Source: Acidobacteriota bacterium (GTDB lineage Bacteria; Acidobacteriota; Thermoanaerobaculia; Multivoradales; J023). Taken from it: a DNA stretch of 64,000 nt. The notes beneath the pieces were generated by a model that was given only the letters and a program-made list of their open reading frames with translations, had not been told where the DNA came from and searched no databases. A program made the position numbers and the translations under genes. The DNA lies in contig JAJCXO010000206.1 in assembly GCA_029263395.1 (NCBI GenBank), positions 690 through 64,689 of the forward strand, written 5' to 3'. Below are positions 1 to 64,000 of this stretch, piece by piece (position 1 is the stretch's first letter; the number at the start of each line of letters is the position of its first letter).

Positions 1-719
1 GGGATATCGCCAAAGAAGTGCTCAACTCTGGACAGCGCGTGGTCGTAGTCGATATCACCTGCCAGAGTCAGTACAGCGTTCGACGGCACATAAAATGTGC
101 CAAAAAAATCCCGCACGTCGGTGAGCGTTGCCGCGGTGAGATCCTCGACATACCCAATCACCGGCCAACGGTAGGGATGGCCCTCCTCGTACAACAGCTC
201 GTGAAGGCGTTCGAAGGCACGGCCGTAGGGCTGATTGTCCATCTTCTGCCGACGCTCGTTGATCACCACCTCACGTTGGTTGTCCATTTTCTCCTGGGTG
301 ATCGCCGGGAGGAAAAAGCCCATCCGATCAGACTCCAACCACAAGCCGAGATCGAGATGATGACTCGGCAACACCTCGAAGTAATTGGTACGGTCATACC
401 AGGTAGAACCGTTGGCGACCCCGCCAGCTTGTTGGATATACCGAAAGTGGTCATTGGTGCCGACATTCTCGCTGCCCTGAAACAGCAGATGCTCGAAGAG
501 ATGGGCGAATCCAGTGCGCCCAGGGCCTTCATTCTTCGAGCCGACGTGGTACCAGAGATTGACCGCAACCAACGGCAAGCTCGGATCGCGATGCAACACG
601 ACCTTCAAGCCGTTGGCAAGGCTGGTTCTCTGGAGATCGAAGCTGCCGTGCGACGCCTCTCGGACGTGCGACGCAGTAAGACGCTCGGCGGCATCTCGCG
701 GAGTAGGTAACGATGTCAT
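1..719 (-). CDS. M16 family (pitrilysin/insulinase-like) zinc peptidase, runs off the window edge
   Basis: Not in the ORF track. Manual minus-strand translation from ATG 719: MTSLPTPRD...LANGLKVVLHRDPSLPLVAVNLWYHVGSKNEGPGRTGFAHLFEHLLFQGS, with the inverted HxxEH zinc motif. Confidence 0.9.
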   Translation of the reverse strand, partial: MTSLPTPRDAAERLTASHVREASHGSFDLQRTSLANGLKVVLHRDPSLPLVAVNLWYHVGSKNEGPGRTGFAHLFEHLLFQGSENVGTNDHFRYIQQAGGVANGSTWYDRTNYFEVLPSHHLDLGLWLESDRMGFFLPAITQEKMDNQREVVINERRQKMDNQPYGRAFERLHELLYEEGHPYRWPVIGYVEDLTAATLTDVRDFFGTFYVPSNAVLTLAGDIDYDHALSRVEHFFGDI

Positions 720-860
720 CTGGCGCTAGGGCCCTGTCTCAAGATGGCTAAATGGCGAAGGTGGGATCTCTTGGGAGTGCCGAAGGGAGCTGGCCCGCCG
801 AACGAACGGAGAGATCGGCGAGTGTAGGAGTCTACGCCGGGAGTGTCAAGCAGAGAGCGC

Positions 861-889
861 TTGACTTACGCTCAATTGCCGCCTAAGAT
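861..889 (+). promoter_or_regulatory. sigma70-type promoter of lexA
   Basis: TTGACT-17 nt-TAAGAT ending 9 nt before the lexA ATG (899). Confidence 0.7.
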
Positions 890-898
890 ACGCTTGTC

Positions 899-1546
899 AT
901 GATCAACAGTACAGGCGGTCGACGCCAGCCCACCTACCTCACCGAACGACAGAAGACGATTCTGGAGTTCATCGCCGAGTACCAGCAACGCCATGGCATC
1001 TCGCCAACCCATCGCGAGATCCGTGATGAATTCGGTTACTCATCCTTCGGCACGGTGTATAAGCATCTGAAGCTGCTGCAAGAGAAGGGTTATCTACACC
1101 GCGATTGGAACCAGAAGCGTGGTCTCGAGCTGGTACGGGCGGTCCCTGGAGTCCAGGCTTCGACGGGCGCCGAGGTGCCATTTCTCGGCATGATCGCCGC
1201 CGGTCAACCGATCGAGGCATTGCCGGGGCGGGAGCAGCTAGCAGTACCACACCATCTTTTCGGAGGGCAGTCGGCTGACCATTATGTGCTGCGCGTTTCC
1301 GGCGAGTCGATGATCCAGGAAGGGATCTATGACGGTGACTTCGTCGTCGTCCTGAGACGCGAACGTGCCATGCCCGGTGAAATGGTTGTAGCGCTGGTCG
1401 GAGTCGAAGCGACCCTCAAGCGTTATTACCCAGAGGGTGAAATGATACGGTTGCAACCGGCCAATCCAGACATGGAGCCGATTCGCGTACCGGCGACGGA
1501 AGTCCAAGTCCAAGGCGTCGTTGTGGGTTTGATGCGGAAATACTAG
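899..1546 (+). CDS. lexA: SOS repressor LexA
   Basis: N-terminal wHTH (LTERQKTILEFI..SPTHREI), Ala-Gly cleavage site (IAAGQP), S24 Ser (GESM) and Lys (TLKR). Confidence 0.95.
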   Translation: MINSTGGRRQPTYLTERQKTILEFIAEYQQRHGISPTHREIRDEFGYSSFGTVYKHLKLLQEKGYLHRDWNQKRGLELVRAVPGVQASTGAEVPFLGMIAAGQPIEALPGREQLAVPHHLFGGQSADHYVLRVSGESMIQEGIYDGDFVVVLRRERAMPGEMVVALVGVEATLKRYYPEGEMIRLQPANPDMEPIRVPATEVQVQGVVVGLMRKY

Positions 1547-1708
1547 GGCCTGAAGTAATTCAGCAGTATCTAGTTCTGAGCGAGCTCGGCGATGCGAGAT
1601 GAGATGAACCCCCTCTATCTCCCTTCGCCCCTCTGCTAAACTCTCCAGCCTTGACGATGAACGACCTGGATTCGGGTCGTTCAAGCATGGTTCGGAGAAA
1701 AAGCGCGC

Positions 1709-3133
1709 ATGGATCTCGATCAGTTACTGACCATCATGACGAAGCAGGGGGCGTCGGATCTCCATATCAAGCCGACCCGCCCCCCACTGCTACGCTTGAA
1801 CGGCAAACTTTTGCCGCTCAAGACCGACCCTCTGAGGCTCGAAGAAATCGGCGAGATGGTCGACAAGATCCTCACGCCGCCGCAGAAGCGCAAGCTGGAA
1901 GAGCAGATGTCGGTCGACCTCGGTTATGGCGTGCCTGGTGTTGCCCGGTTCCGTGGCAACATCTTTATGCAGCGTGGCAATCTTGCAGCTTGTTTTCGTC
2001 GCATTCCGTTTCAGATTCAAGCGATCGAAGAACTCGACCTGCCGCCCGTGCTGCTCGACTTCTGCAAAATGCCGATGGGACTGGTCCTCGTAACGGGACC
2101 CACCGGCAGTGGTAAGTCGACGACGCTGGCAGCGATCATCAAATACATAGCGGCCACCCGACCGGTGCACGTCATCACCATCGAAGATCCGATGGAATTC
2201 CTGTTCTCCGACAACATGGCCTCGATCTCTCAACGCGAACTCGGCACCGATACAATCGGCTTCGGCGCCGCATTGACCAATGCGATGCGCCAGGATCCTG
2301 ACGTCATCATGGTTGGAGAGATGCGCGACCCGGACACCATTGGTACGGTAATCACAGCGGCCGAGACCGGGCACCTGGTTTTCTCGACCCTGCACACCAA
2401 TAGTGCCACCCAAACCATCGACCGGATTCTCGATTCCTTCCCGGTTGATCAGCAAGGGCAGGTCCGCGCTCAGCTCGCTCAAGTACTCAAGGCGGTGGTA
2501 TCGATGAAACTCGTGGCTCGGCGAGATGGCAAGGGTCGTGTCGCGGCACTCGAGATCATGCGGAACTCGCCCAAGATCGCCAAGCTCATCGAGAAGGGGC
2601 AGACGTCCGAGCTACACGAAGAGCTCGAGTCATCGGTGGGTTATTACCGCATGCAAAGCATGAATCACTCGCTGTTGGCGCTTTTGGTGCACAACGAAAT
2701 CAACTACAAAGAGGCGATGGAACAATCGCCGGATCCGGAAGATCTATCCCTCAAGCTACGGAAGATGTTCCCCAATCTGGAAACCCAAGGAGGCGAGATG
2801 TCGACTTCGGACTTTGCCGAGATCCAGGAACTGCAACAGTTCCGGAAGCTCTACGAGGAGCAGGAGATCAAGATCCAGGAGCGCCTGGCGGAAAAGGACG
2901 AACAAATGTCCCATCTGCAAGGGACGATCGATGATCGCGACCGCGAGCTCCGCGAGTTCCACGACCGCACCGATGAAATGAAGCAAGAGGTCGAGCGCAT
3001 GCGAGGCGAATACTCCCGTCTCCGCGATGAAGCGCAGCAAAAGATCGAGAAACTCACCAATCGAATCCGTGAGCTCAATCAGCGCTTGGCCGGCGGCGGT
3101 GCGGACCCCAAGAAATCAGGAATCTTCCGTTAG
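1709..3133 (+). CDS. pilT: PilT/PilU family type IV pilus ATPase with C-terminal coiled-coil extension
   Basis: GASDLH, Walker A GPTGSGKSTT, TIEDPME, RQDPDVIMVGEMRD, AAETGHLVFSTLH; about 110 extra charged helical residues at the C-terminus. Confidence 0.88.
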   Translation: MDLDQLLTIMTKQGASDLHIKPTRPPLLRLNGKLLPLKTDPLRLEEIGEMVDKILTPPQKRKLEEQMSVDLGYGVPGVARFRGNIFMQRGNLAACFRRIPFQIQAIEELDLPPVLLDFCKMPMGLVLVTGPTGSGKSTTLAAIIKYIAATRPVHVITIEDPMEFLFSDNMASISQRELGTDTIGFGAALTNAMRQDPDVIMVGEMRDPDTIGTVITAAETGHLVFSTLHTNSATQTIDRILDSFPVDQQGQVRAQLAQVLKAVVSMKLVARRDGKGRVAALEIMRNSPKIAKLIEKGQTSELHEELESSVGYYRMQSMNHSLLALLVHNEINYKEAMEQSPDPEDLSLKLRKMFPNLETQGGEMSTSDFAEIQELQQFRKLYEEQEIKIQERLAEKDEQMSHLQGTIDDRDRELREFHDRTDEMKQEVERMRGEYSRLRDEAQQKIEKLTNRIRELNQRLAGGGADPKKSGIFR

Positions 3134-3170
3134 TCTGCAATTGGCTAGCGTGCCTCCTCGCAGCGACTCC

Positions 3171-3251
3171 ATGACTTTAAGCCGTGAAGATGTGCAGTGG
3201 ATCGCCGCCTTGGCTTGGCTCGACTTGACGGCGGCAGAACGCTGGAATTGA
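3171..3251 (+). pseudogene. GatC-like N-terminal fragment (26 codons)
   Basis: MTLSREDVQWIAALAWLDLTAAER resembles the GatC N-terminus (M-x-x-REDV-x-x-IA-x-LA-R-L-x-L), then stops. Confidence 0.5.
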
Positions 3252-3255
3252 CCGC

Positions 3256-4989
3256 ATGAGAATCCTCCAACCAACTGGACTCTCATCTCGACTGCTGGTT
3301 GTCCTGATGGGTTTGGCCCTGGCCTTCGGTCACAGCTTACCTTTGCGGGCAGCCACTTCACGAGCATCGGTTGGCAACGGTATCGTTGCTGCTTTGACTG
3401 ATGATCAACAGATCTTTCTCGAAGCACCACCGCTACGAGGCGAAGGATTACACGCCTATGCCCGACGGCTGACCAACAGCGGCGACGCCTCAAACGTCAC
3501 CCGTCTCGATGGCAAGCGGCCGCGGAGGCTGCTGGCTGGTATTCGATATCGCGTCCCCTACGAAGCTTTGAGTAGTCGATACCAGCTCGCCGCTGTTCAG
3601 GCACTCTTTCCTGAAGACCGGAAACTCACTGTCGGCTGGCAGCACACCGTGAAAAGACCCGTGAGCTTATGGCAGCTCGCCGAGTGGCTGACCGGAGACG
3701 GAGCAAACTTCGTTGCAATCCGCGAACACAACAACCTCAGCGACGAAGTGCTCTCCTCTGGAAAGATCTTGATCATTCCGAGAGACCTGCTCTTGTCGCC
3801 ATTCCGCGCCGCGTTGCCCGAGGCTTCGACTGCACACAATCTAGGCTATATCGAAGATGAGGCCGGAAGTTTCGCGGTGTATCGGCTAAAAAGGGGTGAG
3901 GCCTTGTATTCGGCGGTCGTGGTGCAATTCACCGGCGGCACCTTCGCCGACGATGTCAACGCCCTGGCAGCCGAGTTGGCTGACCTCAACGGTATCCGCG
4001 ATGTCACCAACATGCCGGTTGGTCAGCGGGTTCGGATCCCCTTCGATCTGTTGCTTCCCGAGTTCCTGCCCACCACCCATCCGCGACGAGTGGAATACGA
4101 AAAAGATCGCTCAGAGCGTGAAAAGTACTCCAACACGGTCCAAGCCAAGAGCCTCGAGGGCATTACCGTCTTATTGGATGCTGGCCATGGAGGACAAGAC
4201 CCGGGGACGATCGTCAACGGTACCTGGGAGAGCGTTTACGTCTACGACATCACGCTACGGGTCAAGAAGCTGCTCCAAGATACGACGGCGGCCAAGGTCT
4301 TCACTACGACCCAGGACGGCTCGAACTTCGACATCCATGACGCCGACATCCTACCGCGTTCGCGCAGCCACTCGGTCCTGACCACACCACCTTACGCTAT
4401 TGCAGACGCCAAAGTCGCCGCCAATCTTCGCTGGTACCTCGCCAATAGCCAGCATCGATCCGCGGTGGCACAATCCCGCAATGCCGCCAAGACGGTCTTC
4501 CTGTCGATACACGCCGACTCACTGCCGCGATCACATCGCGGCGCGATGATCTACATTCCTGCTGCCAGCCTGACCCGCGGCCGCTACGGCAAAACCGGCA
4601 CGGTTTACTCATCACGGCGCGAAGTCAAACAAAAACCCACTGTCGAGTATAGCTGGCAGGAACGGACTCGATCGGAAGGTTTGTCACGTCAACTGGCTCA
4701 GAACCTTTTACAGAGCTTGCAAAAACACAATCTCGCGATACATCGAGAAAAGCCGATTCGTGACCGGATCATTCGCTGCCGAGGATGCCGACCCTGGGTG
4801 CCCGCAGTCGTTCGCTATAACGCCGTGCCGCCCAAGCTTTTGTTGGAGGTTTGCAACCTCAACAACCCCGAAGATCGACGCTTGATTCGGACACGCAGAT
4901 TTCGTCAGCGAATGGCCGAAGCCATTGTCGACGGTATCCTCTCCTACTACGGACAAAGCAACAGCTCGACGCAGAAGGTTGCCCGCTAG
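3256..4989 (+). CDS. Exported N-acetylmuramoyl-L-alanine amidase (Amidase_3) with LysM-like N-terminal repeats
   Basis: Signal peptide; LysM-like segments (HTVK..SLWQLA...ILIIP; YRLKRGEALY...LNGI...VGQRVRIP); LDAGHGG, SIHAD, LLEVCN catalytic motifs. Confidence 0.85.
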   Translation: MRILQPTGLSSRLLVVLMGLALAFGHSLPLRAATSRASVGNGIVAALTDDQQIFLEAPPLRGEGLHAYARRLTNSGDASNVTRLDGKRPRRLLAGIRYRVPYEALSSRYQLAAVQALFPEDRKLTVGWQHTVKRPVSLWQLAEWLTGDGANFVAIREHNNLSDEVLSSGKILIIPRDLLLSPFRAALPEASTAHNLGYIEDEAGSFAVYRLKRGEALYSAVVVQFTGGTFADDVNALAAELADLNGIRDVTNMPVGQRVRIPFDLLLPEFLPTTHPRRVEYEKDRSEREKYSNTVQAKSLEGITVLLDAGHGGQDPGTIVNGTWESVYVYDITLRVKKLLQDTTAAKVFTTTQDGSNFDIHDADILPRSRSHSVLTTPPYAIADAKVAANLRWYLANSQHRSAVAQSRNAAKTVFLSIHADSLPRSHRGAMIYIPAASLTRGRYGKTGTVYSSRREVKQKPTVEYSWQERTRSEGLSRQLAQNLLQSLQKHNLAIHREKPIRDRIIRCRGCRPWVPAVVRYNAVPPKLLLEVCNLNNPEDRRLIRTRRFRQRMAEAIVDGILSYYGQSNSSTQKVAR

Positions 4990-5007
4990 GCACCTTACAC
5001 AATCCAA

Positions 5008-5043
5008 GTAGGGTCGGAGCTTTCTGTACCCTCCGAACCCTAC
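5008..5043 (+). terminator. Hairpin after the amidase gene
   Basis: GTAGGGTCGGAG...CTCCGAACCCTAC imperfect inverted repeat. Confidence 0.45.
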
Positions 5044-5206
5044 CGTCTCAATCAAGGGTAGAGTCTTGAGGATTGGGCAGAGTCTCAAATTTGGATAGAG
5101 TTGGAACCGAAACATGTTGCAAAGGGTCTAATTGATTCGAGCCACTTACTAGCCGGGGTGGCGACAACCAAAAACCACCGATCCGGAGGATCTTTTGGCG
5201 GCGATT

Positions 5207-5791
5207 ATGGCGGCAACCTCAGCGGCAACATCATTGAGTTCAAATCCCGACCTCGACCTGGCCACGCGGCATCGTTACGGCGATCCAAAGGCTTTTGAGG
5301 AAGTCTACAGCCGCTACGCACAGATGATCTTCAATCTCGCCTATCGAATGTCGGGAAAACCCGAAGAGGCAGAGGACTTGACCCAGGAGATCTTCCTTCG
5401 CATCCACCGCCATTTGGCCCGATTCAACGGCCGTTCCGCCCTAAAGACATGGGTCTACCGAGTCACCCTGAATCACTGCCGTAGCAAGCTAGGGCGACGT
5501 CACTATCCAACCCAACCCCTCGCTGATGAGAATGACGGTGAAGGCGTCAATCTGGTTGACGAGAGTCGAGACCCCGAAGACCTCGCCCTCGCTCGGGACG
5601 CCAGCCGCCAGATCAGTTTGGCGTTGCGACAGGTCAAACCGGTTTTTCGCGAGGCAGTCGTCCTGCGTGATCTCCAAGGGTTGAGCTACGATGAAATCGC
5701 CGAGATCCTAGAAGTGCGGGTTGGTACGGTACGATCCCGTATCGCCCGCGGCCGTGACCGCCTCCGGGTCGTTCTGGAGAAATCCTCATGA
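5207..5791 (+). CDS. ECF RNA polymerase sigma factor (SigW/RpoE-like)
   Basis: AEDLTQEIFLR, SALKTWVYRVTLN, LSYDEIAEIL..GTVRSRIARGR; start could be 5195. Confidence 0.9.
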   Translation: MAATSAATSLSSNPDLDLATRHRYGDPKAFEEVYSRYAQMIFNLAYRMSGKPEEAEDLTQEIFLRIHRHLARFNGRSALKTWVYRVTLNHCRSKLGRRHYPTQPLADENDGEGVNLVDESRDPEDLALARDASRQISLALRQVKPVFREAVVLRDLQGLSYDEIAEILEVRVGTVRSRIARGRDRLRVVLEKSS

Positions 5792-6435
5792 CCTCCCACG
5801 CATCGGCAGAAATGCTCTCCGCCTATCTCGACCAACAACTCGTGGCGCGAGAGGCTCGCGAACTCGAGGAACATCTCGAGACATGTTCGCAATGCCACGT
5901 TCGCCTCGAAGGCCTTCGTAAGGTTATCGACAACCTGCGCAGTATCCATGAGCTGTCTCCACCCTCGACGCTGCAACAGGCCGTGGTGCGGCGGATCGCC
6001 TTGACCGACGAACCGCCCGGATTGCTCGACCGCTTCGAGCAAGGGCTATCACTCCTCAATCGGCAGAATCCGATTCTTGCCATGTTCGGGGTGGTGATCG
6101 CCCTGGTGCTTTTCATCTACTTGTTTTCCTACAACCTGAAACTGCACGAGAATCAGAACAGCACCATTCCGGTAATTTTTCAAGATCCCCCGGCCGCCAT
6201 CGCCGACATCGCTGCTGGCACCCGACTAGTGGTCGCTGACCGTTCATTGGTCTGGAGTGCCGAGGGTTATTGGCTCGAAGAGGGCATTGATGTGGGAGCG
6301 GTCAGCCACAGCCTCGAGATCGACTCTAGTGCTGGCAGTGAGCTGTTGGCTGCCCACCCCAAGCTTGCCGAAGTGGCGGCGCTCGGCAGAGCTGCGGTGA
6401 TCAACATCGAAGGCGATGTTATCCGCCTAGAGTGA
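5788..6435 (+). CDS. zf-HC2 transmembrane anti-sigma factor
   Basis: LSAYLD...HLETCSQC (HxxxCxxC), one TM helix, ATGA overlap with the sigma gene. Confidence 0.85.
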   Translation: MTSHASAEMLSAYLDQQLVAREARELEEHLETCSQCHVRLEGLRKVIDNLRSIHELSPPSTLQQAVVRRIALTDEPPGLLDRFEQGLSLLNRQNPILAMFGVVIALVLFIYLFSYNLKLHENQNSTIPVIFQDPPAAIADIAAGTRLVVADRSLVWSAEGYWLEEGIDVGAVSHSLEIDSSAGSELLAAHPKLAEVAALGRAAVINIEGDVIRLE

Positions 6436-6583
6436 TCGCCTGACAGGCCACGCTAGAAACCCACGGACCGGTCCTTTACGACCAGACCGGGTTAATCGAT
6501 TTATCACTACACGGCCTCAGGTGTGGTAGAACTCGCTGACGCCAATCCAAGGCAGCGAAGAACACCTGAGAGGACCGGTCCAG

Positions 6584-8740
6584 ATGCACAGCCCTATCCA
6601 GCCTCAGATTCCGACACACCACGTGACGGAAATCGAAATGCCGCGCGAGTTCGAGCAGCTCTACTCCCTGGCCTACAACCTATGGTGGGTGTGGACGCCC
6701 GAAGCCCGCGAGCTGTTTTCGGCAATCGACAGTGCCAAGTGGGGTCTGTATCGGAACCCCGTCCAGCTGCTGATCAACGTCGACCCCAAACGATGGTATC
6801 CGCTGCTCGAGAACGAAGCGTTCCTATCGAAGTACCACAAGGTCATGCGTGCCTTTGACGACTACATGCAGCCCGAAAACGGCACTTGGTTCCAGAACAA
6901 CCATCCCGAGGCCGCCAGCGACACTATCGCCTACTTCTCGATGGAGTATGGGCTCCATCAATCGCTGGCGCTCTACTCGGGAGGCCTCGGCGTCCTGTCG
7001 GGCGATCACTGCAAGGCGGCGAGCGATCTTGGCCTGCCCCTGGTCGCCATCGGCCTACTCTACCGCCAGGGTTATTTCCAACAGACTATCGACGCTGATG
7101 GTCTCCAGCAGCACACCTATCCAGAATACGATTTCACCCGGCTGCCGTTACGTCCAATCGCTTCCGCAACTGGCCGCGAGGTCACCATCCCGGTACCGTT
7201 ACCGGGCCGGGACGTCAAAGCCAAGCTGTGGCTAGCCCAGGTTGGGCGTGTCCCACTCATCCTGCTCGATACCGACATCCCCGAGAATGATCCCGCAGAT
7301 CGGCCCATCGCCAACCAGCTTTATGTCAGCGGCCGTGAGATGCGGCTTCTACAAGAGATCATGCTCGGTATCGGCGGCGTCAAGGCGCTGCGAGCTGTCG
7401 GCATTGAACCATCGGTGTGGCACCTCAACGAGGGCCACAGCGTTTTTCTGCAACTCGAGCGGCTACGGGAGTATCAAGCCAACGGCCTCGATCTCGGCCA
7501 GGCAAGACAGCGGATTCGTTCCAATGCCGTCTTCACGACCCACACTCCGGTCCCGGCGGGCAACGAGCAATTTGATTTCGGGCTAATCGACAAATACTTC
7601 CGTTCATGGTGTGACACCACCGGAACTCCCCTCGACGAGCTCCTGGACCTCGGCCGGGCGCATCACGGCGACGACTCCTTCAACCTCACCGCCCTGGCAA
7701 TCCGTACCACTCGCTGGGCGAACGGCGTCAGCAAACTCAACGCTGAGGTTGCAGGCCGGATGTGGCGTCATCTCTTCCCCGAAGGCAGCGCTGAACCGCC
7801 GATTCATGCCATCACCAACGGCGTCCACGCCCGAACTTGGCTCGGCCAGGAAACGCAAACGCTACTGAGATCGCGACTCGACCCCCACTGGGAGGCCATG
7901 CTCCTATCCGACGACGGCTGGGATCGCATAACCCAAATTCCGGATCACGAGTTATGGGCCAGTCACCAGGCCCAGAAGGACCGCCTCGGCCGATTCACAT
8001 CTTCGCGACTGCAAGAACAATACGCTCGCCATGGTGCGTCTCCTGACGAGCTACGTGCAGTTCCCGCACTGTTCGACCCTCGCGCTCTGACTATTGGTTT
8101 CGCCCGCCGATTCGCGACTTACAAGCGGGCCAAGCTAGTTTTCTCCGACGAACATCGATTAAGGGCTCTCCTGACTGACGAAGAACGGCCGGTGCAGATG
8201 ATTTTCGCCGGTAAAGCTCATCCCGCTGATCGCCCGGGGCAGGAACTCATTCAGCATATTTTCGAACTCAGTCGAAACGCAGGATTCTCCGGCAAGGTCT
8301 TCTTCTTGGAGAATTACGACATGCGCATGGGCCGCATGCTGGTGCAAGGTGTCGACGTCTGGCTCAACACACCACGACGGCCCCTCGAAGCCAGCGGCAC
8401 CAGCGGCCAGAAGGTTGCGATGAACGGTGGCCTGAATTTTTCGATCGCTGATGGCTGGTGGCCCGAAGGCTGGAATGGCGACAACGGCTGGGTGATCGGT
8501 TCTTCTCAGGCCGAACTCGATGACGACCACCAAGATGCGGCTGACGCAGGATCGCTCTACGAAATCCTAGAAACTCTGATCGTGCCAACCTACTACGAGC
8601 GCGATGACACCGGACTACCCCGGCGTTGGATCCGAATGATGAAAGCTTCGATCGCATCGCTGACCTCTAGCTTCTCTGCTAGCCGTATGGTCAGGGACTA
8701 CGCCGAGAACGCCTATCTGCCCGCGGCGGGGAAACATTGA
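6584..8740 (+). CDS. glgP: alpha-glucan (glycogen/maltodextrin) phosphorylase
   Basis: YFSMEYG, YSGGLGVLSGD, HLNEGH, GFARRFATYKR, EASGTSGQK PLP motif. Confidence 0.95.
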   Translation: MHSPIQPQIPTHHVTEIEMPREFEQLYSLAYNLWWVWTPEARELFSAIDSAKWGLYRNPVQLLINVDPKRWYPLLENEAFLSKYHKVMRAFDDYMQPENGTWFQNNHPEAASDTIAYFSMEYGLHQSLALYSGGLGVLSGDHCKAASDLGLPLVAIGLLYRQGYFQQTIDADGLQQHTYPEYDFTRLPLRPIASATGREVTIPVPLPGRDVKAKLWLAQVGRVPLILLDTDIPENDPADRPIANQLYVSGREMRLLQEIMLGIGGVKALRAVGIEPSVWHLNEGHSVFLQLERLREYQANGLDLGQARQRIRSNAVFTTHTPVPAGNEQFDFGLIDKYFRSWCDTTGTPLDELLDLGRAHHGDDSFNLTALAIRTTRWANGVSKLNAEVAGRMWRHLFPEGSAEPPIHAITNGVHARTWLGQETQTLLRSRLDPHWEAMLLSDDGWDRITQIPDHELWASHQAQKDRLGRFTSSRLQEQYARHGASPDELRAVPALFDPRALTIGFARRFATYKRAKLVFSDEHRLRALLTDEERPVQMIFAGKAHPADRPGQELIQHIFELSRNAGFSGKVFFLENYDMRMGRMLVQGVDVWLNTPRRPLEASGTSGQKVAMNGGLNFSIADGWWPEGWNGDNGWVIGSSQAELDDDHQDAADAGSLYEILETLIVPTYYERDDTGLPRRWIRMMKASIASLTSSFSASRMVRDYAENAYLPAAGKH

Positions 8741-10175
8741 TCGCCGTGACCAATTGAGTCATCAACGCGGCGATAGCGACGTCGGGCTCGGAACTTTCAC
8801 CCTTGATCCGCAGTTCGGTTTCGAGCACCAACCACGGTAGACGAGCCAGCAGGTCTCGATCCATCTGTGACGCGGTCATATAAGCGCGGTGAAGGCGAAA
8901 CGGGTGGAGTCCTGCGAGAGGATTCTTGCCGATCTCTAGATCACCTTGTAATTGTGCTGCCCATCGAGTCTTGAATTGGTTGTAGTTGCTGACCCCGGCC
9001 GGTATCCGACGCAACCGGGCAACACCCGCCACCGCCGTCAAATGGCGACAGAACCCTGCAAGCAAACCGAAAAACGACAGTCGTGCCGAGATCAGATCAC
9101 CTGATGACGTCAGGTAGCGCTGGTATCGCTCCAAGGCCTCCCGGGCGCTGCCCTTGCCGATTGCATCAAGAATCTGCCACACATCCTGCTCGCCACGATC
9201 CTCAATTGATGAGACCACCATCTGACGGGTGATTTGCCCACTTCCTGCTTGAGCAGCCAGTTTGCGAAACTCGCCTGCAAAACGTGCTGTCGACTCGGAG
9301 TCGACACCGCGACTCTGCCAACCACTCTCTTGGCGCAGGGTGCGGCGAGCGAGTTCGCTCACGGCTGAGCTCGCAATGGACACCGAGGTTTCTGCCGTCA
9401 GCTGATCCGTAAGAGCTTTCAAGCCTTGCCAATCACCACCTCGACCGGCCGAAACCTGTCCGACATCGAGGAAAGCACCGCGTTGGTTCAGAGCTACGAC
9501 GACCGGATGATCCTTGGCGACTGCGTGTTCCGCCAAAACCAGAACGTGGCCTTCCGGCAATCCGTTGGCGACGATATCGCCGAGCTCCGCCAAGTCTCCC
9601 TCGGCATAACCTTCGAGACCAGCTTGTCGCGCCGCTTCCAGCAGCCCCGCCAAACCATCGCGCAAATTCGTTGCCTGCTTCGCTGTTCGGCCACGTCCGG
9701 AGCGCTTCTTGCGGAAGGCGGCACCACCTTCCACCGCCCACTTCGGCAACGAGCTGATCACGTCAGCCGGCTCCCCAGCCGTCGCATCCAGCCCGAAAAC
9801 CCTTAACGCCTGGAGCAAACGGGACGCACCTTCGAGCCCGGCGGTATCGAGCTCGCCAGACACTGGCAGGGCATTCTCTGCTTGATCGATCAACCCAGCC
9901 GCGGAGCTTCTGTCGGCGAAAATCGCGGTGTCGACCACCAACATGATCTTGGCTGAAGCGAACAGCGAAAATGTCTTCAGATTTTGAAAGACATCCCCGA
10001 GGCTGCCTGGGCGCCGCCTACTTTCGACATCACAGCCGGCTGCTTTGGCCAGACCATCGGCTAGCTTCTGGGCCTGTGGCGTGGCGACTACCAGATCACC
10101 GCTCACCAAATAGACCGGACTACCGTCCCCCTCGGCGGCGGCTTGCAACAATCTGTCGACGCTTGGCTTGGCCAT
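8691..10175 (-). CDS. holA: DNA polymerase III delta subunit (HolA)-like protein
   Basis: PVYLVSGD, TFSLFAS, DVWQILDAI, LHPFRL, ETELRIKG resemble the HolA layout; longer than usual. Confidence 0.6.
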   Translation of the reverse strand: MAKPSVDRLLQAAAEGDGSPVYLVSGDLVVATPQAQKLADGLAKAAGCDVESRRRPGSLGDVFQNLKTFSLFASAKIMLVVDTAIFADRSSAAGLIDQAENALPVSGELDTAGLEGASRLLQALRVFGLDATAGEPADVISSLPKWAVEGGAAFRKKRSGRGRTAKQATNLRDGLAGLLEAARQAGLEGYAEGDLAELGDIVANGLPEGHVLVLAEHAVAKDHPVVVALNQRGAFLDVGQVSAGRGGDWQGLKALTDQLTAETSVSIASSAVSELARRTLRQESGWQSRGVDSESTARFAGEFRKLAAQAGSGQITRQMVVSSIEDRGEQDVWQILDAIGKGSAREALERYQRYLTSSGDLISARLSFFGLLAGFCRHLTAVAGVARLRRIPAGVSNYNQFKTRWAAQLQGDLEIGKNPLAGLHPFRLHRAYMTASQMDRDLLARLPWLVLETELRIKGESSEPDVAIAALMTQLVTAINVSPPRADRRSRRSP

Positions 10176-10268
10176 CGACCTATCCCACCAGACTTTAAGG
10201 CTCGTGTCGACAGGTGATTGTAACTATCCGTTCTGAAAATCTGATGACGAGTGCCGAATCAGCCCTTG

Positions 10269-11741
10269 TCAGCTACCATCCGGCGAAGAAGCCTCCGGCG
10301 AAGTAGCCTCCGACCTACCTTGCTCCCGGGCACCGTCTTCTGGAACACCGTCTTCCCGAAGACTGTAGCCGCCCCAGACTGGCGCCGTAACCACACCGAT
10401 CTCTTCGGCCTTCAGTTGCTCTTCCTGAAATGCCAATTCGACAGAATTCCATGAACCACAGGCCTCACAACGATCCTGCCATTCCGCAGACTCAGCGCCG
10501 CAGGCTTGGCAAACGTAGCTCGCAACCGAGACACCGAGTCGTTTAAGACAGGTCAGGTAGCGCGCTACCGCTCCAAGTTGATCGTTACGGCGCTGCCGGA
10601 TGCGACCGAGCAAGAAATGATAGGTCGGTGACACGTCGAGACGCTCGCCGATCGCCTCGAGAACCTTCAATGCTTCATCGTGCATCTCGAGTCGATAGTA
10701 GAGCCGCCCGAGGAAAAAACGGACCAACAAGTCGTCCTCGGCCTGGCCTAAGAGGGAACGTAGCGTCTCGATTGCACGTGCGGGTTGCTCAGCCTCGATG
10801 TAATGGTCTTCCATCCGCTGCAAATACACCGGACTGCCGGTCCGTTTGAAGCCGCGGCGCCACTCATCCAGAGCTGCGTCTTCATTGTCTTGTAAGAGCT
10901 CAGCCTCCCCCAGCATGATCCCTGCGGGAATAAAGCGGGGCTCTTGATCCAGCAGGCCCTGAAAAACTGCCGCGGCTTCATCCGGGCGATCTTTTTCCAG
11001 CAACTCGACACCACTCTGATAGGTCAGTCCTTGCGAAATCGTTCGCTCGCGCTCTACAGCAGAGGTGTCACCAGCATCCCCGAGCAAAGTACTGACCTTG
11101 TCGTGCCAACGTACAGCCTCGTCCCACTTTCCGGAGGCCATACATTGGTCGCGGCGCAGACGCATAACGTCCAAGCCATGGGTCGGGAAGTCTCGCAGAA
11201 TCCGGTTGCGGATCTCGTCAGCAACCTGGACATCACCCGTCGCATCATAGTCTTCCGCCAATTGGTAAAGCAGCGCCACACTTCGAGGGTAGAGTACCGA
11301 GGCCCGACGATGAATTTCGAGCGCTTCTTCCGTCTTACCTTGGTGCCGCTGCACCTGACCCGCTCGTAACATCGTGGCAAAATGCTCGGGCCGTTCGGTG
11401 AGCAGGCTACTGAGCGCTGCGGATGCTTTCCCGAATTGCCCGTCCACGTGGAAATCGACCGCACGGCGGAAACGATGATCAAAACTGTCGGCCTCGCGGC
11501 TTCGCCGACGCTGGCGACGCTGCGACAGATCTTGCTTCAGCGAAGAGACCAGGAGGGCGGTCACTGGCGGCAACAGGCCGGCCAAGAAAACTGCCAGCAA
11601 TACAGCGTAAAGCGGCATGCTGAGCTGCGATCCCAATTGGAATGGCAGCACCAGCAAATCAATGTTGAGCGGAGTCAGAAAAGACACATAGACGACGATC
11701 AGAACGCCAAGCAAAATGCCAACATACGTTCGGATCTGCAT
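10269..11741 (-). CDS. lapB: LapA-like membrane domain fused to LapB-like TPR and rubredoxin-like zinc-ribbon protein
   Basis: Two N-terminal TM helices, TPR repeats, C-terminal YVCQACG...WQDRCEACGSWNS. Confidence 0.7.
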   Translation of the reverse strand: MQIRTYVGILLGVLIVVYVSFLTPLNIDLLVLPFQLGSQLSMPLYAVLLAVFLAGLLPPVTALLVSSLKQDLSQRRQRRRSREADSFDHRFRRAVDFHVDGQFGKASAALSSLLTERPEHFATMLRAGQVQRHQGKTEEALEIHRRASVLYPRSVALLYQLAEDYDATGDVQVADEIRNRILRDFPTHGLDVMRLRRDQCMASGKWDEAVRWHDKVSTLLGDAGDTSAVERERTISQGLTYQSGVELLEKDRPDEAAAVFQGLLDQEPRFIPAGIMLGEAELLQDNEDAALDEWRRGFKRTGSPVYLQRMEDHYIEAEQPARAIETLRSLLGQAEDDLLVRFFLGRLYYRLEMHDEALKVLEAIGERLDVSPTYHFLLGRIRQRRNDQLGAVARYLTCLKRLGVSVASYVCQACGAESAEWQDRCEACGSWNSVELAFQEEQLKAEEIGVVTAPVWGGYSLREDGVPEDGAREQGRSEATSPEASSPDGS

Positions 11742-11786
11742 ACTGCGTGTCAGGCCCTAATGCCAGGGCGCCTGCTGTGGCTCGCC

Positions 11787-12176
11787 TCAACCATTCAAGA
11801 TTCCTTTTTCCTCCAACTCTTGGCAGGCTATACAGTACCGCGCCCAGGGCAGGGCTTTCAAGCGTGGTAGGCCAATCGGCTCGCTGCAATTTTCACAGCG
11901 ACCGTAGCTACCCTTGTCGATTCGCTGGTAGGCATCTTCGATGTAGATCAGCATCTGCCGCTCGTTATCGGACAAAGAAAACATCAATTCGCGGTGAAAA
12001 GAGTTGTTGGCGCGATCGGCAAAATCGTCAGAATTGTCGTCGGTCGACTGTTTGCCGGCCTCGACGTCATGCTCATAGAGATCGAGCATCTCCCGTCGCT
12101 TGGCGTCGAGACATTCGCGTAAGCTCGCGATAGCAGTCGTACTGTGGAGCTCCTCTACCTTGCTGGTCATCGGCAC
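11787..12176 (-). CDS. dksA: TraR/DksA family C4 zinc-finger regulator
   Basis: DFADRA, YGRCENCSEPIGLPRLKALPWARYCIACQ. Confidence 0.85.
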   Translation of the reverse strand: MPMTSKVEELHSTTAIASLRECLDAKRREMLDLYEHDVEAGKQSTDDNSDDFADRANNSFHRELMFSLSDNERQMLIYIEDAYQRIDKGSYGRCENCSEPIGLPRLKALPWARYCIACQELEEKGILNG

Positions 12177-12399
12177 GTTTCTGCTCCCTAAGCTGGCGTA
12201 TTGGAAGTCTAGCCTTCACGCTCCTGCGACACCTTCATACGGGATGATGCATGCCTAGTGCAGGAACCCGGTTGACCCGTCCGAGACGCATCTCGGCCAG
12301 GGCTACAAGAGGAGGAGACATGAACTCCGTTTCGCTTCTTCGATCGACTTCAGAGCTCTACACTCCCCCAGCCGAAATCCGGATCGCTCCGGTTAACGT

Positions 12400-12876
12400 T
12401 CAGAACGCCGAGCGGTGGTACTTTATTCCTCGATCGATGCAGATAGCTCGATATATCTGCTCATAGAGCACCAACCGAGCCAACTCGTGCCCAAAGATCA
12501 TCGGCCCGAAAGACAAGCGCCGCCGAGCTTGCCGCACGACCTCCTCGTCTAATCCGAGATCCGATCCGATCAGAAATACAATCGGGTGAGGCCACTCGTC
12601 AGCCAGCCGGCGAAGCTCGCTGGCAAATTGTTCGGAGCTCGATGCCTTGCCTCTCGGATCGAGAACGATTGTCCAACTGGGGTCGGGTAGTCCAGCCAGC
12701 ATAGCCTCACCTTCAGCCTTACGACGAGCTGGGTCCCCACCCTTCGACCTGACTTTGATCCACTGATCTCGAATCGATGCATAACGCCGGATCCGCGACC
12801 GGTAATCCTCGCACAAGGTCTCCCAAGGCTTGCGCTGATGCCGCCCCGCCCACACGATCCGCAGCTCGCGAGCCAC
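12400..12876 (-). CDS. rlmH: 23S rRNA pseudouridine-1915 N3-methyltransferase
   Basis: LDPRGK.SSEQFA, FLIGSDLGL, HELARLVLYEQIYRA, GIKYH; GTG 12876 gives 158 aa, typical length. Confidence 0.9.
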   Translation of the reverse strand: MARELRIVWAGRHQRKPWETLCEDYRSRIRRYASIRDQWIKVRSKGGDPARRKAEGEAMLAGLPDPSWTIVLDPRGKASSSEQFASELRRLADEWPHPIVFLIGSDLGLDEEVVRQARRRLSFGPMIFGHELARLVLYEQIYRAICIDRGIKYHRSAF

Positions 12877-12904
12877 TCCTTCAGCTCTTGGCGAAGCGCC
12901 GCAT

Positions 12905-13477
12905 CTAACCGACCTGAGCGTCTTCGTCGTCGGACTCGGTGAGAAACTCTTCCCATTCGGCACCGAAAGCCAGTGAGCGCATATCGCGCATCCGGTCGAG
13001 GAAGACAACACCGTTCAGATGATCGTACTCGTGCTGGACGATTCGCGCTGCGTATCCCTCAGCTCGATAGTCGAGTATTTTGCCATGGCGATCGAGAGCG
13101 TGGACTCGAACGCCAAAGTGGCGCGGTACCAGACCTCTAAGATCCGGAATCGACAAGCAACCTTCCCAGTCGTAGACAAGCTCGCCCGCAATCGGCTCGA
13201 GAGCCGGATTGATCAAAGCCACAAGCTCAGGATCGTCGGCCTCTTCACCCTCGGCCGCAGGCTCGGCATCCGGATCAACCACGGCATAGACAAAAAGCTG
13301 CAGCGAGAGACCGATCTGTGGCGCCGCCAAGCCAACACCACCCGCCGCCAACATGGTCTCGAACATATCGTCGACCAGGGCCTGCATTTCAGGATCGGAC
13401 AGACGCTCGGCAACCACCGGCTGCGCCGGGGTACGGAGTGCTGGGTGACCAAGGCGAACAATCGAGCGAACCGGCAT
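12905..13477 (-). CDS. def: Peptide deformylase
   Basis: GVGLAAPQIG, EGCLSIP, QHEYDHLNG motifs. Confidence 0.96.
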   Translation of the reverse strand: MPVRSIVRLGHPALRTPAQPVVAERLSDPEMQALVDDMFETMLAAGGVGLAAPQIGLSLQLFVYAVVDPDAEPAAEGEEADDPELVALINPALEPIAGELVYDWEGCLSIPDLRGLVPRHFGVRVHALDRHGKILDYRAEGYAARIVQHEYDHLNGVVFLDRMRDMRSLAFGAEWEEFLTESDDEDAQVG

Positions 13478-13595
13478 TCGAACCTCCTCCTCCGCATTCT
13501 AACCTGTGCTTCACGTCGGCCTGCCACTCGAATGTCGAACAATCACTATGACCGTCACCGATGGATCACCGAGTTGGCCATGGTATCCTGTCGAC

Positions 13596-14588
13596 ATGGC
13601 ACCTTCTCGCGACCAGGAGCTCCGACAGAAACGACGCAAGCGCTTAGTCCGCGGCTTGCTGATGGGTGGTGCGGCGATTGGCGTTCCGGCGTTGTTCAAC
13701 GCCTTGGTCTCCAAGCGGGCAAAACAATTGACCGCTCCAGCTTGGGGCGAGGGCGAGACATTCCGTTGGAAACAAGGGGACGTGTGCTTTCAGCGGCTAG
13801 GAACGGGCCGACCGCTGTTGCTACTGCACTCCCTCGGTCCTGGACACAGTTCTACGGAATGGCGTCGAGCCGGCGAGTTGCTGGCCGAACATTACGAGGT
13901 CTTTGCACCGGATTTATTGGGTTGGGGACAATCGGACAAACCCACCTTGACATATGACAGTGAGCTCTACATCGACCTGATCGGCGACTTCACCAAACGG
14001 GTTGTCGGCGACCGGCCGATCGCGGTTGCAGCCGGCCTGCCCGCTGCCTATGTGACTCAACTGGCGATCGATCAGCCGGAGCTATTCCGTGCCCTGGCGC
14101 TGGTCGTGCCGGTGGGGATCGAGCTGCAAAGTGATGAACCCGATTTCAAAGACGCCATCGTCCACTGGCTTCTCCGCCTACCGGTCCTGGGCACTTCTGC
14201 GCTCAACGTCTACACCAGCCGAACCGCGATCATCAACTACTTGCGACGAGAGGTTTATGCGGTACCAGCGCGGGTTGACGACACTTTAGTAGATCGCCAC
14301 TACCGCAACAGTCACCAGCCAGGAGCACACGGAGCGCTGGCCGCTTATCTCAGTGGCTACCTCAATCACAGTGTGCGCGAGATCCTGGATAGCGTCGACA
14401 TTCCGGTGTGGTTGGGCTGGGGACGGCAGGCAGCAGCGCCGGAGGTGGAGTCGGCCGACCTCTGGCTTCGACAACTCGACGGCGCCGAGCTCGAAATCTT
14501 AGAGCACTGCGGAATCTTGCCGCACACCGAAGCGCCTGACGAGTTCGTCAAACGCCTCCGGCATTTTCTCAGCTCCCTCGACAACTGA
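13596..14588 (+). CDS. alpha/beta fold hydrolase-like protein with N-terminal membrane anchor
   Basis: PLLLLHSLG, APDLLGWGQSDKP, ILPHTEAP; the nucleophile elbow reads AAGL, so it may be non-catalytic. Confidence 0.75.
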   Translation: MAPSRDQELRQKRRKRLVRGLLMGGAAIGVPALFNALVSKRAKQLTAPAWGEGETFRWKQGDVCFQRLGTGRPLLLLHSLGPGHSSTEWRRAGELLAEHYEVFAPDLLGWGQSDKPTLTYDSELYIDLIGDFTKRVVGDRPIAVAAGLPAAYVTQLAIDQPELFRALALVVPVGIELQSDEPDFKDAIVHWLLRLPVLGTSALNVYTSRTAIINYLRREVYAVPARVDDTLVDRHYRNSHQPGAHGALAAYLSGYLNHSVREILDSVDIPVWLGWGRQAAAPEVESADLWLRQLDGAELEILEHCGILPHTEAPDEFVKRLRHFLSSLDN

Positions 14589-15416
14589 GCAGGTCTCTCT
14601 ACCCACCAGGTTGTCACCCAACTGGTCTTCGCCTGACAGGTCTTCGCCTGACAGGTCTTCGCCTGGTTTGTTGACCCTCGCTGGATCGTCGATCCGGTAA
14701 GCAGTTGCCCGATTGATCGCGGTCGCAACTTTTCCCGCCTCGCTTCGAACCTCGGAAGCGAGTTGCAGAGACAACAAGAACTCACCTTTCTCGAGGGCTA
14801 GCTCAGCCTCCGTCAACGACTCGAGTAATGCGTCGAGATCGGATCGCATCTTCAGGATTTCGATCCAAGTATCCTTTCCCCGCGGTGAACGCCAATAGGC
14901 TTCGGAGGCACGGTCGAGCGCCTCGTGGGCACCGGTGACGGCCTGGCTTGCATCGCTCCGAGCCCGCACTACCGCCGCCGCTGCTTCAGCCCGCACCATG
15001 CTGGCCGCCGTTTCTGCCTTCATCAAAAGCTGTCGCGCTCGCCGGTGGGTGCCCAAAAACCAGGGCCTGCCACGCTGCGCCTCCTGCTCAGCTCGGGTCC
15101 TAGCCAACAACTCCTCCGCACGTGCGAACGCATCCGGTACATATTGTTCGGCGTGATAGGACCGCGCCTCGTCCAACAACCGGGCAATTGCCAACACGCG
15201 TTCTTCGGAAGTCCGGGCACAGGCCAGACTCAAGCACGACAACCCCAGGGCCCCAAGCCAAGCGGTAGGAGCACTCAGTCCTTTGGGCAGTCCCGACCTC
15301 GTAGATCCATTCGGCATCATCCGTCTCCCATTCAACATCGCAGCTAGATCAAGCTCCCAAGTCTGCGGAGTCCCATCAACGTAAACGTCTTGATTAGGGA
15401 TATAGCCATTCATCAC
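14499..15416 (-). CDS. Hypothetical helical lipoprotein (DUF4398-like)
   Basis: Lipobox-like LSLAC, Ala-rich helices (AEQYVPDAFARAEELL); overlaps the convergent hydrolase by 90 bp; TATAAT 6 nt before GTG 15416. Confidence 0.5.
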   Translation of the reverse strand: MMNGYIPNQDVYVDGTPQTWELDLAAMLNGRRMMPNGSTRSGLPKGLSAPTAWLGALGLSCLSLACARTSEERVLAIARLLDEARSYHAEQYVPDAFARAEELLARTRAEQEAQRGRPWFLGTHRRARQLLMKAETAASMVRAEAAAAVVRARSDASQAVTGAHEALDRASEAYWRSPRGKDTWIEILKMRSDLDALLESLTEAELALEKGEFLLSLQLASEVRSEAGKVATAINRATAYRIDDPARVNKPGEDLSGEDLSGEDQLGDNLVGRETCSVVEGAEKMPEAFDELVRRFGVRQDSAVL

Positions 15417-15477
15417 AATGTGATTATAGCATGCAGCTGTCCGAGCGCAACCTCCTTGCTACCTTCTCCTCGAACCA

Positions 15478-16080
15478 TCAACTAGCGTCGGCGGGCTTAG
15501 GTGTCAGAGCCGATAAGATGTCGCGAGGTTTGAACTCATCGAAGCAACGTCGACAACGTGCCTCATAGGATTCAGTGTCGCCAACTTGCACTTGCTCGCC
15601 GCCACCAGCGGTCCGTTGGCTGTAGTGGGCTGGCGCCCCACAACGCACGCAAATCGCATGGACCTTGTCGACGTACTCAGCGGTCGCAAGGATTGCTGGC
15701 ATCGGACCAAAAGGCTGCCGCCGGAAGTCTTGATCGAGCCCGGCCACGATGACCCGAACGCCGTGGTCGGCTAAATCGTTGAGTAGATCGGCGAGCCCTT
15801 TGTCGAAGAACTGAGCCTCGTCGATGCCAACCACCTGCACACCCCAATGCAGCTTCTTTCTGAGCTCTCGGCTATCCACGACAGCTTCGGCATCGAGTTC
15901 CCGATTGTCCCTGGTCACCACCCGTTCGCCTTCATGGCGAGTGTCCACGCCAGGGGTGAAAACCTGCACTCGCTGGCGAGCAATAACGGCACGTCGCATC
16001 CGCCGCACCAGTTCTTCGCTCTTGCCGGAGAACATGCCGCCAGCAATAACCTCGATATGACCGTTTGATCGCTCGTCCAT
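15478..16080 (-). CDS. tdk: Thymidine kinase
   Basis: GGMFSGKSEEL, IDEAQFF, AGLDQDFRRQPF, CVRCG...YEARCRRC. Confidence 0.95.
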   Translation of the reverse strand: MDERSNGHIEVIAGGMFSGKSEELVRRMRRAVIARQRVQVFTPGVDTRHEGERVVTRDNRELDAEAVVDSRELRKKLHWGVQVVGIDEAQFFDKGLADLLNDLADHGVRVIVAGLDQDFRRQPFGPMPAILATAEYVDKVHAICVRCGAPAHYSQRTAGGGEQVQVGDTESYEARCRRCFDEFKPRDILSALTPKPADAS

Positions 16081-16207
16081 GGGATTCTCCTGCCTGACAA
16101 CTCGCCACGACGCCGATTGCCACACCGGCGCGGCGCGACATCGTATCGCACTCACCGAGCTTTGCCCACGGGCTCGGCACCCGAGGGGTCAATCAATAGA
16201 CGGCGGG

Positions 16208-16909
16208 TCAGACACTACCGGCAAAAAAGGTGTGCAACTTGCTCAGATCCAATTCGGCAATCGAATCAACAACCCGATCGGCAGCCTCCAACTCGGTTGC
16301 CGGATAAGTCTGCGCTACGCCCAAGGTGCTCATGCCACAAGCGGCTGCCGCCGCCAATCCTGCAGGCGAGTCTTCGATCGCGACCACCTCGTGGGGGTGA
16401 ATGAGGCGCGTCGGCAAAGGCGGCAGCGCATTCAGATTCTCGAGCCCGCGGCGGTACCCCTCTGGATCGGGCTTACCGACCTCCACATCCTCGGCGGTGA
16501 CTAGCGTCTTGAAACGATTGCGTAGACCGAGTTGCTCGAGAGCACCTTCCACCTCATCACGCAGCGCTCCGCTCACCACACCGAGAGTCATACCGCCATC
16601 TGACGTTGCGGTGATCAACTCCGCCGCCCCAGGGAAGGTCGGGAAGCCCTGCTGCCGAATCCGAGCGTGGTAATACGCCGACTTGCGGGCGATCAATCGC
16701 GAGACTCGATCTGGGCTGACCGGACTCCCAGCGGCCTCTAAAACTGCCTGAAAACAACCGCGATCGTCGAACCCTAAATAGTCGGCGTAGTAGCTCTCCG
16801 AACTCAGCTCGATCTCTTCCTCAGCCAGTACTTTCTGGAAGAGCTCGAGATGGATCGGTTCATCGTCCACCAAGACACCGTTGAAGTCGAACAGAATGGC
16901 CCGCAACAT
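16208..16909 (-). CDS. HAD family phosphatase
   Basis: LFDFNGVLVD, GKPDPEGY, IEDSPAG. Confidence 0.88.
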   Translation of the reverse strand: MLRAILFDFNGVLVDDEPIHLELFQKVLAEEEIELSSESYYADYLGFDDRGCFQAVLEAAGSPVSPDRVSRLIARKSAYYHARIRQQGFPTFPGAAELITATSDGGMTLGVVSGALRDEVEGALEQLGLRNRFKTLVTAEDVEVGKPDPEGYRRGLENLNALPPLPTRLIHPHEVVAIEDSPAGLAAAAACGMSTLGVAQTYPATELEAADRVVDSIAELDLSKLHTFFAGSV

Positions 16910-17052
16910 CGTCCGATGATATCGAAACCAGCGCTTCGGAACCGCATCTAAGAGAGTGCTTTCATTGACATTGGCCAAGACATCCCGGTATCTTCCATTA
17001 GCGCACATGCCTCGTCCGTGGAAATGACAGCATCTGAAAGGAGCGAGGATCC

Positions 17053-17451
17053 ATGGCAACCACCGAATCAGTAGCCAACACATCCGAAAACACACCCGAA
17101 GTTTTGACGGGTTCCACTGAGGTTCCGGTCACGGTCACCAAGAAGGCGGCCGATATGGTCAGAATCACCAAAGAACAGGAAGGTATCGACCCGTCCTACG
17201 GGCTGCGCATCGCCGTACGCGGCGGCGGCTGTAGCGGGTTCGAGTACGCCCTCGACTTTGAAGAAGACGTGAGAGACAACGATCTGGTCTACGAGCAGGC
17301 GGGCCTCAAGGTTATCGTCGACCCGGTCAGCGCCCGCTACTTGGCGGGTACCGAAATCGACTACTCGCTCGGGATGAGCGGTGCTGGGTTCAAGTTCAAC
17401 AACCCCAACGCTATCGGCACCTGCGGCTGCGGCTCGTCGTTCACTGTCTAG
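17053..17451 (+). CDS. A-type Fe-S cluster carrier (IscA/ErpA/HesB family)
   Basis: GGGCSGFEY and C-terminal TCGCGSSF. Confidence 0.93.
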   Translation: MATTESVANTSENTPEVLTGSTEVPVTVTKKAADMVRITKEQEGIDPSYGLRIAVRGGGCSGFEYALDFEEDVRDNDLVYEQAGLKVIVDPVSARYLAGTEIDYSLGMSGAGFKFNNPNAIGTCGCGSSFTV

Positions 17452-17507
17452 ACAGCACTCGACTAAAACGGGCCAGCCTAAACAAGGCTCCCACCAACGC
17501 ATCATCG

Positions 17508-17540
17508 ATAGGTCGAAGAGGGTTTCCCTTTTTGGCCTAT
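17508..17540. terminator. Hairpin between convergent iscA-like and ygfZ-like genes
   Basis: ATAGGTCGAAGAGGG-TTT-CCCTTTTTGGCCTAT. Confidence 0.55.
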
Positions 17541-17588
17541 TGTGATTCTTGGCCGGCGGGCGTGCTGGGTTGAGACCGGCCCCGGAAT

Positions 17589-18707
17589 CTAGGCGTCGAA
17601 GGGTAACTCTACGATCCGGGCGCTACCACCACCTTCGACCTCGATATCGGCACCCACCGCTGCCCTTTGGTGAAGGATAGACAGGCCAATACACTGGCCG
17701 TTCGAGGTTTCGACGACGCTCGTCACCACGCCGGATTGACGGCCTTCGCTCAGCAGCGGCTTCCCGACCAGATCGGTTGCTGCCATCGACGCTTCATCAT
17801 CGAATACGAGCCCTCTTAAATGACGGTTGACGCCACCACGGTAGTGGATCCGCGCCACAACCTCCTGCCCGAGGTAACAGCCTTTGGTATAGCTCACTCC
17901 CTGGTCTTCGAGGCCAGTCTCCTGCGGAAAGTTCTCTGGGCCAAAATCGACGCCGAACAACGGGCGACCGGCTTCGACCCGCAACCGTTCGTATGCTCGA
18001 TAGCCAGCCGGTGTCGCACCAGCTTGTATCAACGCGTCGAACACCGCGGGGGCGTCCGCCGAGTCTGTCCACAGGGTCCACGCTTCGGACCGTGCTCCAG
18101 GTCCATGCAATGGCTGGCGCACCAAGCGGACACCGCAGCCACTGAAGGTGGTTTCGAGGTGCTCGTAATCGCCTGACGGCAACCCGTCGAGACCCAACAC
18201 CGACTTGGTCTCGGGCCCGATCAAGGTCAAGGGCACACGATCTTCGAGGGGCTGGATCTCCACCCGGTCGACGATCACATACTTTCTCAAGTGGGCCGAG
18301 ATCTCAGCACCGAGGCCCGAAGGTAGCTCGATCCACAGACGATCCTCGAGCGCCAGGACCGTCAGATCTGCCATCACCCGCCCCTTGACCGTCGTCACGA
18401 ATCCGTAGACACCTTGCCCAGACTCGAGGCTTTTGACATCGCACGTCACCAGGCCGTTGAGAAACCGTCCTCGATCCTCGCCGGTCATCTCAATCCGCGA
18501 TATCCACGACCGATCGACCACTGCGCAGCCTTCACGCATCGCGCTAGCCTCCGCATCGACATCACCATACTCAGCCGGCACGTCGACACCTAGATAGGGA
18601 GCGAGGCGAGCTCCGAGATCCACGTGTACATCAGCCAACGGAGTGACGGTTTGGTCGGAAGGTCCATCCACAACATCCATATCGGGTGACTCTTGATTGG
18701 TGCTCAT
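17589..18707 (-). CDS. ygfZ: YgfZ/GcvT family folate-binding protein
   Basis: KGCYLGQEVVAR signature; FLNGLVT; adjacent to an A-type Fe-S carrier. Confidence 0.85.
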   Translation of the reverse strand: MSTNQESPDMDVVDGPSDQTVTPLADVHVDLGARLAPYLGVDVPAEYGDVDAEASAMREGCAVVDRSWISRIEMTGEDRGRFLNGLVTCDVKSLESGQGVYGFVTTVKGRVMADLTVLALEDRLWIELPSGLGAEISAHLRKYVIVDRVEIQPLEDRVPLTLIGPETKSVLGLDGLPSGDYEHLETTFSGCGVRLVRQPLHGPGARSEAWTLWTDSADAPAVFDALIQAGATPAGYRAYERLRVEAGRPLFGVDFGPENFPQETGLEDQGVSYTKGCYLGQEVVARIHYRGGVNRHLRGLVFDDEASMAATDLVGKPLLSEGRQSGVVTSVVETSNGQCIGLSILHQRAAVGADIEVEGGGSARIVELPFDA

Positions 18708-18746
18708 CACGTCATCCTAACAAGCTAGGAACGATAAGATTGGATG

Positions 18747-19640
18747 ATGGAAGGTCAACACTCATTTGTTCTCGACAGTAACCCAAACGCTGGCGGCCCG
18801 AACGCTGGCGGCAGCACACGCAAAATCTACGGCATCGCTCAGTGGTCGACATCCAAGGCGCCCTCGATGTCTGGCTCGGGCCGACCCACAGCCGTGATCT
18901 GTCACGGCTTCAAAGGCTTCATGGAATGGGGCTTCTTCCCACCGCTCGCCGAGCTGTTGGCGGAACGTGGCTTCACCGTCATCCGGTTCAATTATTCGGG
19001 CAGCGGCATGATGCCCGGCGACGAGCTCGTCACTGACCCGGACGCTTTTCGTTCCAACACCTTCAGCCAAGAGCTTGAGGAGACACTGCAGGTACTGCGC
19101 GCCGCGGGCCATGAGATAGCACCCGGGCAAGTCGATCGCGAGCGTATCGCCCTCATCGGGCATAGCCGAGGCGGCGGCGCTTCACTGCTGGCAGCGGCCC
19201 ATCCCGAATGGCGAGATCAACTGCGGGCACTGGTCACCTGGGCCGGCGTCGGCACCTTTGAGCGTTTCGACGAAACCGCAAAAGACCCTTGGCGACACAA
19301 TGGAGCGATACCGATCAGCAATGCTCGCACCGGCCAAGAACTCGAGCTCGGTATCGAACTCTTGACAGACCTCGAACAGAACAGCGCTGCGTTGGACCTA
19401 AAGCCTGCCGCAGCCGAGCGTCAGGCGCCCTGGCTGATCGTGCACGGCTCCGGTGACGCGACTGTGCCAGTGACCGAGGCTCAACAGCTGGATCGTGCCG
19501 CCAGGGCACCTCGAGAGCTACTGGTTGTCGAGGGTGCAGACCACACGTTCGGAGCTCGACACCCGTTTGCCGGGCCAACACCAGATCTCATCGCGGCGAT
19601 GAATGCCACCCAGAGCTGGTTGCGGCGACATCTCGAGTAG
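18747..19640 (+). CDS. alpha/beta hydrolase (serine hydrolase)
   Basis: CHGFKGF, GHSRGG, HGSGDATVP, GADHTF catalytic triad. Confidence 0.88.
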   Translation: MEGQHSFVLDSNPNAGGPNAGGSTRKIYGIAQWSTSKAPSMSGSGRPTAVICHGFKGFMEWGFFPPLAELLAERGFTVIRFNYSGSGMMPGDELVTDPDAFRSNTFSQELEETLQVLRAAGHEIAPGQVDRERIALIGHSRGGGASLLAAAHPEWRDQLRALVTWAGVGTFERFDETAKDPWRHNGAIPISNARTGQELELGIELLTDLEQNSAALDLKPAAAERQAPWLIVHGSGDATVPVTEAQQLDRAARAPRELLVVEGADHTFGARHPFAGPTPDLIAAMNATQSWLRRHLE

Positions 19641-19675
19641 CACCGCCGAGGGGCGGCGCTGTCACAAACCAGCGC

Positions 19676-19712
19676 GCCGAGAGAATCGCCCAAGGGTCGA
19701 TTCTCTCGCGGC
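19676..19712. terminator. Hairpin between convergent hydrolase and dodecin genes
   Basis: CGAGAGAATCG...CGATTCTCTCG inverted repeat. Confidence 0.55.
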
Positions 19713-19726
19713 TGTGTTGGAGAGAC

Positions 19727-19927
19727 CTACTTGAGGATGAAGGTCACCTTCATGTTGACCCGCCACTCGACGATCTTGCCACCCTCGACCACAACACTCT
19801 CTTCTTGCACCCAAGCGCCAGTGATGCCCTTGAGCGTCTTACTCGCACGGGCAATACCCTTCTCCATTGCGTCGTGGAAGCTCTTCTTCGAACCGGCAGT
19901 GATCTCAGTAACTTTGGCTACAGCCAT
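19727..19927 (-). CDS. Dodecin family flavin-binding protein
   Basis: 66 aa MAVAKVTEITAGSKKSFHDA...WRVNMKVTF with AGGAG RBS. Confidence 0.9.
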   Translation of the reverse strand: MAVAKVTEITAGSKKSFHDAMEKGIARASKTLKGITGAWVQEESVVVEGGKIVEWRVNMKVTFILK

Positions 19928-20208
19928 GATTGGCTCCTTTCAAAAATTTATGACTTGGCGACAACGGAGGTTGCCACCCCAAAAAACTGACGAATCGCGC
20001 AAAAGCAGCCGCCCCGGCACTCGAGCCCGCAGCTCTGACAGCGATTGATGCGATCCGCAATTCTCTCAGACGCTAACAGAGAAGCAAGTCGGGTGCCAAC
20101 GCAATCTCGGCACCGCCAGGCCGTTTCTCGCCTGACAGGCGTCATTCAATCCTGGGATTTCTACCCACACTGGTAGGAATTCCCTGACAACCGAGAAGAG
20201 GCCAACCT

Positions 20209-20895
20209 TCAGCTAACGAAGTCTTCGATCTCGCTTGCAGCCTGTGCCAGATCAGGAAACACCCATTCGGCTCCGGCCGCGTGCAAACGCTCCGCATCCG
20301 TAAACCCGGTGGTGACCGCCATCGACCGTACCCCTGCCGCCAAGGCACAGTCGACGTCGAGTTCGGTGTCACCCACGATCAGGGTCCGTTGAGGCTCGAA
20401 CTCGCGACCACACAGCTTGGCGGCTCGCGCTTGCGCCACAGGTACCAAATCGCGACGGTTGATCCCGTCGTCGCCGAAAGCTCCAACAGCGAAGTAACGG
20501 TTGAGGCTGAAGCGTCCAAGCTTGATCTTGGCGCCGCCCTGCCAGTTGCCAGTCAGCAACCCAACCAACACATCGTCGCGTGCGGACAGTCGCCCCAGAA
20601 GATCCTTGACACCGGGCAGCAGACGCATCTGCTCACGCCGCAACCCACGCTCGAGATTGCCCAAGTAGATGCTTCGCATCGCCGCCAGCTTGGGTACGAT
20701 CTCGGATTCCTCCCGCCCGGTAGCACCAACCAAATCGATCACAATCCGTGGATCGGTCTTACCCGAGAAACTGTAACCATCCAGCTTTCGATAGTTACCG
20801 AAAACTTGCGCCATCGCATCGACGAAAAGTGGCCCAACCTGAGGGCCACAGCGCAACAGCGTTCCGTCGATATCGAAAAGAATGAGGTGATTCAA
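20209..20895 (-). CDS. HAD family hydrolase
   Basis: LFDIDGTLL, GLLTGN, IVGDT..D. Confidence 0.88.
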   Translation of the reverse strand: MNHLILFDIDGTLLRCGPQVGPLFVDAMAQVFGNYRKLDGYSFSGKTDPRIVIDLVGATGREESEIVPKLAAMRSIYLGNLERGLRREQMRLLPGVKDLLGRLSARDDVLVGLLTGNWQGGAKIKLGRFSLNRYFAVGAFGDDGINRRDLVPVAQARAAKLCGREFEPQRTLIVGDTELDVDCALAAGVRSMAVTTGFTDAERLHAAGAEWVFPDLAQAASEIEDFVS

Positions 20896-21722
20896 CGCCA
20901 GCTCGGAGGTTTCTTGGTGTCGAGAAACGTGGCGATGCCGTGTTTACAGTCGGCGGTAGCGCGAGACGCGGCGTTGACTTCAGCAGCAAGGGCCATCGCG
21001 TCCTCCAATGGGCGCCCCATGGACTCGAGCAACAAGGCTTTGGTTCGAGCGATCGATTCCGAGCTCGAGCGCTTCAGGATCCCCGTGACTAGTTCAGTGG
21101 ATGCTTCGACCAACATCTCCTCCGCCACTACTCGGTTGACCAAACCGATCTCGAGAGCCCGTTCGGCGTCCATGAACTGCGGATCCAACAGCAATTCACG
21201 CAGGTCGCGTCCCTTGACCCGCAAGGGTAAGTACGTCGCGACCAAAGCCGCTACAAAACCGATCCGGACTTCGCTATACATGAATCGCGCACTGTCCGTG
21301 GCGACCACATAGTCATGCGCGGTTGCCAACCCGCAACCACCCGCAACGCACGAGCCATGCACCATCGCGACGGTCAGCGCTTCCTGTTTCAGGATGGAAG
21401 CAAAGAGCCTACGTAGCGCTTCGGAATCTCGCCGATTTTCTGCTTCCCCCGCATCCTTCAGACTCTTGAGGTGATCAAGATCTGCTCCGGCCGAAAAGTG
21501 TTTGCCGGCGCCGCGCAACAGTACCGCTCGGACACCCTCGGCTCGCAGAGGACGGCTGTACAGGTCCGTCAACTCCGCAATCATCGCTGGCGAGAGAGCA
21601 TTGGCCTTGCGAGGGTTGTCGAGGGTCACCCAAAGCAGATCTTCTTCGCGACGCAGACCAAGAGCTTTGACGGGCGGATCGCTGGACATCTGGGTTCCGT
21701 TCGGCGGCAAATCAGGTGGCAA
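20892..21722 (-). CDS. Enoyl-CoA hydratase, probably methylglutaconyl-CoA hydratase (LiuC-like)
   Basis: FSAGADL, GGCGLA, SEVRIG; divergent from HMG-CoA lyase; start may be 21689. Confidence 0.82.
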   Translation of the reverse strand: MPPDLPPNGTQMSSDPPVKALGLRREEDLLWVTLDNPRKANALSPAMIAELTDLYSRPLRAEGVRAVLLRGAGKHFSAGADLDHLKSLKDAGEAENRRDSEALRRLFASILKQEALTVAMVHGSCVAGGCGLATAHDYVVATDSARFMYSEVRIGFVAALVATYLPLRVKGRDLRELLLDPQFMDAERALEIGLVNRVVAEEMLVEASTELVTGILKRSSSESIARTKALLLESMGRPLEDAMALAAEVNAASRATADCKHGIATFLDTKKPPSWR

Positions 21723-21830
21723 ACTAGAGCGGTAGGTGGGGCCGAGACGATGGCTATCCTACATCACTCAACTTGAGGGGTATATGATTCTTGACTGCCT
21801 ACCGCCGGACTCGACGAACGAGGAAATACC

Positions 21831-22829
21831 ATGGAATCAAAGACCATCAATGGGTCAGACGCGACGAGCGAGCCAGCCCTAAAACCCGACGTCAAAATTT
21901 GCGACGTCACCCTACGGGACGGCATGCAGGTACTCAACCGTAATGCGCTGATCCCACTCAAGATGCGGCTGAGGTTGGCCGAGTCCTTGCTCCGAGCCCG
22001 GCTCCCCTACATCGAGGTCGGATCGTTCGTGAACCCTCGCATGGTCTCGGCGATGCAAGACACGCCGGAGCTCTTCGCCAACCTCCACCCTGCCAGCGAT
22101 CAACAGCTGGCGGCGCTGGTGCCAAAGCTCAAGTACTACGAGCAGCTCAAGCAAACTCCGGGCGTGGACACCGTTGCGCTCTTCATCTCCGCGTCCGAGA
22201 GCTACTCCATTGCCAACACTCGTATGACCCGTTCCGAAGCGGTCAAGAACGCCCGTGAGGTCGCCCTGGCCGCCAAGCAAGACGGTTACCGCGTGCGGGC
22301 CTACTTGTCCTACGCCTTCCGCGAAATGATCACCTCTCCAGGCGCGATGCCATCGGATACCGTCGAAGAGCTCTGCGAAGCCTTGCTCGAAATGGGCTGT
22401 GAGAGCGTCGCGTTGTCTGACACCGATGGCCGGTCTACCCCTCAGGACGTCGAGCGCATCCTTCGTCATGTCGGCTCGACCATGGGGCTAGATCACATGG
22501 GGGTTCACCTCCATGACCTCCACGGTCTCGGACTCGTCAACTCGCTGATTGCCTACCAACTCGGCATCCGCACCTTCGATTGCTCGATCGGCGGGCTCGG
22601 CGGCAACAAGATCGTCGAGAACTCGGTCGGCAACGTCGCCACCGAAGAGCTGGTCAACATGTTCCGTGGCATGGGCGTCGAAACCGGCATCGACTTCCGG
22701 TACCTGCTCCGTGCCGGACGGATCGTCGTCGACATGGCGCAATATGTTGGCGACCCCGCGCCACCAAGCCGCATCCTCGCCGACCGTCTGAACTTCAACG
22801 AGAGCCCGCAACGCGTCGCAATGGTCTGA
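21831..22829 (+). CDS. Hydroxymethylglutaryl-CoA lyase
   Basis: DVTLRDGMQ, IEVGSFV, HLHD, GGLGG, GNVATEEL; the Cys usually following GLGG is replaced by Asn. Confidence 0.75.
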   Translation: MESKTINGSDATSEPALKPDVKICDVTLRDGMQVLNRNALIPLKMRLRLAESLLRARLPYIEVGSFVNPRMVSAMQDTPELFANLHPASDQQLAALVPKLKYYEQLKQTPGVDTVALFISASESYSIANTRMTRSEAVKNAREVALAAKQDGYRVRAYLSYAFREMITSPGAMPSDTVEELCEALLEMGCESVALSDTDGRSTPQDVERILRHVGSTMGLDHMGVHLHDLHGLGLVNSLIAYQLGIRTFDCSIGGLGGNKIVENSVGNVATEELVNMFRGMGVETGIDFRYLLRAGRIVVDMAQYVGDPAPPSRILADRLNFNESPQRVAMV

Positions 22830-23130
22830 GCTGACCGCCTGCGGGAGCGTCCCGACAAACAGAGAGCCGTACGCTCTCTTCGTCGCCCCTTGCCCTGAGC
22901 GCTTGGATGTCGACGACTGGGACTCCTTGCCTGGACACTCTTTGCCTGGACACTTGACAGTGACATAGTCATTCTGTAATTTAACTTACTAGATATATTG
23001 TCGCTGATTCCCTTCAGAGATTCGTGCTGTCGTGTCGACTCGATAGCAGCAGGAAGACGTGTCTCTCGATTGATCAGAACCCGAATCGAGGCCACACCTG
23101 TCAAAAAACAGCAACAAGGAGACTTGGAAA

Positions 23131-23658
23131 ATGTTTAGAACAGCACTTTGCTTTACATTCGCAGCGGCTTTGTTGGCCGGATCCAGTCACGCCAATGGAA
23201 CAACCGACGGCTCGGCAGGAGACACTACGCCTACGACAGCCGAGGAGCAAATCACAGAGCTCCGCTCGCTGGGGCGCCATGCAGAGGCGGACAAAGTAGC
23301 CACCGATGCTGGCATCACCGTCTACCGTTCCGAAACGGAATTTGGGCTGCCGCGATCATTCAAAGAGACGATGGACGCTGGGGATGACCCCTTCGTGCCA
23401 GGCTGTGTCTGCTGCTACGAAGATCGTGCCTGTTCTATTATCGAGGGACGCAGCGTCGACGAGTGTTACCCCGGCGGAGATGGTGGCGATGATCTGAGTG
23501 AAAATATCGCCGGAACCACTTGCAAGCAGGGTGTTGCTTGCGCCAAACGCAAACGATACAAATGCAGTGACCTGGTCCGGGGTTCAGTATGCCGGTTGAA
23601 GAGCATTACCTGCTGTGGTGTCCAGACCACGTCTGGATACTGCGAGGTGACGCCATAA
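23131..23658 (+). CDS. Exported cysteine-rich hypothetical protein
   Basis: AGGAG RBS, signal peptide (SHA/N), 12 Cys in the C-terminal half. Confidence 0.7.
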   Translation: MFRTALCFTFAAALLAGSSHANGTTDGSAGDTTPTTAEEQITELRSLGRHAEADKVATDAGITVYRSETEFGLPRSFKETMDAGDDPFVPGCVCCYEDRACSIIEGRSVDECYPGGDGGDDLSENIAGTTCKQGVACAKRKRYKCSDLVRGSVCRLKSITCCGVQTTSGYCEVTP

Positions 23659-23705
23659 CAGCACTCTTTGATTCCCTTTCGGAGAGTCCTGCTCGAAACC
23701 CTCTC

Positions 23706-23733
23706 AGCCGTGCAGTCACGCTGCACGGCTTTG
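23706..23733 (+). terminator. Rho-independent terminator-like hairpin
   Basis: Perfect AGCCGTGCAG-5 nt-CTGCACGGCT followed by Ts. Confidence 0.65.
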
Positions 23734-23734
23734 C

Positions 23735-23852
23735 GCCGCTTGCGGCATCGGGGACGATGCCGACCGACCGACGCAGGAAGCCGCGGCCGTCGCAGAGCAG
23801 ATCGCTGCTGGCACTGGCCGCGATGCGCTCTTTGACGCTCGATGCGGTTGGC
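23735..23852 (-). pseudogene. Orphan degenerate copy of an Rhs core segment
   Basis: Aligns with 25354-25470 of the Rhs gene, with substitutions and a 1-nt insertion. Confidence 0.85.
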
Positions 23853-24020
23853 TAAATTGATCTCAACGGGAGAGGTTATATTTTGTCGATTTTGGCATGA
23901 CTACCTGTCACACATAGAAGCACGTATCACGATGTCGAAACGCGCGTCACCGCGGAAACCTAGGCGCCAAACTAGCCGCAGCTACCCGATGATGGACGCG
24001 GCACTTCGGGTCGGATCTTC

Positions 24021-24374
24021 CTAATATTCGTAAATCACAAGGTAGCCGATCCGCTCCACACAATCTACGTGAGACTGGCTGTCGAAGTAGACGAATAGCG
24101 AGGCACGTGACTTTCGGTAGTAGACGTGGGCTGTTTCATAGTCTGGGCTGCGACAACGATGAACAGGCGAAGCTAGGCTCGATCGGTCAGTTTCTACGAG
24201 AGTCGCTGGACCGAGGATGGCCTCTACCTCGCGAGCACTCATCCCTACACGTATACTGTCTAACTTCTTCTCGTCCTGAGAATAGAGAAAAGAACGAAAC
24301 ATAAAAATTAGCACTCCCAGAGAGAAAAAGATCGCGCAACCAACAGCTCGCCATCTAGCGGCTAAGTTAGCCAT
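24021..24374 (-). CDS. Putative Rhs immunity protein (TM anchor plus BamE/SmpA-like domain)
   Basis: ATG 24374 overlaps the Rhs stop (ATGGCTAA); SIRVGMSAREVEAILGP motif; AT-richer than flanks. Confidence 0.65.
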   Translation of the reverse strand: MANLAARWRAVGCAIFFSLGVLIFMFRSFLYSQDEKKLDSIRVGMSAREVEAILGPATLVETDRSSLASPVHRCRSPDYETAHVYYRKSRASLFVYFDSQSHVDCVERIGYLVIYEY

Positions 24375-27300
24375 CACCGGAGCGACCCATGAATAAAGGA
24401 CTGGGATGTGTAAGATCGACAAGAAAAGATCTGAACCGAAGTCCCGAAAGACCGATTTGGTATAGTGCCTTGCAGTCTTTTTCACAGACAGATTTTCTTC
24501 GGTATCTTGCTCGCTCAAGGCCAGCTGCGGAGCCAGCTAGATTTTGAAGATACCTCGTGGAAGTATTCACATGCTTATACTCTTCATTTCGGATTTTTTC
24601 TGGAGAGTAACCAGTGCCCACTGGGTAGTAGACATCAAACCCTGCTTTGATTGTCACCCTGGCCCGATATCTCTCGCCTGAGCACTCGCATTTGCAATCA
24701 ACTGAGAAAAGGACTTTGGTGCAGCCTAGGACGAAGGTCCCGCCAGCCTTGCAGAAGTTGTTCCTCATATCGTCGAAGGATACTGGGTGATCTATTGCGG
24801 GCTTTACGAACAGCGCGACAAGCCCAAGTGGATCCGTTCCGTTCAACGGCCTGTTGAAGACATATGAGTAGTGAGCTTCCCGAAGTGGGTTATAAATAGG
24901 GTCCGGTCTCGAGAATCTTCCATTGGAAGGCTGATACCACCGATGGACGTTATAGACGACCTCCCCGCCCGCTCCCGACTCTGCCCAAGTGGCATCATTC
25001 CATTGACCTGGGAATCGTAAAAATACCCCGGCCGCCGACGCACCAGCGTAGTCGGCACCGAACGGTTCGAAACCGCCTTCCCAGACGACTGTCCCCGACG
25101 TATCCATCGCCAATGCTGGTGTCCCGAGGTGATCGGTTGTCAGGTAGAGCAAAGTGCCACCGGTGTCGAATTGGGCAACCGGACGGCCCGCGAAGTACAG
25201 CACGTAACTCGCCTCGCCGGGACGGAAGATACGATGCAGTCGGCCGTCCGAGTCGTAGGTTGGCTCGCTGAAGTCTAGGCTGGTGGTCGGCGGACACGGG
25301 CCGGCACTACCCCAGATGCTGGTGTCACCACTCTCGAAGCCGTCGCAGAAGATGCCGCTGGCGGCATCGGGGACGATGCCGGTCGACCGACGCAGGAAAC
25401 CGCGGCCATCGTAAAGCAGGTCGCTGCTGGCACTGGCGACGGTACGCTCTTGACGCTCCATGCGGCTGGCGGCGTCGTAGTCGCGATCAATGATGTTGCC
25501 CGCAACATCGAGTTGGGTCTGGTTGCCGGCGGCATCGTAGCTGAAGGTGTGCGTGCCACCGGCACCCAGTGTGATCGAACCGAGGCGAGCGGAGTTGCCC
25601 ATCGCGGCGTTGGCGACGTAGGTGTAGGTGTCGACCACGGTGTCGCGGGTTTCGGTGAGTCGGTTGCCGATTTGATCGTAGGTCCAAGCCAGATCTCCCC
25701 ATGGGCCATCTCCCTGGGTCAGGTAGTACTGGACGTCTTGGTAGGCGTATGCTCGATCGTTCGCCATGTTGAGAGCGTCGCTAATGCCGGTGATATTGCC
25801 GACGGCATCGGTGGCGTACTGCCAGTCGAACAGTGCGCCAGCCTGAATGGACGCGGGGAAATACCGGGTGTCATAATTTCTGGTTTCGATGACCCCGTTA
25901 CCGAGGGCCAGTGAAGCCAGCGGCCCAGCCGGCTCGTAGCTCGACGCGGTAACAATTCCCAGCTCCGGCAGCCCTGGACGTTGTAACGCCATCGTGGCTT
26001 GGCGGTCGACCTCATCATAGGTGGCCGTGGTACTCACACCACCAGGATACCCGATGGTGGTGCGGTTACTGTTCTTGTCATAGCCGTAACTCAGATCGCC
26101 ATCTTGCAGCATACGGCCGAACCGATCATAGCCATAGTCGACGCTGTGACCATCCCGATGGATGCGGGTCAGGCGGCCGAGAGAGAACGCAACGGCGGCA
26201 TCGTCGTAGGTATAGATCACGTCGAGCGCCGTGCCAGGATAGTCCTGTAGCGTTACCCGATCGAGCGCGTCGATGGTACGCGTCATGACGATGCCGCGAG
26301 CGTCTGTGCGGGAGGTTGCCTCGCCGTGTTCATTGTAGGTCTGGGTGGTGATGCCGGAGACCTCGGACGCTTCCATCGTCATCAGGTCACGATCGCTGGT
26401 GACGTAGGTAGTGACGCCACCTTCGCCGTCGGTGACCTGGGCGAGATGGTCTTGGATATCGTACCCGTAGCTCACCGTGGTGGTGCCGCCACCCTCACCG
26501 CCCCACGGCTGACTCACTGCGCTGAGCCGATCGAGCGCATCATAGGTGTATACCGTAGACGCTGGGTTGATCTGACCATTGCTCGGGTGATTTGCGTCCC
26601 AGATACGTTCGATGTTGCCCTCGCAATCGTGAGCATACTCCGTGATCGCCTCGTCGCTGTTGAACCCTTGGGTGAGCTTGGCAAGCTGGCAACGATTGTC
26701 GAATTGGAACGCGGTTTGAGATCGCTTCTCCCACTCCGTGCCCGTCCAGCGTTCTTGCGCCTCGAGCACCCGGTTGCCGGCTCCATCCAGGGTGTAGACG
26801 ACACGCTCGGTGTGGTTCGTTGCCTGATCGTCGGCCTTGCGCTCGATCGACACCAAACGACCCACGGCATCGTAGCCGTACTCGATGACGTTGCCTTCCG
26901 GCAGCACAGTCTGGAAGAGGTCACCGAAGACGTTGTAGCGCCGCTCGGTGACGAGATCATCGGCCGGGGTCGACCCACGCTGAATAATGAAACGAATACG
27001 ATCGAGCGCGTCGAATTGGGTCTCCGTGACGACACCGTTGGGATCGGTCACGGAGGTTCGACGGTTGAACGGATCGTTGCCGAAGAGGGTGGCACCGATC
27101 AACGGGTCTGTTCGAGACAACGGCACCAGGAAACCGTTGCCGCGAGTGACGTCGTAGGCAAACGTCGTTTGATCATTCGTGCCGTAGCCTGGCGGGTCGA
27201 CTGAGGTTATCTGGCCACCGGTGTTGTAAACGGACACCGTCTCATAGCTGAACGCGGCCCCGGCTTCGAATCCGTCGAACATCTGGCTGGTTCGGTTGCC

Positions 27301-29124
27301 AAAAGCATCGTAACCATGGGTGGTGGTTTTGACGTTGGGGAAGCCGGCCGTCGACGGCTGTTCTATGGTGGCGACGAAGGCTGGAAAGGTGGGGTTGTAG
27401 GTCCAGATAGTTTCCCGTTCGAGCGTTGAGCCGAAGGCTTCGATGCGACTCGTCAATCGACCGTTGCCATCGTAGGCAAACTTGGTGACGTGGCCACGAC
27501 CATCGGTCTCTTGCGTCACGCGATAGGGGTTGACCGAATCTTCGTAGGCAAGCTGACTGTTGGGACCGACACCGCACGCCGGACAGTCGCCGTTGACTTG
27601 CACAACTCTCGGTTTGCGCTCCACCACATCACGGCCGTCCCAGATCGTCGTCGAAACGGTACCGAGAGGATCGGTGATGGTGGTGACGGTAGGTAACACC
27701 GGGTTGTCGAAGACGAAGGACCACTGGTCAACGCCGTCTTCGAACGTCGCCGCGCCGCGCCACAGTTTGACGACATTCCCCTCGGCGTCGTACTCCCAGG
27801 CGGCGGTGATGCGTTCACTCGTGCCATCGGTGCCGATGAGGGTGGCTCGGGTCATGTAGCCAGCGTTGGCGGGGTCGTCATATAGATACTCGATGGCAGT
27901 GCCATCGGGGCGGTCGAGGCGGGTCAAATCGCCGCTGGTCCAGGTGTAGGACCAAACGCGAGTGGTGGTGTCATCGACGCCAACCTCGGTGATCGACGCG
28001 AGCATGCCGCCGACGTCGTAGCCGAAGTCCTCGCGACGACCATCGGGGAAGCTCACCGAAGTGAGTAGCTGGCCGGTGTACGAAGCGACGGTGGTATTGC
28101 CGGTGCGATCAGCTCGTTGCAGCCAGAAACCCATGGTGTCGAACGTGTCAACGGTGCCGTCTAGATCCGTCAACGTCCAGCCACTGGCGGTGGGCGCTAG
28201 GCTACGGTATTCGTCACCCGGAAAGACCAGCTCATAGATGTCGTCCCCGTCATCGTCAATGAAGGTGCGGTAGACAGCGGTGTCGGTCACCAGATACACG
28301 CGACTGGCATGAGGGGCGGGATCGTCGTCTTCGAATAGACGCATGGCATAACTGTGGGACCAGAAGCGCCCCAACCCTGGAGCGGGACTGCCTGGTAGGT
28401 CATCGCGACCCACGCTGCCAGCTTTGTAGCGCAAGAACGCACCAGGACCGGTGCCGATGCCGCCGCCATGGCCTCCGCCACCAGCCGCCGAGGCACCACC
28501 GCCGCCAGCGCCGCTGCCGGTGGTACGACAGGCCAGGCAGTTCTCGTCACAGTCGTCCTCAGGTGGCCTCGGGCACACTGCCGGGTCAATGGCACCATCG
28601 GTCAGATCCACAAACATCGAACGATTCTGTTCGCAACCCCCGACCCCGTCGCAAACCGTGATGTGGAGCTCGTAAACTTGGCCACCACCGCTGTCGCCAC
28701 AAGTGAAGGATCGCTCGATCCAGGTCTCACCCTCATCCACTTGGATACGTGCTCCAAAGTTGCCACACGCGCCGACAAAGTTGTTATCGGCATCTTCCCA
28801 CAGCAGCTTCGCCGGGCTGTCGATGAAGCCGATCCCGGTACTATTGTTGTGGTTGCCCGGGAACTCCATCGGCACCACCGCCCGCACCGTGCACGTTGCC
28901 TCCGTCGGATCGCAGCCTGGTGGCAGGATACGGTAGTCGACGGCGGACACCGTCGGCGGGTGGCACCAAAACAGATTCTGACAGTTACGGGACGCGTTGA
29001 TCGTCGCACCACCGGCCGCGAACCCGATCGCCGGGCTGCCGACACAAACCTGCGCTTGTAGAGGGGACGCGGTGAGCATCCACGTTCCCAGCAACATCCA
29101 AGACCCTCGAAGAAACCAACGCAT
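24367..29124 (-). CDS. Rhs/YD-repeat polymorphic toxin with Sec signal peptide
   Basis: GGAGG RBS before ATG 29124, signal peptide, many YD repeats, DHLGTP, LRFPGQW, YNVHRWY..GRFSRPDP, PLNGTDPLGL core end. Confidence 0.93.
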   Translation of the reverse strand: MRWFLRGSWMLLGTWMLTASPLQAQVCVGSPAIGFAAGGATINASRNCQNLFWCHPPTVSAVDYRILPPGCDPTEATCTVRAVVPMEFPGNHNNSTGIGFIDSPAKLLWEDADNNFVGACGNFGARIQVDEGETWIERSFTCGDSGGGQVYELHITVCDGVGGCEQNRSMFVDLTDGAIDPAVCPRPPEDDCDENCLACRTTGSGAGGGGASAAGGGGHGGGIGTGPGAFLRYKAGSVGRDDLPGSPAPGLGRFWSHSYAMRLFEDDDPAPHASRVYLVTDTAVYRTFIDDDGDDIYELVFPGDEYRSLAPTASGWTLTDLDGTVDTFDTMGFWLQRADRTGNTTVASYTGQLLTSVSFPDGRREDFGYDVGGMLASITEVGVDDTTTRVWSYTWTSGDLTRLDRPDGTAIEYLYDDPANAGYMTRATLIGTDGTSERITAAWEYDAEGNVVKLWRGAATFEDGVDQWSFVFDNPVLPTVTTITDPLGTVSTTIWDGRDVVERKPRVVQVNGDCPACGVGPNSQLAYEDSVNPYRVTQETDGRGHVTKFAYDGNGRLTSRIEAFGSTLERETIWTYNPTFPAFVATIEQPSTAGFPNVKTTTHGYDAFGNRTSQMFDGFEAGAAFSYETVSVYNTGGQITSVDPPGYGTNDQTTFAYDVTRGNGFLVPLSRTDPLIGATLFGNDPFNRRTSVTDPNGVVTETQFDALDRIRFIIQRGSTPADDLVTERRYNVFGDLFQTVLPEGNVIEYGYDAVGRLVSIERKADDQATNHTERVVYTLDGAGNRVLEAQERWTGTEWEKRSQTAFQFDNRCQLAKLTQGFNSDEAITEYAHDCEGNIERIWDANHPSNGQINPASTVYTYDALDRLSAVSQPWGGEGGGTTTVSYGYDIQDHLAQVTDGEGGVTTYVTSDRDLMTMEASEVSGITTQTYNEHGEATSRTDARGIVMTRTIDALDRVTLQDYPGTALDVIYTYDDAAVAFSLGRLTRIHRDGHSVDYGYDRFGRMLQDGDLSYGYDKNSNRTTIGYPGGVSTTATYDEVDRQATMALQRPGLPELGIVTASSYEPAGPLASLALGNGVIETRNYDTRYFPASIQAGALFDWQYATDAVGNITGISDALNMANDRAYAYQDVQYYLTQGDGPWGDLAWTYDQIGNRLTETRDTVVDTYTYVANAAMGNSARLGSITLGAGGTHTFSYDAAGNQTQLDVAGNIIDRDYDAASRMERQERTVASASSDLLYDGRGFLRRSTGIVPDAASGIFCDGFESGDTSIWGSAGPCPPTTSLDFSEPTYDSDGRLHRIFRPGEASYVLYFAGRPVAQFDTGGTLLYLTTDHLGTPALAMDTSGTVVWEGGFEPFGADYAGASAAGVFLRFPGQWNDATWAESGAGGEVVYNVHRWYQPSNGRFSRPDPIYNPLREAHYSYVFNRPLNGTDPLGLVALFVKPAIDHPVSFDDMRNNFCKAGGTFVLGCTKVLFSVDCKCECSGERYRARVTIKAGFDVYYPVGTGYSPEKIRNEEYKHVNTSTRYLQNLAGSAAGLERARYRRKSVCEKDCKALYQIGLSGLRFRSFLVDLTHPSPLFMGRSGDG

Positions 29125-29440
29125 AGCAACCTCCACATATATGGTAACCCTAAACGGCCCCCGCAGCCAGCTAGCGCCCATCGGGCTCCGACTGGTTGGG
29201 CTCACTCAGACCTGGGCGCAGTTGTCCCTGTGCAACCCTGGTTGAAAACCCCTATCCCGACCGCACTTGCGGCCTACCCGCCATCAAGCCAGCAAAGTGG
29301 CCCCCCGGCGAATGCGCCGAGTTGCCCAGAGAAGACGATGAACCCCTCGCTGCTTAGCGGCCAAGCGTTTAGCGGTTGAGAGAGCTTTCTCCGGCCTTTC
29401 GAGGACCAACGGGAGTTGACTGCCGCCATCAACTTCACGG

Positions 29441-29677
29441 CTTGATTTCTACAAGTCAACACGGTCACGGCCACCTTGTCAACTTGAGATTCACAGGCCA
29501 ACAAGGTCACCGCCAACTTGCTGACATGGGATTCCCAAGTTGGCAAGTCTGAAATCACATTGTTGACTTAGTATTTACAAGCCAACAAGGTGACGAAGAC
29601 TTTGCTGACTTGAAACTTTCAAGCCTACAGCTCCAATCTCACCTTGCTATCTTGAACACATCAAGACGGCAAGTTCG
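29441..29677. repeat. Degenerate tandem repeat with 42-bp period (about 5.5 units)
   Basis: Units start at 29441, 29483, 29525, 29567, 29609, 29651 (CTTGA...CAAG.CAAC...TTG.TGA). Confidence 0.8.
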
Positions 29678-29712
29678 TGGCACCAGAACCGGCCGTTCTC
29701 CGCAAGGGCCCT

Positions 29713-30420
29713 TCAGGTTTTGCCTGCGAGTCTCCGCGCCAGCCCTTCCTCCCCCAAACGCTTCCGCTCTTTCTCCATACGCTCGTTCATGGGCTTGACC
29801 CTGCGGTGGTAGTCACGGAGAGCCCTGACACGATTGCCACACTTTGGGCCGCACCACTTGCGAGGGCTACCCGAAGTGCGGTCGACAAACATCACATCGC
29901 AACCTTCCGCGGCGCATACGCGGACTTTGTGACTAGCCGTTTTCGATAGCAGGTCGGCCGCGCAGCTCACCACCGGCCACAACATGCGATCCAAGTCGTG
30001 GCCATCGCGGTTGCCCCACACCCACAGGCAACGGCTACCGGTTTTTGTCGAAGGACCGCTGGCTTCGGTCAAGCGGCGGGCAGAGAATGCGATCGTCAGC
30101 TCGAGGTTGAGCGCCTCGAGGTCGGCGACGGGAAGACTTTGGCGACCGGCAACGGCCAAGAGCATGCGCCGCAGGTTATGCCGCAGATCGAGGCCTCGTT
30201 GCAGGACCTCAGCAGCGGTGTCGGCACGTTCAACCGCCATCCGCTCCAAGCGCTCGCGGTCACTGCCCACGAGCACCCCGCTAGCCACACCCCAGGACAC
30301 CAACTCACGATAGGTCTCAAACGAGCGCCGCTGCGTTGTGAGGGTGTTGACGAAGTAGATACACAGCGCCCCGTCTCGGCGCACCGGCCCGGGCTGGTCT
30401 CTGTGTTTACGCTCCTTCAC
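29713..30420 (-). CDS. ABATE domain / CGNR zinc-finger protein
   Basis: LCIYFVNT, C-terminal CAAEGC..FVDRT...RKWC..KCGNR. Confidence 0.88.
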   Translation of the reverse strand: MKERKHRDQPGPVRRDGALCIYFVNTLTTQRRSFETYRELVSWGVASGVLVGSDRERLERMAVERADTAAEVLQRGLDLRHNLRRMLLAVAGRQSLPVADLEALNLELTIAFSARRLTEASGPSTKTGSRCLWVWGNRDGHDLDRMLWPVVSCAADLLSKTASHKVRVCAAEGCDVMFVDRTSGSPRKWCGPKCGNRVRALRDYHRRVKPMNERMEKERKRLGEEGLARRLAGKT

Positions 30421-30452
30421 GCTGAGAACCTTTCAGTCTGATTGGGAGGACC

Positions 30453-32114
30453 TCAGGTTTGCATCACCCCGGTCCGAAACGGCGGGATGTCAGGATTGGT
30501 CGCAGCGCAGGCCAAGGACCTGGACAGCACACTGCGCGTTTTGGCGGGATCGATGATGGCATCAACCCACAGCCGAGCGGCAGCAAACCTTGGATCCATG
30601 GCCGCCGCGTAGCGCGCTTGAATACGCTCGAGCAACTCGGCCTTCTCTTCCTCGGACACCGCGTCGCCACGGTTCTTGAGCTGGATCGAAAGCAATGTCT
30701 TGGACGCCTGGGCGCCACCCATGACCGAGATCGCAGCCGACGGCCAGGCGTAGACGAACCGGGCGCCGTAGGCTTTGCCGCACATCGCGTAGTTGCCGGC
30801 CCCATAAGAATTGCCGGTGAAGACGGTGATCTTGGGCACCACCGAGTTGGATACCGCGTTGACCATTTTGGCGCCGTTTTTGATGATGCCTCGGCGCTCG
30901 GCTCGGCTGCCGACCATGAAACCCGTCACGTCCTGCAAGAAGATCAACGGGATCTTCTTCTGATTGCACAACTCGACGAATCGTGCCCCTTTGTCTGCCG
31001 AGTCCGGGTAGATCACACCGCCGATTTGCATCTCTTGATCGCGGGGCTCTGTGCCGGTCCTGCGTCGCACAACCGACCGTTGATTGGCAACAATACCGAC
31101 CGCCCAGCCGTCGAGCCAGCCGGTACCGCAGATCAACGATTGGCCGTAGGTCTCCTTGAACTCGTCGAACTCACTGTTGTCGAGCAGGCGGGCCAAGACG
31201 TTGCGAACGTCGTACGGCTTGGCACGATCCACCGGCATCACGCCATGGAGCTCGTCTTCTGGGTAGCGCGGTGGGGCCGGCTCCCGGCGGGCGAACGGCG
31301 CCTGTTCGGCCGCCGCCAACTGAGCAAACTGAGAACGGATCTTGGCCAGGCAGGTTGCATCGTCTGGATGGCGATGATCCACCACACCCGAGATATCGGC
31401 TTGCACCACGGCGCCGCCGAGTTCCTGGTTGTCGATCTGTTCACCAATCGCCGCTTTCACCAGATGGGAACCGGCAAGGAAAATGGAGCCTGTGCCTTCC
31501 ACGATGTGCGACTCGTCGCTCATGATCGGCAAGTAGGCACCGCCGGCAACACACGAGCCCATGATCGCCGCCATCTGAAAGACCCCCTCGGCGGATAGCC
31601 GAGCGTTGTTGTAGAACACGCGCCCAAAATGATCCCGGTCGGCAAAGATCTCCTCTTGCATGGGCAAGAAGACGCCGGCCGAATCCACCAGGTAGACGAT
31701 CGGCAAGCGATTCTCGAGTGCCATCTCTTGCGCTCGCAGGATCTTCTTACAAGTGATCGGAAACCATGCCCCGGCTTTGACCGTCGCATCGTTGGCAACC
31801 ACCAAAACCTCGCGGCCATGAATCTTGCCGGTACCGGTCACCACTCCGCCGGCCGGTGCGCCACCATGCTCGGCATACATCCCGTGGCCGACCCACAATC
31901 CCCACTCTAAGAAGCTGCCGGGATCGCACAGTGTTTCGACCCGTTCACGGGCCAACATCTTGCCCTTATTGCGTTGCTTTTCTTGGCGTTTCGGACCGCC
32001 ACCGGCACGGATTGTTTGTTCCGCCTCTGCCAGGTGCTCGAGCTCGCCTCGCCAATGTTCTAGCCGGCGATCAAAGCTCTCGTTGCGTCGCAGCTGATCT
32101 TCGAGAATGGTCAC
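30453..32114 (-). CDS. Acyl-CoA carboxylase carboxyltransferase subunit (methylcrotonyl-CoA carboxylase beta-like)
   Basis: ANDATVKAG, LVDSAGVFLP, GSCVAGGAY, QDVTGFMVG, SYGAGNYAMCG. Confidence 0.92.
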   Translation of the reverse strand: MTILEDQLRRNESFDRRLEHWRGELEHLAEAEQTIRAGGGPKRQEKQRNKGKMLARERVETLCDPGSFLEWGLWVGHGMYAEHGGAPAGGVVTGTGKIHGREVLVVANDATVKAGAWFPITCKKILRAQEMALENRLPIVYLVDSAGVFLPMQEEIFADRDHFGRVFYNNARLSAEGVFQMAAIMGSCVAGGAYLPIMSDESHIVEGTGSIFLAGSHLVKAAIGEQIDNQELGGAVVQADISGVVDHRHPDDATCLAKIRSQFAQLAAAEQAPFARREPAPPRYPEDELHGVMPVDRAKPYDVRNVLARLLDNSEFDEFKETYGQSLICGTGWLDGWAVGIVANQRSVVRRRTGTEPRDQEMQIGGVIYPDSADKGARFVELCNQKKIPLIFLQDVTGFMVGSRAERRGIIKNGAKMVNAVSNSVVPKITVFTGNSYGAGNYAMCGKAYGARFVYAWPSAAISVMGGAQASKTLLSIQLKNRGDAVSEEEKAELLERIQARYAAAMDPRFAAARLWVDAIIDPAKTRSVLSRSLACAATNPDIPPFRTGVMQT

Positions 32115-32216
32115 GTCTCACTCCTTCTGGGGCATCTCTTCTTGGATACGGCTCGACGCTTCCTGCCGATCCCTCCAATTACAAGGTTACAGAGGTTTTG
32201 CCTGCGCCAGCCTCAT

Positions 32217-32633
32217 CTACGGTTCCTGCCAGTCCTCGAGAGCGAGGTCAACGATACGGCTGAATTCTCGGGTATTGTGTGTGACCAGAGTAGCCTTATG
32301 CCGCACAGCAATCGCGGCAATGATCAAGTCATTCGGCCCGATTGGCTCTCCCGCTGCGGCCAAATTGGCCCGTACCTGCCCATAAGTATCAACGGCCTCG
32401 TCGTCAAATGGTAGAACAAGGAATTGTTCGAAGAAGGAGCCAAGAAGTGCGAGGTTACTTTCCACCCTTGCACTCCGATATGCCCCATAAAGGAGTTCTG
32501 CCTTGACAATCTGGCAAAGGGCCACCCTCTGTCTTGGCTGGGTCGAAAGTTTGCGAGCCACCCCAGAGATGCTGTCGTTCAAGACAGCGATACATGCATT
32601 CGTGTCGAGCAAGTAGGGAGACTGAATCGTCAT
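32217..32633 (-). CDS. vapC: VapC PIN-domain toxin
   Basis: YLLDTNAC, AELLYGA, IGPNDLIIAAIA, LVTHNTREFSR. Confidence 0.93.
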   Translation of the reverse strand: MTIQSPYLLDTNACIAVLNDSISGVARKLSTQPRQRVALCQIVKAELLYGAYRSARVESNLALLGSFFEQFLVLPFDDEAVDTYGQVRANLAAAGEPIGPNDLIIAAIAVRHKATLVTHNTREFSRIVDLALEDWQEP

Positions 32634-32788
32634 ACCTCACTCCTTCTGAAACGATCTTCGTGCTACCAGTAGTCGGTACCTGCGACAGGCTCCGAGGTGC
32701 ATAGTGCTTGCGTCGAGCGGATGCTAGCATCCTGCTCCCTGAAGATCCGAATCATTGCCTTCGCAACGGTGAGCGCTTTTCTGGGCAA
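32624..32788. repeat. Decayed duplicate of the carboxylase start/RBS (32105-32129) and of the moaD promoter and 5' end (33167-33254)
   Basis: 32624-32648 matches 32105-32129 at 21/25 nt; 32700-32788 matches 33167-33254 at about 80% with one indel removing the ATG. Confidence 0.85.
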
Positions 32789-32872
32789 GGGTCGATCCCT
32801 GATGACTGCAGCTGGGTGCGACTAGTGGACCGATTTAGCTATACTCGCTAGGATGATTCGCCGAGGAGCACT

Positions 32873-33124
32873 ATGAACAGTATTCAGTTGAAGACCAGAG
32901 TCGGGGCAGACGGGGTCCTCAAACTGGAGGTCCCCGTAGAAGTCACGGAGACAGATCTTGATGTCCTCGTCGTCTTTCAGCCGCTGACTCAGAGACCGAC
33001 AGCCGCCCCTGACAAGCTCGGCTGGCCGACTGGTTTCTTCGAAAGAGTCGCCGGGGGATGGCAGGGCGAGCCCTTGGAGCGAGCTTCCCAAGGCGTCTTC
33101 GAGAACCGCACCAAGCTGAGATAA
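32873..33124 (+). CDS. Probable VapB-type antitoxin
   Basis: GAGGAG RBS; MNSIQLKTRVGADGVLKLEVP...GWPTGFFERVAGGWQGEPLER resembles small proteins usually encoded upstream of PIN toxins. Confidence 0.65.
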   Translation: MNSIQLKTRVGADGVLKLEVPVEVTETDLDVLVVFQPLTQRPTAAPDKLGWPTGFFERVAGGWQGEPLERASQGVFENRTKLR

Positions 33125-33204
33125 CCTCGATCCTCGCGGACGGGCTTGTCTGTGAGTCCTGGATGACATGGTGCCTGTGCCAAGTGGATGCTAGCATCCT
33201 GCTC

Positions 33205-33903
33205 ATGAACATCCGAATCATTGCGTTTGCGACGGCGAGCGACATTCTGGGCAAAGAGCCCGTCGAGATTGTGATACCCGACGCCAGCCGCTTGAATGAT
33301 CTGCAGCGTGAGTTGGTGACGCGGTACCCTGAGCTCGACAAATTGTGGCCGCGGCTAGCGGTAGCGGTCGACGGTGAGCTGGTGCGCGACGACCGGGAGC
33401 TCCCCGACGGTTGCGAGATTGCGTTGCTGCCCCCGGTCTCAGGCGGGTCCGGTGGAACCGGCGGCCGCACCGGCTTGACAGACGATGTGATCGACATTGC
33501 TGCGGTTGAACACTCAGTCACCGATCCAAGCTGCGGTGCCGTGCTGCTGTTCCTGGGCAACGTCCGTGATCACCATGCCGGTCGCCAGGTGGCACGCCTG
33601 GCTTACAGCGCCTACCGGCTGATGGCCGCCAAGACCCTGGCACGGATCGCTGCCGAGCTCGAGGCTGAAAGTGCCGAGCGGGGCGTGCGGATGAACGTCG
33701 CGATCGTTCATCGCCTGGGTGAAGTCCCGGTCGGCGAAGCAAGCGTCGTCATCGCCGTGTCTTCACCCCATCGCGACGCCGCCTACCAGACCAGTCGCGA
33801 AGCCCTCGAACGGCTCAAACGCGAAGTGCCGATCTGGAAACGGGAGCACTACGCTGACGGCGAAACTGTCTGGCGAGAAGAAGAGTCGTTGGCCGCAAGT
33901 TGA
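33205..33903 (+). CDS. moaE: Fused molybdopterin synthase MoaD-MoaE (MoaX-like)
   Basis: Ubiquitin-like MoaD ending LLPPVSGG, then MoaE (CGAVLLFLGNVR, HRLGEV, SSPHR, LKREVPIWKRE) in one frame. Confidence 0.9.
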   Translation: MNIRIIAFATASDILGKEPVEIVIPDASRLNDLQRELVTRYPELDKLWPRLAVAVDGELVRDDRELPDGCEIALLPPVSGGSGGTGGRTGLTDDVIDIAAVEHSVTDPSCGAVLLFLGNVRDHHAGRQVARLAYSAYRLMAAKTLARIAAELEAESAERGVRMNVAIVHRLGEVPVGEASVVIAVSSPHRDAAYQTSREALERLKREVPIWKREHYADGETVWREEESLAAS

Positions 33904-33915
33904 CGGCCAGACGGC

Positions 33916-35148
33916 CTACCGTCTGTGGTGTCGAATCAGTCCCACGAAGGGGACCAACGAGATGCCAGCTCCGACCAGCGCCAACCCGTCGAACGACCAG
34001 GCTGACATCATGAATCCAGAAGCGAGCGCAGCAAGCCCACCGCTCGCCCAGGTCATCGAGTCGGCCAAACCTTGCAGGCGTAGCCGGTCACCCAGCGCCA
34101 ACCCTTCCTGCAGCGCCGAACTCGCTGAGACGAAACCGAAGTTCCAACCCACCCCGAGCAGGAATAACGAGACGGTCAACGGCAAAGCCTGTGCCTCGCC
34201 AGCAACCGCACTCAGCAGCGACGACAGCGCCAGGAGCAGGCTACCGGCGGCGATCATGCGATGTGGACCAAAGCGATCCACCAGGTAGCCGGTGAGCGGC
34301 GCAATGGCAAACATGCCCAACGTATGGGACATCATCACACCGCTGACCAAGCCAAGGCCGTGATGGTGGCCGCTGATATGCAGCGGTGTCATGGTCATGA
34401 CCAAAATCATCACGAACTGCGAAATCATCAGCACCAGCAAGGACAACTGAGCGGTGGGATGTCGCACCAATTGCCACAGCGAGGACTGCCGGGCGACGCC
34501 GGAGGTCTCAACGCCATCGGCGATCGGCACCACTTCCGGAACGTTCGCCAGTGTCAAGGGCTCGGGCCGAAGCATGACGAAGTACCACAGGGCAGCCAGA
34601 GCGAACCCCGCTCCGCTGATGGCGAAGGGTCCCGCCAACTCGGCACCGAGGTAGGCAGCTCCGAGCCGGCTGGCCGGCACGATGAGTAACGGCCCGGCAA
34701 CCGAGCCGATGGTCGCCGCCCAGACCACAAACCCAATAGCCGATGCCCGCCGATCGTCGGACCATAGATCCCCTGCCGCGAACCGCGCCAGCTGACTCAC
34801 GCTGCGGCCGAATCCCATGATCAGCATGGCAGCAAGCAACACTCCGTAGCTCGCCATCCACAACGAGCTCACGCCGATCGCACCACCCGCCGCAGAAATA
34901 GTAAAACCGAGACAGAATGCGGTACGGCGCCCCGAGCGCCGGCTCAAAGCAGTGAGCACGGACGCCCCTAATGCCGAGCCCACGGTACCCAAGGCACTGG
35001 GTAATCCGGCCCACTGAGTTGACCCCGTCAGCCCCTCAGCAGCGATAGACACCACCGAAATTGCCGCCAAGAAAGCGGTGGACGCCAACGCGTTGCCGAT
35101 GAAGAGGGCGCCGGTCAAGCGACGCCGCTGCCGGTCTTGTAGCTTCAT
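33916..35148 (-). CDS. MFS transporter
   Basis: About 12 TM helices, RRSGRR and GYLVDRFG motifs. Confidence 0.88.
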   Translation of the reverse strand: MKLQDRQRRRLTGALFIGNALASTAFLAAISVVSIAAEGLTGSTQWAGLPSALGTVGSALGASVLTALSRRSGRRTAFCLGFTISAAGGAIGVSSLWMASYGVLLAAMLIMGFGRSVSQLARFAAGDLWSDDRRASAIGFVVWAATIGSVAGPLLIVPASRLGAAYLGAELAGPFAISGAGFALAALWYFVMLRPEPLTLANVPEVVPIADGVETSGVARQSSLWQLVRHPTAQLSLLVLMISQFVMILVMTMTPLHISGHHHGLGLVSGVMMSHTLGMFAIAPLTGYLVDRFGPHRMIAAGSLLLALSSLLSAVAGEAQALPLTVSLFLLGVGWNFGFVSASSALQEGLALGDRLRLQGLADSMTWASGGLAALASGFMMSAWSFDGLALVGAGISLVPFVGLIRHHRR

Positions 35149-35963
35149 CCGCGGATTGTAGTCGGGAGCTGGATGCCGCCCGTCAGCAAGTCCCGCAAGG
35201 GTTCCCACAAGGCCGGCGGTGCCGCGAGCAAACGAGGGGGTCCCACCGACGGTTCGAGAGCCTCGACCCGCGCGCCAGCCTCTCGCATGATCACGCGTCC
35301 AGCCGCCAAATCTTGCGGCTTGGTATAACCGGTGAGGTCGACGTAAGCGTCGAACGCACCGCTAGCCAACCAACAAGCTGCCAGGGAACCGAGCCCGAGG
35401 GCGCGGATCCGGTAGACGCGGCGCGTCAGCTCGAGCAACCGACCCTCGAACCATGCACGCTCCGCCGCCGACAACGCATGGGTCTGCGGCGTGTCGACAT
35501 TGATGATCACCCGTGACATCTCAACAACCGCCGAACCCGTCAGCCGTTCGTCGTCGACAAAAGCACCGCCACCATCAAAGGCGTGGAAACAACGGTTCGC
35601 CGCCGCATCGTAGACCACCCCCAACACTGGACGATCGCGATACAGCAAACCCACCGACAGCGAGAACAAGCTTGCCTGGGCGGCATAATACTTCGTGCCA
35701 TCGATCGGATCGATCAACCACTGATATTCGGCATCAGCCTGGTCGGCGCCGGTCTCCTCACCGCTCAGGCCATGGCCAGGAAAGCGGTCCGCCAGGGCCG
35801 CCTTCAGATGCTGCTCGACCTCGACATCAACACTGGTCGCAAAATCGCGACGATCCTTGGCTTGGGCGGGGACAGCCGACCGCCAACGGTCGATCACCAA
35901 GGCTCCTTGCGCTTCCACCAACGAACGAACGAAATGCGTTGCGTCTGCGAGGTCGAGATTCAT
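35145..35963 (-). CDS. Inositol monophosphatase family protein
   Basis: GEE, WLIDPIDGT, DLAAG..I.REAG. Confidence 0.9.
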   Translation of the reverse strand: MNLDLADATHFVRSLVEAQGALVIDRWRSAVPAQAKDRRDFATSVDVEVEQHLKAALADRFPGHGLSGEETGADQADAEYQWLIDPIDGTKYYAAQASLFSLSVGLLYRDRPVLGVVYDAAANRCFHAFDGGGAFVDDERLTGSAVVEMSRVIINVDTPQTHALSAAERAWFEGRLLELTRRVYRIRALGLGSLAACWLASGAFDAYVDLTGYTKPQDLAAGRVIMREAGARVEALEPSVGPPRLLAAPPALWEPLRDLLTGGIQLPTTIRG

Positions 35964-36021
35964 GGTCCAAGCCTAAGTATTGGAACACCTACTTCCGTCA
36001 AACGCACAGCCGCCGGCCGAT

Positions 36022-37287
36022 TCAACCTCTTTCATCCAGGTTTTGTTCCAACAGAGCTCGCTCAGCTTGCAACCACTTCACAAGCTCCTCCTCGGTCGGC
36101 AGTTCCAACATGTATCGCGAGACAAAAAGAGAATCGGCCAACCCCGCGGTGGCATAGCGGACAACTTCGCTATCTTTGCCTGCACACAGCAAGATACCAA
36201 CCGGCGGGTTCTCGTCGGACCGGGTGGCGTGTTCAGCCAAGTAGTTGAGGTAGAAACTCATCTGCCCGGCGTGAGCGGGCTCGAAGTCCCCAACCTTGAG
36301 GTCAATGGCGACAAGCGAGCGCAGCCCACGATGGAAGAAAAGCAAATCGAGGTGGTGGTGGACATTGCCGACCGTGACGCGGAATTGCCGATCCACAAAA
36401 CAGAAATCGCGCCCAAGCTCTAAAAGAAACTCCTGAAGGTGATCTAGGAGAGCCTGTTCCAGATCCGCCTCACCGAAGCCGGCGGATGGCTTCAAACCCA
36501 AGAATTCGAGCACGTAAGGATCACGGACCTCAGTACTCGGTGTTGTGACCAGTCCACCGTTTCGGACGAGAGCTAAGACCGCATCACGGTCTTTCGATAG
36601 ACCAACTCGTTCATAGAGGAGACTGTTACGTTGGCGCTGGAACTCACGGACGGCCCAACCTTCCTTTAAGCAATGAAGTTCGTAGAAAGATCGTTTCAGG
36701 AGATCGTCAATACGGGAGAGCTCCAAGAGATGAGAAAATGAGAGTGTAGAGAAAAGTCGTTCGACCCATTCCGAATCCTGCCACTCAAGCTTCTTGGCTT
36801 TCTTGGCGCGCTGGGCCACAGAGGGGAACAATACTGCCTCGGTCGCTGACGATCCGCTATCAAGAATAGAAACGCCAGGCGTCTGGCGTTTCGACTCTTC
36901 TGGCCTGGAGGACGCCGACACCGGTCGCCTCAAGAGACCGAGACCAAAAACGCCAGACGCCTGGCGTTTTGGGAAATCAGAACCGAACCTGGCGGGAAGT
37001 GCATGCCGAATCTCGAGGCCAGGCCATGTCAAGGTCACCTGGCGGCAGTTCTTCAAACTGCTCACACCCAGTCCTTTGTACCCTCGCACGTCTAGCTCGG
37101 CGGCGAGCCTTGGGAAGAGGCGATCACCGTATGCAGCACGATCTTCACCCGTTTGTTCGTACTCGACAAGATAGGCACCAATGAGCCAATTACGCACCGA
37201 GAGCAGTCGTGCGACCGATCGCCCGGCCGCCTCCTGCAACGAATCGGTGATGGCACCTAGGTCAAAGAGAAGGGTCTCGAAGTTCAT
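36022..37287 (-). CDS. DUF1016/YhcG family PD-(D/E)xK nuclease-domain protein
   Basis: NWLIGAYLVEYEQ.G.DRA.YG, LSFSH, RDPYVLEFLGL, FLLELG.DFCFVDRQ, DLLFFHR, IDLK, GQMSFYLNY. Confidence 0.9.
   Translation of the reverse strand: MNFETLLFDLGAITDSLQEAAGRSVARLLSVRNWLIGAYLVEYEQTGEDRAAYGDRLFPRLAAELDVRGYKGLGVSSLKNCRQVTLTWPGLEIRHALPARFGSDFPKRQASGVFGLGLLRRPVSASSRPEESKRQTPGVSILDSGSSATEAVLFPSVAQRAKKAKKLEWQDSEWVERLFSTLSFSHLLELSRIDDLLKRSFYELHCLKEGWAVREFQRQRNSLLYERVGLSKDRDAVLALVRNGGLVTTPSTEVRDPYVLEFLGLKPSAGFGEADLEQALLDHLQEFLLELGRDFCFVDRQFRVTVGNVHHHLDLLFFHRGLRSLVAIDLKVGDFEPAHAGQMSFYLNYLAEHATRSDENPPVGILLCAGKDSEVVRYATAGLADSLFVSRYMLELPTEEELVKWLQAERALLEQNLDERG
36869..36970. repeat. Two intragenic 24-bp palindromes
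   Basis: GAAACGCCAG-GCGT-CTGGCGTTTC (36869-36892) and AAAACGCCAG-ACGC-CTGGCGTTTT (36947-36970). Confidence 0.9.
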
Positions 37288-37373
37288 GGGATGTCTCATC
37301 CGTCCAACAGAATCTTCGAGACGCTGCCTCACGTCGAAACTGACATAGCACTTTCCTGGGCTCGAGATTCAAG

Positions 37374-39566
37374 CTAGCCGTCCGCCCAGGACCGCAGCTC
37401 GTCGAGCAGCGCTCCTGAAACCCCTTCCGTGCTCCATTCGGCACAAAGATGGCCAACCGGCGCTTTGAGTGCCGGTAGCGGATTGCTACCCGGGGTCATC
37501 GCCGCCACTTCGCCACGCAGCCACTCGAGTAAGGATTCGAGTGACTCGAACGACCCGTCAGCCAAGGCCTGACGCAGACTCGGCACGGTGTGGGTTTCGA
37601 AGTTTTGTTTGCGGTCGAGATCGACGATGTCCGGCAGTAGCAGGGACGCTTCGGTGAGCGACAGCTCAATGCGCGCCAAGAGCTCATTGTAGATCCGACG
37701 GGCGATGGTGTCGGCCTTGACCCGGACCTCGCGCAATAGCTCTTCGCCACGGGCCCCGGAAGGCTCGCCGTGGGGCAACAATTGGCAGTAGAGCTTGAGC
37801 TTGGGCTCGGTACCCGACGGCCGGATGGTGATGATGAACGAATCGGTGAACAGCTGCAGCACGTTGCGCGGGGTTTTGTCGGTATCGCTGACGAAGGGGC
37901 CGAAGGCCTCTTGATCCCAATAGTCCACCATCTTGTGGACCGTCTGGCCACCCAGGACTGCCGGCCGGTTTTCCCGCAACGACGCCATGATGCGATCTTT
38001 TTTCAGCATGCCGGCAGCACCCGCCATCATGATCGAACGGTTGACGGTATCGAAGCCGCCGAGCTCTTCCAGGATGCCGGTGTAATAGTCGAGTAGCGTC
38101 TTACCTTCTTGCCGCAGGCGTTGGTAAAGCGCCGCCAGGTACATGCAAGCCGGAGTGGCATCTTTGTCGCGGATCGACGGCAACATCACAACACCGTGAC
38201 TCTCCTCGGCCGCCAAGACCAGGTCCTGATCGGAGCAGGTGACGTCTCCCCAGGGTTTGCCAGCTTGCAGCGTCTTGAGTACCGCCGCAACGTATTTGAA
38301 GCCGACCAGCAAGTCGTCGACCAACCAGGAGTCCCCCGCCTTTTCGACGATTTTGCCGAGAATTTTGGTGGTCACCAAGGTTTCGACCACCAACCCCTTA
38401 CGCCGCGGTCCGTGGGGATCGAGCATCAGGTAATAACACAGCACAGCAGCGATCTGATTGCCGTCGAAGTGGTACCAGGAGCCATCCGGCATCGCCATCT
38501 CGAGACCCACACGGTCAGCGTCGGGATCACTCGACAGCACGACGCCGGACCCCTGTTCGTCGGCGTAGCGACGAGCCGGCTCAGTGGCCTGGGGGACCTC
38601 CGGGTTGGGGGCCTTGAACGGGATCACCGAGAAGCTACCGTCGGGCCCTTCGGCGGGTGGCACAACCAGTGGGAAGCCAAGCTTCTCGAGCACGTCACCG
38701 ACGGTCGACAGGCCACAGCCACAGAGCGGCGTGTAGGTCACCGGGTAATCCGCCGTCGGAGTGAAAACGCCATCATAAAGCTCGATGTAGGCTTGAACGT
38801 AGTCGTCATGCAGGGCGGTCGGCACCGCTCGAATTTTGCCGGCGGCGAGCGCCTCGTCGAAGGGTGTCGAACGGATATCGGTCGCCCGCTCCATGGCGTC
38901 GACCAGGTGCTGGTCGTCAGGGGCGATCGGTTGCGAGCCGAAGCGATCGTAAACCTTGATGCCGTTGTCGTCCGGTGGATTGTGGGACGCCGACAGATTC
39001 ATGCCGCCGACGGCTCCCAGCTCGCTGATCAAGTAGGACAGCTCGGGAGTGGTCAACACCGCGTGCTCCGCTTCCGGCTCGGCGAAGTAGGCGACGATGC
39101 CGTTGCCAGCGTAAATCTCACAGGCCAGGCGACCGAGGGAGCGCGCTGAGACGCCAACCAGCGGGTGATCCTTGTCCAAGAAGCCATACCGTCCGGCGTT
39201 GTCGAGGAAAACCCGCACGTCGTTGGCCACCACCACGGTCAATTCGTCGCGGTCGGGGAAGGCCTCCCGCAGGTACTGACAGTGGCCCTGAACGGTCATG
39301 CCGACGGTGGTCGGATTCATCCGGTTGGAGCCATAACCCACCGGGCCACGGCGACCGCCGGTACCGAACGGCAACACTTGCCAGAAGGCGTCGAACAATA
39401 GATCGACGTGCTCTTCAGCCAGGTGTTGCTCGAGAATCTCCGGATAAGAATATGGGACATCGCCGGACAGCCACTGGCGCAAACGCTCGGCGGCACTGCG
39501 GCCGAGCTCGTCGTAGCGGTCAGCGAGAAGGTCACAGACCTTCTGGAGCGCTGCGGTATTAGACAT
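37374..39566 (-). CDS. Phosphoglucomutase/phosphomannomutase family protein
   Basis: FGTGGRRG, SASHNP, DPDADR, EESHG, RPSGTEPK. Confidence 0.92.
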   Translation of the reverse strand: MSNTAALQKVCDLLADRYDELGRSAAERLRQWLSGDVPYSYPEILEQHLAEEHVDLLFDAFWQVLPFGTGGRRGPVGYGSNRMNPTTVGMTVQGHCQYLREAFPDRDELTVVVANDVRVFLDNAGRYGFLDKDHPLVGVSARSLGRLACEIYAGNGIVAYFAEPEAEHAVLTTPELSYLISELGAVGGMNLSASHNPPDDNGIKVYDRFGSQPIAPDDQHLVDAMERATDIRSTPFDEALAAGKIRAVPTALHDDYVQAYIELYDGVFTPTADYPVTYTPLCGCGLSTVGDVLEKLGFPLVVPPAEGPDGSFSVIPFKAPNPEVPQATEPARRYADEQGSGVVLSSDPDADRVGLEMAMPDGSWYHFDGNQIAAVLCYYLMLDPHGPRRKGLVVETLVTTKILGKIVEKAGDSWLVDDLLVGFKYVAAVLKTLQAGKPWGDVTCSDQDLVLAAEESHGVVMLPSIRDKDATPACMYLAALYQRLRQEGKTLLDYYTGILEELGGFDTVNRSIMMAGAAGMLKKDRIMASLRENRPAVLGGQTVHKMVDYWDQEAFGPFVSDTDKTPRNVLQLFTDSFIITIRPSGTEPKLKLYCQLLPHGEPSGARGEELLREVRVKADTIARRIYNELLARIELSLTEASLLLPDIVDLDRKQNFETHTVPSLRQALADGSFESLESLLEWLRGEVAAMTPGSNPLPALKAPVGHLCAEWSTEGVSGALLDELRSWADG

Positions 39567-39710
39567 CTCGTCTCCTTGTTGCGAGCGGATCGAAGCGGCG
39601 TGACGGCCTCGAGTGACGCCGACGTATTGTGGAAGGGGACGGGCTAGTTCAGCCCACCACGCCGATGGTACCAAAACTCCGCCGTCGTCAGGTATCGACT
39701 TGGAGCAACC

Positions 39711-41096
39711 TCAGTTGGTGCTCGCTGGCAACCGTTCGACCTCGGCGCGATGTTCGATCCAGGCTCGGAACCGGGCGTTGATCACGCTCCAATCTTCGCC
39801 CAGTTGGGTTCGCAAGGTGGTGGTCGTCGGCGGCGCACCGCCGGCCACTTCATCCAGAAAAGAGCGGAAGGCGGCAGCGTATCGTCCATTCTCGCCACCC
39901 ATCAAGTAGCGAATCCAAAACGACGCAGCAGCATAGTGGATCTTGACCTTCGGAGTACGCACGAAGTCTTGCCAGTCGGTGCTCATCAGTGCTGGCACCG
40001 CCGGTAGCTCACCGGTCTGTAACGACTCCCGCAAACGCCACAGGTTGGCGAACCCACCTTCGAACCGATACTCGTTGCGCCGCACGAGACGCCGGCCCCC
40101 CAAGTCTTGTGGAAACAAAGCACCGGTATCGTCAATGCGTCCTTGCGCCAACGCATCCGCCAAGCCTTCATCGAGCCAGGGTGGCAGCTGCGGGCCGACC
40201 GCACGCCGATTGATGAAATGCACCAACTCGTGCACCACGGTCGAGGCAACTTCGCTCCGAGATCGGCTACCTATATAAAGCGCCGCTACCCCCTTGGTGC
40301 TGTGGCCGGCAGCCGCCAACCCGGCGATCCGCTGCGATTTGCGTTGCAGCAGACGATAGGCAATGTCACTCTGGAACAACACCACCGCTTCGCTAGGCTC
40401 GCCGATCGGCTGCCGGTCATAATGCTTGATGTAGGCAGCCTCGACATTCTCAACCACTGCGTCGAGAAATGCGATCAGCTCGTCATCGGAGCTGTCGGTG
40501 TAGAGCGCATACGGCCCCAGCCGAGACACCCGCTCGCCGCCCCTCAAGTATTTGCGCGTCGCCGCCAACAACGTCTCTTCAGGGACCTGTGGCGCTACCG
40601 GTCCCACCGGCTCGGGCTCCTCACCGTAGGGAATCTCCGCGTCCTCGTCATAGTTCCGGAGGTGCACCCAGCCTTCGCGGCCATGGTAGTCGACGCTGTA
40701 CCAGTCGCCACGGTTTTCGACCTTGCCGGCACGGCTCAGCTTCTCGAATTGAAAAACCGTGGGGGCATCCGCCGAAGCTCGGCTTTTGAGCTCCATTCCT
40801 GGAAGCACCCAAACGTGCTGAGCGAAGACCGGTGACGGCGGCGAGGGTATGGCCTCGGCTATTCGATCCAGGTCGGTCATTTCAGAACTGGCGTCGAACG
40901 CCTCCGAATCTTCCCTCTCCGTCTTGTAGGAGGCGCGGTAGGCCTGCTGGAAACGCACCGCCAACTTCCCAACCACTGGCCAGTTTTCGGCTCGACGCAG
41001 AATCTCAGCATCCGGGTTGCGGGTCAGCCAGGTAAGCGAACCGAAGACCCCGAGCAGTCCGAGAACGAGAATATAGGCCCAAATCGATCGCCGCAT
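39711..41096 (-). CDS. Membrane-anchored SH3-like plus zincin (peptidase MA/DUF1570-like) protein
   Basis: N-terminal TM, GDWYSVDYHGREGWV SH3b-like segment, HELVH...PPWLDEGLA gluzincin motif. Confidence 0.7.
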   Translation of the reverse strand: MRRSIWAYILVLGLLGVFGSLTWLTRNPDAEILRRAENWPVVGKLAVRFQQAYRASYKTEREDSEAFDASSEMTDLDRIAEAIPSPPSPVFAQHVWVLPGMELKSRASADAPTVFQFEKLSRAGKVENRGDWYSVDYHGREGWVHLRNYDEDAEIPYGEEPEPVGPVAPQVPEETLLAATRKYLRGGERVSRLGPYALYTDSSDDELIAFLDAVVENVEAAYIKHYDRQPIGEPSEAVVLFQSDIAYRLLQRKSQRIAGLAAAGHSTKGVAALYIGSRSRSEVASTVVHELVHFINRRAVGPQLPPWLDEGLADALAQGRIDDTGALFPQDLGGRRLVRRNEYRFEGGFANLWRLRESLQTGELPAVPALMSTDWQDFVRTPKVKIHYAAASFWIRYLMGGENGRYAAAFRSFLDEVAGGAPPTTTTLRTQLGEDWSVINARFRAWIEHRAEVERLPASTN

Positions 41097-41194
41097 ACTC
41101 GTTAGTCTAGCGGTCGCCGAGATCACTTCGCCGGTAGCTCAACGCGGCTGTCAGGCTACCTACCCCTGCCTTGCTTCAACTGTGTCGGCACACT

Positions 41195-42007
41195 TCAGCT
41201 CTCATTGCCCGCTTCGCGCTCCTCACGTTCCAGTCGTCGCGCTTCACCCAACGCCGAGGCGACCAACCCGGCTGGCATCGCAACCACCCCCAAGCCGACC
41301 ATGAGCACAACAAAGGTGAACACCCGACCACCCGTCGTCACCGGCACACTGTCGCCATAACCCACCGTGGTCACCGTCACCACCGCCCACCACAGGCTGT
41401 GAAACACCGAGGAAAACGTGTCCGGCTGCGCTTGGTGCTCGAAGTAGTAAATGCCGGTAGCGGCCAGGTAAAGGACAAGTAGCGTGGACGAGATAAAAAT
41501 GACGAGCTCATCCTTGGCCAACTTGAGCGCAAGATGGTAGCGCCTGAGCGCTGAGCTGTAGCGCACCAACTTGAACAGCCGAAGCAGTCGACACGCTCGC
41601 GCCGATCTCATGTCGACGCCGGTGAACAGGAGAAACGGCACGATCGCAATCAGATCGATCAAGCCGAAGAAGCTGAAGATGAAACCGAGCTTGTTTTTGG
41701 CCAGACTGACCCGCAACAAATACTCGACCGTGAAGGTCACCAGAATCACAGTGTCCAGCGCCCGGAGCCAGCCACGGGTTGCATCACCAATATCGGGCAG
41801 GGTCTCGATCGAGAACGACACCACCGAGACCACAATCAACAGCTGGATGAACAGATCGAAGCGACGTCCACCCGGCGTGTCGTTACGTTCGACAATCGAT
41901 CTCAGGCGTTCGAGCAAGGGGATCGCGCTCCGTTCAACTGAGTCACGGGTTTGACGTTTACGGTCTGGACGGTACGGCCTGATCGGCATCTTACACTTGC
42001 TGGGCAA
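41195..42007 (-). CDS. Voltage-gated-type potassium channel (ion transport protein)
   Basis: Six TM helices, Arg-rich S4 (RLLRLFKLVR), TTVGYGD filter; start uncertain. Confidence 0.9.
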   Translation of the reverse strand: MPSKCKMPIRPYRPDRKRQTRDSVERSAIPLLERLRSIVERNDTPGGRRFDLFIQLLIVVSVVSFSIETLPDIGDATRGWLRALDTVILVTFTVEYLLRVSLAKNKLGFIFSFFGLIDLIAIVPFLLFTGVDMRSARACRLLRLFKLVRYSSALRRYHLALKLAKDELVIFISSTLLVLYLAATGIYYFEHQAQPDTFSSVFHSLWWAVVTVTTVGYGDSVPVTTGGRVFTFVVLMVGLGVVAMPAGLVASALGEARRLEREEREAGNES

Positions 42008-42059
42008 GTCGACTCTGGTTACGACTTGGGCGGCGCAAAGCGGCTGCCAACCGCGAGCG

Positions 42060-42503
42060 TCAAGTGAGCTTCAACTCACCGACAACAATTGGCGCCTTCA
42101 TGAAATTCTCCCCCGGGACCGCTTGGCCGGCCATACGGCGCAAAGTCGCTAGCTGCCCAACATGGGTCATACAGTCGCTGAGTGGTCCTTGCAGGATGGC
42201 AGACAAAGTCATGGACTGCGGCTCCTCACCGTTCTCCAAGAACCCGTCGAGCTGTTCCAGACCACTCTCGAGTCGTCGTAGCTCGTCGTCCCAAGACAGG
42301 GACTCGAGCCGTCCCCAGGGTTCGCCGCTAAAACAGTGGACGGCGTAGGCGATCACCCCGGACATATGGCCCAGAATCTTGAGTGGTGTCCGCACGCCAT
42401 AACCAGCGTCGAAATCGGGATAGCCAGCCGGCACTCGGCGGACTATCTGGCGAGTACGGTAGGCAAAGGTTGCCAGCATGTGGCGGAGTGTGTCGCGGTC
42501 CAT
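42060..42503 (-). CDS. DinB/YfiT-like four-helix protein
   Basis: RTPLKILGHM and THVGQLATLRR motifs. Confidence 0.65.
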   Translation of the reverse strand: MDRDTLRHMLATFAYRTRQIVRRVPAGYPDFDAGYGVRTPLKILGHMSGVIAYAVHCFSGEPWGRLESLSWDDELRRLESGLEQLDGFLENGEEPQSMTLSAILQGPLSDCMTHVGQLATLRRMAGQAVPGENFMKAPIVVGELKLT

Positions 42504-42840
42504 GGGATCTCCTTGGTCAAGCATCAAAAGAGCATCGTAAAGCCAAGGAGCCGGATTGACCAGGATCAGGTCCACACCCAATGCAAAAGCCGGCGGCTGG
42601 GCGCCGCCGGCTCTTGGAGCCATCAAAGGCAGGGAAGCTGCTCGTCTTCCGTTGAGGAACCACCATTATATCGACAAACTTCGATGGAACAAGTCGAAAC
42701 GCTAATATTTTATGCGAACTTTGAACACGCGACCAACCGCCACCGCAAAGGACTTTGTTCGGATTCCACTCGCTGTGTCGCCACACCGGTGAATCCCTGT
42801 CGACGGCAGACTCGCCGTCGTCAGCACGGAAAGGAGTCCA

Positions 42841-43131
42841 TTGATGACCAGGCTTCACAGGCCTAGACAACGAGCGACGGTGTGGTTGGCCGTGGCGTGT
42901 ATCACGTTGGCCCACGTCACGCCGACCTACGCTCACGAGAAGCGAGTCCATCAGGACATGACCGACACCGCCTTCAAAATCATGCAGAGGGTGCACGCCA
43001 ATCCGGACGAATTTACCGGCAATTGGCAAAACTCGTCGGTCAACTTCGAGGAAGTCCGGATCCATGTCTTCGACTCCATGGTGTCCGACGCAGGAACACC
43101 GAGTTTCCGCTTCAGACCTCCCCCTTGGTAA
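42841..43131 (+). pseudogene. Truncated exported-protein gene
   Basis: AAGGAG RBS, signal peptide (TYA/HEKRVHQDMTD), ends after 96 codons. Confidence 0.4.
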
Positions 43132-43257
43132 AAAAGGCAACCTAGGGGGACTTCAGTCCCGTTCGGTTTTCTGTTCACTTTCCCGCCATTGCGTCGCCTC
43201 ACTGGGAAACCCAACGGCCACAACGTCCGATTGTGGCTGTTCATCCAAGGAGTTCTC

Positions 43258-45930
43258 ATGATGTCCACGCCGGTGCCCAGGCACACTCTCATTGCACTCA
43301 CCATCCTGATTGTCACCAGCCTATTCCCCACCACCGCAACCGCAGGCACTCAACTTTGCGACAGCACCGTCAGCACCTCTGCTAGCGGCCTCTACGGCAC
43401 AACGCCGCCGATGGCCTTCGACGGCACCAACGCCACAGCATTCCGTTCGAGCAACAACAACTGGCAATTCCTCCAGTTGCGTTTCGACTGCGAGATCGAG
43501 CTCACCGCATTGCGCCGTTTTATGACGCCGAACGGCTCCTCGACCAACGGTCATCGTGGCTGGCAAGGCGAGCAGGTGTCGTACTCCCTCGACGGCCAGA
43601 CCTTCCACTACATCACTCCTGCCGCCAGCAGTGGTTGGGAAAGTTATGTCGCTTACCATCCGCGGGCTTGGCACTCGGTCGAATACGGCCTGTCACGGTG
43701 GTTGGTACCCGATCAGAAGATCCGCGCTCGTTATGTGCGCTTTCACTGGGACGGCAACTACGACTACCTGCATGAGGTTGAGCTCGACGCACGCGCCGTG
43801 TTGGAAACCACCAACTTCCGCCTCACCCAGAGTGGCATGGTCACCACTGCCGTCCCCTCGCAGCCCCTGGTCGCCGGTAAGACAACTCTGCTGCGAGCAA
43901 CGGTGATCCGCGTTGCTGGCGGCCCAACGACCGCCGACGAAGCCTTCGTCGACGTGATTCGCGAAGATACCGGCGCAGTCACCGGCACGATACGCGGCCA
44001 CGCCATCGCCAGTGACAACCGTTCGCTGCGCACCACAATCGCGGAAGGCGAAGACGTCCATTTTTTCATTCCCGGCAGGCGACTGCGCGATGAAACGACT
44101 TACCGCTTCCGGGTGCGGTTGGTGTCCGGTGGACAGAGCCATACCACCACGGTATTTACCGGCATCGCAACCCGCGAAAACGCTGGCCTACCGGTTCTCT
44201 TCACCGACTACAACGAAGGGCTGTTCGCCTCCCTCGGTGACCTCTTACGTTTCATCGACGCGGTCATCCACACCAGTCGCATCCTGCCGATCAAAGATAC
44301 CAACGATGGCTTGCTGCCGTACGGCACCCCGACCACCGGAGCCAGAGGTTTACGTTACGAGTACGTCATGAACCTGCCCCTGGCTTCTCCCGGTCGCCTC
44401 GGCCAATTTGTTCAAGACTTTGTACAAAACGACACGACCGTTGGCACCGGAAACAATGCGGCGGGTCAAAACTGTGCCTCCAACATCCCGCGAGCATTCA
44501 ATGCCGGCCCCTTCTTCGCCTACAACTTCACCTTTCCCGAAGACCTCGACGGCAACAACGTCCTCGACGCCGCTGAGCTTGCTCAATGCAGGCCGGGAGC
44601 TGGAGGCACCGACAGCCCACTCAGAACACGGATCAGCAACTTCGGCAGCCGCATCTGGACCGATATCGCACAGCGCAAAGCGTCGACCATGGCGAGCGGA
44701 CGCGAGTTTCCAAACTATGGCCTGCAACTGGTGCCCAATGGGCCGACGCGGCATCACCGTCTCAATTGGCTAGGTTATGCCGGGCCAACCTCTGGCTGGG
44801 CTGCGGTCAGCATGGCCGGCAACCCGTTCCCAGCCCTACCTCACGAGCTTGTCCACGAACTCGGCCGCAACCACTCCCCCACAACCTCCCTGCCTGGGCC
44901 AGGCTATGACCTGAAACGCAAACGGCGAGTACCCAATCCCTTCGATCTGATGGCGGGTTCCTTCGACCCTAACCAGAACTTCTTTAATTCGTTCATGAGC
45001 GACACCGACTGGAACGCCCTGCTGGCCACGATCCCGACCGCCTCAGGGCAAACGCAGCCGCCGCCGATCGGGCCACCGACCGTGCGCATGACCGGCACTA
45101 TCGACAGCCAAGGCACCCTGAGTATATTGCGCACCCGGACCCTCCCCGCGGCCACTGAGCTCGAGAGCCTGAACGCGGACATGACCGTGGCGCTGTTGGA
45201 CGACGGCGACAACGTCCTCACCTCCGGCCCGGTGGAAGTATCCGAGGCCGGCGGTGCCGACTGGCCCAAGGAGCTGCCGCCACCGCTCAATCTCGATCTA
45301 CGCGGTGAGGTCGAATGGGTTGAAGAAGCTGTTGCCTTGGCGGTATTCGACGAGTCGGGCCAAGAGTTGACCCGACTCGACATCTCATCAACCGCGCCGG
45401 TCGTCACCGTGCTCGATGTCGACACCGAGAGCGATCCAATCGTCGTCGACTGGAAGGGCTACGATCCGGACAAAAACACCCCCACGTACGATGTCAGCTT
45501 CGTTTACCCTGACGGTCGGGAAGTCCTCGCCGCCGCTGAAGTCGACGCTCAACAAACAAAGATCCCGGCCAACCGAGTCCCGGGCGGCGACGACGTCGCC
45601 GTGCGGGTACGTGCCACCGACGGCTTCCGCGTCTCAGTCGACGAACTGTCCGGCCTCAGTCTGCCGAATCGCGCCCCGCAGATCACCATCCTGGCTCCAG
45701 TGGCAGGCGAAACCTTCGAGACGGGTGCAGCGGTTGCTCTCGTGGCAACCACCCAAGACCTCGAGGACGAGGCCGTCGACGTGACCTGGACCTCGGACCA
45801 CGACGGCTTCCTAGGCACTGGCGATGAGCTGACCCTGAAGCTGTCCTCCGGCAGCCACCAACTCACCGCTACTGCCTCCGACACGGCGGGCGGCGAAAGC
45901 ACGATGTCGGTCGCGATCACCGTCGAATAA
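43258..45930 (+). CDS. Secreted metzincin-type metallopeptidase with discoidin (F5/8 C)-like and Ig-like domains
   Basis: AAGGAG RBS, signal peptide, AFDG..TAF...ARYVRF discoidin, HELVHELGRNH (HExxHxxGxxH), Met-turn DLMAG, C-terminal NRAPQITI...WTSD..G.LGTG Ig-like domain. Confidence 0.75.
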   Translation: MMSTPVPRHTLIALTILIVTSLFPTTATAGTQLCDSTVSTSASGLYGTTPPMAFDGTNATAFRSSNNNWQFLQLRFDCEIELTALRRFMTPNGSSTNGHRGWQGEQVSYSLDGQTFHYITPAASSGWESYVAYHPRAWHSVEYGLSRWLVPDQKIRARYVRFHWDGNYDYLHEVELDARAVLETTNFRLTQSGMVTTAVPSQPLVAGKTTLLRATVIRVAGGPTTADEAFVDVIREDTGAVTGTIRGHAIASDNRSLRTTIAEGEDVHFFIPGRRLRDETTYRFRVRLVSGGQSHTTTVFTGIATRENAGLPVLFTDYNEGLFASLGDLLRFIDAVIHTSRILPIKDTNDGLLPYGTPTTGARGLRYEYVMNLPLASPGRLGQFVQDFVQNDTTVGTGNNAAGQNCASNIPRAFNAGPFFAYNFTFPEDLDGNNVLDAAELAQCRPGAGGTDSPLRTRISNFGSRIWTDIAQRKASTMASGREFPNYGLQLVPNGPTRHHRLNWLGYAGPTSGWAAVSMAGNPFPALPHELVHELGRNHSPTTSLPGPGYDLKRKRRVPNPFDLMAGSFDPNQNFFNSFMSDTDWNALLATIPTASGQTQPPPIGPPTVRMTGTIDSQGTLSILRTRTLPAATELESLNADMTVALLDDGDNVLTSGPVEVSEAGGADWPKELPPPLNLDLRGEVEWVEEAVALAVFDESGQELTRLDISSTAPVVTVLDVDTESDPIVVDWKGYDPDKNTPTYDVSFVYPDGREVLAAAEVDAQQTKIPANRVPGGDDVAVRVRATDGFRVSVDELSGLSLPNRAPQITILAPVAGETFETGAAVALVATTQDLEDEAVDVTWTSDHDGFLGTGDELTLKLSSGSHQLTATASDTAGGESTMSVAITVE

Positions 45931-45962
45931 GTCCGGTCGAGCGATCACCTGAAATTCAGCTG

Positions 45963-45994
45963 GGATCGGTCCGGTTCGCGAACGGGACCGATCC
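45963..45994. terminator. Hairpin after the metallopeptidase gene
   Basis: GGATCGGTCC...GGACCGATCC inverted repeat. Confidence 0.5.
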
Positions 45995-46070
45995 GGCTCC
46001 TTCGGTACCAATCCGTGCCACCAAGGGGCAACCACGAGTGGACACCGCCAGTTCACGTTGACCGGCTTCG

Positions 46071-46104
46071 TTGAACGGTCTGTTCACATTGAACGGTCTG
46101 TTCA
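46071..46104. promoter_or_regulatory. Tandem palindromic operator-like sites
   Basis: Two copies 18 bp apart of TGAAC-GGTCT-GTTCA. Confidence 0.45.
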
Positions 46105-46214
46105 TTTCCTACCGAGCGCGTCGCCTCACCAGGAAACGCGCGTTCTCCTTCGTCGCTGATCGTGTGGGTCTGCGACGTTTGCTGACGCCTCACATCTCAG
46201 AAAAGGACTGAATC

Positions 46215-46850
46215 GTGCATCAATTTGTTATCCGTTGCCTCATCCTGATCGCCTTCGTCTGCCTCCCCGTCACCGGCGCTTATGCCGACTATTGGGGGAC
46301 CTCTCTGGTCACCGGCACACCGCAGTTCAACCCAAAGGACGACTCAGACATCGTCACCGTCTACGGTACCCCTGATGGCCACGGCGTTGTCTCCGAGGCG
46401 CCCTGGGAGTGCGATGGCCGGATCAACTGTCGCAGCACGGGACGCCTCTTCGTGCCTGTCACCGAGCCACGAGGAACCCAATTCGAAACCATCTGGCTGC
46501 GGGCCAACGACACCGCCTCAGGAGGCTACGTGCGGGCCGCCTTCTATCGCCAGAACCTACTCGGTGGCCCACCGGAACTGCTGGGCTTGGTCTCCACCCA
46601 AGACAATGGGCATCAAGTGGTGATGGATGTGGTCAAGGCCACCGATGCTTCGGGCAATGTTGGACCGGTGGTAATTGGCCCCATCGCTATCTTCGAGGCG
46701 ACCTACACCTACTACATTGAGGTCGCCATCATCCTCGACGAGTTGATCTTCGATCCTGACGCCATCCTCATCGGCTACGACGTCGGCTTCGATCTCGATC
46801 CGTGCAGCAGCCCCGAACTCCCGAATTTCGACGGCACGTCCTGCTTCTAG
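46215..46850 (+). CDS. Exported hypothetical beta-rich protein
   Basis: AAAGGA RBS, signal peptide (AYA/D), 211 aa. Confidence 0.7.
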   Translation: MHQFVIRCLILIAFVCLPVTGAYADYWGTSLVTGTPQFNPKDDSDIVTVYGTPDGHGVVSEAPWECDGRINCRSTGRLFVPVTEPRGTQFETIWLRANDTASGGYVRAAFYRQNLLGGPPELLGLVSTQDNGHQVVMDVVKATDASGNVGPVVIGPIAIFEATYTYYIEVAIILDELIFDPDAILIGYDVGFDLDPCSSPELPNFDGTSCF

Positions 46851-47010
46851 TGCCCTGTTGGACTAGAACCTTCCGAATATTCTCGAGGATTTCTTGTGGC
46901 TGACAAGGCTTGCCGACGCAAGAATAGTGGGGCTCTTTTGAGGAGGCGTAACGCCGTCAGGCGCAAGAAAGACCGAGAATGGCGGGAGGGAATAGTCAAC
47001 AGGGTACTAG
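46847..47010. mobile_element. MITE-like non-autonomous element (164 bp)
   Basis: CTAGTGCCCTGTTGGACTA...TAGTCAACAGGGTACTAG terminal inverted repeats, nested internal inverted repeats, no coding capacity. Confidence 0.7.
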
Positions 47011-47074
47011 ATTTGGATCGTTGAATCCGCTGGCCGGGACCGGTCCCGGCCAGCTTGCCAAGGTTACGGCAGGT

Positions 47075-47917
47075 TTACTGAATCGGCGCCAACAACTCAG
47101 GCGCGGTCACCAACTGGCGCACACCGTGGGACTCGGTCTCACCGAAAATATTGTCACTTTCAGCCCAACGGTGCAGCGATGCGATATCGAGCTTCGCACA
47201 CGTCGGTCGGACGCTCCAGGTCACCTTGAACGGCGAACACTCAGACTGAGTGAAGTCCGGTCCGGTGCTGGACCCGAAGAATTCCACCGGGTCGCCGGTT
47301 CCGCTCGGCAGCGAGGCCGCCTGATGAAAGTCATTACGCACCGTACCGTTGTAGGCAAATTCAGCAAAATCCAAGGCGTTGCTATCATTTACGACTAGGA
47401 ACGTCTGGGCCTCGACGCGAAGGAGCGGCTCGCCGCAGGTATCCGTCACGCAAGCATTGAGGGTGGGTCCCGGCGTCTCGATGGGGCAACTGGTGTGAAC
47501 CCAATGCACTTCGATCGTGTCACCTGGTTTGACTTTCCCGTACGCACCCTCGAGCGGCTCGAGCTCGGCCTCGGTCAGGTCCGCCGTCTCGTTACAGGCA
47601 TAACCGCCGTAATCGCTGTCGTCGACGAAGACGCTGAACCCAGGGCCTTTGTGCTCGGCGTTGGTGTGGGTGTGGAGGTTACACAGATTCATCTCACTGG
47701 GCGCTGGCGCCCGATCGATCGGAGTGGTGTTGAGTCCATGGGGGTTAGAGATATCCCGTGGTGTCTGTGGACCGGCATCGACACACAGAGCAGGCGTTTC
47801 GACAACCGCTTCCGGCTCAGGTTGCACCGCGGCGGTTTCGGCGGTCTCGGTGGGTTCAGAACCGCAACCAGAGAAGATCAAAGCGATAGCGGTGAAGAGG
47901 ATCAAACAGCGACTCAT
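47075..47917 (-). CDS. delta-class carbonic anhydrase-like lipoprotein
   Basis: Lipobox FSGC; GPQTPRDI, NLCNLHTHTNAEHK, TIEVHWVHTSC, GSSTGP, SPFKVTWSV, HGVRQLV. Confidence 0.8.
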   Translation of the reverse strand: MSRCLILFTAIALIFSGCGSEPTETAETAAVQPEPEAVVETPALCVDAGPQTPRDISNPHGLNTTPIDRAPAPSEMNLCNLHTHTNAEHKGPGFSVFVDDSDYGGYACNETADLTEAELEPLEGAYGKVKPGDTIEVHWVHTSCPIETPGPTLNACVTDTCGEPLLRVEAQTFLVVNDSNALDFAEFAYNGTVRNDFHQAASLPSGTGDPVEFFGSSTGPDFTQSECSPFKVTWSVRPTCAKLDIASLHRWAESDNIFGETESHGVRQLVTAPELLAPIQ

Positions 47918-48047
47918 GGGGTTCTCCTGAAGAAAATTGGACACACTTTTGCCCTGAAAGGCTCACTTGGCGAGACTGTCACCAGTGTCATGGCCATCCT
48001 ATACAGGAATCTTCGTAGGATCCGAGTGGCCAGATTCAAAGCCACAG

Positions 48048-48428
48048 TTAGATATTCCCATCGGCCACCACCAGACCCAGCTGGCCATTGTTGGCTAGAC
48101 GCAGGAACGGTTGGACACCGCCAAAGGTGTGCTGGAAAGCCTCGACTTCTCCCGCCGTCATGGGCCGGCCGCTATGATGCCGCGCCAGGGATCGTAGGGC
48201 CTTCCGTGCAGCCAGGCACTGCTGCCAAGCGGGTTCGTCCAAAGTTGCGTTCGCCTCTAATAGCCGCCGGTGGGACAACCAATCCGCCACCGCTTGCGGG
48301 CTGGCAAGCTCGTCCGTGTTGGTCTCGATCTGGCGAGTGTTGAGGAACTGCTGAACTAGACGCAGGCGACCCGGTGCCGGGTGGGGATCTTTGAGGGAAG
48401 TACGGTGTTTCAGGACATCCTCGGCCAT
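48048..48428 (-). pseudogene. ABATE-domain gene truncated before the CGNR zinc finger
   Basis: PAPGRLRLVQQFLNT...DELASP...WL N-terminus, stop at 126 aa, no CGNR motif. Confidence 0.55.
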
Positions 48429-48583
48429 CAAGACGCCACAATCTCGACCGAGAGGCAAGACGCCCTGTGAAAGTTAGGCCCTTGATGTTACTTGTTGGCG
48501 GTGACGAGCGAAACGTACGGTGTCAGCTACGCGGGCGTTGGCCTAGCGATCCACTCACTCGACATTCCTCAAAGGATATGGAT

Positions 48584-49045
48584 ATGACCCACCTCACTCA
48601 AAAGACTCGCTCCCTCCCCGATCTCATCGTGTTGTTGCTGCTGTTTTTTGCCGCTAGCACCCAGGTAGCTGCCCAAGGCGCCACTGCAGCCGGCGCCACT
48701 GCAGCCGGCGCCACTGTAGCCAGCGGATCTTGGACCAAGAAGACGCAGTCTGCGAGCGGTACCTGGAAGATCACCGAAGCCGGCGACCAATTGAAGTTCG
48801 AGGTCAGTAGCGACTTCAAGACTCGCAAAGCGCCCGATCTGAAGATTTTTCTCTCTCCACTGACCGCCAGCGAAGCTCAGAATAACAACGCCGTCAACGA
48901 GTCGCTTTTAGTTGCTGAACTGCCCAAGGTTTCGGGCAGCTTCGAGGTCACCTTGCCCGCGGGCACCAACCTCAGTGATTACAACAGCGTCCTCGTTCAC
49001 TGTGAGAAGTACACCAAGCTGTGGGTAGCCTCGGATCTCCACTGA
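48584..49045 (+). CDS. DM13 domain-containing exported protein
   Basis: Signal peptide; FKTRKAPDLKIFLS, YNSVLVHCEKY. Confidence 0.8.
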   Translation: MTHLTQKTRSLPDLIVLLLLFFAASTQVAAQGATAAGATAAGATVASGSWTKKTQSASGTWKITEAGDQLKFEVSSDFKTRKAPDLKIFLSPLTASEAQNNNAVNESLLVAELPKVSGSFEVTLPAGTNLSDYNSVLVHCEKYTKLWVASDLH

Positions 49046-49069
49046 TCTGACGGCACCGGTACGGCTCCT

Positions 49070-49795
49070 CTACCGGACGATGATCTCCTCGCCGAGTTCG
49101 ACGCGACCACCCGCCTCGAGCACGGCGCCACAATCGGCGTCGAGATCACCGGCCGGTGCTGGCAACCGGTTCGGCGATTGTAAAACAACCGGCTGGTAAC
49201 GTCCGATCCCCTCGGTAGCCGCTCGCAGGCTCAGTCGTCCCTCAATGGAGACACAGTCCGAGGAGCTGGTCTCCTCGCTCACACCCGTCTCCGCGGGTAG
49301 ACAACGAGCCACCAGCTGCCGGTCGTTAAGATAGAGACGCAGTTCGAGATGTTGATCGGGATCACCTTCGGCGTCGAGGACCAGGACATCACCGGGGCGT
49401 GCAGTCTGCCCACGGAAGGCGACTGTACTGTGCTCGACGCGAGTGGCGAGACTGAGCTCCGGCGGTTCGCTCCACCGGGGACTGAAAATAGCCATTGCCA
49501 ACCCAGCAGCGGCAGCCAACGAGGCGACCGGCCACCAACCACGACTGGACGTCAGGGGTGATACCTGCGGCGCGTCCAGTCTTCGATCCCGGATCCGTCG
49601 TCGCACTTGCTGCTGCCAATCGGCAGCGGGCTCTTCAGCCTTCCCCAATTCGGCAAGGTCTCGCATGAGCGTTTCGTAGGCTGCCCGCTGCTCCACACAG
49701 TCAGGACAGGAGACAAAGTGGCCGGTCAGCGACAGTCCGGATTCCAATCGTTCAAGGCCTTCGCTCTCGAACCGTCGACAAGGGCTCACGCTCAT
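49070..49795 (-). CDS. zf-HC2-type transmembrane anti-sigma factor
   Basis: HFVSCPDC, TM WWPVASLAAAAGLAMAIF, extracytoplasmic beta domain; ATGA overlap with sigma. Confidence 0.75.
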   Translation of the reverse strand: MSVSPCRRFESEGLERLESGLSLTGHFVSCPDCVEQRAAYETLMRDLAELGKAEEPAADWQQQVRRRIRDRRLDAPQVSPLTSSRGWWPVASLAAAAGLAMAIFSPRWSEPPELSLATRVEHSTVAFRGQTARPGDVLVLDAEGDPDQHLELRLYLNDRQLVARCLPAETGVSEETSSSDCVSIEGRLSLRAATEGIGRYQPVVLQSPNRLPAPAGDLDADCGAVLEAGGRVELGEEIIVR

Positions 49796-50565
49796 GGTGT
49801 GGCTCCTTTGGACTCCAGGCAGTGGCGGAGCGCCGGCAGGGCTCGCACCACGCGAGCCCGCAGGGCCGGTGGGCGTTCATCTGCCACCCGCGCCATCTCG
49901 ACATAGGACAAGCCTTGCTGGAATCGCAGCAGGATCGCATCGCGCACTCTTGGCCCGAGTGCGGCTAGACAGTCGGCCAACGCTGCCAAATGGCTGCGGG
50001 CGGAAAGCTGATCGTCTTGGGGTGGCAATGGAGACGGCCGCTCGGGCAACCGATCGGTGAGCTGGAAACGTCGATCCCGACGACGGCGAATCTTGACGGC
50101 GTCGAGACTACGATGGCGAGCGATGCCAAACAACCAAGTCCGCAGGGAAGAGTGCCCACGAAACCCCTCGAGACCATCATAGGCCTGGATGAACGTGGTC
50201 TGATGGACCTCTTCCGCCAATTCAGCATCACCTACCAAGTGTCGACAGTAGCGGTAGACGGCGGTCCCGAAGGTGTCCATCAACACCTCCAGAGCGCAGT
50301 CGAGATCGCCTCGGGCGATGGCCTGGCGAACGAGGGTTTCAGGCCTGTCGAGTGCGCGGTCAGGCTCAGGCTCGTCCAGCCGATCGCTGGTGCCGGGTGA
50401 GAGCACCCGGCTGGGATACCGGACCACAGCTGGCGATGGCCTCGAGTCGGGTTCCAACCCACTGCTCGACTTCGAGACCGTCTTGGGCGTGGAGACTGCG
50501 TTAGGCGTGGAGACCGTGCTAGGCATCGGACCGCTGCTAGGCAGCACTGGCTCAAATGTTCTCAC
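49792..50565 (-). CDS. ECF RNA polymerase sigma factor
   Basis: AEEVHQTTFIQAY, SSLRTWLFGIARHR, GLSYVEMA. Confidence 0.88.
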   Translation of the reverse strand: MRTFEPVLPSSGPMPSTVSTPNAVSTPKTVSKSSSGLEPDSRPSPAVVRYPSRVLSPGTSDRLDEPEPDRALDRPETLVRQAIARGDLDCALEVLMDTFGTAVYRYCRHLVGDAELAEEVHQTTFIQAYDGLEGFRGHSSLRTWLFGIARHRSLDAVKIRRRRDRRFQLTDRLPERPSPLPPQDDQLSARSHLAALADCLAALGPRVRDAILLRFQQGLSYVEMARVADERPPALRARVVRALPALRHCLESKGATP

Positions 50566-50673
50566 GTGGTATCCCTTGAACCGTTCACTGCTGGAGATTT
50601 GGACCGCCAGCCCCTTAGGAACGTCGTTACTTCATGAGGCGACGCTGGCCGCTCAAAACGAACAGGTCGAGCC

Positions 50674-51162
50674 TCAAGGGATTGGGTCGACTGGATCAAC
50701 CCCCGGCAAGATCGCCTGGATATAGGGGTTCGGCAGCGGCGGGCGAATCGGGAAACAGCCTGCTGGGAGCTCCGCACAGGGCAGGAAGACACCGTCTTCG
50801 AACTGGGCAATCGGTACCATGCGATAGAAGGTCATGGCTTCGACTGAGGTGAGATCCAACTCGACGGTTTCGGGGGTTTGTAGGAGTTCACTGTCGCCGA
50901 GCTCTAACCATGCATTGGGATCGGTCAAAGAAGCAAAGCCGATGTAGGCCGCATCGGGGCCGCCGACCGAAATCTTCAATTGCTGGTCGGTTTGCTGCCA
51001 GGTGAAGAATCCACCTTCGCCACCCGAACTGTCGGTGGGATCATCGGACGGTGCTGCGATGGCGACCTGGGGCGACCAGCCGAGCTGACCGAGAGTCAAA
51101 CCAGCGCCGAAAATCGTCAGCGCGGCACAAACTATGAGGGATAGACCAAACCAGTGTTTCAT
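50674..51162 (-). CDS. Small exported or membrane-anchored hypothetical protein with Pro-rich tail
   Basis: AGGAG RBS, signal-like N-terminus, C-terminal PCAELPAGCFPIRPPLPNP. Confidence 0.7.
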   Translation of the reverse strand: MKHWFGLSLIVCAALTIFGAGLTLGQLGWSPQVAIAAPSDDPTDSSGGEGGFFTWQQTDQQLKISVGGPDAAYIGFASLTDPNAWLELGDSELLQTPETVELDLTSVEAMTFYRMVPIAQFEDGVFLPCAELPAGCFPIRPPLPNPYIQAILPGVDPVDPIP

Positions 51163-51222
51163 GAGGTACTCCTAGGTTGAGTTGAGGTTTTGGCAACAGG
51201 TAGTGTTCACTGCATCGAAGTT

Positions 51223-53748
51223 TCACGGAGCCAACGGTGTCGACTGGTTGAGGCTTGTCGGTCTTGGCCGATCGGCGAACAACCCCAGGACCACAAATGG
51301 CGCCCAGGTGGCAACCGGCTGCCCGACAGCGATGAGCTCACGTTGGGCGCTGGCCAGGGCAAAGACCGGGTCCTCGAGCCCGCCGTGGCGATAGAACGCA
51401 AGCGCAACGGCTTCAGCATCAGCATCGGGAACCGACACCAACGACGCCACCACGGCTTCGCTGCCAGCGGCGAGAAATACCGCACCGAGGGAGCCCCACA
51501 GCTCACGCCCTGGGCGCGCTGCCGAGGCGCAGGTTGCCAACACAGTGAGGCGCGGGGCACGAGTCTTGGCCAGCAGGACATCTGCCGCCAACGGCCCGTC
51601 AGCGAGTGCGATCCATGGTCCACCAGGGCCGAGGCCGGTGTGGGTTGCGAGATGCAACACGGCGGGCCGAGTCGACTCGTGCCAAAGGCCCTGCTCTGCA
51701 GCATCGCCGAGCCAAGGTGTCGACCCGACGAGCTCGGCAACCGCAATCGCCTCGGAACGCGCCCGCGGTAGATCACCCAGCGGATCGCCAAGCACCAACG
51801 GCGGGCCGACCTCGCCCCTGGGCCGCTCCAGCAACGCGGCCAGCGCCTCCAGGCTCGGCACGTACGTCACCGGATGGCGCTCGACCAGATATCGCCCGTC
51901 GATTCGCAACGCGGCAAACGGTAAACGACCGAGGGCACCATCGGTCACGATCATCAAAGGCTCGTCAGCTCCCGGAAGCCCGCTCGTCGGCAAGACTTGG
52001 GCACCCAATTGTGCCGCCAGTTGGTGGTCGTCCAAGTTGGCGAGAAATGTATCCACAGTGGCCTCGATATCCGCCGAGTCACCGAGTCGACGCCAGGATC
52101 CCGCGACGCCACTCAAAACCCATAGTGCGCCATCAGCTTCGAAATAGCTCAACACCGACCTATGCCGCAGGTTGTGGCGCAACTCGCCCACCGGCCGCGG
52201 TTCGGGTGACGGCGCGGCAGCAACCGCTGGCAACAACCCTTCGAGCACCCGCAAGCGTTCCAGCGCGGCGGCGCCAACATCGACTCGCTCCGGATCGGAG
52301 AACTTCGGTACCGTCTCGCTATCGGCCACCGTCTTGCTATCGGCCACCGTCTTGCCATGGTCTACCGTCGCATCGAGACCTCGGACAAAGGCGTCGAGAA
52401 AGGTGCGCGCCCGCGCTCGCTCGACGATCGCCAGTGCCTCGTCGGAGCGCCCTTGATGCAACAGTAACAGAAAAAGCGCTTCGAAGGTCTGTCTCTTCTT
52501 CTCGAGCAACCACGGCTTGAGGGTGTCGAGGGCGAGCGCACGACGCATCGCTTCGACCTCGACGATAGCGGCCCGATATGCAGCCTCAGCGGCAACAAGG
52601 TTACCCCGGGCCTCCTCCACTCTCCCCAGCAGCTGTTGCAAGGTCCAGATCCAGTCTGTCACTGGCGAGGCGACGAGCGCCGTTGCCAGATCCCGGGCGG
52701 CTGCGTCCCAGCGCCCTTCCTGATGAGCCAACCGAGCACGATAATAAAGTAGCGAGGTCGGCAGACGCCGATCTTGGCCGGGGCTCTGATCATGAAGACC
52801 CTGATCACCACGGCCCTGATCACCGAGACTATGATCCGCCGCGTGTTCGAAGGCGGCATCCAAATGGAAGTGAGCCCGCTCCAACGCTCCACGTCGTAAA
52901 GCGATCTCGACCAGGTTCAGGTGGGTCGAGCGGAAAAGCTGGCTGCCGAGCTCCACGCTGCTTTGATCGGAGCTCTCAGCCGCAACCTCGAGCGCCCGCA
53001 AGGTAGCATCGCGGGCGAGCGACAACCGCCCACTGTCGAGCCACAAGTCGCCTTCGTGCGCCAACAAGAAGGCATCATCCTGCGGACTGTCGGCGGCCAA
53101 CCCCTCACGCAGCTGCTGCACCGCGCGGGCACTGTCCAGGTCACCAACTGCGGACAACACCCCCTGCTGCATCTCGACGGCCAACTTCTCTACCCGTGCG
53201 TCGCCTTCGCGACGTGCCACCACCGCGGAGTCCAAGGCATAGGCGAGTGCTGACCGATACTGCGTCTGGCTCCATTCGAGGTAGGCCAAGAGGTACAGCG
53301 TCCAAGCCTCTTTGGATGCCTCGGCTGAAACTGGTTGCAGGCTGCCAGAGGTTTCGACCGTCAAGCGCTCGAGTTCAAGCGCTCGTTCGAGGGCCGTGCG
53401 AGCAGCCGTGATCTCCTTTCGATCACGCCAGATGCTGGACGCCAGGCGTAACACTTCAGCATGCTGTCGGGTACCCGCCAAACGTCCGGACCAAGCCAGA
53501 ACTTCGTCGAGGTGGCCCAGCTCGAGCTGAGAGCGGGCCGCCCCCAACCCGGCCTTGGCATCACCCTCAGCAGCAAACGCAGCAGCACAAACCTCGGCCG
53601 CTTTGGAAGGGTCTCCGGCCTGCAACAAGGCCTCACACGAGCGCTGGCCAGGATGACAACCGAGCACAGCACACCCTGCCATCAGCACCAAACCGCCGGC
53701 TGAGGACCAGGGACGCCGAAGCAAAAGTGAGGGATTCATCGCAACCAT
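51223..53748 (-). CDS. TPR-CHAT domain (caspase-like) lipoprotein
   Basis: Lipobox VLGC, TPR-like helices, ERARARTFLD, DGALGRLPFAAL, LHLATH (His), VLATCAS (Cys), VVASL..V.D, WAPFVVLG. Confidence 0.88.
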   Translation of the reverse strand: MVAMNPSLLLRRPWSSAGGLVLMAGCAVLGCHPGQRSCEALLQAGDPSKAAEVCAAAFAAEGDAKAGLGAARSQLELGHLDEVLAWSGRLAGTRQHAEVLRLASSIWRDRKEITAARTALERALELERLTVETSGSLQPVSAEASKEAWTLYLLAYLEWSQTQYRSALAYALDSAVVARREGDARVEKLAVEMQQGVLSAVGDLDSARAVQQLREGLAADSPQDDAFLLAHEGDLWLDSGRLSLARDATLRALEVAAESSDQSSVELGSQLFRSTHLNLVEIALRRGALERAHFHLDAAFEHAADHSLGDQGRGDQGLHDQSPGQDRRLPTSLLYYRARLAHQEGRWDAAARDLATALVASPVTDWIWTLQQLLGRVEEARGNLVAAEAAYRAAIVEVEAMRRALALDTLKPWLLEKKRQTFEALFLLLLHQGRSDEALAIVERARARTFLDAFVRGLDATVDHGKTVADSKTVADSETVPKFSDPERVDVGAAALERLRVLEGLLPAVAAAPSPEPRPVGELRHNLRHRSVLSYFEADGALWVLSGVAGSWRRLGDSADIEATVDTFLANLDDHQLAAQLGAQVLPTSGLPGADEPLMIVTDGALGRLPFAALRIDGRYLVERHPVTYVPSLEALAALLERPRGEVGPPLVLGDPLGDLPRARSEAIAVAELVGSTPWLGDAAEQGLWHESTRPAVLHLATHTGLGPGGPWIALADGPLAADVLLAKTRAPRLTVLATCASAARPGRELWGSLGAVFLAAGSEAVVASLVSVPDADAEAVALAFYRHGGLEDPVFALASAQRELIAVGQPVATWAPFVVLGLFADRPRPTSLNQSTPLAP

Positions 53749-54357
53749 TCGATTAATAGTTAAGGGAGGGACAGTTCGGACTTAGCCGGTCCACTATGAA
53801 ACGATCGTGGACCACTCACCTAGGAAGACGGTCTTCACCTAGGAAGACTCTGCAACCGTCCGAATTGTCCCACCCACGTTGATCTTTTTTCGTCGTTATC
53901 GTCTGGGGGCTGGATGTCTGCACGAATCTTCCGGCCGCCAACCACCGGATATGATCCGACTCTCGAGCAACGTTTAGAAGCGGCAAACCATGGATGCAGT
54001 CCATCCAGCAGGGCCGACTCAGCACCTCTACGGTCGCCACAAGGGGCCCCGTTGCCAGATGAGCTTCAACAGCGCCTGATCCCAGGATCGACGATCTACT
54101 GGCGAATCGTCGAGCGGGCTGAGCTCGAACGCCGGGAGTCGGCGCTGTTTCGCTTTCAGCTCGCAGCCGAGAGCCCCTCGCATCCTTGACTCGCCCGGCC
54201 ACCTGCCTAGCTTTGGCGTTGATGCTGGTTGCGCCTCGCCAAGCTTGACACGCTGGCCAACATAACCACCCGTCATCCCGCCAACTGGGCCGCCTTCGTC
54301 TTGATCATCCAATGTAGAATAGGCTAGCAGCACAATGGTCTCGACAAGGTCGTGCCT

Positions 54358-54693
54358 ATGCCTAGTGACGCCCAATCGATACATCCCACACTACCTGGTG
54401 ATCTGCGGCCCCTCTTTTGGGACTACGATTTTCAAGATCTGTGCTGGGACGATGATCGAGCCCTGATCATCCGTCGAGTTTTGACCTCGGGCCCTTGGGA
54501 CAGCGTGCAATGGCTGCGTTCCAGAGTGAATGATGACACGCTGGGACGCTGGATCATCGACCACCAGGGCCGCGGGTTGAGTCCACAGCAACTTCGTTTT
54601 TGGCAATTGATCCTCGATCTACCGACCGAGCAGGTTGATGGGTGGCTGGCTGACCGGCAAACCGATCCCTGGCATCACCGACAGGCCTCATGA
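54358..54693 (+). CDS. DUF6922-like antitoxin partner
   Basis: PLFWDYD, IIRRVL..G.W..V.WL, LRFWQLIL; overlaps the next gene (ATGA). Confidence 0.7.
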   Translation: MPSDAQSIHPTLPGDLRPLFWDYDFQDLCWDDDRALIIRRVLTSGPWDSVQWLRSRVNDDTLGRWIIDHQGRGLSPQQLRFWQLILDLPTEQVDGWLADRQTDPWHHRQAS

Positions 54694-55337
54694 CGTTTCA
54701 CTCCGAGGTCCTAACGACACCTCAGATCCACGCTCTTCACGCGATGGGACCGGCCATGACAACCGGTCACTTTTATCTTGCTGGAGGCACCGCCCTGGCC
54801 ATCATCCTCGGGCACCGCCTGTCGGTTGACCTCGACTGGTTCACCCGTAAACGATTTGCAGATCCGATGCGTTTAGCCGCCGAGCTGCGAGATGACGGAA
54901 TCCAGCTAAAGACAACACGGGTGGAACGCGGCACTCTGCATGGCCATATCGACGATGTGCGGGTCAGTCTGCTCGAATATCGCTATCCATTGCTAGCTCC
55001 CGTCATCGTATGGAGCGAGCATCAATGTGCACTCGTCTCGCTCGACGATATCGCTTGCATGAAGCTGTCTGCGATCAGTCAACGCGGAGCCAGGAAAGAC
55101 TTCGTCGACCTCTACGCACTCGTCCAACGGCACCGACCGCTGGATGAGCTTCTGAAGCTGTACCAAAAGAAATACGACACGACAGATATCGGACATGTTC
55201 TAGTGTCCTTAGCCTACTTTGACGACGCCGAGCGAGAGCGGATGCCAAAGATGCTTTGGGATGTGAGCTGGCAGGATCTCAAGACTCAGATCCAGAGGTG
55301 GGTGCTGGACCTAGCGCTGCCCCCTGTGTCTGGGTAG
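54690..55337 (+). CDS. AbiEii/AbiGii family nucleotidyltransferase toxin
   Basis: FYLAGGTALA..LGHRLSVDLDWF, IACMKLSAI.QRG.RKDFVDLY. Confidence 0.88.
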   Translation: MTFHSEVLTTPQIHALHAMGPAMTTGHFYLAGGTALAIILGHRLSVDLDWFTRKRFADPMRLAAELRDDGIQLKTTRVERGTLHGHIDDVRVSLLEYRYPLLAPVIVWSEHQCALVSLDDIACMKLSAISQRGARKDFVDLYALVQRHRPLDELLKLYQKKYDTTDIGHVLVSLAYFDDAERERMPKMLWDVSWQDLKTQIQRWVLDLALPPVSG

Positions 55338-55443
55338 TTGTCGCATGAACTGGAATCGCGAACGATTCTGGGGGCAGGAGCACTATCCATCTCAGGTAAA
55401 GGCGCCGTCCTTGGATTGGTACGACCGCCTTGGCCAGCCAACG

Positions 55444-56283
55444 CTACAAAGACCGCTTGAGCGCCTGCTGCTTGCGTAACCCTTGACGCGCCATCACTTT
55501 GGCAAGGAATCCAGCGCAACGTGGTGACAGGTCACCGAGGCGGGCGAGCCAGCCACGCCAGCGGGGGATGGCGACGAAAAGCGGGCGTCGACGCAGGACA
55601 CGACCGAGGATGACCCGCGAAATATCTTCGACGGTCAGCACCCGAGGCGCGGTGAAGGTGAGGGCCGCTTCGGGATAGTCGAGCTGTTTGTCGAGCATCG
55701 GGGTGGCGACTGCATCGGGGCAGACGACGGTGACGGCAATACCTTCGGGGCGAAGCTCTTCGGCGGCGACGAGGGAAAAGGCACGGACAGCGTATTTGGA
55801 GGCCGAGTAGAGCGAGATGCCAGGGATCGGTGCCAGTGACGCGAGGGAGGCGATGTTGATGATATGCCCTCGATCTCGAGGAGCCGCGCCATGCTCCATC
55901 ATGACCCGCGCCGCAGCACGGGTTCCGAAAACGAGACCCTTGACGTTGATGTCGAAGTGACGATCGACATCAATGTCGTCGACTTCGAAGCAGCGACCGG
56001 GACGAATATAACCGGCGACATTGAGCATAACGTCGATACCACCCCACCCTTCGACGACGGCCTCCATCGCAGCGGTCCATGCGACAGGGTCGCACACGTC
56101 CAGCAGCTCAATGTGCACCCGATCGGCCGGCCAACCGGCAGTGTCAGCATGTTGCCGCAGAGCATCGAGATCGATGTCGGTGGCGACGACGCGATGGCCG
56201 CGCGCTAGCAGCTCGTCAGCCAGATGACGGCCGATACCACTGGCACAGCCGGTGATGAAAAATCGATCGCCGAGAGTTGTCAA
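55444..56283 (-). CDS. Short-chain dehydrogenase/reductase
   Basis: TGCASGIG, NVAG, NIAS, YSASK. Confidence 0.92.
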   Translation of the reverse strand: MTTLGDRFFITGCASGIGRHLADELLARGHRVVATDIDLDALRQHADTAGWPADRVHIELLDVCDPVAWTAAMEAVVEGWGGIDVMLNVAGYIRPGRCFEVDDIDVDRHFDINVKGLVFGTRAAARVMMEHGAAPRDRGHIINIASLASLAPIPGISLYSASKYAVRAFSLVAAEELRPEGIAVTVVCPDAVATPMLDKQLDYPEAALTFTAPRVLTVEDISRVILGRVLRRRPLFVAIPRWRGWLARLGDLSPRCAGFLAKVMARQGLRKQQALKRSL

Positions 56284-56289
56284 CAGCGT

Positions 56290-56850
56290 TCACTGATGGG
56301 GTCGGTAGGCGCGGATCCGCTCGGGATCGGTCTCGATCCGAGCACCACCGATCAGGTCGACACAATCGGGCACAGCAGCGAAGACTGCATCGAGGCAAGT
56401 CTTGACAGCCCGTGGACTGCCGGGCACGTTGATGATCAAGCAAGTGCCACGGACCGCACCGTGTTGACGGGAAAGAATGGCGGTGGGTACTTCGTTCAAC
56501 GAGACTCGCCGCATCAGCTCACCAAAGCCTGGCAGTAAACGAGTCGCCACCGCCTCGGTCGCTTCCGGGGTAACATCCCGCGGCGCCGGACCGGTGCCGC
56601 CGGCCGTCAACACCAAATCGCAGCCAACATCGTCGATCAGCTCGATCAAGGTGGCCTCGATCAGGTCTCGGTCGTCGGAGATCAAGCGAAAGTGGTGTTC
56701 GCTCGGCGAGGTCACAACCTCGTCGAGGTAGGCTCGCATGGCGGGCCCAGAGCGATCTTCATACTCGCCCCGGCTGGCACGGTCGGAGATCGACAAAATA
56801 CCCAAGCGAGCGGGACGTTGTCCCTCGCTCGGCTGTTTGCTCGCGGCCAC
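56290..56850 (-). CDS. mog: Molybdopterin adenylyltransferase
   Basis: SDRASRGEYEDRSGP, GGTGPAPRDVTPEAT, VPTAILSRQ. Confidence 0.93.
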   Translation of the reverse strand: MAASKQPSEGQRPARLGILSISDRASRGEYEDRSGPAMRAYLDEVVTSPSEHHFRLISDDRDLIEATLIELIDDVGCDLVLTAGGTGPAPRDVTPEATEAVATRLLPGFGELMRRVSLNEVPTAILSRQHGAVRGTCLIINVPGSPRAVKTCLDAVFAAVPDCVDLIGGARIETDPERIRAYRPHQ

Positions 56851-56851
56851 G

Positions 56852-57970
56852 TCAGTCGACCAACCGCTCGGGATTGAGATCTTCGAGTTCGGGAATCACG
56901 AACCGACCATCTTTGCGGATCAGCCGATCGTCGAAGTAAATCTCGCCACCACCGACTTCTGGCGTCATCAACAACACCATGTCCCAATGGACGTCACTCT
57001 CATTACCGTTGTCGGCGCTCTTGTAGGCATTACCGGGGGTGAAGTGGATGCTGCCGGCGATCTTCTCGTCGAACAGGATATCCTTCATCGGCTTGGTGAT
57101 ATGGGGATTGAAGCCGATAGCAAACTCGCCGACGTAACGGGCGCCTTCGTCGCTGTCGAGGACAGTGTTGAGGTGCTTCGTGTCGCTACTCGTCGCCTCG
57201 ACCACTTTGCCATCGCGAAAGACCAAGCGGATATCACGATGGGTTGCACCCTGGTAAATCGTCTCGGCATTGAATTGGATGGTGCCCTGGACCGAATCGC
57301 GCACTGGGGCGGTGAAGACCTCACCGTCGGGAATGTTGCGGCCGCCGTCACAGGTCACTGAGGGGATATCTTTGATACTGAAGCGGAGATCGGTTCCTGG
57401 CGCCACCAGACGGACTCGATCGGTCCGGTCCATCAACTCCTTGAGGGGCTGCATGGCCCGCGACATCCGTGCGTAGTCCATCGTGCAGACGCGAAAGTAG
57501 AAGTCCTCGAACTCCTCCGTCGACATCTCGGCTTGTTGGGCCATCGAAGGGCTCGGCCAGCGCAGAACAACCCAGCGGGTCTGCTCGACGCGCAGATCGC
57601 GGTGTGCGGGCTGCCACCACAGGCTCTGATAGAGCTTCATCTTCTCTGGCGGTACGTCGGACCACTCGGAGATGTTGGGGTTGCCGCGGACACCGATGTA
57701 CGCCTGCACCTTCGACATCCGGTAGGCGTCGATCTCACCGATCAGACGCATCTGATCTTCGGTGCCTGACAACATCAAATCACGCATCACCGCGTTGGAA
57801 CGCAGGCTGACCAACGGTAAGCCACCCACCGCCGAAACCGCTCGAATCAAACTGCGGGTGAAGTCATCAGGCAGGTCGAAAGCCTCGATCAGGACTACTT
57901 CACCGGCTTGCAACGCGCAGGAGTAGTTGACCAGTACGTCGGCCAGCTTCTCGTATCGCGGATCTGCCAT
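56852..57970 (-). CDS. Aminopeptidase, M29 (AmpS/AmpT) family
   Basis: NIPDGEVFTAP, GEFAIG, ILFDEKIAGSIH, SDVHWD. Confidence 0.92.
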   Translation of the reverse strand: MADPRYEKLADVLVNYSCALQAGEVVLIEAFDLPDDFTRSLIRAVSAVGGLPLVSLRSNAVMRDLMLSGTEDQMRLIGEIDAYRMSKVQAYIGVRGNPNISEWSDVPPEKMKLYQSLWWQPAHRDLRVEQTRWVVLRWPSPSMAQQAEMSTEEFEDFYFRVCTMDYARMSRAMQPLKELMDRTDRVRLVAPGTDLRFSIKDIPSVTCDGGRNIPDGEVFTAPVRDSVQGTIQFNAETIYQGATHRDIRLVFRDGKVVEATSSDTKHLNTVLDSDEGARYVGEFAIGFNPHITKPMKDILFDEKIAGSIHFTPGNAYKSADNGNESDVHWDMVLLMTPEVGGGEIYFDDRLIRKDGRFVIPELEDLNPERLVD

Positions 57971-57995
57971 ATCTAGGGCTCCTCGTGGGTCGGGG

Positions 57996-58023
57996 ATGAG
58001 AGGGTTCGGACGAACCCTCTCAT
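57996..58023. terminator. Perfect intergenic hairpin
   Basis: ATGAGAGGGTTCG-GA-CGAACCCTCTCAT, 13-bp arms. Confidence 0.5.
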
Positions 58024-58082
58024 GTTATCGCCGATCGACGAGCTAGCGGCCATCCGTTGCGGACGGCTACTCATCGCGAGAG

Positions 58083-58379
58083 CTAGACCGTGATCAAACA
58101 GTCGCGGCTGCCGTACTGGTTGGGCACCAGGCGATCGGGAGTCTCGTCGTTCGCCCACCGCTCGCCATCGAGCAAGTAACGGAAGCGATAGTCGTTGCCG
58201 GCATCGAGCGAAACAGTGACGCTGCGGCTGCCGTCTTTGAGCTTCTTCAAGGGATGGCTGTCAGCATCCCATTCGTTGAACTCGCCGAGCAAGGCGACGC
58301 GCTCGGCTTCGAGCTCCGCCGGGACTTTGAACGTGACTCGGCACGAGGTGCCAGTCTTGGAGTAGTTTTTCTTGAGCAT
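58083..58379 (-). CDS. Isoamylase early-set / CBM48 glycogen-binding protein
   Basis: CRVTF, VALLGEFNEW, YRFRYLLDGERWAND; GAGGAG RBS. Confidence 0.88.
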   Translation of the reverse strand: MLKKNYSKTGTSCRVTFKVPAELEAERVALLGEFNEWDADSHPLKKLKDGSRSVTVSLDAGNDYRFRYLLDGERWANDETPDRLVPNQYGSRDCLITV

Positions 58380-58625
58380 GAGGTTCTCCTCTAGTGTGTG
58401 TTGCAAAGAGCCCAGAGCAGATCTGTGATTTGCATTCAGCAAGTCTGATCGTCAGCTATGGCACTGCTTCAGTAGCACTGCCATAGCGGCGAACTGCCTG
58501 CGATTCGTTTGTTTCGGTACTGCCCGAGCTGTGCGGGAATGACGTCGCTCGGAAGGATCGGCAAGGAAAGCCGGAGTGAGCGACAACGCGGCGGTCCGCG
58601 CGCGGGCAAACTAGCACACTCTAGA

Positions 58626-58686
58626 GCGAAAGGCTACGCCAAACAAAACGAAAGGCTAGGCCAAACAAAGCGAAAGGCTACGCCAA
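58626..58686. repeat. 22-bp tandem repeat, about 3 copies
   Basis: GCGAAAGGCTACGCCAAACAAA / ACGAAAGGCTAGGCCAAACAAA / GCGAAAGGCTACGCCAA. Confidence 0.85.
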
Positions 58687-58705
58687 GTATTTTGTAGGCT
58701 AGCTG

Positions 58706-60484
58706 CTAAGCAGCGGCGTCGGGCAACGCCGTATCGGGATGTGCACCCGACATGATGCGCCAACTGGTCACCTTCTCGTCGATCTCACGCATGCGTTTAC
58801 AGATCAACCGACAAAGCAGCATCATGAAGCTGCGCGCAGCCCGCGGATCCATCGCCATGATCTCGTTCAGGGTCTGGTCGTCAAAGGTCACAACAGTGAC
58901 CGGCCCCTGAAACGCCTTGGCATCGGCTGAACGCGGCTCTCCGTCGATCAACGACATCTCGCCGAAGAAATCTCCACGGTCGAGGATCGCCAGTGCTTCT
59001 TCACCACCGCCGGGGATGAACTTGCTGATCATCACCTGGCCTTCGAGCACCACATACATCTCGTGGCCCTCGTCTCCCTCACGGAACAAGAATGTACCGC
59101 TCGGATAACGTTTGACGTTGGAGAAGTTGGCCAGGGTCTCGAGCTCCGCTCCGCTGAGACCTTGCTCGCGAAAGAGCTCGATCTTATCGTCGGCTCCGAC
59201 GTCCACCGCACCGGTCTCGGCTTGACTTTGGCGCAATTCCTGAAGGTCTTCGGTCGAGTTCTCCTCTACGAAAAAAGTCCGCAGCTGTTCGTTGGCGCTC
59301 CGTAGCTTTTGCGCCAGACCGTGCCAGAAGCCCCAGAAAACCTGGACGCCCAAATCGGGATGCTGATCGAGCACTGTTTCGAGCTGGGTGGGGTCGAGAC
59401 GGACCAACTCGCAGCCTTGGCCCGCCACGGCATCGCCGGTCCGCTCACCGGGTAGGATGAAGTTGATCTCACCGAAGACGTCACCCGGGCCCAGACTGCC
59501 GAGCGGATAGCTACCGTAGGACGTCTGTCGCCGGATCACCACGGTACCCTTCTCGACAATGTAGATATCGGCATCGGAGCTGCCGAAGGAGAAAATCTCC
59601 GCGCCCTTTTCGAAATGCTCCTCGTGGGCCGCCAAGGTGAGATGAAAAACCTGCTCGTCGTCTAGATGAGACCAGGCTTCGATCTTGCGCATCCGCCGGG
59701 CGAGCTCCAGACGGCCACTCTGCGGCCTGGCTGGCGCCTTGACAGGGATCTTTCGGGTAGCGTCCTCGTCGCGCAGGAACCGCTCACGCTGCAGCTCCAG
59801 GCGGTCGAAGGCGGTCTGCAGCTTTTCTCGACGCTCCCGAAACAACTGCACCAGATCCGCACTGGAGATCTTGCGAATCGTTTTCAGAGTCCGGATCCGC
59901 TTCTTTAGATGTTTGCCCTTTTCGCGATCGTCGTCCTGTAACAACAAGAAGGCATCGATCGTCGCTTCGATTGCCTCCCGGTAATGCTCGCGCTCGTACT
60001 CGACGCGCCCTAGCAGATCGGCGATCTCGCGATCGAACGGATTGTAGCGCTGAGCGCGGCGTAGCTCGCGACCTGCTTCGTCATACCGCTTGTCGCGAAA
60101 CATCAACTTGCCGTTGAGCTTGTGAACGTAAGGATTGGCCATTTCCTTACTGCTGGCGATTTGCAGACATTCAGCAGCAAGATCTGGCTTGCCGCGCTCT
60201 TCGTAGAGAGCGGCCAAGCCGAAGAAATGGGCCGAGTCGATCGCGTTACGCCGCAGACGCTCTCGCAGCGCCTGCTCCGCATCACGCGTCGAGTCGCCCA
60301 GGCTCTGGCGTCGGTGTTTGCGCACCTCAGCTAAATTGAGCTGGATGCCCATATTGTTGGGCGCAAAACGCTGGGCAAGCTGAAACAGCTCGTCCGCTTC
60401 GTCGTACATGTCGCCATCAGCGAAACGCTTGGCAAGCGACGTGAGGAGCTCCAGATCCACCGGAGGCTTCTTCGAAATGGACAT
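58706..60484 (-). CDS. TPR protein with two cyclic-nucleotide-binding domains
   Basis: N-terminal TPRs; GDVFGEINFILPGERTGDA and GDFFGEMSLIDGEPRSADA cNMP motifs. Confidence 0.85.
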   Translation of the reverse strand: MSISKKPPVDLELLTSLAKRFADGDMYDEADELFQLAQRFAPNNMGIQLNLAEVRKHRRQSLGDSTRDAEQALRERLRRNAIDSAHFFGLAALYEERGKPDLAAECLQIASSKEMANPYVHKLNGKLMFRDKRYDEAGRELRRAQRYNPFDREIADLLGRVEYEREHYREAIEATIDAFLLLQDDDREKGKHLKKRIRTLKTIRKISSADLVQLFRERREKLQTAFDRLELQRERFLRDEDATRKIPVKAPARPQSGRLELARRMRKIEAWSHLDDEQVFHLTLAAHEEHFEKGAEIFSFGSSDADIYIVEKGTVVIRRQTSYGSYPLGSLGPGDVFGEINFILPGERTGDAVAGQGCELVRLDPTQLETVLDQHPDLGVQVFWGFWHGLAQKLRSANEQLRTFFVEENSTEDLQELRQSQAETGAVDVGADDKIELFREQGLSGAELETLANFSNVKRYPSGTFLFREGDEGHEMYVVLEGQVMISKFIPGGGEEALAILDRGDFFGEMSLIDGEPRSADAKAFQGPVTVVTFDDQTLNEIMAMDPRAARSFMMLLCRLICKRMREIDEKVTSWRIMSGAHPDTALPDAAA

Positions 60485-60724
60485 CGGACCTTATAGTTTA
60501 GCATGAGCCCTCCGACCCTCCGCAAGATTCACTCCGCAGCTGGCCAGCTGAGCAATCCGTCGGATCTCTGACAATGGTGGTACTTAGCTTTCTATGGCTA
60601 TTCCACTATGATTGCCATATTCTGACCCGGCTTGGTAGTCGAGTTCGATCAAACACAGGCGCTGGGCAACACCGTAGCGCGGTCCCCACCGTCGGTTCCT
60701 CCTGATCTCATTGTCGAAAACGCC

Positions 60725-61201
60725 ATGACAGCCAACACGAGTGAGCCGCTAGAGGTCGCCTTGAAGGGTATCGAGCTCTGTCGCCAAGGCGACTGGAACG
60801 AGGGCCTTTATTGGCTGAGCCAAGCAGCGGCGGGTGAAGGCAAAGGGCACGAGTTGCCGGCTCTCTTCTACTCGTACTTCGGCTACGCAATCGCCAAGAA
60901 GCAAGACCAGGTGGCCCACGGGCTCAGGCTCTGCAAACGAGCCGTGGAGCTCGAGCTCTACCAGCCTGAGAGTTATTACTTCTTGGCTCGGACCCATTTT
61001 CTGGACGGCGATCGGAGGGCCGCCTTTAAGGTTGTCGAGCGCGGACTGCGGATCGACTCGACCCATGCCGACTTGCTCGAGCTCAAATCAAAGCTCGGTC
61101 GACGCCGTAAGCCCGTGATCTCGTGGTTGGCGCGGCGGCACCCGGTCAACCGCTTTTTGGGCAGGGTTCGGCATCGGCTGCTCGGTTCGAAGCACCGCTG
61201 A
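60725..61201 (+). CDS. Small TPR protein
   Basis: TPR-like helices (LCKRAVELELYQPESYYFLAR), basic tail (RRHPVNRFLGR). Confidence 0.75.
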   Translation: MTANTSEPLEVALKGIELCRQGDWNEGLYWLSQAAAGEGKGHELPALFYSYFGYAIAKKQDQVAHGLRLCKRAVELELYQPESYYFLARTHFLDGDRRAAFKVVERGLRIDSTHADLLELKSKLGRRRKPVISWLARRHPVNRFLGRVRHRLLGSKHR

Positions 61202-61386
61202 GCTTCCCGCCGCAGTAAACTAGGGTCCGCTTGGTAAATCGGGTCCGCTGGAATTGCATCTCGATGGCGCAGTGCCTGCTGCCGTGGATCTCTGGTGACC
61301 AATTGTGCGTAGTTCCACGAGGCGACTCGACAGCTTTCGCGCAGTGCTGCTCCGGCTGTCGATTTGTCGCCGCCCACTAGACTCTT

Positions 61387-63861
61387 GTGATCATGAAAAA
61401 GACTACCCGCGATAGCTCCAAACGACGCAAGACCTTGACCGTCATCTGTTCCAAGGGTGCCCGCCAGCGGTTCTTGCGCGGCATGATCACGCACGATCTT
61501 GTACAGCGTGGATTGAGCTTCGACGACGGCTATGCCGCAGCCCATGCTATTCGTGACCGCCTTGCTGAGCGTGAGGAAGTGACGACCTCTGAGATTCGAG
61601 ACATGATCCAAGAGCATTTGGAGAGCACTCTTGGTTCCGACCTGCCAGCACGGCTGCGCCGACCGATGCGGAGGGAGCCGCAACATTTCGTGCTCAAGGA
61701 CGGCAAGAAGCAGCCTTTCTCTCGTGGCCTATTGGCTCGCAGTATGTACGCTGCAGGCCTCGACCTCGAGCGTGCTTATCGACTGGTAGCAGAGCTTGAG
61801 AAAGAGTTGCAAAAGACCGACTCCACCGTATCCACCAGTTCAGACATCGCTCGTCAAACCGCGGAGATCTTGGAACGCCTGGAAGGTGACGAGATCGCGC
61901 AGAGGTACCGTTTGGTACGTCGCATCCACCGACTCCCCAGACCCCTAGTGATCTACGTCGGCGGGGCCAGTGGAACAGGTAAGTCTACGGTAGCTCTCGA
62001 GCTGGCTCCCCTATTGCGCATCTACCGTGTCACCTCCACTGACACCATCCGCCAGATGATGCGGATGGTTTTCTCGCCCACTATTCTGCCTGCACTTTAT
62101 AGTTCCAGCTTCGAAGTTGCGCCGGCCTTCGGCGATGGTTCGATCCCGGACGACTACCACGTGTCGGCCCAAGATCCTGAGTTTATTCAGCGCCTGACAT
62201 CAACTTTCGAGGAGCAGTCGACCCGGGTGTGTGTCGGAGTCCGGGCGGTGGTCGAACGTGCCATTGCCGAGAACATGAGCATCTTGGTGGAGGGTGTCCA
62301 CCTGTGTCCGCCGTTGGTGCCGTTCAGCGATCTCGAAGGCGCCGCCTATCAAGTTCCGATGATGATGACGATTCCTGACGTCGAGGTCCATCGCTCGCGC
62401 TTCCTCAATCGCGCTCGACTCGGCGGCCGTCGAGCCGAACGTTATGTCGAGAATTTCGAAGCGATCCGCATGGTGCACGACTTTGTGCTGCAACAAGCCG
62501 AAACGCATGATGTCCCGCTCCTCGATACGTCCTTCGATGATCCGCCCGTCGTCCAAAGCTTGCGTTTAGTCACAAGCTTGCTACAAGAGCGGCTGCCGGC
62601 GCTGGCGCAGGCTGGCTGGCATACAGCTAAACCAATCACCCCGACACTGCTGCTGGTAATTGATGGTCTAGCGGATCGGCCGGTGCGCGCTCTCGGTGGG
62701 CGAACACCCCTACAGGCTGCCGAAACGCCCCATCTCGATCGACTGGCGGCGGAGGGCCAAAGCGGTTTGGCGGATCCGATAGCTCCGGGGGTGGTACCCG
62801 ACACCGCGGCGGGTACGCTGGCGCTCTTCGGTCAGTCACCCCTCGCTCTCAAACGCGGTCCGGTAGAAGCGCTAGGTGCGGATTTCGAGCTCAATGTTGG
62901 CGATATCGCGTTGCGTGGCAACTTCGCCACGTTGGGCGACAACAATCAAATCATCGACCGTCGGGCCGGACGGATCCGCGGACAAACCGACAAGCTAGCA
63001 AAAGCAATCGACCGCCTACCGCTGCCTGGCAGTCTTGGTCGTGAGGTGGAGATACGAGTCAGGGCGGCGACCGAGCATCGCCTGGCGATCGTGATGCGAG
63101 GCGACGGCCTATCGTCGAATATTCAAGGTTCGGACCCTGGTGATGGCGCCGCGGCCGGGCCGGCTCTAACACCGCGACCGAACGAGCCCAACGACGAACG
63201 GGCGGTCGAGACCGCACGGATCCTGGCGCTTTTCGAACAGAAGGCGCGCAAGGTGCTGGCCAAGCACCCGATCAACCTAGCCCGCAAGGCCGAAGGGCTG
63301 CCGCTCGCCAATATCGTACTGACCCGAGGCGCTGGCAGGATCCATCATCTTGTACCGCTCGAAGAAGCTGGGATTCCGCTCAAATTGGCATGTATCGGTG
63401 GTGACCGAACAGTACTTGGCCTGGCCAAGCTCCTCGGCGCCAGAACGGTGAGTCGCGACGGCATGACGGCGAATCTCGACACCAACTTGGATGCCAAGTT
63501 CGATGCTGCCTTGCGCGCACTGAAACGCGACGATCTGGTGATTGTCCACGTCAAGGGAGCTGATATCGCGGCCCACGATCAACGGCCCGATCTCAAAGCC
63601 GCCTTCTTGGAGAAGGTCGATCGTGCGCTAGGAGCCTTTCTCGAACGCCATACCGACGATTTCCGGGTCGCGGTAGCAGCGGATCACGCAACCTTGTCTG
63701 AGAGTGGGCAACACGCCGCCGATCCGCTGCCGGTGTTGGTGTGGGGTCCAGGTATCGAACCCGACTCGGTGATGAGCTACGACGAAACGGCAGCAGCGGC
63801 TGGCGCTTTGCAGCAATTTCCTTTACAACTACTACTCGAACGCTTATTCGACCTCAGCTGA
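61387..63861 (+). CDS. Fusion of two ATP-cones, 2-phosphoglycerate kinase-like P-loop domain and ApgM-type cofactor-independent phosphoglycerate mutase
   Basis: F.RG ATP-cones (RFLRGMIT, PFSRGLLARS), GGASGTGKST, STDTIRQMMR, EGVHL; then IDGLADRP..LGGRTPL, ALRGNFAT, DRRAGR, HVKGADIAAHD, ADHAT, HAADPLP. Confidence 0.85.
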   Translation: MIMKKTTRDSSKRRKTLTVICSKGARQRFLRGMITHDLVQRGLSFDDGYAAAHAIRDRLAEREEVTTSEIRDMIQEHLESTLGSDLPARLRRPMRREPQHFVLKDGKKQPFSRGLLARSMYAAGLDLERAYRLVAELEKELQKTDSTVSTSSDIARQTAEILERLEGDEIAQRYRLVRRIHRLPRPLVIYVGGASGTGKSTVALELAPLLRIYRVTSTDTIRQMMRMVFSPTILPALYSSSFEVAPAFGDGSIPDDYHVSAQDPEFIQRLTSTFEEQSTRVCVGVRAVVERAIAENMSILVEGVHLCPPLVPFSDLEGAAYQVPMMMTIPDVEVHRSRFLNRARLGGRRAERYVENFEAIRMVHDFVLQQAETHDVPLLDTSFDDPPVVQSLRLVTSLLQERLPALAQAGWHTAKPITPTLLLVIDGLADRPVRALGGRTPLQAAETPHLDRLAAEGQSGLADPIAPGVVPDTAAGTLALFGQSPLALKRGPVEALGADFELNVGDIALRGNFATLGDNNQIIDRRAGRIRGQTDKLAKAIDRLPLPGSLGREVEIRVRAATEHRLAIVMRGDGLSSNIQGSDPGDGAAAGPALTPRPNEPNDERAVETARILALFEQKARKVLAKHPINLARKAEGLPLANIVLTRGAGRIHHLVPLEEAGIPLKLACIGGDRTVLGLAKLLGARTVSRDGMTANLDTNLDAKFDAALRALKRDDLVIVHVKGADIAAHDQRPDLKAAFLEKVDRALGAFLERHTDDFRVAVAADHATLSESGQHAADPLPVLVWGPGIEPDSVMSYDETAAAAGALQQFPLQLLLERLFDLS

Positions 63862-63871
63862 ACCTGCAAAG

Positions 63872-64000
63872 ATGAACGAGTCGGCCATCGCTCCTCCGCT
63901 TGCTGTTGAACCAGCCCCAGCAGCCCCCACTGTTGGCCTCGACGTGCCGCGAGTCCTGGGGTGTGTCGAAGGGACCGAGCCCGGCCCCATTCTGATCGTT
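63872..64000 (+). CDS. Probable succinylglutamate desuccinylase/aspartoacylase (M14) family protein, partial
   Basis: Manual translation ...PRVLGCVEGTEPGPILIV, which typically precedes the HGNE motif; cut by the window edge. Confidence 0.5.
   Translation, partial: MNESAIAPPLAVEPAPAAPTVGLDVPRVLGCVEGTEPGPILIV

Follow-up and report, generated by a model that had tools for sequence, protein, structure and literature searches.

A vapC toxin gene and its very probable antitoxin arranged divergently on a duplicated host promoter region: a toxin–antitoxin operon probably split after insertion

Type II toxin–antitoxin (TA) logic is usually explained through a shared operon in which the antitoxin gene comes first and its product represses both genes. 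In a 64,000-nucleotide stretch of an Acidobacteriota genome (the window, in which all positions are numbered) a vapC toxin gene and the gene of its very probable antitoxin face away from each other between two host genes, and the question is how such a pair came to be arranged in this way. A first-pass annotation of the locus had proposed that each of the two genes was inserted behind an original host promoter while a second copy of the host gene's 5' end restored that gene. The gene order and strands it gave (carboxylase, vapC, antitoxin, moaD–moaE) are correct, and the confirmed coordinates are as follows.

30453–32114, minus strand: host gene for an acyl-CoA carboxyltransferase, beta-type subunit (the carboxylase), 553 aa; PF01039, E 1e-143
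32105–32176, minus strand: carboxylase start with its ribosome-binding site (RBS) and the promoter-side part of the host spacer, outer working copy
32177–32216, minus strand: vapC trailer, about 12 nt at its start being akin to the sequence behind vapC in L036, an operon-type copy at an unrelated site
32217–32633, minus strand: vapC, PIN toxin, 138 aa; PF01850, E 1e-18
32624–32648, minus strand: captured carboxylase RBS and first codons, now the start of vapC
32624–32810, no strand: central copy of the entire host divergent region with both gene starts
32719–32732, no strand: palindromic extended −10 box in the moaD promoter copy
32739–32810, plus strand: decaying moaD copy, codons 1 to about 27, ATG lost and 13 nt deleted
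32828–32872, plus strand: the operon's own promoter-like region
32840–32845 and 32863–32868, plus strand: TATACT box and RBS (GAGGAG) within the promoter-like region of the antitoxin gene
32873–33124, plus strand: predicted antitoxin, 83 aa, assigned as the family partner of vapC and by a complex model
33121–33145, plus strand: probable scar of the original vapC, a mutated start overlap and the last vapC codons
33167–33285, plus strand: moaD promoter and 5' end, outer working copy
33205–33903, plus strand: host moaD–moaE fusion gene, 232 aa; PF02597 and PF02391

Both host gene starts are present twice. On the left, 21 of 25 nucleotides at 32105–32129 recur at 32624–32648, as had been noticed in the first pass, and the start of vapC is indeed this copied carboxylase RBS and start: close VapC homologues begin MTYLLDTN or MSYLLDTN, and the first four residues of the present protein stand in place of the MT start of its closest relatives. 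Beyond these 25 nt identity is only 17/40, the outer carboxylase-side copy being firm to 32129, tracking the relative G004 to about 32161 and weak to 32176, and the left repeat probably extends over some 60–70 bp. A source match was found neither for 6 bases at the vapC fusion junction nor for about 30 bases of the left trailer. On the right, positions 32700–32788 match 33167–33254 with E 1.8e-16 against the whole genome, in which a search with this repeat returned no further significant copy. The identity of about 80% reported earlier for this repeat stands (82% over 89 columns), and its extent can be refined: the copy reaches about codon 27 of moaD, beyond the 16 or so codons first given. 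Local alignment scores are 40 for the left and 112 for the right repeat, against maxima of 35 and 36 in 1000 shuffles. The central copy of the right repeat carries a 13-nt deletion and has, as first annotated, lost its ATG in the window; the strain in sequencing run X3, from a different study, keeps both the ATG and the 13 nt.

Relatives supply the ancestral arrangement. The empty site that the first-pass annotation suggested looking for, with the carboxylase gene directly divergent from moaD, is found in two genomes of the same genus, G004 (spacer of 100 bp; carboxyltransferase 93% identical) and G002 (113 bp), and the two host genes are divergent and less than 250 bp apart in 15 of 40 relatives, these two among them. 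The centre of the locus can be aligned over its full length with the 100-bp empty site of G004; as had been claimed, it duplicates the entire ancestral divergent promoter region. Different cargo occupies the carboxylase/moaD site in 12 of the 40 relatives; none of these 12 inserts has duplicated host starts or carries the vapC or antitoxin gene, and this cargo is likewise absent from the same site in the regions of 18 relatives. The antitoxin gene is single-copy in the genome and has no counterpart in four same-genus genomes.

Compared with the centre, the outer copies are nearer to G004 (23/42 versus 15/40, and 43/51 versus 35/51), as expected of copies still in use, and the outer-left copy ends at about the same spacer point at which the outer-right copy begins, a TCC at about 32693 in the centre. 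Both features would suit a history in which a vapC–promoter copy–antitoxin block had formed at some other place, perhaps a related donor, before it entered once at a single point of the spacer. We hold this history to be improbable, since it merely shifts the origin of the split to the donor, since abutting ends would also be required for keeping both back-to-back promoters, and since the central moaD copy of X3 is nearer to the working copy, as expected of a decaying local duplicate. Separately, we note that the near-abutting outer halves (at about 32693) also fit a single nested insertion.

The 10.7-Mb genome contains the 14-nt palindrome of the centre just twice, once in each repeat copy; the palindrome reads TG-n-TAGCAT on either strand. 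Because it is present in the empty site of G004 it is host sequence, and this position rules it out, as a cassette feature, as either a recombination site or a TA operator. By its sequence it is the extended −10 element of moaD: TAGCAT or TACCAT directly precedes moaD in most of the 10 relatives displayed, and the moaD–moaE mRNA is probably leaderless with 7 nt from −10 box to ATG. The palindrome is also a candidate bidirectional promoter, although a consensus scanner that requires a −35 match returned no sigma-70 site at this box. Bidirectional promoters, according to PMC10268837, have divergent starts 7–25 bp apart with 18 bp as the commonest spacing; the −10 box here is similarly symmetrical and could fire in both directions, and starts placed 7 nt past each box would be 23 bp apart, which falls within that range. 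In the window both copies of the carboxylase −10 box, aligned by eye, lack the final T, and for this reason the promoter of vapC is uncertain.

Both products of the pair appear to be intact. VapC retains D10, E46 and D102 when aligned with a solved tRNA(fMet) VapC and scores 137.7 bits against NF047863, whose cut-off is 140. The 83-aa protein is very probably its cognate antitoxin, as the first-pass annotation had supposed. First, among 32 loci of the antitoxin family collected in order- and phylum-level searches, 24 have a co-oriented full vapC directly downstream, three have a vapC remnant, five have no vapC and none has a divergent vapC; for five of the seven best VapC homologues, the contig has the same length as one that carries a top antitoxin homologue. 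Second, the predicted complex of the two proteins has an ipSAE of 0.78, the best of three controls reaching 0.02; in calibration, 116 of 157 complexes of solved structure attained the mark for this score, as did 2 of 215 mismatched pairs. At least 87% of contacts are common to the model runs, the partner pLDDT is at least 76, and the modelled interface takes in VapC residues 46–47 and 99–102; the antitoxin is thus predicted still to bind VapC and to cover its active site. In its intact PIN toxin, in the small partner predicted over the active site and in the antitoxin-then-toxin operon of 24 of 32 related loci, the pair is like type II vapBC systems with a tRNA(fMet)-type VapC (NF047863; PDB 3tnd and 9h6a). 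It differs in that the genes are divergent and on separate transcripts, in that the toxin is started from a host RBS and in that the antitoxin family has no match in Pfam, NCBIfam or the PDB. The general organisation of type II vapBC operons is taken here from PMC4803016. Antitoxins of this class have a DNA-binding domain and act as repressors of their own operon; for the present family the monomer model (pLDDT 51) is too poor for a fold search, and its nearest named Atlas clusters, DUF2281 (0.85) and AF2212-like (0.80), are leads only.

How the two genes arrived is indicated by the sequences on either side of the antitoxin gene. Upstream, the TATACT box and RBS are conserved before the L036 homologue (score 49, 0 of 2000 shuffles as good), and a contig of a further run, X4, matches the window from 32828 on and is unrelated upstream of that point; the antitoxin thus seems to have brought a promoter-like box and RBS of its own with the operon. 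Downstream, the end of the antitoxin gene keeps AGATAACCT at the vapC overlap, followed by 22 nt resembling the end of vapC. In this alignment 18 of 22 columns are identical to vapC nt 386–406, a match equalled by 30 of 5000 shuffles and by 22 of 5000 random genomic 56-mers (p about 0.005 under the two nulls). In vapC the hexamer TGACCT is unique and lies at nt 384, where the scar match begins; it is also found at the stop/start overlap in two of the eight intact junctions displayed. With the end of the related vapC in L036 the scar shows no match (4154 of 5000 shuffles were as good). We regard 33121–33145, from this single 22-nt match, as a probable remnant of a deleted vapC; erosion of vapC behind the antitoxin is also seen in the three of 32 loci mentioned above. 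Since the antitoxin has its own box and RBS, and since a mutated vapC overlap and a probable vapC 3' remnant follow it, the genes would have arrived as an operon and parted later.

This result bears directly on the earlier proposal, taken here as a dedicated, integrase-free promoter capture in which toxin and antitoxin each entered separately without a promoter. In its favour, both host starts are present in duplicate and vapC does begin on a captured carboxylase RBS and start. Nevertheless, single insertion of each gene behind a host promoter is contradicted by the antitoxin's own TATACT box and RBS and by the probable vapC scar, the family moves as an operon with no second divergent case in 32 loci, and the 12 other inserts at the site show neither the duplications nor these genes; we consider separate capture highly improbable.

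The reading we prefer, with a probability of about 0.58, is that an ordinary vapC/antitoxin operon entered in one piece and that local rearrangement split it afterwards. In a first step the operon with its own promoter would have entered the moaD start, duplicating about 110 bp of the moaD promoter and 5' end in the style of an insertion with long target duplication. In a second, a further copy of vapC with its trailer would have landed in inverted orientation in the carboxylase start, probably through two template switches during replication, so that the carboxylase RBS and promoter side were duplicated and vapC from codon 3 onward was fused to the carboxylase start. The trailer itself resembles that of L036 with a score of 25 (13 of 2000 shuffles equal or better). 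In a third step, for which support is moderate, the vapC behind the antitoxin would have been deleted between two TGACCT hexamers. A single inversion from an inverted-insert precursor was rejected: the carboxylase 5' remnant that it predicts behind the antitoxin is matched as well by 1823 of 2000 shuffles.

For the left vapC, an in-situ inverted copy and a second incoming operon both appear compatible with the sequence. In the latter case two full operon copies would have been inserted independently, one at each host gene start, the left one losing its antitoxin and the right one its toxin. Each insert is co-oriented with the host gene it interrupts and duplicates that gene's promoter side, the site receives different cargo in relatives as described above, and further copies of the vapC and antitoxin genes, matching in part, are present in run X4. 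The 7-mer ATTCAGT is also shared by the vapC start and antitoxin codons 3–6, although this was noticed post hoc and four of its seven bases are already due to the carboxylase start. Such a history would require four events, among them the arrival of one and the same rare operon at two points 100 bp apart, and the antitoxin gene is single-copy here and absent from the four same-genus genomes; we therefore think it unlikely.

The insertion step assumed in the preferred reading has precedents. Insertion with long target duplication was reportedly described for restriction-modification genes by Nobusato et al. in 2000. In PMC2853133, where the cargo is restriction-modification genes, such cases are recognised by a repeat above 30 bp that is single-copy in a relative, an insert below 20 kb and no mobility gene. 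At our locus the moaD-side repeat exceeds 30 bp (89 columns, 82%) and the carboxylase-side repeat is firm for 25 bp only and weak to 60–70 bp; the repeats are single-copy in the empty sites of G004 and G002, the inserts are about 0.5 kb each, and no mobility gene accompanies them. The locus thus works like this class yet is not a restriction-modification case, differing in its TA cargo, in the duplication of both neighbouring gene starts and in the later rearrangement of the cargo. The first-pass statement that no integrase or transposase lies nearby is borne out: none of these families is represented among 52 scanned ORFs of the window, which include 49 of the 72 of at least 170 aa, the other 23 mostly overlapping scanned ORFs in different frames. 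None of the 22 PF00589 matches in the genome is on the contig of the locus.

An attP-type element that replaces a gene end has a linked site-specific recombinase and near-identical att cores. We rejected such an element here, there being no integrase on the contig and the repeats being long, unequal and 82–84% alike.

Across the genome, flanking direct repeats with a score of at least 36 were found at 5 of 49 TA genes and at 12 of 500 random loci. The 49 comprise PIN (25 of 26, one at a contig edge being omitted), ParE (9 of 9), Uma2 (5), BrnT (1), PemK (2) and Phd (7 of 20) genes; the Phd matches left out are mostly members of pairs already counted. With only these five cases, insertion with long duplication is a minority route. 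One of the five clearly duplicates a host gene end. The same style of insertion is seen in this genome at an intact phd–vapC operon, which is flanked by 150-bp repeats (96%) of the end of a host gene. The first-pass annotation proposed a search for other TA genes flanked by decayed host gene starts; none of the five was seen to duplicate a host start as at the present locus, and gene-by-gene promoter capture as a general process was rejected. Genome self-comparison gave 528 nearby direct-repeat pairs, or 167 without intragenic ones.

In tandem inversion duplication an inverted copy lies between direct copies, with palindromic junctions that become deleted; a form with deleted junctions is said to have been described by Kugelberg et al. 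in 2010. The left half of our locus would likewise result from an inverted copy with direct copies of the neighbouring sequence on both sides, and the geometry fits if the scar is vapC. The present case is far smaller, and neither a junction palindrome nor a symmetrical precursor was found at the locus. In chromosomal TA systems of Photorhabdus, according to PMC13617665, toxin inactivation usually comes before antitoxin loss. Our locus would resemble those treated there in that a high-turnover slot was entered, a toxin copy was then lost and the antitoxin stays, and it differs in that the relocated toxin copy is intact and apparently selected; a keyword search of the main text of that paper returned no divergent or inverted pair. 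Nor did the titles and abstract openings searched, which come mostly from outside the subscription literature, describe a type II pair whose genes had been split apart and become divergent, and in PMC4963859, PMC2654758 and PMC8763031 the keyword matches were irrelevant apart from references.

The layout could be an assembly artefact produced by the repeats, which the first-pass annotation had itself named as something that would overturn its reading. The assembly comprises 291 contigs, and among the sequences compared with the locus there was no long read and no piece that covers the whole 2.5-kb stretch. The repeats are merely 82–84% alike, a contig of run X1 is identical to the window over 31500–33602 (X1 is possibly the source sample and so not independent), and two contigs of X3, covering 32307–32696 and 32680–33525, bridge the vapC/centre and the centre/antitoxin/moaD junctions with variants of their own. 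Misassembly is hardly credible on this evidence.

The variants of X3 also bear on selection. Between the window and X3 the synonymous changes are 8 of 11 in vapC (p 0.001) and 3 of 3 in the antitoxin gene (p 0.015) against an expected share of 0.24, counts that are small, come from contigs of depth 3–5 and ignore transition bias; the central moaD copy differs by five substitutions and a 13-nt indel within about 52 nt. With 11 of 14 changes synonymous, this suggests that both genes have been under selection after the split. Against this stand the vapC differences in run X4, three of four of which are non-synonymous; they come from a contig of 151 nt that does not cross any junction.

The locus is a lineage-specific variant produced by known processes: our finding concerns one lineage and is known from sequence and models. 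It records nearly base by base how a TA module can enter without a mobile element and how one of its genes can come under host expression signals. In the present state the antitoxin would be expressed from the promoter that came with the operon, perhaps with a contribution of the moaD promoter copy, and VapC from the captured RBS on a leftward transcript probably continuing into the carboxylase gene, so that antitoxin would be supplied from an mRNA separate from that of vapC. Because the genes are divergent and the toxin is on a host RBS, operon-level coupling and autoregulation cannot operate here in their usual form, and it is plausible that toxin and antitoxin are regulated separately, as the first-pass annotation had suggested. 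A stronger interpretation, which we think unlikely, is that the system has been rewired, with the toxin released from antitoxin autoregulation and placed on a host metabolic transcript, the ratio of the two set by host promoters and the arrangement kept by selection in at least two strains; if true, it would imply leftward firing from the palindromic moaD −10 box or from the carboxylase promoter copy. A cognate pair that has been maintained on divergent transcripts, and whose toxin gene shows signs of selection, would be a natural test of the need for operon coupling. Operon-based TA finders would label such a pair an orphan toxin and a hypothetical protein.

Within the window, a PIN-domain vapC gene and an 83-aa ORF, which encodes a small protein predicted to be its antitoxin, lie divergently between duplicated starts of two host genes, a carboxyltransferase gene (hereafter carboxylase) and a moaD–moaE fusion:

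30453–32114, minus strand: carboxyltransferase gene
32217–32633, minus strand: vapC, PIN-domain
32873–33124, plus strand: 83-aa ORF
33205–33903, plus strand: moaD–moaE, fused

Gene calls bear out this order, which the first-pass annotation had read from the sequence. The left repeat (32105–32129 versus 32624–32648) is identical at 21 of 25 positions, exactly as claimed there, and scores 40 against 35 for the best of 1000 shuffles. The right repeat (32700–32788 versus 33167–33254), put at about 80% identity, measures 82% and scores 112 against 36 for the best of 1000 shuffles. Its palindrome has two sites genome-wide, one in each copy of the repeat. Misassembly had been named as a possible refutation; a contig from sequencing run X1, possibly the source sample, covers 31500–33602 without a difference, and contigs from run X3, a different study, cover 32307–32696 and 32680–33525 and carry variants of their own. 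Given repeats that score above shuffles, the spanning X1 contig and the variant X3 contigs, we conclude that the layout is real and common to at least two strains.

The predicted empty site was found in relatives. In 15 of the 40 relatives searched, including the same-genus genome G004 (100 bp), the host genes point away from each other across a gap of under 250 bp; 0.7–8 kb of differing cargo separates them in 12 (loci L098–L109), and the remaining 13 have them unlinked, rearranged or cut off at contig ends. Neither vapC, the small protein nor duplicated gene starts occurred in any of the 18 regions fetched, which include the 12 with a 0.7–8 kb gap. The carboxylase/moaD gap is therefore a variable insertion slot, and among the regions examined the vapC/antitoxin cargo is seen only in the window's lineage. 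Over its full length the empty G004 spacer aligns with the central segment between vapC and the antitoxin, and its halves each align with an outer copy at a host gene. Identity to G004 is 23/42 for the outer copy of the left spacer versus 15/40 for the centre, and 43/51 versus 35/51 over moaD codons 1–17. Since the palindrome also occurs in G004, and most of the 10 relatives compared carry TAGCAT or TACCAT just before moaD, it is the extended −10 box of moaD. The central moaD copy is a decaying local duplicate; in X3 it keeps the ATG, four more working-copy bases and 13 extra nucleotides. On one X3 contig, about 26 of 355 bases of moaD (33171–33525) differ from the window as against 3 of 252 in the antitoxin (32873–33124), which may stem from rapid evolution of moaD or from a TA block exchanged later among strains.

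The small protein has no match in Pfam, NCBIfam or PDB, nor does its family, which is widespread beside vapC (window 32873–33124; loci L041–L061 and L116–L123), have an entry there; its Atlas neighbours are unnamed, mostly cyanobacterial clusters. Searches of 300 order-level and 401 phylum-level genomes gave 32 loci, at which the homologue is followed by a co-oriented full vapC in 24 cases, a vapC remnant in three, nothing in five and a divergent vapC in none; these loci include kin and are not independent, but the co-oriented pattern is nonetheless plain. For five of the seven top-ranking VapC homologues, the contig is as long as one that carries a top small-protein homologue. The modelled complex of small protein and VapC scores 0.78 versus 0.02 for the best control. 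Of 157 solved complexes 116 reach the mark used, as do 2 of 215 mismatched pairs. At least 87% of contacts agree between runs, partner pLDDT is at least 76, and the modelled interface takes in VapC residues 46–47 and 99–102, two active-site acids among them. This model-based prediction supports binding of VapC by the small protein. Many order-level matches cover only the region of the C-terminal W...GGW motif, a module that may occur with differing N-terminal domains.

How might the pair have been split? The antitoxin keeps a TATACT box and RBS that are also conserved ahead of a homologue whose site is unrelated (0 of 2000 shuffles). The seven closest VapCs start MTYLLDTN or MSYLLDTN, close antitoxins terminate in LR or LQ, and TGACCT lies at the stop/start overlap in two of eight intact antitoxin–vapC junctions compared. 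The window antitoxin ends in AGATAACCT, a stop/start overlap with the ATG altered, and the bases after it match the vapC end from its sole TGACCT (nt 384) in 18 of 22 columns, a match equalled by 30 of 5000 shuffles and 22 of 5000 random genome pieces. The same stretch fails to match the related vapC end in L036, a relative's eroded operon copy. We read it, short as the match is, as a probable remnant of a vapC deleted between two hexamers; if so, two vapC copies were once present. The surviving vapC is inverted and, from codon 3 on, is fused to copied carboxylase sequence (RBS and first codons), with six further bases at the join. A single inversion, which predicts carboxylase sequence behind the antitoxin, was rejected, 1823 of 2000 shuffles scoring as well. 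The shortest history has three steps: the operon would have inserted with a long moaD duplication, an inverted vapC copy would then have entered the carboxylase start, and the first vapC copy would have been deleted. Two independent operon insertions followed by reciprocal loss, or one nested insertion, are less likely alternatives. The first-pass annotation had toxin and antitoxin inserting singly, each capturing a host promoter; the duplicated host starts and a vapC on captured carboxylase RBS and start stand, but the mechanism is revised, the antitoxin having its own TATACT box and RBS. In L036 (2467–2831; L040, G011:C2, appears to be the same locus) an internal deletion has joined the end of the antitoxin to vapC's last third. 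Around another copy of the TA operon, in a phylum-level genome, lie several direct repeats of 37–67 bp (L117:892–1067 with 1754–2837).

Both genes have likely been under selection since the split. Against X3, 8 of 11 vapC differences (p 0.001) and 3 of 3 antitoxin differences (p 0.015) are synonymous, each with an expected share of 0.24, on small counts at contig depths of 3–5 and ignoring transition bias. Over about 52 nt of the dead moaD copy, the count is 5 substitutions plus a 13-nt indel. Run X4 adds two synonymous changes in the antitoxin; in vapC, 3 of its 4 differences are non-synonymous, on a 151-nt contig spanning no junction.

The ancestral operon gave vapC no separate promoter, so its transcription would have to come from the centre. 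In both window copies the aligned carboxylase −10 box is, by eye, missing its final T. The palindromic moaD box, which reads the same leftward, could direct an RNA start some 80 nt ahead of vapC; its predicted rightward and leftward starts are 23 bp apart, inside the 7–25 bp start spacing given for bidirectional promoters (PMC10268837). The stretches between vapC and the carboxylase (minus strand) and between antitoxin and moaD gave no terminator-like site, so each pair may share a transcript. A published account (PMC4803016) presents type II systems as operons under autoregulation, an organization this locus no longer has, and full-text literature searches, judged by titles and abstract openings, found no type II pair whose genes are split apart and divergent. 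The point of interest is a testable prediction: that a cognate pair has been retained on two transcripts, the toxin being under host signals.

The locus is a lineage-specific variant of a vapBC-type system, arising from known processes. Its proposed insertion step resembles the insertion with long target duplication outlined for restriction-modification genes (PMC2853133) in length, empty site and lack of mobility genes but differs in cargo, here a TA pair; the probable toxin loss behind the antitoxin fits the erosion pattern reported for Photorhabdus TA systems (PMC13617665). As first noted, no integrase or transposase was found nearby: the 52 ORFs scanned in the window match no such family, and the 22 PF00589 matches in the genome all lie on other contigs. 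Of 49 TA genes in the genome, 5 have flanking direct repeats (score ≥36), against 12 of 500 random loci; no second divergent pair was found. The clearest case (G000:C282:70846–71947, in the window's genome) is an intact phd–vapC operon flanked by direct repeats of 150 bp and 96% identity, which duplicate the final ~46 codons (3′ end) of what reads as a sigma-54-type regulator; the TA insertion here is recent and came with a long target duplication. Such insertion thus occurs in this genome, as a minority route. Four more TA-type loci there have flanking direct repeats of ~35–130 bp (C257:20782–22045, C221:156015–157384, C285:22656–23999 and C283:33307–34418). Elsewhere in the window, a 1612-aa Rhs-repeat protein (24367–29205) and then a small gene (24021–24518), matched weakly to a BamE domain, are possibly a toxin/immunity pair, and a YhcG/DUF1016 nuclease gene (36022–37332) and an AbiEii-family nucleotidyltransferase gene (54690–55337), set among housekeeping genes, are likely further insertions.

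Follow-up and report, generated by a model that had tools for sequence, protein, structure and literature searches.

Palindromes at a fixed coding position in DUF1016/YhcG genes, and a mirror-image pair of units in an acidobacterial homologue

Introduction

Rickettsia palindromic elements lie in frame within genes, and their palindromic DNA is translated as part of the protein; they are dispersed mobile repeats of about 100-150 bp, carried by many unrelated genes of one genome. The palindromic, sequence-conserved parS site is located inside parB/spo0J, the gene of the protein that binds it, and in tandem centromere repeats each repeat holds an inverted repeat.

The available text of a study of yeast coding genes describes how template switching homogenises the arms of inverted repeats and inverts the short spacers between them, where perfect arms of >9 bp (10 nt or more) flank a spacer of 2-5 nt (PMC8604942), and the same process has been proposed to conserve inverted repeats in non-coding DNA of proteobacteria (PMC5941160). 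In the portions of these two papers that are available, flips recur, and exact inversion of a spacer alters one or two residues. In Nematomorpha mitochondria, palindromes are long (up to 284 bp), numerous and organelle-wide, and they encode conserved protein regions, according to the available part of PMC6649704.

Genes of the YhcG/DUF1016, RhuM, Bro-N and ORF6N families abound in prokaryotes and phages. In the accessible portions of three papers (PMC9881135, PMC4316617, PMC1189080), DUF1016/YhcG is described only as a predicted nuclease, with its fold and genomic context and with no reference to coding-sequence palindromes; in PADLOC, DUF1016 and RhuM proteins appear solely as defence candidates (PDC-S02, PDC-S05). 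A literature search found no published description of a coding palindrome in YhcG/DUF1016 genes, which is apparently undescribed in print.

The gene considered here lies in a window of 64,000 nucleotides from an Acidobacteriota bacterium (contig JAJCXO010000206.1, assembly GCA_029263395.1), and shares with the known family both domains (PF17761 and PF06250; PDC-S02), the PD-(D/E)XK residues and the setting of a lone low-GC guest gene. Its likeness to the template-switch cases, as the available text of PMC8604942 and PMC5941160 presents them, consists of arms of at least 10 nt, a 2-5-nt spacer and arms that are kept perfect; the events described there are lineage-specific and scattered over genes that are unrelated, whereas the present palindrome occupies a fixed spot in a whole family across many phyla, and adjacent copies, not alleles, display its two states. 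With the Nematomorpha genes, as far as the available part of PMC6649704 covers them, it has in common perfect inverted repeats inside functional coding genes and a compromise of protein sequence with DNA symmetry, but it measures only 22-29 nt, is limited to a single position and belongs to mobile genes of bacteria; in DUF1016 this position falls in a disordered linker. Unlike Rickettsia palindromic elements, the unit in the window is not dispersed in its own genome, and unlike parS, the DUF1016 palindromes drift in sequence while their symmetry stays, and any binding to them is putative.

A guest gene with mirror-image palindromes

The gene (Table 1) has an alternative upstream start, a GTG at 37332, which would give a protein of 436 aa. 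In this longer ORF, residues 28-112 match positions 5-88 of the 137-position DUF1016_N profile (PF17761; E 3.8e-21), the match being broken into two stretches by the linker insert, and the PD-(D/E)XK domain YhcG_C (PF06250) is matched at E 1.9e-50. D314, K331 and Q342 are invariant across 28 aligned sequences, and position 329 is D or E, which is the PD-(D/E)XK signature. Residues 3-417 span only positions 13-346 of the 351-position PADLOC profile, in agreement with the first-pass annotation of this DNA, which had called the protein longer than a typical DUF1016. The closest homologue has 66% protein identity. A sequence search of solved structures with the window protein gave 0 matches, and a Foldseek search of its predicted model against solved structures gave nothing at E <= 0.001; the top rows of the latter, from E 1.7e-03, were PD-(D/E)XK nucleases, and the N-terminal domain had no confident match. 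The gene is the single DUF1016 gene of the 10.7-Mb assembly and is a lone lower-GC guest (51-58% GC, against 60-65% in the flanks) between housekeeping genes, which are phosphoglucomutase-like (PGM-like), inositol-monophosphatase and MFS genes.

Table 1. Coordinates of the DUF1016/YhcG gene and of the elements of its linker in the window
Feature	Coordinates	Strand	Description
DUF1016/YhcG gene	36022..37287	-	421 aa; ATG at 37287
DUF1016/YhcG product			Predicted PD-(D/E)XK nuclease by domain; helical N-terminal domain; PADLOC candidate PDC-S02
U1	36985..37011	-	Peptide IRHALPARF; canonical family spot right after TWPGLE; decayed palindrome, 6/12 pairs
U2	36946..36969	-	Peptide KRQASGVF; perfect arms AAACGCCAG/CTGGCGTTT; 22-nt repeat proper at 36948-36969; core GCGT on coding strand, ACGC on plus strand; 11/12 pairs as a 24-mer
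U3	36907..36933	-	Peptide LRRPVSASS; between U2 and U4; quasi-palindrome, 8/12 pairs, 4-nt centre
U4	36868..36891	-	Peptide KRQTPGVS; arms as in U2; exact reverse complement of U2 over 36870-36891; core ACGC on coding strand, GCGT on plus strand; 11/12 pairs
Linker DNA, residues 98-152	36832..36996	-	Predicted disordered; in N-terminal domain; holds U2-U4 and the end of U1
Segment between unit centres	36881..36958	.	78 nt; with the units, a 22-nt inverted repeat with a 56-nt spacer

Two 22-nt units on the plus strand, AAACGCCAGGCGTCTGGCGTTT at 36870-36891 and AAACGCCAGACGCCTGGCGTTT at 36948-36969, start 78 nt apart and are reverse complements of each other at 22 of 22 nt, each consisting of 9-10-nt arms around a 4-nt core that is GCGT in one and ACGC in the other. 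The pattern has an expectation of 0.03 in the window, and two matches were found in 0 of 100 shuffles. The mirror-image pair with reverse-complement cores that had been noticed in the first-pass annotation is real, and on the coding (minus) strand its members read KRQASGVF and KRQTPGVS. The two further units, which had been called decayed, are recognisable mainly as peptides that align with the IRQTxSG units of homologues, and as DNA palindromes they are weak (6/12 and 8/12 pairs). Successive units are spaced by 14, 12 and 14 codons, which qualifies the spacing of about 13-14 codons given at first. A recent 78-nt tandem duplication is unsupported: Tandem Repeats Finder reported no repeat in the window, and the flanks beyond the 22 nt are unlike, only 21 of 56 positions being the same in either orientation.

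The exact 22-nt unit occurs only twice in the 10.7-Mb assembly, both times in the DUF1016/YhcG gene, and at two mismatches there are three further sites, one of which (C121) lies inside an unrelated gene. These counts bear on the view that the units arose when a small mobile element with a palindromic sequence, akin to REP, MITE or Rickettsia palindromic elements, was inserted in frame. Identity that stops at 22 nt between unrelated flanks would suit such an element, and motif-type palindromes are found outside DUF1016 genes at some loci, but the units are positioned where homologues have units of their own, and the genome holds neither another exact copy nor a second DUF1016 gene. Since the search to two mismatches returned the two copies and partial matches only, a dispersed REP or MITE repeat was rejected; for the window genome the insertion view is already largely refuted, and it is very improbable.

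Equally improbable is a programmed device in which regulated inversion or hairpin-templated rewriting would supply a population with peptide variants. As a pair the units do make up an inverted repeat of 22 nt with 56 nt between its arms, and when the 78-nt segment was inverted in silico it contained 0 stops and left the reading frame open; copy number and cores also vary among homologues. An open frame of 26 codons is, however, unremarkable at such GC content, the neighbours are housekeeping genes, and the peptide that would be varied lies in a linker predicted to be disordered (pLDDT < 50 over residues 98-152), not in a recognisable DNA-contacting element, contrary to the first-pass placement of it in a DNA-binding region. 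Logan contigs from three runs of one study hold window DNA and contain no variant, although contigs cannot show minor forms; run X1, which may be the source, is identical, and the contigs of run X2 (36443-36814 and 37006-37418, depth about 3) leave the palindrome region uncovered and are therefore uninformative. Nothing here shows the adaptive or programmed diversification that had been proposed for this gene, whereas the hairpin-templated switching proposed alongside it corresponds to a published mechanism of matching geometry, described in the available text of PMC8604942.

A palindrome throughout the family

Perfect hairpins (stem of at least 8 nt) were sought in 77 homologous DUF1016 genes, many of which are Dehalococcoidia paralogues, so that the counts are not independent; 86 of the 92 hairpins found fall in the same linker, and 59 of the 77 genes have at least one. 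After 100 synonymous codon shuffles, the linker held 3.6 +/- 1.9 hairpins (maximum 9), with a mean of 3.5 genes bearing one. None of the 77 genes lacks a unit of 9 or more pairs out of 12 at the spot after the third helix, and the palindrome at this fixed spot is a feature defined in this analysis rather than one taken from the literature. The canonical unit, ATT nnn CAG ACr s yGT CTG nnn AAT, encodes I-x-Q-T-x-S-G/A-E/K; hairpin stems measure 11-14 bp, and aligned homologues hold from one to five units each.

Changes in the two arms are coordinated. In a set of 108 units, admitted beforehand only if 9 or more of their 11 pairs matched, the share of cells that pair is 88.8%; shuffling lowers it to 75.0%, and 0 of 500 shuffles attain the observed value. 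Double-sided changes number 202 against 83.5 +/- 6.5; sliding the partner arm lowers pairing to 22-40%. Beyond position 13 from the centre pairing is at background (31/98 at position 14, 35/98 at position 15). Within the unit, Thr is encoded by ACA or ACG in 97 of 98 cases, compared with 49% gene-wide. The centre is divided between C (50 units) and G (45), corresponding to the two orientations; A or T occupies it in just three. Enrichment over codon-shuffled controls and arm covariation were the two comparisons that the first-pass annotation had suggested, and both support the view that DUF1016 genes carry the palindromes as a feature of their DNA.

The palindrome is also independent of reading frame. 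One lineage (L103 and L162-L166) bears it at the same spot in a different frame, where it encodes EFARQCLTN or EFDTHCVTN, and a 61%-identical relative has a 12/12 palindrome in the usual frame. Between two members of the lineage, L162 and L164, there are 159 differences in 1029 nt, but none of these is among the 25 nt of the palindrome (0 of 25). A 92%-identical gene bears quite a different palindrome, and divergence between related units (15.9%) is close to that of the genes as a whole (18.0%). Units within one gene show 85 both-arm changes that leave each unit still symmetric, against 159 uncompensated differences.

Related palindromes elsewhere

Fixed-spot coding palindromes were likewise found in 17 of 27 RhuM, 17 of 27 Bro-N and 17 of 29 ORF6N genes, with fewer than two in each family after shuffling. 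Each family has a palindrome at a spot of its own, and in Bro-N and ORF6N that spot is within the Pfam domain match, not in a linker. The statement in the first-pass annotation that segments of DUF1016, RhuM, Bro and ORF6N genes are often encoded by palindromes therefore holds in the genes sampled.

Some loci have motif-type palindromes outside DUF1016 genes too. Directly upstream of the DUF1016 gene of one locus (L082) is an array of 11.5 units of 78 nt, each of which holds a perfect palindrome with an arm matching that of the gene itself; the array resembles iteron or centromere arrays. In five genomes that were searched, copies of the palindrome were confined to DUF1016 genes and this array, except for two orphans; the orphan and array copies lie outside genes. 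A scan of viral contigs with the consensus pattern returned 41 rows at 37 loci, 40 of the rows having at least 10 of 12 pairs. Among four frame-0 ORFs from these contigs, Pfam assigned three to DUF1016 (L086, L092, L109) and left the fourth (L110) without a family; matches outside DUF1016 may be generic palindromes that fit the pattern, and they are leads, not evidence.

The array and the confinement of copies, the two orphans aside, recall a dyad-symmetric DNA site bound by the product of the gene, a putative in-gene operator or nucleation site. A guest gene that brings no intergenic DNA can carry a cis site only inside itself, and the arms would match because a homodimer reads both halves. 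Consistent with such a site, the symmetric positions (ATT, CAGAC and the C/G centre) are conserved even in the lineage with the other frame, and the two perfect units in the window have identical arms. Against it, arms differ among self-symmetric units of one gene (the 85 compensated changes), which a single half-site preference does not predict, and this, together with unit divergence near the gene average, argues against a simple fixed operator; the quite different palindrome of the 92%-identical gene points the same way, and the N-terminal domain found no confident match in sequence or fold searches of solved structures. Conservation among relatives and identity among copies, as in an operator or parS, are not seen in the family, although the window units are identical. 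A bound site of this kind is considered unlikely.

If the selected entity were instead an mRNA hairpin, acting as a ribosome pause between domains, an exonuclease barrier or a processing site, the DNA palindrome would simply follow from it. Covariation, independence of reading frame and stems of 11-14 bp speak for it, and the linker region of the window folds strongly as RNA, the minimum-free-energy structure pairing U2 with U4 (-92.6 kcal/mol, z -5.7). In the loci shown, roughly the first 150 codons contain the hairpins: they stand 40-60 aa past the point where the Bro-N and ORF6N domains start, and in the window protein they occupy residues 107-140. The mismatch spectrum, however, runs opposite to G-U tolerance: on the coding strand, G:T-type mismatches are rarer than A:C-type ones, by 9 to 31 in single-mismatch units and by 32 to 87 overall, although peptide preferences confound the comparison, with R/K at one pair and a synonymous CAA codon at another, and the spectrum is a lack of support for an mRNA hairpin, nothing more. 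Pairing also reaches in part the innermost position around a 1-nt centre, which is impossible in a hairpin, but this pair is weakly kept (57/98 paired, Fisher p = 0.05 with unbiased picking) and is too weak a test to decide against hairpins. No Rfam family scored above threshold, the sole match being a sub-threshold miRNA-precursor model over the long hairpin, and the orphan and array copies lie outside genes. A hairpin selected in the mRNA is decidedly unlikely.

Symmetry and a probable role of template switching

The explanation preferred here, with a probability of roughly 0.55, is that the palindrome is a nucleic-acid element held symmetric by template switching and retained at the linker spot, with the peptide as its passenger. 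What is kept is the symmetry of the nucleic acid, and the disordered linker would tolerate the peptide that comes with it. The arms would most likely be kept alike by template switching during replication, the growing strand using the opposite arm as its template; such an event would also invert the short spacer, giving the flipped cores, and could convert or multiply adjacent units. Presumably the element, as a hairpin or a dyad site, moves along with the mobile gene and is retained by selection. In the window, U2 and U4 would be extra copies of the family palindrome, one codon shorter (24 nt); the ancestral unit at the canonical spot would have decayed, while the derived pair of 24-nt units is perfect, each being inverted relative to the other.

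The analysis demonstrates DNA-level symmetry, covariation of the arms, independence from reading frame, a fixed position and a variable copy number; template switching as the process, and retention by selection, are what we infer. Both perfect window units, with 10-nt arms and a 4-nt spacer, fit the geometry given in the available text of PMC8604942, and the spacer of one is the exact reverse complement of that of the other on unchanged arms (22/22), although these are paralogous copies and not ancestral and descendant alleles. Because the only differences between the cores are two mirror-placed transitions, the flip may reflect a single inversion or, starting from a perfect ancestor, one transition in each copy, and inversion is not proven by it alone. 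In the Logan contigs, the only runs with this DNA, neither a template-switch event nor an inverted form of the 78-nt segment was observed. The evidence against this explanation includes the weakly kept innermost pair and the majority of one-sided over both-sided differences between related units (708 against 304). Moreover, a mutational process alone leaves unexplained the single fixed spot in nearly all members, the presence of palindromes in four families, the near-constant C/G centre and the commonness of ATT and CAGAC.

These gaps weigh on a further alternative, in which a functionless, self-perpetuating quasi-palindrome in a permissive linker is kept by the mutational bias of template switching only. 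All of the symmetry evidence is compatible with it; disorder is predicted for the linker, evolution of the unit proceeds at close to the gene-average rate, and the unit at the canonical spot has decayed in the window. Yet all 77 genes keep at least one well-paired unit, four families of similar lifestyle each have a palindrome at a fixed spot of their own, the spot in Bro-N and ORF6N is inside a Pfam domain match and not in a linker, and the near-absence of A/T at the centre is left without a cause. Lack of any function is quite unlikely.

Concluding remarks

It is conceivable, though doubtful, that these palindromes constitute an undescribed class of cis-acting elements placed at a fixed coding spot in at least four guest-gene families, with gene and site forming a transferable unit. 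The families in question, DUF1016/YhcG, RhuM, Bro-N and ORF6N, are mobile, defence-island genes. The site would serve the product of the gene or its mobility, for instance as a site for binding or nucleation or a signal of the recombination or hairpin type, and template switching would keep it symmetric, flip it and multiply it, thereby writing the peptide motifs that appear in the family profiles.

If a nucleic-acid element is indeed maintained within the reading frames of these families, it would provide the first concrete experimental handle on their proteins, in the form of binding or cutting of their own palindrome or control of expression by a hairpin, and it would account for the freedom with which copy number and cores vary in their linkers. 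It would offer a family-wide, long-term bacterial case of template switching shaping protein sequence, which in the available text of PMC8604942 is represented by scattered events in yeast genes. Motifs of the IRQTxSGE and LRSQIVTS type would be largely by-products of DNA symmetry, an origin that would matter for the reading of alignments, profile models and selection tests.

Paired Palindromic Units in the Window Gene

The two perfect palindromic units, which encode KRQASGVF and KRQTPGVS in the linker of a DUF1016/YhcG gene, are exact reverse complements of one another across 22 nt, with starts 78 nt apart and a 4-nt core between arms of 9-10 nt in each. The first-pass annotation had described two 24-bp palindromes at this spacing with reverse-complementary cores, and the description holds exactly over the 22 nt. 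The pair is real and far from chance (0.03 occurrences of the pattern expected in the window). Beyond the 22 nt the flanks share nothing, 21 of 56 positions being alike in either orientation; no tandem repeat was detected in the window, and no further exact copy of the 22-nt unit was found in the 10.7-Mb, 291-contig assembly. Two additional decayed units had also been proposed. One of these, IRHALPARF, does occupy the position of the first IRQTxSG unit of the aligned homologues; as DNA, both are weak, with 6 of 12 arm positions complementary in IRHALPARF and 8 of 12 in LRRPVSASS. Residues 98-152 of the protein have pLDDT values below 50 in an AlphaFold model, and the units are thus predicted to encode a disordered linker. 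Folding of the RNA from 36870 to 36969 pairs the two units with each other (23 bp), not locally, giving a 100-nt hairpin with a sub-threshold match to an Rfam miRNA-precursor model.

The gene product contains DUF1016_N (Pfam, E 3.8e-21) and the YhcG_C PD-(D/E)XK nuclease domain (Pfam, E 1.9e-50), and is assigned by PADLOC to PDC-S02 (E 1e-111); an upstream GTG at 37332 offers an alternative start, which would give 436 codons. It is the only DUF1016 gene of the assembly. Its GC content is 51-58%, versus 60-65% in the flanks, and its neighbors, all on the same strand, are a phosphoglucomutase-like gene on one side and inositol-monophosphatase and MFS genes on the other. In appearance it is an acquired guest gene lacking restriction-modification neighbors.

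Coordinates of the gene, its units and related palindromes (L, loci fetched from other genomes or contigs)
Feature	Coordinates	Strand	Description
DUF1016/YhcG gene	36022-37287	minus	ORF, 421 codons
Unit AAACGCCAGGCGTCTGGCGTTT	36870-36891	given on +	22 nt
Unit AAACGCCAGACGCCTGGCGTTT	36948-36969	given on +	22 nt
Palindrome in shifted frame	L103:1501-1525		DUF1016 gene
Tandem array	L082:455-1351		upstream of DUF1016 gene
Orphan copies	L258:1501-1525; L259:1501-1525		five-genome pattern search
Other copies outside DUF1016 genes	L112:1501-1525; L105:1501 and 2823; L100:1501 and 1524; L119:1501		

A Self-Symmetric DNA Element Is a Hallmark of the DUF1016 Family

Alignment of 28 homologues shows units patterned (I/K)RQTxSG(E/K/V)x in the same linker, from 1 to 5 per sequence. 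Eighty homologous loci from many phyla (35-58% identity) were taken from genome contigs, four of which were removed as truncated or frameshifted (L022, L065, L081, and L084), leaving 76 loci that together with the window gave 77 genes. Perfect hairpins, defined by a stem of at least 8 nt and a loop of at most 9 nt, were concentrated in the linker, which held 86 of 92, with at least one in 59 of the 77 genes; synonymous codon shuffling left 3.6 ± 1.9 linker hairpins (maximum 9 in 100 shuffles). Outside the linker such hairpins were depleted (6 observed versus 13.7 ± 3.6 shuffled).

The usual unit, ATT nnn CAG ACr s yGT CTG nnn AAT, spans 25-27 nt around a single central base. Complementarity was 71-97% at positions 2-12 from the center among 94 pre-selected units, in which all four pair types occurred at three arm positions; with unbiased picking, it was down to 31/98 and 35/98 at positions 14 and 15. 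Among 108 units pre-chosen at 9 or more of 11 pairs, a choice that inflates the percentage paired and leaves double-sided changes uninflated, 88.8% of cells were paired versus 75.0% after shuffling (a level reached by 0 of 500 shuffles), double-sided changes numbered 202 versus 83.5 ± 6.5, and slid arm registers paired at 22-40%. Both the palindrome enrichment over codon-shuffled controls and the arm covariation that the first-pass annotation had proposed as checks on DUF1016 genes are borne out by these counts.

The arms ATTCGCCAGAC, ATTCTCCAGAC, ATTTGCCAGAC, ATTTACGCGAC, and AAATGCTCGAC are read as IRQT..SGE, ILQT..SGE, ICQT..SGK, IYAT.SRK, and KCST.SSI, respectively, and ACA or ACG encodes the Thr of the unit in 97 of 98 cases versus 49% gene-wide. 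Peptide sequence tracks arm sequence: what appears as a peptide repeat is a self-symmetric DNA element in translation, and this element characterizes the family. DUF1016 gene L103 (likewise L104 and L118), found by scanning viral contigs with the consensus pattern, has the family palindrome at the usual spot before LSWS with the frame two bases off, so that it is read EFARQCLTN. Within this lineage, which is phage-borne, L164 and L162 share all 25 nt of the palindrome (0 differences) and differ at 159 of 1029 nt gene-wide. Differences of L165 and L166 from L162 lie almost all in one 270-nt patch around the palindrome, which contains a palindrome of another sequence (10 of 12 pairs) with the shifted frame retained; the patch separating L165 from L162 is a recombination patch. 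In L167 (61% identity), a further distinct palindrome pairs at 12 of 12 positions and is read in the usual frame. The occurrence of these palindromes across frames and sequences indicates that symmetry is maintained irrespective of the peptide.

Constraint on the Units and Origin of the Flipped Cores

Between related genes, units diverged by 15.9% versus 18.0% for the gene; over 369 non-independent comparisons, differences affected both arms 304 times and one arm 708 times. Unit divergence near the gene rate, together with both-arm differences, implies that the sequence drifts while its symmetry gets restored. The palindrome may be bound by the product of its own gene; however, comparison of units within one gene revealed 85 arm positions changed on both arms with symmetry intact (159 differences were uncompensated), unlike the output of one protein's half-site preference. 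A role as an mRNA hairpin may also be considered, but one tolerating G-U pairs finds no support in the arm mismatches, among which transitions predominate: coding-strand A:C-type mismatches outnumber G:T-type 31 to 9 in single-mismatch units and 87 to 32 overall (units of the 77 genes and of loci L162-L247), a comparison confounded by peptide preferences. The A:C excess of about three to one would be compatible with antisense-strand folding or with coding constraints.

Counts of the central base were 50 for C, 45 for G, and 3 for A or T. Because C and G represent two orientations of one palindrome, "flipped" centers are the rule in the family. For the symmetry, flips, and copy number of the palindrome, template switching is the mechanism that currently fits best, with a probability somewhat above even (about 0.55). 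In yeast coding genes, Abraham and Hazkani-Covo (PMC8604942) describe intermolecular template switching by which the arms of inverted repeats are homogenized and 2-5-nt spacers inverted, and the window units share the geometry of these cases (10-nt arms and a 4-nt spacer). In the model of Lavi and colleagues (PMC5941160), the same correction explains how perfect inverted repeats of proteobacteria are conserved over the long term. In the window, the ancestral unit would have decayed; the two derived units, each a codon short of the canonical length, would owe their identity in inverted orientation, whether kept or newly made, to template switching or to conversion between them. Alternatively, the flipped cores may have arisen by one transition per copy, at mirror positions of a perfect GCGC or ACGT ancestor core. 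No variants of the window units were present in contigs of the three sequencing runs holding this DNA, all from one study, and a programmed diversification device is not supported. In run X2, a second sample of this study, Logan contigs of depth ~3 end on either side of 36815-37005, probably because assembly broke at the inverted repeat.

Copies Outside DUF1016 Genes

In the flanks of the 76 loci (211,549 nt), motif-type palindromes occurred only at L082, from a Rhodothermales MAG, where an array of 11.5 tandem 78-nt units ends some 110 nt upstream of the start (1462) of a DUF1016 gene. Within every unit, a perfect 25-nt palindrome matching the type found in the gene itself is followed after 39 nt by a decayed one, the same 78/39 layout as in the window linker. 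Several reading frames are open in the array, which resembles an iteron or centromere array. A pattern search of five genomes found copies in DUF1016 genes (including paralogue L256), in the L082 array, and as two orphans: one intergenic, with the arms of that genome's own DUF1016 gene, and one 134 nt upstream of a gene that looks Bro-N-like in sequence. On viral contigs, one copy lies 66 nt upstream of a RhuM gene, others flank a SocA/Panacea-domain module on both sides, and two adjacent copies lie upstream of a large serine recombinase gene; such viral-contig copies may simply be chance fits of generic palindromes to the pattern. A motif-type palindrome also lies at the stop codon of an AbiEii gene.

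Coding Palindromes in RhuM, Bro-N, and ORF6N Families

Palindromes mentioned in the first-pass annotation for RhuM, Bro, and ORF6N genes are present in those sampled. Genes with a perfect hairpin (stem of at least 8 nt) at one fixed position were counted against synonymous shuffling, excluding loci of two unpublished genomes and one overlapping locus. Hairpins were found in 17 of 27 distinct RhuM genes (L123-L161; shuffled mean 1.54, maximum 4), 17 of 27 distinct Bro-N ORFs (L264-L293; 0.36, maximum 2), and 17 of 29 distinct ORF6N ORFs (L294-L323; 0.12, maximum 2), all shuffled means being below 2. One of these RhuM genes, L136 (G000:C68), belongs to the window's own genome. These palindromes covary and occupy one fixed position per family, and are unlike those of DUF1016, the core type in Bro-N and ORF6N being, for example, GTCACAAATTGTGAC. 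The ORF6N center, A or T and hence Ile or Phe in the peptide, again marks two orientations of one palindrome.

DUF1016 genes have been found in restriction-modification loci, and DUF1016 and RhuM annotations are enriched beside genes targeted by programmed inversions (Milman et al., PMC9881135); the parts of that article cited here make no mention of these palindromes, and full-text literature searching turned up no account of coding palindromes in the DUF1016, RhuM, Bro-N, or ORF6N families. The palindromes of Bro-N and ORF6N lie within the Pfam domain match, and their presence there, together with fixed positions in further families, makes a purely neutral explanation less likely. The RhuM, Bro-N, and ORF6N palindromes raise for consideration the reading that such palindromes may form a class of cis-acting elements built into coding sequence.

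Follow-up and report, generated by a model that had tools for sequence, protein, structure and literature searches.

In the sigma-E pathway of Escherichia coli, the anti-sigma factor RseA is cut by DegS at site 1 and by RseP at site 2, with RseB as a small periplasmic modulator. The closest known counterpart of the locus described here is the DdvA/DdvS system of Myxococcus xanthus, in which DdvA is a transmembrane anti-sigma factor with a fused periplasmic TPR-CHAT region and DdvS is an ECF sigma factor (PMC11506125). DdvA versions truncated behind the linker (residues 1-128 or 1-140) show RseP-dependent degradation in Myxococcus; self-cleavage by the CHAT domain as the site-1 step ahead of RseP has been published only as a proposal, and mutants of the catalytic dyad displayed no phenotype in the absence of signal (PMC11506125). 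In the main text of that paper, fused DdvA forms are reported only in Myxococcota and in one Comamonas, and the terms 'stand-alone', 'standalone', 'separate polypeptide' and 'Acidobacteri' have zero occurrences. Related principles are described elsewhere. In the type III-E craspase, the TPR-CHAT protein Csx29 cleaves the sigma-factor regulator Csx30 (PMC10028731), and cleavage after Met or Leu is quoted for this enzyme (PMC11506125). Separase-securin combines a TPR-like scaffold with a CHAT-type protease that cuts after Arg under the control of a small pseudosubstrate (PMC11506125). The neighbourhood of ECF54 in Actinobacteria includes genes for CHAT, subtilase and carboxypeptidase-regulatory proteins (PMC8999054; PMC7826278). 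'CHAT' and 'caspase' do not occur in the main text of the ECF re-classification, whose supplement may describe other CHAT-context groups.

A four-gene locus in Thermoanaerobaculia

The window analysed here is a stretch of 64,000 nucleotides from an Acidobacteriota bacterium. A check of its open reading frames confirmed four co-oriented genes, for a CHAT protein, a small exported protein, an ECF sigma factor and an anti-sigma factor, all on the minus strand and at the positions read in the first-pass annotation. The ATG of the anti-sigma gene and the stop codon of the sigma gene overlap by 4 nt (ATGA). The features are as follows.

51223..53748, minus strand: TPR-CHAT lipoprotein, 841 aa from the first ATG; TPR region about 32-560, CHAT domain 577-822
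53656..53673, minus strand: lipobox region at the end of the signal peptide, Cys26 and Cys31 (LMAGC / VLGC)
51529..51642, minus strand: catalytic dyad, His703 codon 51640-51642 (LHLATHTG) and Cys740 codon 51529-51531 (VLATCAS)
50674..51162, minus strand: small exported protein of 162 aa with a hydrophobic helix at its N-terminus (3-25) and a sandwich at about 50-127
50722..50778, minus strand: Cys129-x6-Cys136 and the Pro-rich stretch after it, the conserved motif near the C-terminus of the small protein
49792..50565, minus strand: ECF sigma factor, 257 aa from GTG 50565; Sigma70_r2 and r4_2
49070..49795, minus strand: single-pass anti-sigma factor, 241 aa; zinc-motif helices 8-74, Ig-like outer domain 115-240
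49697..49780, minus strand: CHCC zinc motif, Cys6, His26, Cys30 and Cys33 (H26-x3-C30-x2-C33)
49478..49537, minus strand: anti-sigma membrane helix, residues about 87-106 (DSSP helix 91-104 in the AF2 model)
49409..49414, minus strand: Arg128-Gly129, candidate site-1 cleavage site in loop 122-136 between outer-domain strands 1 and 2
53845..53871, minus strand: GGGACAA-N-GTCT, a candidate promoter of ECF type, some 105-130 nt upstream of the probable CHAT start

The locus resembles DdvA/DdvS (PMC11506125) in a periplasmic TPR-CHAT region with a His/Cys dyad (read here from sequence motifs), in the proposal that CHAT acts as site-1 protease before RseP, and in the type of zinc spacing (C6, H28, C32 and C35 in DdvA). 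It differs in that the TPR-CHAT protein is encoded by a separate lipoprotein gene, whereas DdvA is fused, and in that the anti-sigma factor carries an Ig-like outer domain with an Arg-Gly loop, whereas DdvA has a long flexible linker. Further differences are the fourth gene, for a small Cys-loop/poly-Pro protein, the phylum Acidobacteriota, and the surroundings: PADLOC and a survey of flanking genes found no CBASS or CRISPR genes near the locus, and no cas genes or PADLOC matches at it. The idea of a CHAT-gated anti-sigma factor is already published for fused DdvA (PMC11506125), and the four-gene split is a variant of it.

The first-pass annotation had drawn the parallel to Csx29/Csx30 and did not name DdvA. 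As an analogy, this parallel is one of mechanism only, a TPR-CHAT protease acting, here by proposal, on the restrainer of a sigma factor. Craspase is cytoplasmic, RNA-guided and bound to Cas7-11, whereas the present protease appears to be exported, and its putative target is a classical zinc-motif membrane anti-sigma factor with a candidate site after Arg instead of Met or Leu. The E. coli sigma-E pathway shares the single-pass anti-sigma factor, an RseP-type protease, a small periplasmic modulator protein and a periplasmic site-1 cut (here a candidate) a few tens of residues past the membrane. However, the site-1 candidate here is a caspase-fold Cys protease of the same operon and not a DegS-type Ser protease, and the small protein, which has no relation to RseB, accompanies the protease gene. 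ECF54 shares a published conserved neighbourhood of an ECF sigma factor and a TPR-CHAT gene, but it is described without an anti-sigma factor, in another phylum and with another gene set. Separase-securin is alike in its TPR-like scaffold, CHAT protease, Arg site (here a candidate) and small partner; it is, however, eukaryotic and cytoplasmic, and homology of the small protein to securin is not expected.

Conservation of the gene arrangement

Related loci, 31 in number, were collected using the anti-sigma alignment alone. The first-pass annotation had expected CHAT, ECF and anti-sigma genes to co-occur, and the order CHAT, small gene, sigma, anti-sigma on one strand was held in 24/31 loci. Because this order recurs in these loci and in 8 related genomes, the arrangement exceeds chance. 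Where the order was broken, CHAT remained with the small gene and sigma remained with the anti-sigma gene. In L086 the CHAT and small genes are convergent to the sigma pair; G152, which belongs to a different family of the phylum, has the two pairs in divergent orientation, separated by 3.1 kb. The CHAT genes of L083 and L088 have decayed, and the loci L062 and L068 are cut by contig ends. CHAT was absent within 7 kb in L075 and L085; for L085 (G026) the CHAT and small genes are located elsewhere in the genome, and in the L075 genome a full-length CHAT orthologue was not found and the sigma gene is truncated. Among 61 relatives, 13 have the anti-sigma gene. Of these 13, 12 also carry a CHAT orthologue or remnant, as does G001, where the contig breaks off within the CHAT gene. 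Purifying selection acts on each of the four genes (dN/dS 0.12-0.89), and no flanking gene is common to more than 6/28 loci. The genome of the window also contains eight further triads of sigma, membrane protein and CHAT genes.

The sigma factor and the anti-sigma factor

The sigma factor matched Sigma70_r2 (9.5e-14) and r4_2 (1.5e-7), both above the Pfam cut-off, as well as TIGR02937 (sigma70-ECF; 76.7 bits, cut-off 42.9), and no NCBIfam equivalog reached its cut-off. Its N-terminal 70-90 residues are low-complexity and unconserved. GTG 50547 and ATG 50526 are alternative candidate starts, and GTG 50565 is tentative. GGGACAA-N-GTCT may be regarded as a lead only for the cassette promoter. It is identical at 25/27 bases between the window and G004, its strict form has 4 matches genome-wide, and the motif class occurs in 4/27 orthologous upstream regions, which is not significant (shuffle mean 1.0, max 6). 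Across the 27 upstream regions, the cassette showed no conserved promoter of sigma type, which counts against the best explanation given below. Among RNA runs, none was found to contain the locus.

The anti-sigma gene is single-copy in the genome. Its product scored 32 bits against NCBIfam NF052375 'antisigma', under the cut-off of 100, and had no sequence-level match among solved chains. The AF2 model (pLDDT 84.8, 34 sequences) placed the outer domain near VH/nanobody-like Ig domains in Foldseek (TM to target 0.5-0.6). Across the 24 paired sequences of alignment A5, the four CHCC residues never vary; in alignment A3 the motif is lost only in L057, and His alone is lost in L051. The hydrophobic stretch is WWPVASLAAAAGLAMAIFSP, and the Arg-rich stretch N-terminal of it fits an N-in topology. 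The cytoplasmic HxxxCxxC, the single membrane helix and the outer domain with VAFRG (V125-A-F-R128-G129), all noted in the first pass, were found.

R128 is kept in 34/34 anti-sigma factors and G129 in 32/34, with Ser in L046 and L051, in agreement with the expected conservation of an xRG site. Insertions just past G129 are tolerated (L045, L048, L049 and L062). Arg128 lies 22 residues beyond the membrane helix, and R128-G129 is the sole invariant-type residue pair from that helix to the second outer-domain strand. Conservation was 0.72 in loop 122-136 versus 0.48 in the juxtamembrane linker, and residues 121-130 are coil with a mean pLDDT of 65 (AF2). An invariant Arg128 in an Ig-like domain could be structural instead.

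The CHAT protein and the small exported protein

The CHAT domain scored 111.2 bits (Pfam, 8.2e-32, residues 577-822, cut-off 24), and the TPR matches were weak. Alignment with the upstream region of the congener G004 suggests that the true start is the ATG at 53739, giving the N-terminus MNPSL. The N-terminus MVAMNPSLLLRRPWSSAGGLVLMAGCAVLGC bears a lipobox. A lipobox with its Cys directly precedes the conserved mature N-terminus in 23/27 CHAT orthologues, the window included; the Cys is replaced by Gly in L059, L071 and L074, and L080 is ambiguous. The presence of a signal peptide and lipobox in 23/27 orthologues is consistent with the exported, lipobox-bearing CHAT protein of the first-pass annotation. 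Its wider notion of 'trans-envelope' signalling gained no support, and three orthologues are without the lipobox Cys.

LHLATH corresponds to residues 698-703 and LATCAS to residues 737-742. His703 and Cys740 are invariant in alignments A2 and A7, and the HxAxH and [LV]AxC motifs were found in 27/27 CHAT proteins (26/26 orthologues plus the window), so the dyad is intact, as first read. The CHAT orthologues (29 loci, 38-73% identity) form a single clade with support 100/100, separate from six paralogues of the same genome.

The small protein had no match in Pfam, NCBIfam or PADLOC. Its profile retrieved 161 representatives out of 1.84 billion (E<=0.001), almost all of them 100-175 aa long. The AF2 model (pLDDT 70.5, 24 sequences) showed helix 3-25, which may be a signal peptide or an anchor, then a disordered linker, a small beta sandwich, a Cys loop and a Pro-rich tail, and its best structural match was just Z 4.5. 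Most orthologues share the C-terminal motif C-x(3-7)-C-P-x-PPPPPP. After Met1, the only invariant columns in alignment A4 are C129, C136 and P146, and the mean share of the commonest residue was 0.60 in the Cys/Pro stretch versus 0.37 in the sandwich. The small protein is the fastest-evolving of the four (dN/dS up to 0.81-0.89 in 2/5 pairs). Its gene directly follows the CHAT gene in every arrangement found (co-directional, convergent, divergent, and unlinked from the sigma pair). Since it travels with CHAT and not with the sigma pair, the earlier suggestion of a ligand, inhibitor or output is narrowed to a protease partner. As a dedicated CHAT partner, the small protein could serve as inhibitor, adaptor or signal receiver.

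Predicted complex of CHAT and the anti-sigma factor

CHAT residues 32-841 and anti-sigma residues 105-241 were submitted to complex prediction with our own alignments. The pair scored 0.69 and the best of 3 controls 0.01. The score mark is reached by 58/80 solved complexes and 2/110 mismatched pairs, figures that are approximate given our own alignments. The runs shared at least 47% of their contacts, with a partner pLDDT of 76 or more. The predicted interface comprises anti-sigma residues 125-131 and 133-134 and CHAT residues 659-663, 701-706, 714, 738-739 and 771-775, the last stretch containing the invariant Asp775. Anti-sigma residues 125-131 were placed against CHAT 701-706 and 738-739, flanking His703 and Cys740, so the R/G loop proposed at first reading as the cleavage site lies near the dyad in this model. 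The lowest predicted error was at the contact between TPR 241-247 and outer-domain helix 219-226, not at the cleft. This controlled prediction supports binding of CHAT to the anti-sigma factor.

Solved CHAT complexes with a cleft-bound peptide exist (separase-securin and craspase), so part of the predicted pose could derive from such structures. On the other hand, no solved chain matches the CHAT domain in sequence (best E 0.24).

Proposed mechanism and alternatives

Site-1 cleavage by the CHAT protease is the best reading of the models and alignments because of the linkage, the dyad, the invariant Arg128 and the predicted complex. On balance we favour a self-contained four-gene envelope signalling cassette of the split DdvA/DdvS type, with CHAT cutting at or near Arg128. 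At rest, judging from family features, the CHCC single-pass anti-sigma factor would hold the ECF sigma factor at the inner membrane. By sequence and model, its short Ig-like outer domain displays the invariant Arg128-Gly129 in a loop some 22 residues past the membrane helix. The TPR-CHAT protein would be exported and, by its motifs, lipid-anchored in most members. It may dock at two points, the TPR surface 241-247 gripping helix 219-226 and the His703/Cys740 cleft taking loop 125-131, both predicted with controls. Upon a signal, which the first-pass annotation took to be a ligand of the TPRs, the protease would cut at or near Arg128, the leftover stub would become a substrate of the RseP-type protease, and the sigma factor would be released. 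A site-2-type M50 protease that resembles RseP and has two PDZ stretches is encoded in the genome.

The same pose would suit an inhibitor as well as a substrate. CHAT might bind the outer domain with the Arg128 loop as an uncut pseudosubstrate, so that the anti-sigma factor inhibits the protease, or CHAT/TPR might be a non-cutting co-sensor whose binding or release alters the anti-sigma factor, which another protease then processes. Separase is held by the pseudosubstrate securin and the DdvA dyad is in a resting geometry (PMC11506125), and the position of the lowest predicted error, away from the cleft, also speaks for this alternative. We nevertheless regard it as unlikely: a dyad strictly kept in 27/27 proteins argues for real catalysis on some substrate, and a site 22 residues past the helix with a bulky domain beyond it fits the removal of a steric block in regulated intramembrane proteolysis.

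That substrate could also be the small protein or else further proteins of envelope or foreign origin, with the sigma pair controlling expression of the protease pair or sensing the product, for example a released Cys-loop/poly-Pro peptide binding the Ig-like domain. The CHAT and small genes are contiguous in all four arrangements, a tighter link than that of CHAT with the anti-sigma gene. In addition, the linker and tail of the small protein are disordered, its rate of evolution would suit a bait or receptor, and L069 has two tandem copies of its gene. However, beyond two Cys and Pro residues it has no invariant residues, linkage with the sigma pair has persisted across a long evolutionary distance, both modules decay together in the G060, G011 and L075 genomes, and the complex prediction supports direct contact of CHAT with the anti-sigma factor; we give this alternative a low probability. 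Absence of any functional coupling, with numerous CHAT and ECF sigma genes adjacent by chance or loose co-regulation, would draw on the 42 CHAT and 63 sigma region-2 matches in the genome. It is very improbable, given that orthologous linkage spans several families, that 13/42 CHAT ORFs have a sigma gene within 2 kb where about 1 is expected by simple arithmetic, and that the complex prediction passes its controls.

In many Thermoanaerobaculia (Acidobacteriota), the four-gene unit combines an alternative sigma factor and its membrane inhibitor with a caspase-like protease and its small partner, both of them exported. It is probably a protease-gated gene switch, a split and more testable form of Myxococcus DdvA/DdvS.

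Conservation of the cassette

The four same-strand ORFs described in the first-pass annotation were all found on the minus strand, at the following positions of the window:

51223-53748 (-), TPR-CHAT lipoprotein
50674-51162 (-), small exported protein
49792-50565 (-), ECF sigma factor
49070-49795 (-), anti-sigma factor

The window corresponds to G000:C206:690-64689; its genome (G000) is 10.7 Mb in size and 96% complete, and the related loci belong to Acidobacteriota, class Thermoanaerobaculia. When 61 relatives were searched, the anti-sigma was present in 13 genomes (the window's own among them), and the same set of genomes yielded full-length CHAT orthologues. The order CHAT, small gene, sigma, anti-sigma was observed in eight genomes (G003, G004, G008, G010, G015, G035, G043, and G053). 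A collection scan seeded with a single CHAT protein gave no relative, and the scan seeded with the anti-sigma alignment alone gave 31 loci, 6 of which are identical to records held under genome (G) handles. CHAT, sigma, and anti-sigma genes lie in order on one strand in 24 of these 31 loci, indicating that the gene association proposed earlier is conserved. The other loci are listed below.

Table. Loci that depart from the common gene arrangement
Locus; number; arrangement
L086; 1 locus; CHAT gene convergent to the sigma pair
L083, L088; 2 loci; CHAT genes decayed
L062, L068; 2 loci; truncated by contig ends, L062 beginning with the small gene
L075, L085; 2 loci; CHAT gene absent within 7 kb

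Locus L085 corresponds to genome G026, in which the CHAT gene is located on another contig. The L075 genome contains CHAT-domain paralogues only and its sigma gene is truncated, therefore this locus was regarded as a remnant. Beyond the taxonomic order, 400 Acidobacteriota genomes were sampled evenly, the window's own genome not being counted, and one of them had the anti-sigma (E≤1e-12). In that one genome (G152), the CHAT/small gene pair and the sigma/anti-sigma pair are divergent and 3.1 kb apart. The anti-sigma family is narrow among the Acidobacteriota genomes searched. In a maximum-likelihood tree, all 29 cassette CHAT proteins formed one clade (support 100/100), with six CHAT paralogues of the window's own genome outside it. 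No flanking gene was common to more than 6 of 28 loci, and the Pfam annotation of the flanks (97 ORFs from 11 of the 17 listed loci) was heterogeneous; the four genes therefore make up a self-contained unit. The cassette is both real and conserved.

The sigma factor and the anti-sigma factor

The sigma factor matched Sigma70_r2 and Sigma70_r4_2 above cut-off, i.e., regions 2 and 4 only, and passed the ECF superfamily model TIGR02937 (76.7 versus a cut-off of 42.9); no named NCBIfam equivalog was matched at its cut-off. The ATG of the anti-sigma gene overlaps the sigma stop codon (ATGA), an arrangement of translational coupling. The 241-aa anti-sigma carries Cys6 and His26-x3-Cys30-x2-Cys33, has a single hydrophobic helix, and reads VAFRG at residues 125-129. 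C6, H26, C30, and C33 were conserved in the alignments, and the protein shows the features of ZAS (zf-HC2) anti-sigma factors, with H-x3-C-x2-C in the N-terminal helical domain and a gene adjoining that of the sigma factor. Searches with curated models gave no Pfam family at E≤0.01 and a score of 32.2 bits for NCBIfam NF052375 (cut-off 100), and the PDB profile match to RsiW had an E-value of 0.23.

In the AF2 model of the anti-sigma (34 sequences, pLDDT 84.8), residues 8-74 are helical, residues 91-104 form the membrane helix, and residues 115-240 fold into a beta sandwich that resembles VH/nanobody-like Ig domains in Foldseek. Homology to V-set Ig domains was considered and dropped, as the disulfide C165-C181 links neighbouring strands. 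In the ESM Atlas, the outer domain matched unnamed clusters of ∼134 aa, commonest in Myxococcota, at 0.90, which serves as a lead only. The first-pass annotation had pointed to a candidate cleavage site between Arg and Gly of this domain. When its conservation was checked, Arg128 was invariant (34/34) and Gly129 was present in 32/34 sequences, with insertions tolerated immediately after. Arg128-Gly129 lies 22 residues beyond the end of the hydrophobic helix, within a coil (122-136) whose residues 121-130 have a mean pLDDT of 65, and the conservation of the Arg128 loop was 0.72 versus 0.48 for the juxtamembrane linker. The genome also encodes an RseP-type site-2 protease (G000:C161:378-1691; Peptidase_M50, 5e-63) with two PDZ stretches.

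The CHAT protein and its predicted complex with the anti-sigma

The CHAT protein (841 aa) matched Pfam CHAT PF12770 at residues 577-822 with 111.2 bits (cut-off 24), and its TPR matches were weak. The catalytic His703 and Cys740 were invariant in the alignments and the motifs were retained in 27/27 CHAT proteins including that of the window, in agreement with the intact His/Cys dyad noted in the first reading. The lipobox reported there was likewise detected by motif in 23/27 proteins, where its Cys ends the signal peptide directly before the conserved mature N-terminus; three orthologues have Gly in place of Cys and one is ambiguous. Given the signal peptide and lipobox Cys in 23/27, the CHAT protein is predicted to be extracytoplasmic, at either the inner or the outer membrane. 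The further idea of a trans-envelope arrangement gained no support. Outer-membrane anchoring of the CHAT protein as its basis was dropped, with three orthologues being without the lipobox Cys. The CHAT domain gave no sequence match to solved chains (best E 0.24), and the CHAT and anti-sigma profiles gave TPR matches only in a set of solved chains that may not include those of DdvA, the Myxococcus anti-sigma with a fused TPR-CHAT region.

The complex of CHAT (residues 32-841) and the anti-sigma outer domain (105-241) was predicted with alignments from the same 24 loci, together with three controls. The complex scored 0.69, and the best of the three controls scored 0.01. In a benchmark, whose counts hold only roughly because custom alignments were used here, the 0.69 mark was reached by 58/80 solved complexes and 2/110 mismatched pairs. 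The runs shared at least 47% of contacts, with a partner pLDDT of at least 76. The confidently predicted interface has two parts. The one with the lowest predicted error joins CHAT 241-247, in the TPR region, to anti-sigma 219-226, 232, and 234. The other places anti-sigma 125-131 and 133-134 against CHAT 659-663, 701-706, 714, 738-739, and 771-775, a surface flanking the catalytic His703 and Cys740, with the invariant Asp775 as part of it. The score passed the controls, the Arg128 loop is predicted to dock at the CHAT active site, and binding of CHAT to the anti-sigma is supported by the model. CHAT complexes carrying a peptide in the cleft have been solved before, so part of the pose may be memory; sequence likeness of the window's CHAT protein to those complexes was not detectable. 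The predicted pose fits a substrate and a pseudosubstrate alike and cannot separate the two.

The small exported protein

The small ORF encodes 162 aa with a hydrophobic N-terminus, and searches of Pfam, NCBIfam, and PADLOC assigned it to no family. Between CHAT and sigma, 8/8 loci carry an ORF whose N-terminus is hydrophobic and whose C-terminal part has Cys-x(3-7)-Cys ahead of a Pro run, and the same type of ORF was found in 21/21 further CHAT-sigma gaps. Where the CHAT gene is unlinked (G026), convergent (L086), or divergent (G152), the small gene still follows it immediately. A profile search of 1.84 billion representatives gave 161 proteins at E≤0.001, indicating a small family. After Met1, the only invariant columns are two Cys and one Pro, and a short subgroup of ∼95 aa retains the signal peptide and the Cys/Pro motif alone. 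In the AF2 model (pLDDT 70.5), a helix at residues 3-25 leads through a disordered linker into a small beta sandwich, and the tail is unstructured. The ESM Atlas match was 0.83 with no family, and the best structural match reached only Z 4.5, so no fold was assigned. Homology between the beta domains of the small protein and the anti-sigma was rejected (hhalign probability 1.9%), and a PEP-CTERM-like sorting signal was dropped for the Pro-rich tail, as no hydrophobic segment follows it. Two irregular copies were also observed. One Thermoanaerobaculaceae MAG (L069) carries tandem copies of the small gene (5431-5859 and 5949-6380), and in another MAG (L071, 5848-6398) the signal-peptide half and the Cys/Pro half are in different frames, from a frameshift or an assembly error.

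The rates of change of the four genes were compared by rough Nei-Gojobori estimates for five locus pairs, which are not mutually independent.

Table. dN/dS of the cassette genes (rough estimates, five locus pairs)
Gene; dN/dS
Small protein; 0.22, 0.89, 0.22, 0.54, 0.81
CHAT; 0.16-0.42
Sigma; 0.12-0.22
Anti-sigma; 0.17-0.42

The small-protein values of 0.89 and 0.81 were obtained in the close pairs L064/L067 and L059/L060, in which the neighbouring genes gave 0.2-0.4. In this comparison, the beta sandwich seems to be under relaxed or diversifying selection, the Cys/Pro tail being fixed.

Promoter, expression and neighbourhood

A dyad k-mer count on the upstream regions gave no common motif. Sites of the GGGAC-N-GTCT class were present in 4/27 upstream regions; shuffles gave a mean of 1.0 and a maximum of 6, and the strict form of the motif had four matches in the genome with no regulon apparent. 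A consensus sigma-70 scan found no promoter-like site and two terminator-like sites, both within genes. Among the sequencing runs listed for the locus there were two DNA runs, both from one biofilm-metagenome study, and no RNA run.

Other features of the window were as follows:

∼5306-5497 and 5788-6432 (+) (G000:C206:5995-6186 and 6477-7121), second ECF sigma gene and the ORF after it
43189-45930 (+), 913-aa ORF
47075-47944 (-), delta-class carbonic anhydrase
48467-49045 (+), DM13-domain exported protein
54352-55337 (+), DUF6922/AbiEii toxin-antitoxin pair

The ORF after the second ECF sigma gene matched the anti-sigma profile weakly through its N-terminal part (E 5e-4). The 913-aa ORF has an N-terminal signal-like stretch and an HExxH-type motif, HELVHELGRNH; its F5/8 type C and PKD/Ig matches were weak and no family was above cut-off. 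Possibly, it encodes a secreted metalloprotease. The carbonic anhydrase (CA_like, 7e-60) has a lipoprotein-like N-terminus. The DM13 gene lies directly downstream of the anti-sigma gene, and DM13 is also found near the G004 cassette. In two loci from a different family, the cassette has within a few kb a gene for a Ser/Thr protein kinase whose TPR region is long (L048 2616-5402; L049 9154-11370). The DUF6922/AbiEii pair is located just upstream of the cassette, and the same neighbourhood in the congener G004 also has a DarT and Macro pair plus an extra sigma/225-aa ORF/CHAT triad (locus L044 696-1346 and 11075-12957). It therefore has the look of a variable site at which conflict-type genes accumulate in the genus.

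Further sigma/CHAT triads in the genome

The window's own genome contains eight additional triads, confirmed with Pfam, on contigs C58, C223, C225, C283, C128, C28, C121, and C252 (loci L095-L102); each consists of an ECF-type sigma, a membrane protein of 240-370 aa, and an exported TPR-CHAT protein of 840-1220 aa. They mostly have the order sigma, membrane protein, CHAT, and in four of the eight the membrane protein matched the anti-sigma domain zf-HC2 above cut-off. The genome has 42 CHAT matches, and a sigma region-2 match lies within 2 kb of 13 of the 42 CHAT ORFs, where simple arithmetic gives an expectation of ∼1. This shows that such triads are a major signalling theme of this genome.

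Discussion

The closest system that we found in the literature is DdvA/DdvS of Myxococcus, as described in the main text of PMC11506125. There, DdvA is a single polypeptide in which a CHCC zinc domain (C6, H28, C32, C35) and a membrane helix are joined by a long linker to a periplasmic TPR-CHAT region; it forms a dimeric arrow shape, and its CHAT domain is without the three-helix motif. CHAT self-cleavage in trans was proposed as the site-1 step, CHAT cleavage itself not being shown, and truncated DdvA underwent RseP-dependent degradation. The window's anti-sigma resembles this account of DdvA in its CHCC zinc centre, single membrane helix, and ECF sigma partner. In contrast to DdvA, the CHAT protein here has a gene and a signal peptide of its own, and H-x3-C-x2-C is absent from all 42 CHAT ORFs of the genome. 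Fused DdvA forms were reported only in Myxococcota and one Comamonas, and the words 'standalone', 'stand-alone', 'separate polypeptide', and 'Acidobacteri' do not occur in that main text. A CHAT gene was noted in the context of the anti-sigma-less ECF54 of Actinobacteria (PMC8999054; PMC7826278, supplement file 1, the main text of the latter containing neither 'CHAT' nor 'caspase'). Full-text searches that combined CHAT with ECF, anti-sigma, or periplasm yielded no paper describing the split form. The type III-E craspase, a CRISPR-associated TPR-CHAT system, is a different case with its Cas7-11/CRISPR and Csx30-like substrate. No PADLOC family matched any of the four cassette proteins, and no cas family was present among the 97 flank ORFs of 11 loci. 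The concept is a variant of a published hypothesis and not a new kind of system.

The best reading of the cassette, to which we lean with modest confidence, is a split DdvA-like switch. The observations behind it are the gene linkage, the conserved residues, the predicted topology, and the predicted docking, and this comparative and modelling evidence supports the central idea of the first-pass annotation. The zinc-motif anti-sigma would hold the sigma factor, and the exported CHAT protease would dock on the Ig-like domain. Upon a signal, the protease may cut at or near Arg128-Gly129, and the genome-encoded RseP-type protease would then cut the anti-sigma stub, the small protein acting as a dedicated partner of the CHAT protease. 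The cleavage, its trigger, the order of events, and the role of the small protein are what we infer.

DdvA, a fused and dimeric membrane protein, is the one studied CHAT-bearing anti-sigma, and the lack of a known trigger has kept its proposed self-cleavage from being tested. The cassette splits protease, target domain, and candidate regulator into three separate small or soluble periplasmic parts, with Arg128-Gly129 as a sharply delimited candidate site and with a docking mode predicted by the model. Whether a caspase-fold enzyme can serve as site-1 protease for an ECF anti-sigma thereby becomes a matter for a simple in vitro cleavage experiment, and the value of the cassette is a soluble, three-part, site-defined test of the published DdvA hypothesis. 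A broader proposal, which we regard as tentative and rather doubtful, is that exported CHAT proteins are dedicated site-1 proteases of a large, unrecognised class of ECF switches, with nine triads here. An invariant Arg-Gly 'bait' loop on the Ig-like domain would be shown to the caspase-like site, and the fast-evolving Cys-loop/poly-Pro protein would be a signal receiver or a securin-like brake that times the cut, perhaps in answer to foreign proteins that enter the periplasm. With nine triads in one genome, signalling of this kind at the envelope may well be common, and the sections of the ECF classifications covered here do not describe it.
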